Positions 1-7,992 of a stretch of DNA of 7,992 nt are shown here, piece by piece. How positions within the stretch are numbered: position 1 is the stretch's first letter; the number at the start of each line of letters is the position of its first letter. The notes below the pieces were generated by a model. It saw nothing but the letters and a program-made list of their open reading frames with translations. It was not told the origin of the DNA and did not search any database. The stretch is from Octopus sinensis (Eukaryota): assembly GCF_006345805.1 (NCBI RefSeq), contig NW_021828578.1:1-7992 (forward strand), given 5' to 3'. The translations under genes and the position numbers were made by a program.

Positions 1-128
1 AAGCATTGGTCGGCCCCGGGTCTATAGCAGAAGACACTTGCCCAAGATGCTACGCAGTGGGACTGAACCCGGAAACCGTGTGGCTGGTTAGCAAGCTACT
101 TACCACACAGCCACTCCTACGCCTATAT
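1..128 (-). mobile_element. Family A SINE, tRNA-like head and start of body (cut by window edge)
   Basis: Reverse complement aligns to the intact copy at 1976-2135: A-box-like TGGCTGTGTGG, B-box-like GGTTCAGTCCC, then CTTGGGCAAGTGTCTTCT. Confidence 0.9.
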
Positions 129-134
129 ATATAT

Positions 135-273
135 ATACGATGGGCTTCTTTCAGTTTCTGTCTACCAAATCCACTCACAAGTTATTGGTCGGCCTGGGGC
201 TATAGTAGAAGAACCCGGAACTGTGTGACTGGTTAGCAAGCTACTTACCACACAGCCACTCCTACGCCTATAT
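135..273 (-). mobile_element. Family A SINE head with a 32-bp internal deletion
   Basis: Matches the family A head but reads TAGAAGA|ACCCGG, lacking CACTTGCCCAAGGTGCCACGCAGTGGGACTGA (most of the B-box and the CORE-like segment). Confidence 0.88.
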
Positions 274-452
274 GTGTGTTTAATTGGCTAGATACGACCT
301 TCCCCGAGCATTTAACAATATCTGTTTCAATACATGATTTCACATAAAGAATCTTGCAAAACAAACACACAAACCTAGTTAATTGGTTTCTGTGCTGTAT
401 TGTGAATAAAGCGACAACACCAATGCTCTTATGGTTTTCTTTAGAATTCGCT

Positions 453-552
453 GGACAAAACTCGCTGTTGTCACAGATTTCTCTGAACACCAAACTGTTT
501 CGGGCAGTGTGGTGTCGTCCACAGAAGTCTGTGACAACATGGAAAGCTGTCC
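453..552. ncRNA. Long imperfect hairpin (pre-miRNA-like or ADAR-substrate candidate)
   Basis: 466-482 pairs with 523-539 (16 Watson-Crick pairs plus 1 G-U). 487-492 pairs with 510-515, 494-497 with 505-508, and basal GGACA 453-457 with TGTCC 548-552. Structure only; no known miRNA recognised. Confidence 0.35.
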
Positions 553-841
553 GCCCTCCCACCAGCAAAAATTGTAAAAAGGAACCATGGGAGTTTATTG
601 TTGTTGTTGTTGTTGTTTGTCTATACAATGGCAGAACAAAAATTGATGTCATACGGAAACAAAGCTTTTGTGTAGAATTTGACTGCCAGAGACAGATTTA
701 TGTGAAGACTGAGTGGAATCTATTGAATGGTTCTATTTCCATATGTGGCCTGGCTATATTTTCAAGTGTCTCTTCGTCTCAGCTCTACTTAGACATATTT
801 GTGTGCGTGTTACATATATATGTGTGTGTGGGTGGGTGTTC

Positions 842-1066
842 TTTTACTCGTTTCAGTCATTTGGCTGTGGCCATACTGGAGCCTCGCCTTGAAGGGATTT
901 TTCCTTTCTTTTAGTCGAAAAAATCAACCTCCAGGACTTACTTTTTTAAGCCTAGTAATTATTCAGGCAGTCTCTTTTGCTGAAGATATGGGGGACATAA
1001 ATACACTAACACTGGTTATAAAGCAGTGGAATGGCAAAGGCAAACATAGACACAAAGACATACAGT
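842..1066 (-). mobile_element. Diverged 3' module and tail of a family A SINE
   Basis: TTTTACTCGTTTCAGTCATTTGGCTGTGGCCATACTGGAGC...CAGGACTTAC...GTCTCTTTTGCTGAA...GGGGACATAAATACAC is collinear with 4490-4690. Confidence 0.8.

Positions 1067-1068
<2 letters not shown>

Positions 1069-1124
<56 letters not shown>
1069..1124. repeat. (TA)28 microsatellite
   Basis: Uninterrupted TA dinucleotide run. Confidence 0.97.
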
Positions 1125-1125
<1 letters not shown>

Positions 1126-1128
<3 letters not shown>

Positions 1129-1258
1129 TACCCCAAAATATGGGGTTTGGTTTCACAGGTGATCTAAACGATTAGGTTTGCTAGGTAAGTGCTGTAACAG
1201 ATTACTAGGGCTCCATATAGGGATAGAATAAAAGGAATAAGGAGATGAGAAAAGCCCA

Positions 1259-1298
<40 letters not shown>

Positions 1299-1602
1299 AT
1301 ATATATATGTTAACAATAGAACATATGCATATATATAAACATATATGTACGTACCTACCTCTACATGTACATATACACGCATATATGTGTACAGGACACC
1401 AAAAAGACGTCGAACACATAGAGAGACGAAAAACATAGACACAAACCAAGGAACAGGACAAGCAAAAAAGAAAAAAGAGATACCGGACATATAACACACG
1501 AAAAATCCCTTCTTCAGTCGCTAAGGTTTCATCTACTCTACGTTTCGAAGGATAAAAGCGAGACGTATACTTCGAAGAAACTTCCTTCCTGCGAAAAGCA
1601 AA
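1126..1602 (-). mobile_element. Putative non-autonomous hammerhead-bearing (Penelope-associated or retrozyme-like) segment
   Basis: Sits between TA runs, between the two halves of a family A SINE. It has an internal TA tract (1261-1308) and the hammerhead motifs at 1505-1570. No ORF and no clear target-site duplication (TSD); boundaries approximate. Confidence 0.4.
1505..1570 (-). ncRNA. Candidate hammerhead ribozyme with non-circularly permuted strand order
   Basis: Minus-strand RNA: GUA-UACGU-C-UCGCU-UUU-AUCCUUC-GAAA-CGUA-GAGUAGAUGAAACCUU-AGCGA-CUGAAGA-AGGGAU. Helix III UACGU/ACGUA 5 bp, helix I UCGCU/AGCGA 5 bp, helix II AUCCUU/AGGGAU 6 bp including one G-U. Cleavage triplet GUC at 1564-1562. 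Confidence 0.68.
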
Positions 1603-1610
1603 TATATATA

Positions 1611-1761
1611 TATACGATGGGCTTCTGTTCCTGTTTACCAAACCTACTCACAAGGCTTTGGTTGGCCTGAGGCTATAGTAGAAGACACTTGCCAAAGGTG
1701 CCATGCAGTGGGACTGAACCTTGAACCATGTGACTGGGAAGCAATCTTCTTATCACACAGC
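1611..1761 (-). mobile_element. Family A SINE head (diverged)
   Basis: TATACGATGGGCTTCT...CTCACAAGGCTTTGGTTGGCCTGAGGCTATAGTAGAAGACACTTGCCAAAGGTGCCATGCAGTGGGACTGAACC matches 4775-4930. Confidence 0.88.
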
Positions 1762-1975
1762 AAGAGACAACATCTCTTACTACATCACTTGTTGAGGTTT
1801 TCTCTACAGATTTTCTGTAGAAGTTATAACCAGTCAGTTTCATAGAGTAATGCCAAAGCAGACTTTGGAATACAGTGCAATCCTCAAACTCATCTGGACC
1901 TGTCTAACACTTCATCCCAACCCATACCAGGGTGGAACTTTGACATTAGACGACAACAACGATGATGATGATGAT

Positions 1976-2136
1976 GACGCAGGAGTGGCTGTGTGGTAAG
2001 TAGCTTGCTTACCAACCACATGGTTCCGGGTTCAGTCCCACTGCGTGGCACCTTGGGCAAGTGTCTTCTACTATAGCCTCGGGCCGACCAAGCCTTGTGA
2101 GTGGACTTGGTTGACGGAAACTGAAAGAAGCCCGTA

Positions 2137-2178
<42 letters not shown>

Positions 2179-2410
2179 TGTGTGTGTTTGTGTGTCTGTG
2201 TTTTTGTCCCCCTAGCACTGCTTGACAACCGATGCTGGTGTGCTTATGTCCCCGTTACTTAGCGGTTCGGCAAAAGAGACCGATAGAATAAGTACTGGGC
2301 TTACAAAAGAATAAGTCCCGGGGGTCGAGTTGCTCGATTAAAGTCGGTGCTCCAGCATGGCCGCAGTCAAATGACTGAAACAAGTAAAAAGAGTAGAGTA
2401 AAAAGAGTAA
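1976..2410 (+). mobile_element. Full-length family A composite SINE (tRNA-like head, CORE-like segment, TA/TG linker, 3' module, A-rich tail)
   Basis: A-box-like TGGCTGTGTGG 1986-1996 and B-box-like GGTTCAGTCCC 2029-2039. CCTTGGGCAAGT resembles the start of the CORE domain. Microsatellite linker ~2135-2200; tail (AGTAAAAAG)-like repeats to 2410. Multi-copy within the window. Confidence 0.92.
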
Positions 2411-2749
2411 CTAGATTCTAACAGAATAAAGAATTACTTTCGTCGGTCAACATCCAGATTAGTCACCATGGAATCCAAATGCAAGATCCATTTACCAAGA
2501 TGAAATTGAAAGGAATAAATGAAATATATATAATAAATAAATAAATGCACAGCAAAAAATATAAGCTACAATAACAACAAAAAAATAACCAATCTAAATA
2601 AAAATGTCATGACTATGTGGAGTAATTTGGCCAGTAAATACCTATTAATACAGATTACCAATCTATGAATGCTAGCGACAGACCTATCGATAGATACAAC
2701 TCAAGGAATTTTGGACAGAAAACTAATAATGACTGAAATTTGTATTTAC

Positions 2750-3258
2750 TCTTTTCATTTGTTTTGGGTTTTTTTTTTCTTCTTTTGTTTGCCTTTGTTT
2801 CCCACCTCTCTCTATTTTTTTTTTGTCTTTTATATTCGGTGTTTGTGGTGTGTGGGTGTGTGGTGTGAGAGAGTCTGATGTGTGTTTGTGTGTGAGTGTG
2901 AGCTGTGCGGAGTTTTCTATTTTTCCGGTTTAGTTTTTATCATACATTGACATACAGATGCCTAACACACATATATGCGCATGTGTATATATATATATAT
3001 ATCATATATATATATACACATATATATATATATATGTGTATAATATATATATATATTATATATATATACATACCATACATATCAATATATTTGGTGTGTG
3101 TGTATATATGTATATATATATATATATATCTACTGAGAGAGAGAGAAAGCTTGAGAGATACTTAGATGTATATGTGTGCATTTATATATATCTGAATCTA
3201 TCTATCTATTTTATATATATGTGTGTGTGTGCGCGCGTGCTCAAATATATATTATACT

Positions 3259-3293
<35 letters not shown>

Positions 3294-3320
3294 ATATATA
3301 TATATATATATATAAACTCC
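2750..3320. repeat. Low-complexity region: poly-T, (TG)n and degenerate (TA)n tracts
   Basis: Seen directly; accounts for the Y/I/C/V-rich spurious ORFs here. Confidence 0.9.
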
Positions 3321-3536
3321 CTTTTTATATATGTTAACTTCTTTTTCTTAATTTCTCTCATTTTTTTTTAATATCAGCAATTTTTTTCTTAATGAAACGT
3401 TTTACTAATATAGTGAAACTTCTCACGAGGCTGCTCAGACAAGCACATGCACACACGCACGTCTGTGCACAAACACACTCATGTGCGCATGCAGACTTAC
3501 GAGACACATGCACACACATATACTTGGACATAGACA

Positions 3537-3833
3537 TTTTTTTTTTTTAAGGAGCACTCTGTCAGTTATGATGACGAGGGTTCCAGCTGATACGATTAAC
3601 GGAACAGCCTGCTTGTGAAATGGATGTGCAAGTGGCTGAGTACTCCACAGATATGTGTACCCTTAATGTAGTTCTCTGGGAGATTCAGCATGACGCAGTG
3701 TGTGACAAGGCCAGACCTTTGAAATACAGGTGTAATTCTCATTTTTGCCAGTTGAGTGGACTGGAGCAACATGAAATAAAGTGTCTTGCTCAAGGACACA
3801 ACGCATTGCGAGGAATTGAACTCACGACCTTAC
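3537..3833 (-). mobile_element. Family C tRNA-derived SINE, 5'-truncated just upstream of the B-box, with poly(A) tail
   Basis: Minus strand reads GAGTTCAATTCC (B-box), then TGTGTCCTTGAGCAAGACACTTTATTTCATGTTGCTCCAGTCCACTC, also present in the element at 6075-6425. T12 at 3537-3548 is the poly(A) tail. Confidence 0.82.
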
Positions 3834-3863
3834 AAGTAAAAGAGTAAAGAGAGAATAAAAGAG

Positions 3864-3975
3864 TTTGTGGGTCTTTGTGTTGACAGCCCACCACTGTTTG
3901 AGAACCGGTGTTGGTTTGTTTATATCGCTGTGACTTTGTTGTTTCAACAAATAGACCTTGAGTATTCTTAATGTG
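3864..3975 (+). mobile_element. Old diverged fragment of the family A 3' module
   Basis: CCACCACTGTTTGAGAACCGGTGTTGGTTTGTTTATATCGCTGTGACTT...CAAATAGACC aligns loosely with 2205-2285. Confidence 0.6.
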
Positions 3976-4027
3976 GCTCTGTGTGTGTGTGCCTGGCCTT
4001 TTTGTATTACTGGTATAGCCCATTCAA

Positions 4028-4244
4028 TGCGGCGAGCTGGCAGAAACGTTAGCATGCCGGGCGAAATGTGTAGTGGTATTTCGTCTGCCACTGCGTTCTG
4101 AGTTCAAATTCTGCCGAGGTCAGCTTTGCCTTTCATCCTTTCGGGGTCGATTAAATAAGTACCAGTTACACACTGGGGTCGATGTAATCGACTTAATACC
4201 TATGTTAATACCTATGTTTAGCCCCTTGTGGGTAATAAAGAAAT
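4028..4244 (+). mobile_element. Family B tRNA-derived SINE with 17-bp TSD
   Basis: Perfect direct repeat TGGTATAGCCCATTCAA at 4011-4027 and 4245-4261; B-box GAGTTCAAATTC 4100-4111; homologous to 7571-7798. Confidence 0.93.
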
Positions 4245-4267
4245 TGGTATAGCCCATTCAAGACTTT

Positions 4268-4405
4268 CTTCTCATCTGCCCAGTTTCACTCACAAGGGCA
4301 TAGGCCAGGCTATGGTAAAAAAAAAAACTTGTTTAAGGTGACACATAGTGGGTTTGAACATGTGGTCTCATGATTGAGAAGCAGACATCTCGCCACTTGG
4401 CTCTG
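4268..4405 (-). mobile_element. Highly degraded family A head
   Basis: CACTCACAAGG...GGCTATGGTA...CTTGTTTAAGGTGACACATAGTGGGTTTGAAC is collinear with the family A head. Confidence 0.55.
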
Positions 4406-4489
4406 TGCGGTGTGTGTGGTGTGTATGCATGAGCACTTGTATACATTCATAGATGTATGTTGTTTTTTTTTTGTTTTTGTTTTTAATAT

Positions 4490-4930
4490 TTGTTTCAGTC
4501 ATTTTGACTGCGGCCATGCTGGAGCACCGCCTTTAATCGAGCAACTCGACCCCGGGACTTATTCTTTATAAGCCCAGTACTTATTCTATCGGTCTCTTTT
4601 GCTGAACCGCTAAGTGACAGGGACATAAACACACCAGCATCGTTTGTCAAGCAATGCTAGGGGGACAAACACATGACCACACAAACATACACGCACACAC
4701 ACACACACAAACCATAATATATCTTTATATATATATATATATATTATATATATATATATATATATCATATATATACGGGCTTCTTTCAGTTTCCCTCTAC
4801 CAAATCCACTCACAAGGCTTTGGTCGGCCCGAGGCTATAGTAGAAGACATTTGCCCAAGGTGCCACGGAGTGGGACTGAACCCGGAACCATGTGGTTGGT
4901 AAACAAGCTACTTACCACCCAGCCAGTCCT
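4490..4930 (-). mobile_element. Full-length family A composite SINE
   Basis: Reverse complement aligns end to end with 1976-2410; by manual comparison about 9 differences over the ~157-nt head. Confidence 0.92.
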
Positions 4931-4984
4931 TATACTTAACATATACGTATTCAAAAACACGCAGACTGATACTTTCTGTGCATT

Positions 4985-5012
4985 CACACACACACACACA
5001 CAAAGACGCACA

Positions 5013-5058
<46 letters not shown>
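4985..5058. repeat. (CA)n microsatellite, interrupted
   Basis: Seen directly. Confidence 0.95.
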
Positions 5059-5060
<2 letters not shown>

Positions 5061-5322
5061 CATCTGTGCACTTGTACACTTTGCACACTTTTGTAATTTA
5101 TCTTTTCATTTTCTCACTGTTGTGTGTGTTTGTATTTGTGTATGTATGTGTGTGTATGTATGCATGCATATGTGTCTCTATACATACGTAGAGGATAGGT
5201 AGAAAGAGGGAGGAGGGAAACAAGATACAGAAGGGGAAGAGAGACCCCCCCCCCAACACACTGCACTCTATCTTCTTCATCTCCTACATCCTTCATTAAT
5301 GCCCTCCTAAATATTTGTTTGA

Positions 5323-5337
5323 GAGTGTGGAAGTGTA

Positions 5338-5390
<53 letters not shown>

Positions 5391-5562
5391 GTGTGTGTCT
5401 ATATATATGTATATATATATGTGTGTATATATATATGTATATATATATATATATATGTGTATATATATATGTATATATATATATGTGTATATATATATGT
5501 ATATATATATATGTGTATATATATATGTGTATATATATATGTGTATATATATATATATATAT
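5323..5562. repeat. Compound (TG)/(TA) microsatellite
   Basis: Seen directly; produces the five overlapping Y/I/C/V ORFs. Confidence 0.95.
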
Positions 5563-5824
5563 GAATGTATGTATATCATTCCCCCTTCATTGCACCCCAT
5601 CATTTTTTTCAACACAAACCACTGACTTAATTAATTACCAGACCAATCGTTCAGAATCTTCTGATAACTTTATTCTAATTTGGTGATTCCAATAAATGTC
5701 ATTTTTTGAAACGGTAGTGATTTTCTCCATCACTCCTCCTCCCCCTCCTCCTCATTTCTGTTTTTTTTTTTCTATTTCCATTTTGCTTATTTTTGCATTC
5801 ATTTATTTTATTTTCCAATGTAAG

Positions 5825-5962
5825 TGTAGGCAAGGCTGTGTGGTTTATCAGTTTGCTTCCAGTCCATATGGTTTACGGTTCAATTCCTGTGTATGGCAAC
5901 CTTGAGTTGACCCAAGCCTTGTGAGAGCATTTGGTAAATGGAAACTGAAAGGCAACCATCAT
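5825..5962 (+). mobile_element. Diverged family A head with ~25-bp internal deletion
   Basis: AGGCTGTGTGGT...GGTTCAATTCC...GGCAACCTTGAG|TTGACCCAAGCCTTGTGAGAGCATTTGGTAAATGGAAACTGAAAG. Confidence 0.8.
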
Positions 5963-6074
5963 ACGTACGTGTGTACGTACATACATACATACGTCTGTGT
6001 TTGTGTGCCTGTGTATATTGATATCATGTGTGTATATGTGTGTGTGATTGTAAGCAAGTTGTAAAAAATGGATA

Positions 6075-6425
6075 AAGATCCCTTTTGGTCATGAATGACC
6101 ATGGGATTGTACCTAGGAAGTTACCCTTCAAGGCACAAGTCCAGGCAAGGTTGTTTATGGAAAACCAGCAGTCACCCATGCATACCAGTTGCCCCTCTTC
6201 ATGCCACTGATGCTATCCAAGGGAAAAAGCAAAGGTCGATACAGCTTGGTGCTAATGAATTGTCGTAACTCATTTCTACAGCTGATTGAACTGGAGCAAT
6301 GTAAAATAAAGTGTCTTGCTTAAGAACACAATGCAGAGCCTGGCCTGGGAATTGAACTCACTACCTTATGATTGTGAGCTTGACTGTGAACCCGACGCTC
6401 AAACCACTGAGCCATGCACTTTCAC
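6075..6425 (-). mobile_element. Family E tRNA-derived SINE (same head and body as family C, different 3' region)
   Basis: Minus-strand A-box TGGCTCAGTGG (6414-6404) and B-box GAGTTCAATTCCC (6359-6347); body 6270-6336 homologous to 3738-3805. The 3' boundary is approximate. Confidence 0.8.
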
Positions 6426-6944
6426 AAAATTAAGCTGATCCTTTGAAGGTAAAATTACCTTGCTTGTAAACGTGTGAGGTTTGGCAACAAGAAGGGGTCT
6501 CCCTCTGGATGTGTGTATACATACATATGCATATATCTATCTATTTATCGATCGATCAGTTGGTCAATATATATATTATGTGGTATAGTTTTAATTAGTA
6601 GAATAACACTTGATAAGTTAAGAGAATAAACATAATGTTATAATAAAAACCACAAGTCTTATTAAATACAGTTACCCAGGGTTTCCTGATCGAAGCAATT
6701 TATTTATTTCACTATTTTTCAAGCTGAGAACAAAACTATTTGTCAGTTGATGATGGCACCCTCAGCATCTCTCTCCCTCTTTGCAGTTGGAGAAGCCATG
6801 CAATCACGTTTCAGCAAGACCCCTATTCTGGCCTGTCGTGGGTTTGAATATCTCATTGCCAAGAATGTTATGATAACATTGGGTGTGCACAAGGGTGTAG
6901 GAATGATATTACCCAAATAAATATTTGGATATGGTTATCTAAAA

Positions 6945-7232
6945 CAGTGCTACTGAAAGTGGTGGTCCATGGACCGGTGCCGGTCTGTGAGCCTTCAGCT
7001 GCCGGTATACAATGAGTTTCCAGAAAAGAAACATTATAAAATGCTTATGTAATATTGTATTATTTGTTTACAAAATAAATATAAGATTAAAAAAAAATGT
7101 TGAATTTTATTATATTCATTAAATATATTGTTTCCGGTATAAATTAATATTTCTAAGAAATATTACCTGGTCCCTGGCACATTGGAAAAAGAAACTGCTG
7201 GTATGCCACATCAGATAGTTTGAGAAGCACCG
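6945..7232. mobile_element. hAT (Charlie-like) non-autonomous DNA transposon / MITE, 288 bp
   Basis: Terminal inverted repeats CAGTGCTACTGAAA and revcomp CGGTGCTTCTCAAA (11/14 match). 8-bp flanks ATCTAAAA (6937-6944) and ATCTACAT (7233-7240), 6/8 match, resembling the NTCTAGAN Charlie target. Repeated CCGGT subterminal motifs and AT-rich interior. Confidence 0.85.
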
Positions 7233-7459
7233 ATCTACATTAACGTTTTGCTGAATTAATACTGCGCCAAATGTAGGTATGATATTAAACTAACAGTCAT
7301 CCAATGGGAACGATCAACATTGTCAACTGCTTCCTGTCAGCTCAACAGTTCTGTACTTTATAGAAATGTATCAGTCCACGTTTAGTCACAGGGGGATGGT
7401 CGAAGATCCTTCCACAACATCCTCTTACCTTTTTCATTGCTAGACCCCATTCACTTCAG

Positions 7460-7935
7460 GGGGTCTTGTCTTGCTGGTGACTTGGTGACCTCACCAGTGC
7501 TGGCTGGTGCCACAAAAGAAATAAAAAGCACATAGTACACTCTGTCAAGTGGTTGGCATTAGGAAGGGCAACGAGCTGGCAGAAATGTTAGCACGCCGGG
7601 CTAAATGCGTAGCCGTATTTCGTCTGCTGTTACGTTCTGAGTTCAAATTCCACCGAGGTCGACTTTGCCTTTCATTCTTTCGGGGGTCGATAAATTAAGT
7701 ACCAGTTACTCACTGGGGTCGATGTAATCAACTTAATCCTTGTGTTTGTCCTTGTTTGTCCCCTCTGTGTTTAGCCCCTTGTGGGTAGTAAAGAAATAGG
7801 CATTAGGAAGGGCATCCAGCTGTGAAAACCCTGCCAGAGCAGACATTGGTGCCCGGCACAGCCATTCTGGCTTGTTGGTTCCTGTAAAACCATCCCTCCC
7901 ATACCAACATGGAAGACAGAACATTAAACAATGTG
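7460..7935 (+). mobile_element. Family D retroposon fragment interrupted by a family B SINE
   Basis: Removing 7571-7814 restores ...GGTTGGCATTAGGAAGGGCATCCAGCTGTGAAAACC..., a motif I recall from RTE-related repeats. Family identity and boundaries are tentative. Confidence 0.55.
7571..7798 (+). mobile_element. Family B tRNA-derived SINE with 16-bp TSD
   Basis: Perfect direct repeat GGCATTAGGAAGGGCA at 7555-7570 and 7799-7814; B-box GAGTTCAAATTC 7639-7650; homologous to 4028-4244. Confidence 0.93.
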
Positions 7936-7992
7936 GTGATCCTTAAGATGAAAACCATCTGATCAAGGAAGACCACCCGATCCCTTAGTGGT

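What the first reader, a model, noticed from the sequence alone, without database searches (positions are those of the whole stretch)
1505..1570. Hammerhead ribozyme core with strands in a non-circularly permuted (pseudoknotted) order
Seen on the minus strand, 5'-3': substrate strand UACGU-C-UCGCU (1567-1557), a 3-nt linker, AUCCUUC-GAAA-CGUA (1553-1539), a 16-nt linker, then AGCGA-CUGAAGA-AGGGAU (1522-1505). Helix I (1561-1557/1518-1522) and helix III (1563-1567/1543-1539) are each 5 perfect Watson-Crick pairs directly abutting the core, including the conserved A15.1-U16.1 pair and a GUC triplet. Helix II has GGAU/AUCC plus flanking pairs, with one extra unpaired base at the core junction. 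Established: types I, II and III are cyclic orders of the strands CUGANGA, GAAA and NUH; the order here (NUH, GAAA, CUGANGA) is the reverse cycle, so standard descriptors miss it. I recall that natural non-circularly permuted hammerheads have been reported, so the class may not be new, but this locus or family may be. Inference: linker lengths fit hammerhead geometry, short between the adjacent helix I and II ends and long from helix III back to helix I. It could fold as a pseudoknotted monomer or act as a dimer. Predicted cut is between plus-strand positions 1562 and 1561.
Basis: partly seen in the sequence, partly recalled or inferred. Interest (0 to 1): 0.92.

Follow-up and report, generated by a model that had tools for sequence, protein, structure and literature searches.

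The report
Probable chance permuted-hammerhead look-alike
A 63-base stretch really does carry all the conserved letters and three short helices of a hammerhead ribozyme in the already published "type SGC" rearranged order, but it is a lone copy in repeat-rich animal-like DNA, lacks the fourth helix that known examples need, and is most likely a chance match.

Summary
The strand order (cleavage-site block, GAAA block, CUGANGA block) is exactly the "type SGC" non-circular hammerhead permutation described and validated by Eckert et al. 2023 (PMC10085705), so the class is known. The match includes that type's 5-bp stem I and 3-nt stem I-to-II linker.

Four things count against a real ribozyme:
- The fourth helix that flanks the CUGANGA block, which was required for cleavage of SGC-3, is absent.
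- Stem II needs a bulged C next to G12. Its most stable register instead pairs core bases G8 and A9.
- No second copy or homologue was found. The searchable collections do not cover this kind of genome, so that negative is weak.
- The locus is spacer DNA just 3' of a tRNA-derived SINE head, among microsatellites.

In 320 Mb of Markov-model sequence, matches of at least 5/5/5 bp occur about 0.06 times per Mb. That is about 1e-3 per window but over 100 per Gb of genome.

Best reading is a chance constellation (about 0.75). An accidental or genuine type-SGC ribozyme is not excluded, and the decisive tests are a genome-wide homologue and covariation search and in vitro cleavage.

The parts
1557..1567 (-). 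Block S: UACGU (stem III 3' strand, U16.1 = 1563), C17 = 1562 (predicted cut 3' of it), UCGCU (stem I strand)
   Evidence: direct reading.
1554..1556 (-). 3-nt linker UUU from the distal end of stem I to the distal end of stem II
   Evidence: Its length equals the typical linker of published type-SGC ribozymes.
1539..1553 (-). Block G: AUCCUU (stem II strand), bulged C1547, G12 A13 A14 (1546-1544), A15.1 (1543) and CGUA (stem III strand)
   Evidence: insertion flag on the G-block side.
1523..1538 (-). 16-nt linker GAGUAGAUGAAACCUU; contains AUGAAA (1532-1527), the only candidate 5' strand of a fourth helix
   Evidence: It gives 6 bp with UUUCGU (1503-1498) at offsets 4 and 1 from block C, with P about 0.29 in shuffles. 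There are 0 bp when the helix must abut block C as in the published examples.
1505..1522 (-). Block C: AGCGA (stem I strand), CUGAAGA core (1517-1511), AGGGAU (stem II strand)
   Evidence: This is the only CUGANGA on the minus strand of the window.
1508..1512 (-). GAAGG, which pairs perfectly with CCUUC (1551-1547): a competing stem II register that sequesters G8 and A9
   Evidence: -15.9 against -14.0 kcal/mol.
1602..1775 (-). tRNA-derived SINE head (sense on the minus strand) ending in (TA)n at 1614-1602, immediately upstream of the candidate. This is context, not part of the motif.
   Evidence: families D8, D9, D11; inverted repeat I3; alignment to the copies at 1975-2150 and 4777-4930 stops at the (TA)n.

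Best explanation
The stretch is a chance constellation. Single-copy spacer DNA just downstream of a SINE head in a repeat-rich eukaryotic genome happens to contain CUGAAGA, GAAA and GUC, flanked by three short complementary segments, in the order of the published type-SGC hammerhead permutation. It is not a selected ribozyme. If transcribed, it would mostly adopt other folds: stem III extended into the core, block C in a hairpin with the downstream U-rich tract, or stem II slipped by two bases onto G8 and A9. It would cleave poorly or not at all.

Shown here: the letters, the pairings, their chance frequency, the missing fourth helix and the competing register. Inferred: the lack of function.
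For: Chance frequency:
- Matches of at least 5/5/5 bp with an exact core, in any of the six block orders, occur 20 times in 320 Mb of window-trained Markov sequence. One of them has all-Watson-Crick stems I and III.
- That is tens to hundreds per Gb of genome. Eckert et al. likewise expected false positives and kept only hits with covariation.

Fourth helix:
- The helix formed by the sequences flanking block C is 7-8 bp and abuts the block in SGC-1/2/3. Disrupting it abolished cleavage of SGC-3.
- Here it is 0 bp at offsets of 2 or less. Only a 6-bp A/U-rich pairing exists at offsets 4 and 1, which 29% of shuffles equal.

Stem II junction:
- The hammerhead register needs a bulged C1547 beside G12 and has A-U rather than the usual G-C at 10.1-11.1.
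- The three-block fold prefers GAAGG/CCUUC, pairing G8 and A9. The same test returns the exact hammerhead junction for SGC-1, SGC-2 and SGC-3.

Other observations:
- The nested fold of 1490-1585(-) is unremarkable: -18.6 kcal/mol, z = +0.51.
- There is no second copy in the window, no Rfam match at the locus, and no match in the metagenome, viral or prokaryote collections.
- Four of the five stem III pairs come from two copies of the self-complementary tetramer ACGU, so that stem carries less information than it appears to (direct reading).
Against: - Per window the match is rare: about 1e-3 at 5/5/5, about 2e-4 for the S-G-C order, and about 5e-5 with all-Watson-Crick stems I and III, the last from a single simulated hit.
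- It reproduces two specific hallmarks of real type-SGC ribozymes: a 5-bp stem I and a 3-nt stem I-to-II linker.
- All core bases are canonical, including GUC and A15.1-U16.1.
- The 200-nt segment holding it (1401-1600) has the highest CpG content of the window (observed/expected 1.55 against 0.54 overall), as expected for a young repeat copy. It lies in sense orientation just 3' of a SINE head, so it could belong to an uncharacterised repeat family.
- The homologue searches are uninformative. The protein collection does not even hold ORFs from this window's abundant SINE, and no eukaryotic genome collection was available.
- The energy gap between the two stem II registers is only 1.9 kcal/mol.
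Confidence: 0.75

Rival explanations
1. Accidental ribozyme. The sequence was not selected for catalysis, but it folds into the type-SGC hammerhead often enough to cleave slowly at C1562 in vitro at high Mg2+, as a monomer. This would resemble the single-sequence GCS-1 candidate of Eckert et al., which cleaved incompletely and whose biological meaning is unclear.
For: The core is complete and stems I and III abut it perfectly. The hammerhead register is only 1.9 kcal/mol above the best three-block fold. The 3-nt linker matches the geometry of the active type-SGC ribozymes. GCS-1, a lone match with no covariation, did cleave in vitro.
Against: There is no fourth helix, and its disruption abolished cleavage in SGC-3. 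C1547 is bulged beside G12 and 10.1-11.1 is A-U. Competing folds sequester G8/A9, or G12/A13 through an extension of stem III. Published type-SGC ribozymes are already at the slow end for hammerheads.
Confidence: 0.14
2. Genuine, selected type-SGC hammerhead. The CpG-rich segment 1400-1600 would be a copy of an uncharacterised repeat, possibly transcribed from the upstream SINE head, whose RNA is processed by the ribozyme. That would make it the first permuted hammerhead family in an animal genome.
For: The match is rare per window. It has the type-SGC hallmarks. The segment has the highest CpG observed/expected ratio in the window, like the young repeat copies at 4001-4200 and 7501-7700. It is in sense orientation 35 nt downstream of a SINE head, and a T5 run follows directly after block C.
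Against: Other copies of the same SINE in the window do not carry this sequence, and homology stops at the (TA)n. T4 runs at 1592-1589 and inside the motif (1557-1554) would tend to stop RNA polymerase III before or within it; this rests on established knowledge of Pol III termination and was not tested. Eckert et al. searched all RefSeq for type-SGC patterns and reported only metagenome and metatranscriptome families. The fourth helix is missing and the stem II junction is defective.
Confidence: 0.06
3. A hammerhead assembled in trans or as a dimer. Two transcripts (or two copies) would supply the blocks to each other, avoiding the pseudoknotted monomer.
For: The three blocks form stems I and III as a multi-strand complex. 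From established knowledge, the minimal hammerheads of Penelope-like elements act as dimers.
Against: Only one copy is present. The same stem II register problem applies, and nothing specific supports dimerisation.
Confidence: 0.02

Closest known systems
Type-SGC hammerhead ribozymes (HRIMA-1 motif, 407 sequences, plus 176 'type-SGC variants'; Eckert et al., NAR 2023, PMC10085705)
   Same: The block order S-G-C is identical. All conserved core bases are present. Stems I and III of 5 bp abut the core. A 3-nt linker joins stem I to stem II and a longer second linker lies within the published 0-44 nt range. The cleavage site is predicted 3' of C17.
   Different: There is no abutting fourth helix around block C. 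The extra base at the stem II junction is a C on the GAAA side, whereas SGC-1/2/3 have a U after CUGAUGA. 10.1-11.1 is A-U rather than G-C. The stem II register is ambiguous. There is no sequence similarity in the stems. The setting is eukaryotic repeat-rich DNA rather than the metatranscriptomes and metagenomes rich in hairpin ribozymes in which the family was found. It is a single sequence with no covariation.
GCS-1, the lone type-GCS candidate from Caballeronia peredens (same paper)
   Same: It is a single descriptor match with every expected feature but no homologues, so its biological relevance cannot be judged from sequence.
   Different: GCS-1 has no junction insertion and was shown to cleave in vitro. 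The present candidate is untested and structurally weaker.
Canonical type I and type III hammerheads of metazoan retrozymes, Penelope-like elements and SINE-like satellites (for example Cervera and de la Pena 2020, PMC7229834; Schistosoma and newt satellite hammerheads, from my own knowledge)
   Same: An animal-genome setting next to retroelement-derived repeats.
   Different: Those are circular permutations (nested three-way junctions), occur in many copies, often in tandem, and are detected by the Rfam models. Here there is one copy, a non-circular order, and no Rfam hammerhead hit anywhere in the window.

Membership tests
Type-SGC hammerhead ribozyme | Blocks occur 5'-to-3' as S (cleavage site), G (GAAA), C (CUGAnGA) | tested here: met
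   the only hit in the window, order SGC. The descriptor was validated on SGC-1/2/3.
Type-SGC hammerhead ribozyme | All conserved core bases: C3 U4 G5 A6 N7 G8 A9, G12 A13 A14, the A15.1-U16.1 pair, and H17 | tested here: met
   CUGAAGA at 1517-1511, GAAA at 1546-1543, U1563 pairs with A1543, C1562.
Type-SGC hammerhead ribozyme | Stems I, II and III directly adjoin the core within each block (at most 1-2 inserted bases) and form as the stable pairing | tested here: inconclusive
   Stems I and III are 5 Watson-Crick pairs each and abut the core. Stem II needs a bulged C1547 and has A-U at 10.1-11.1. The three-block minimum-energy fold uses GAAGG/CCUUC instead, which pairs G8 and A9. The published SGC-1/2/3 give the exact hammerhead junction in the same test.
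Type-SGC hammerhead ribozyme | Short (typically 3-nt) linker from stem I to stem II | tested here: met
   UUU at 1556-1554; the criterion comes.
Type-SGC hammerhead ribozyme | Fourth helix formed by the sequences immediately 5' and 3' of block C, holding stems I and II together (required for SGC-3 activity) | tested here: not met
   0 bp at offsets of 2 or less. The best alternative is 6 bp, AUGAAA/UUUCGU, at offsets 4 and 1, reached by 29% of shuffles. The published examples have 7-8 bp abutting block C, as read from the reconstructed sequences.
Type-SGC hammerhead ribozyme | Covariation in the stems among homologues | not testable with these tools
   No homologue was found. The collections lack this kind of eukaryotic genome: the window's own SINE finds nothing either.
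Type-SGC hammerhead ribozyme | Site-specific self-cleavage 3' of position 17, abolished by mutating G5 | not testable with these tools
   This requires an in vitro transcription and cleavage assay.
HRIMA-1 motif (the sequence family proper) | Perfectly conserved stem I (AUGUU/AACAU) and a GGACC/GGUCC-type stem II, as in SGC-1 and SGC-2 | tested here: not met
   The candidate's stem I is UCGCU/AGCGA and its stem II is AUCCUU/AGGGAU. It could at most be an independent 'variant', not a homologue.
Canonical hammerheads (Rfam Hammerhead_1, _II, _3, HH9, HH10) | Nested three-way junction detectable by the family covariance models | tested here: not met
   No hammerhead family appears among the 71 matches at E up to 10 in the window. 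This is expected for a pseudoknotted order.

The most novel reading that the evidence does not exclude
The CpG-rich segment 1400-1600 is a copy of an unrecognised repeat family of an animal (probably cephalopod) genome that carries a working type-SGC hammerhead downstream of a tRNA-derived SINE head. That would be the first non-circularly permuted ribozyme in a eukaryotic genome, and a minimal one that works without the fourth helix.
Probability: 0.05. Interest if true: 0.75.

Novelty: not a real feature. Interest (0 to 1): 0.13.

Why it matters
If the motif were a working, conserved ribozyme, it would extend non-circularly permuted hammerheads from environmental metatranscriptome and metagenome sequences to an animal genome and link them to SINE biology. 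That would interest ribozyme and transposon specialists. As it stands, the result is mainly a caution. An exact hammerhead core with three 5-6 bp helices in a permuted order is expected on the order of a hundred times per gigabase by chance. A single match without covariation, without the fourth helix and with a slipped stem II should therefore not be called a ribozyme.

Tried and rejected
- **Rfam scan.** The whole window was scanned at E up to 10. There was no hammerhead or other ribozyme hit. The hits are miRNA-family models landing on TA/TG microsatellites and were rejected as low-complexity artefacts.
- **Finding the source contig or paralogues by exact ORF look-up.** Four window ORFs, including the 162-aa ORF that spans the motif, were tried. 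None is on record.
- **Protein-level homologue search with the spanning ORF.** It found none. A control with a peptide from the window's abundant SINE found not even word-sharing candidates, so these negatives carry no weight.
- **Family-level DNA pattern.** The pattern kept stem I and the core, with stem II, the distal part of stem III and the linkers free. It gave 0 matches in the metagenome, viral and prokaryote genome collections. No eukaryotic collection is available.
- **Fetching natural HRIMA-1 examples as a yardstick.** I searched for their S-G junction pattern. The 7 loci returned (L001-L007) all lack a CUGANGA block, so they are chance matches and were not used.
- **Covariance model from SGC-1/2/3.** MAFFT misaligned the S block of SGC-3. 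Three sequences and a structure that is mostly pseudoknotted would give an essentially sequence-only model, so I abandoned this in favour of a block-by-block comparison.
- **Pfam scan of six window ORFs and tRNA scan.** Both found nothing.
- **Literature searches.** Searches for permuted hammerheads in molluscs or cephalopods, and for the SINE sequence itself, gave no report of such a motif. The organism was not confirmed.

Full report
**Observation**

- UACGU (1567-1563), C1562, UCGCU (1561-1557)
- UUU (1556-1554)
- AUCCUUC (1553-1547), GAAA (1546-1543), CGUA (1542-1539)
- a 16-nt linker (1538-1523)
- AGCGA (1522-1518), CUGAAGA (1517-1511), AGGGAU (1510-1505)

Stem I (UCGCU/AGCGA) and stem III (UACGU/ACGUA, including A15.1-U16.1) are each five Watson-Crick pairs that abut the core. 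The triplet is GUC. Stem II is six pairs (one G-U) provided C1547 is left unpaired between stem II and G12.

I wrote a descriptor that demands the exact core. It allows any of the six block orders, stems of at least 4 bp, at most one inserted base at the stem II junction, and linkers of up to 60 nt. It finds this and nothing else on either strand of the window. The same code recovers the four published permuted ribozymes SGC-1, SGC-2, SGC-3 and GCS-1.

**What the arrangement corresponds to**

Eckert, Friedrich, Weinberg and Weinberg (NAR 2023, PMC10085705) divide the hammerhead into three blocks: S (cleavage site), G (GAAA) and C (CUGAnGA). Types I, II and III are CGS, GSC and SCG. They discovered and validated the non-circular order SGC: 407 HRIMA-1 sequences plus 176 variants from metatranscriptomes and metagenomes. 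CSG has weaker support and GCS rests on a single sequence.

The present candidate is S-G-C, so the class is already known. According to the paper, type-SGC ribozymes have:
- a 5-bp stem I;
- a linker of typically three nucleotides from stem I to stem II;
- 0-44 nt after stem III;
- a fourth helix, formed by the sequences immediately 5' and 3' of block C, that ties stems I and II together.

Disrupting any of the four helices abolished cleavage of SGC-3, and compensatory changes restored it. I reconstructed SGC-1, SGC-2 and SGC-3 from the oligonucleotide table. All three have a 7-8 bp fourth helix abutting block C and an extra U between CUGAUGA and stem II.

**Agreement and disagreement with that type**

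The candidate shares the block order, the full core, the 5-bp stem I, the 3-nt linker and an admissible second linker. It differs in three respects.

1. *Fourth helix.* With at most two spacer bases on either side of block C, as in the published ribozymes, there are no pairs at all. The best alternative is AUGAAA (1532-1527) with UUUCGU (1503-1498), offset by 4 and 1 bases. Shuffles of the same flanks equal or beat it 29% of the time.

2. *Stem II junction.* The hammerhead register needs a bulged C1547 next to G12 and puts an A-U pair at 10.1-11.1, where natural hammerheads nearly always have G-C (the G-C preference is from my own knowledge). The alternative register, with an extra A after A9 by analogy with the extra U of SGC-1/2/3, gives only G-C, G-U, G-U and evaluates to -8.2 kcal/mol.

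3. *Register competition.* I folded the three blocks as separate strands, which removes the pseudoknot problem. SGC-1, SGC-2 and SGC-3 each return exactly the hammerhead three-way junction as the minimum-energy structure. The candidate returns stems I and III but pairs GAAGG (1512-1508) with CCUUC (1551-1547), which buries G8 and A9. That fold scores -15.9 kcal/mol against -14.0 for the hammerhead register.

The ordinary nested fold of 1490-1585(-) is unremarkable at -18.6 kcal/mol, z = +0.51. It extends stem III into G12/A13 and places block C in a hairpin with the downstream U-rich tract.

**Chance**

The null was 320 Mb of order-2 Markov sequence trained on the window with 1480-1600 left out. 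Shorter runs with orders 1-3 agree within counting error.

| Match quality | Hits in 320 Mb | Per 8-kb window (both strands) | Per Gb of genome |
|---|---|---|---|
| at least 4/4/4 bp, any order | 185 | not computed | not computed |
| at least 5/5/5 bp, any order | 20 | about 1e-3 | about 125 |
| at least 5/5/5 bp, S-G-C order | 4 | about 2e-4 | about 25 |
| at least 5/5/5 bp, stems I and III all Watson-Crick | 1 | about 5e-5 (single count, very uncertain) | about 6 |

The match is therefore unusual for one window but expected many times in a large genome. That is why Eckert et al. treated descriptor hits as presumptive false positives unless Infernal searches produced covariation.

Stem III also carries less information than five pairs suggest. 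Four of them come from two copies of the self-complementary tetramer ACGU.

A Markov null is only an approximation of real repeat-rich DNA. The descriptor should be run on the true genome.

**Context**

The window looks eukaryotic and is full of (TA)n, (CA)n and similar microsatellites. It also holds several copies of tRNA-derived SINE-like repeats (families D8-D11, D12/D14, inverted repeats I1-I3). From memory these resemble octopod cephalopod SINEs. I could not verify the organism.

One SINE head lies in sense orientation on the minus strand at about 1775-1615 and ends in (TA)n at 1614-1602. The candidate starts 35 nt further downstream. Alignment with the two other copies of that SINE shows that homology stops at the (TA)n, so the candidate is not part of the SINE as represented elsewhere in the window.

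There is no second copy of 1400-1600 in the window. The only notable match is a 13-mer, GAAGGGATTTTTC, shared with 891-903.

The segment 1401-1600 has the highest CpG content of the window: 12 CpG, observed/expected 1.55 against 0.54 overall. That is what a young repeat copy would look like, and it is the main reason I keep a small probability for a repeat-borne ribozyme.

Runs of four or five T on the minus strand lie before (1592-1589), within (1557-1554) and right after (1504-1500) the motif. From established knowledge, the first two would hinder a read-through polymerase III transcript from the SINE head. This was not tested.

**Homologues**

None could be obtained.
- Exact ORF look-ups returned nothing.
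- A protein search with the ORF spanning the motif returned nothing.
- A family-level DNA pattern in the metagenome, viral and prokaryotic genome collections returned nothing.

These negatives are weak. A peptide from the window's own abundant SINE finds nothing either, and no eukaryotic genome collection was available. Covariation, the criterion that decides such cases, could not be tested.

**Verdict**

The locus itself is most likely a chance look-alike (0.75). My reasons are the missing fourth helix, the defective and slippery stem II junction, the single copy, the ordinary fold energy, the repeat-spacer context and a chance rate that is high at genome scale.

About 0.14 goes to an accidental ribozyme that would cleave weakly in vitro, as the lone GCS-1 did. 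About 0.06 goes to a genuine selected type-SGC hammerhead on an unrecognised repeat, and about 0.02 to a trans or dimer version. The remaining 0.03 is unassigned.

The decisive steps are a nucleotide search of the source genome and its relatives with a covariation test, an empirical genome-wide background count, and an in vitro cleavage assay with a G5 mutant.

Noticed in passing
window 1401-1600: This segment has the highest CpG content in the window: 12 CpG in 200 nt, observed/expected 1.55, against 0.54 for the whole window. The only comparable stretches are two copies of a repeat. It suggests a young or unmethylated insertion.
   Followed up: partly
window 1-137, 142-270, 1602-1775(-), 1975-2135(+), 4777-4930: At least five copies or fragments of one tRNA-derived SINE head, each ending in a (TA)n microsatellite. 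Two of them are in tandem at the window start. ARAGORN calls none a tRNA. They resemble octopod SINEs from memory; the organism was not verified.
   Followed up: partly
window 2135-2400 and 4490-4737 (inverted, 84% over 173 nt); diverged copy 840-1068: A second repeat unit (a 'body', about 200 nt) sits on the far side of the microsatellite from the SINE head in two copies. It is absent downstream of the head at 1602-1775, where the candidate lies instead.
   Followed up: partly
window 4033-4250 and 7572-7803: Two direct copies (86-90% identical) of another CpG-rich, tRNA-like repeat (families D12, D14, D17).
   Followed up: no
window 3749-3805 and 6279-6335: Two copies (84% identical) of a further short repeat, CAGYTGAKTGRACTGGAGCAA...AAATAAAGTGTCTTGCT (family D15).
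   Followed up: no
window 891-903 (+) and 1500-1512 (-): An exact 13-mer, GAAGGGATTTTTC, is shared between the stem II strand of block C plus its 3' flank and the diverged repeat body at 840-1068 (E = 0.019 in that small search). It may be coincidence or a trace of common origin.
   Followed up: no
window 6775-6920 (+): A polypyrimidine tract plus 'tttgcag' is followed by an open frame (VGEAMQSRFSKTPILACRGFEYLIAKNVMITLGVHKGVGMILPK*). It looks like a possible terminal exon, but has no Pfam match.
   Followed up: partly
window 2965-3130, 5018-5190, 5356-5580 and other microsatellites: Rfam miRNA models (mir-3149, mir-297, mir-466 and others) score up to 56 bits on TA/TG/CA microsatellites, all below their gathering thresholds. 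These are low-complexity artefacts.
   Followed up: yes
L001-L007 (metagenome contigs): The 18-base HRIMA-1 S-G junction pattern GTCATGTTNNNGGACCGAAAC occurs 7 times in the metagenome collection without any CUGANGA block nearby. These are partial hammerhead-like matches arising by chance, and the collection apparently lacks the metatranscriptomes that hold HRIMA-1.
   Followed up: yes
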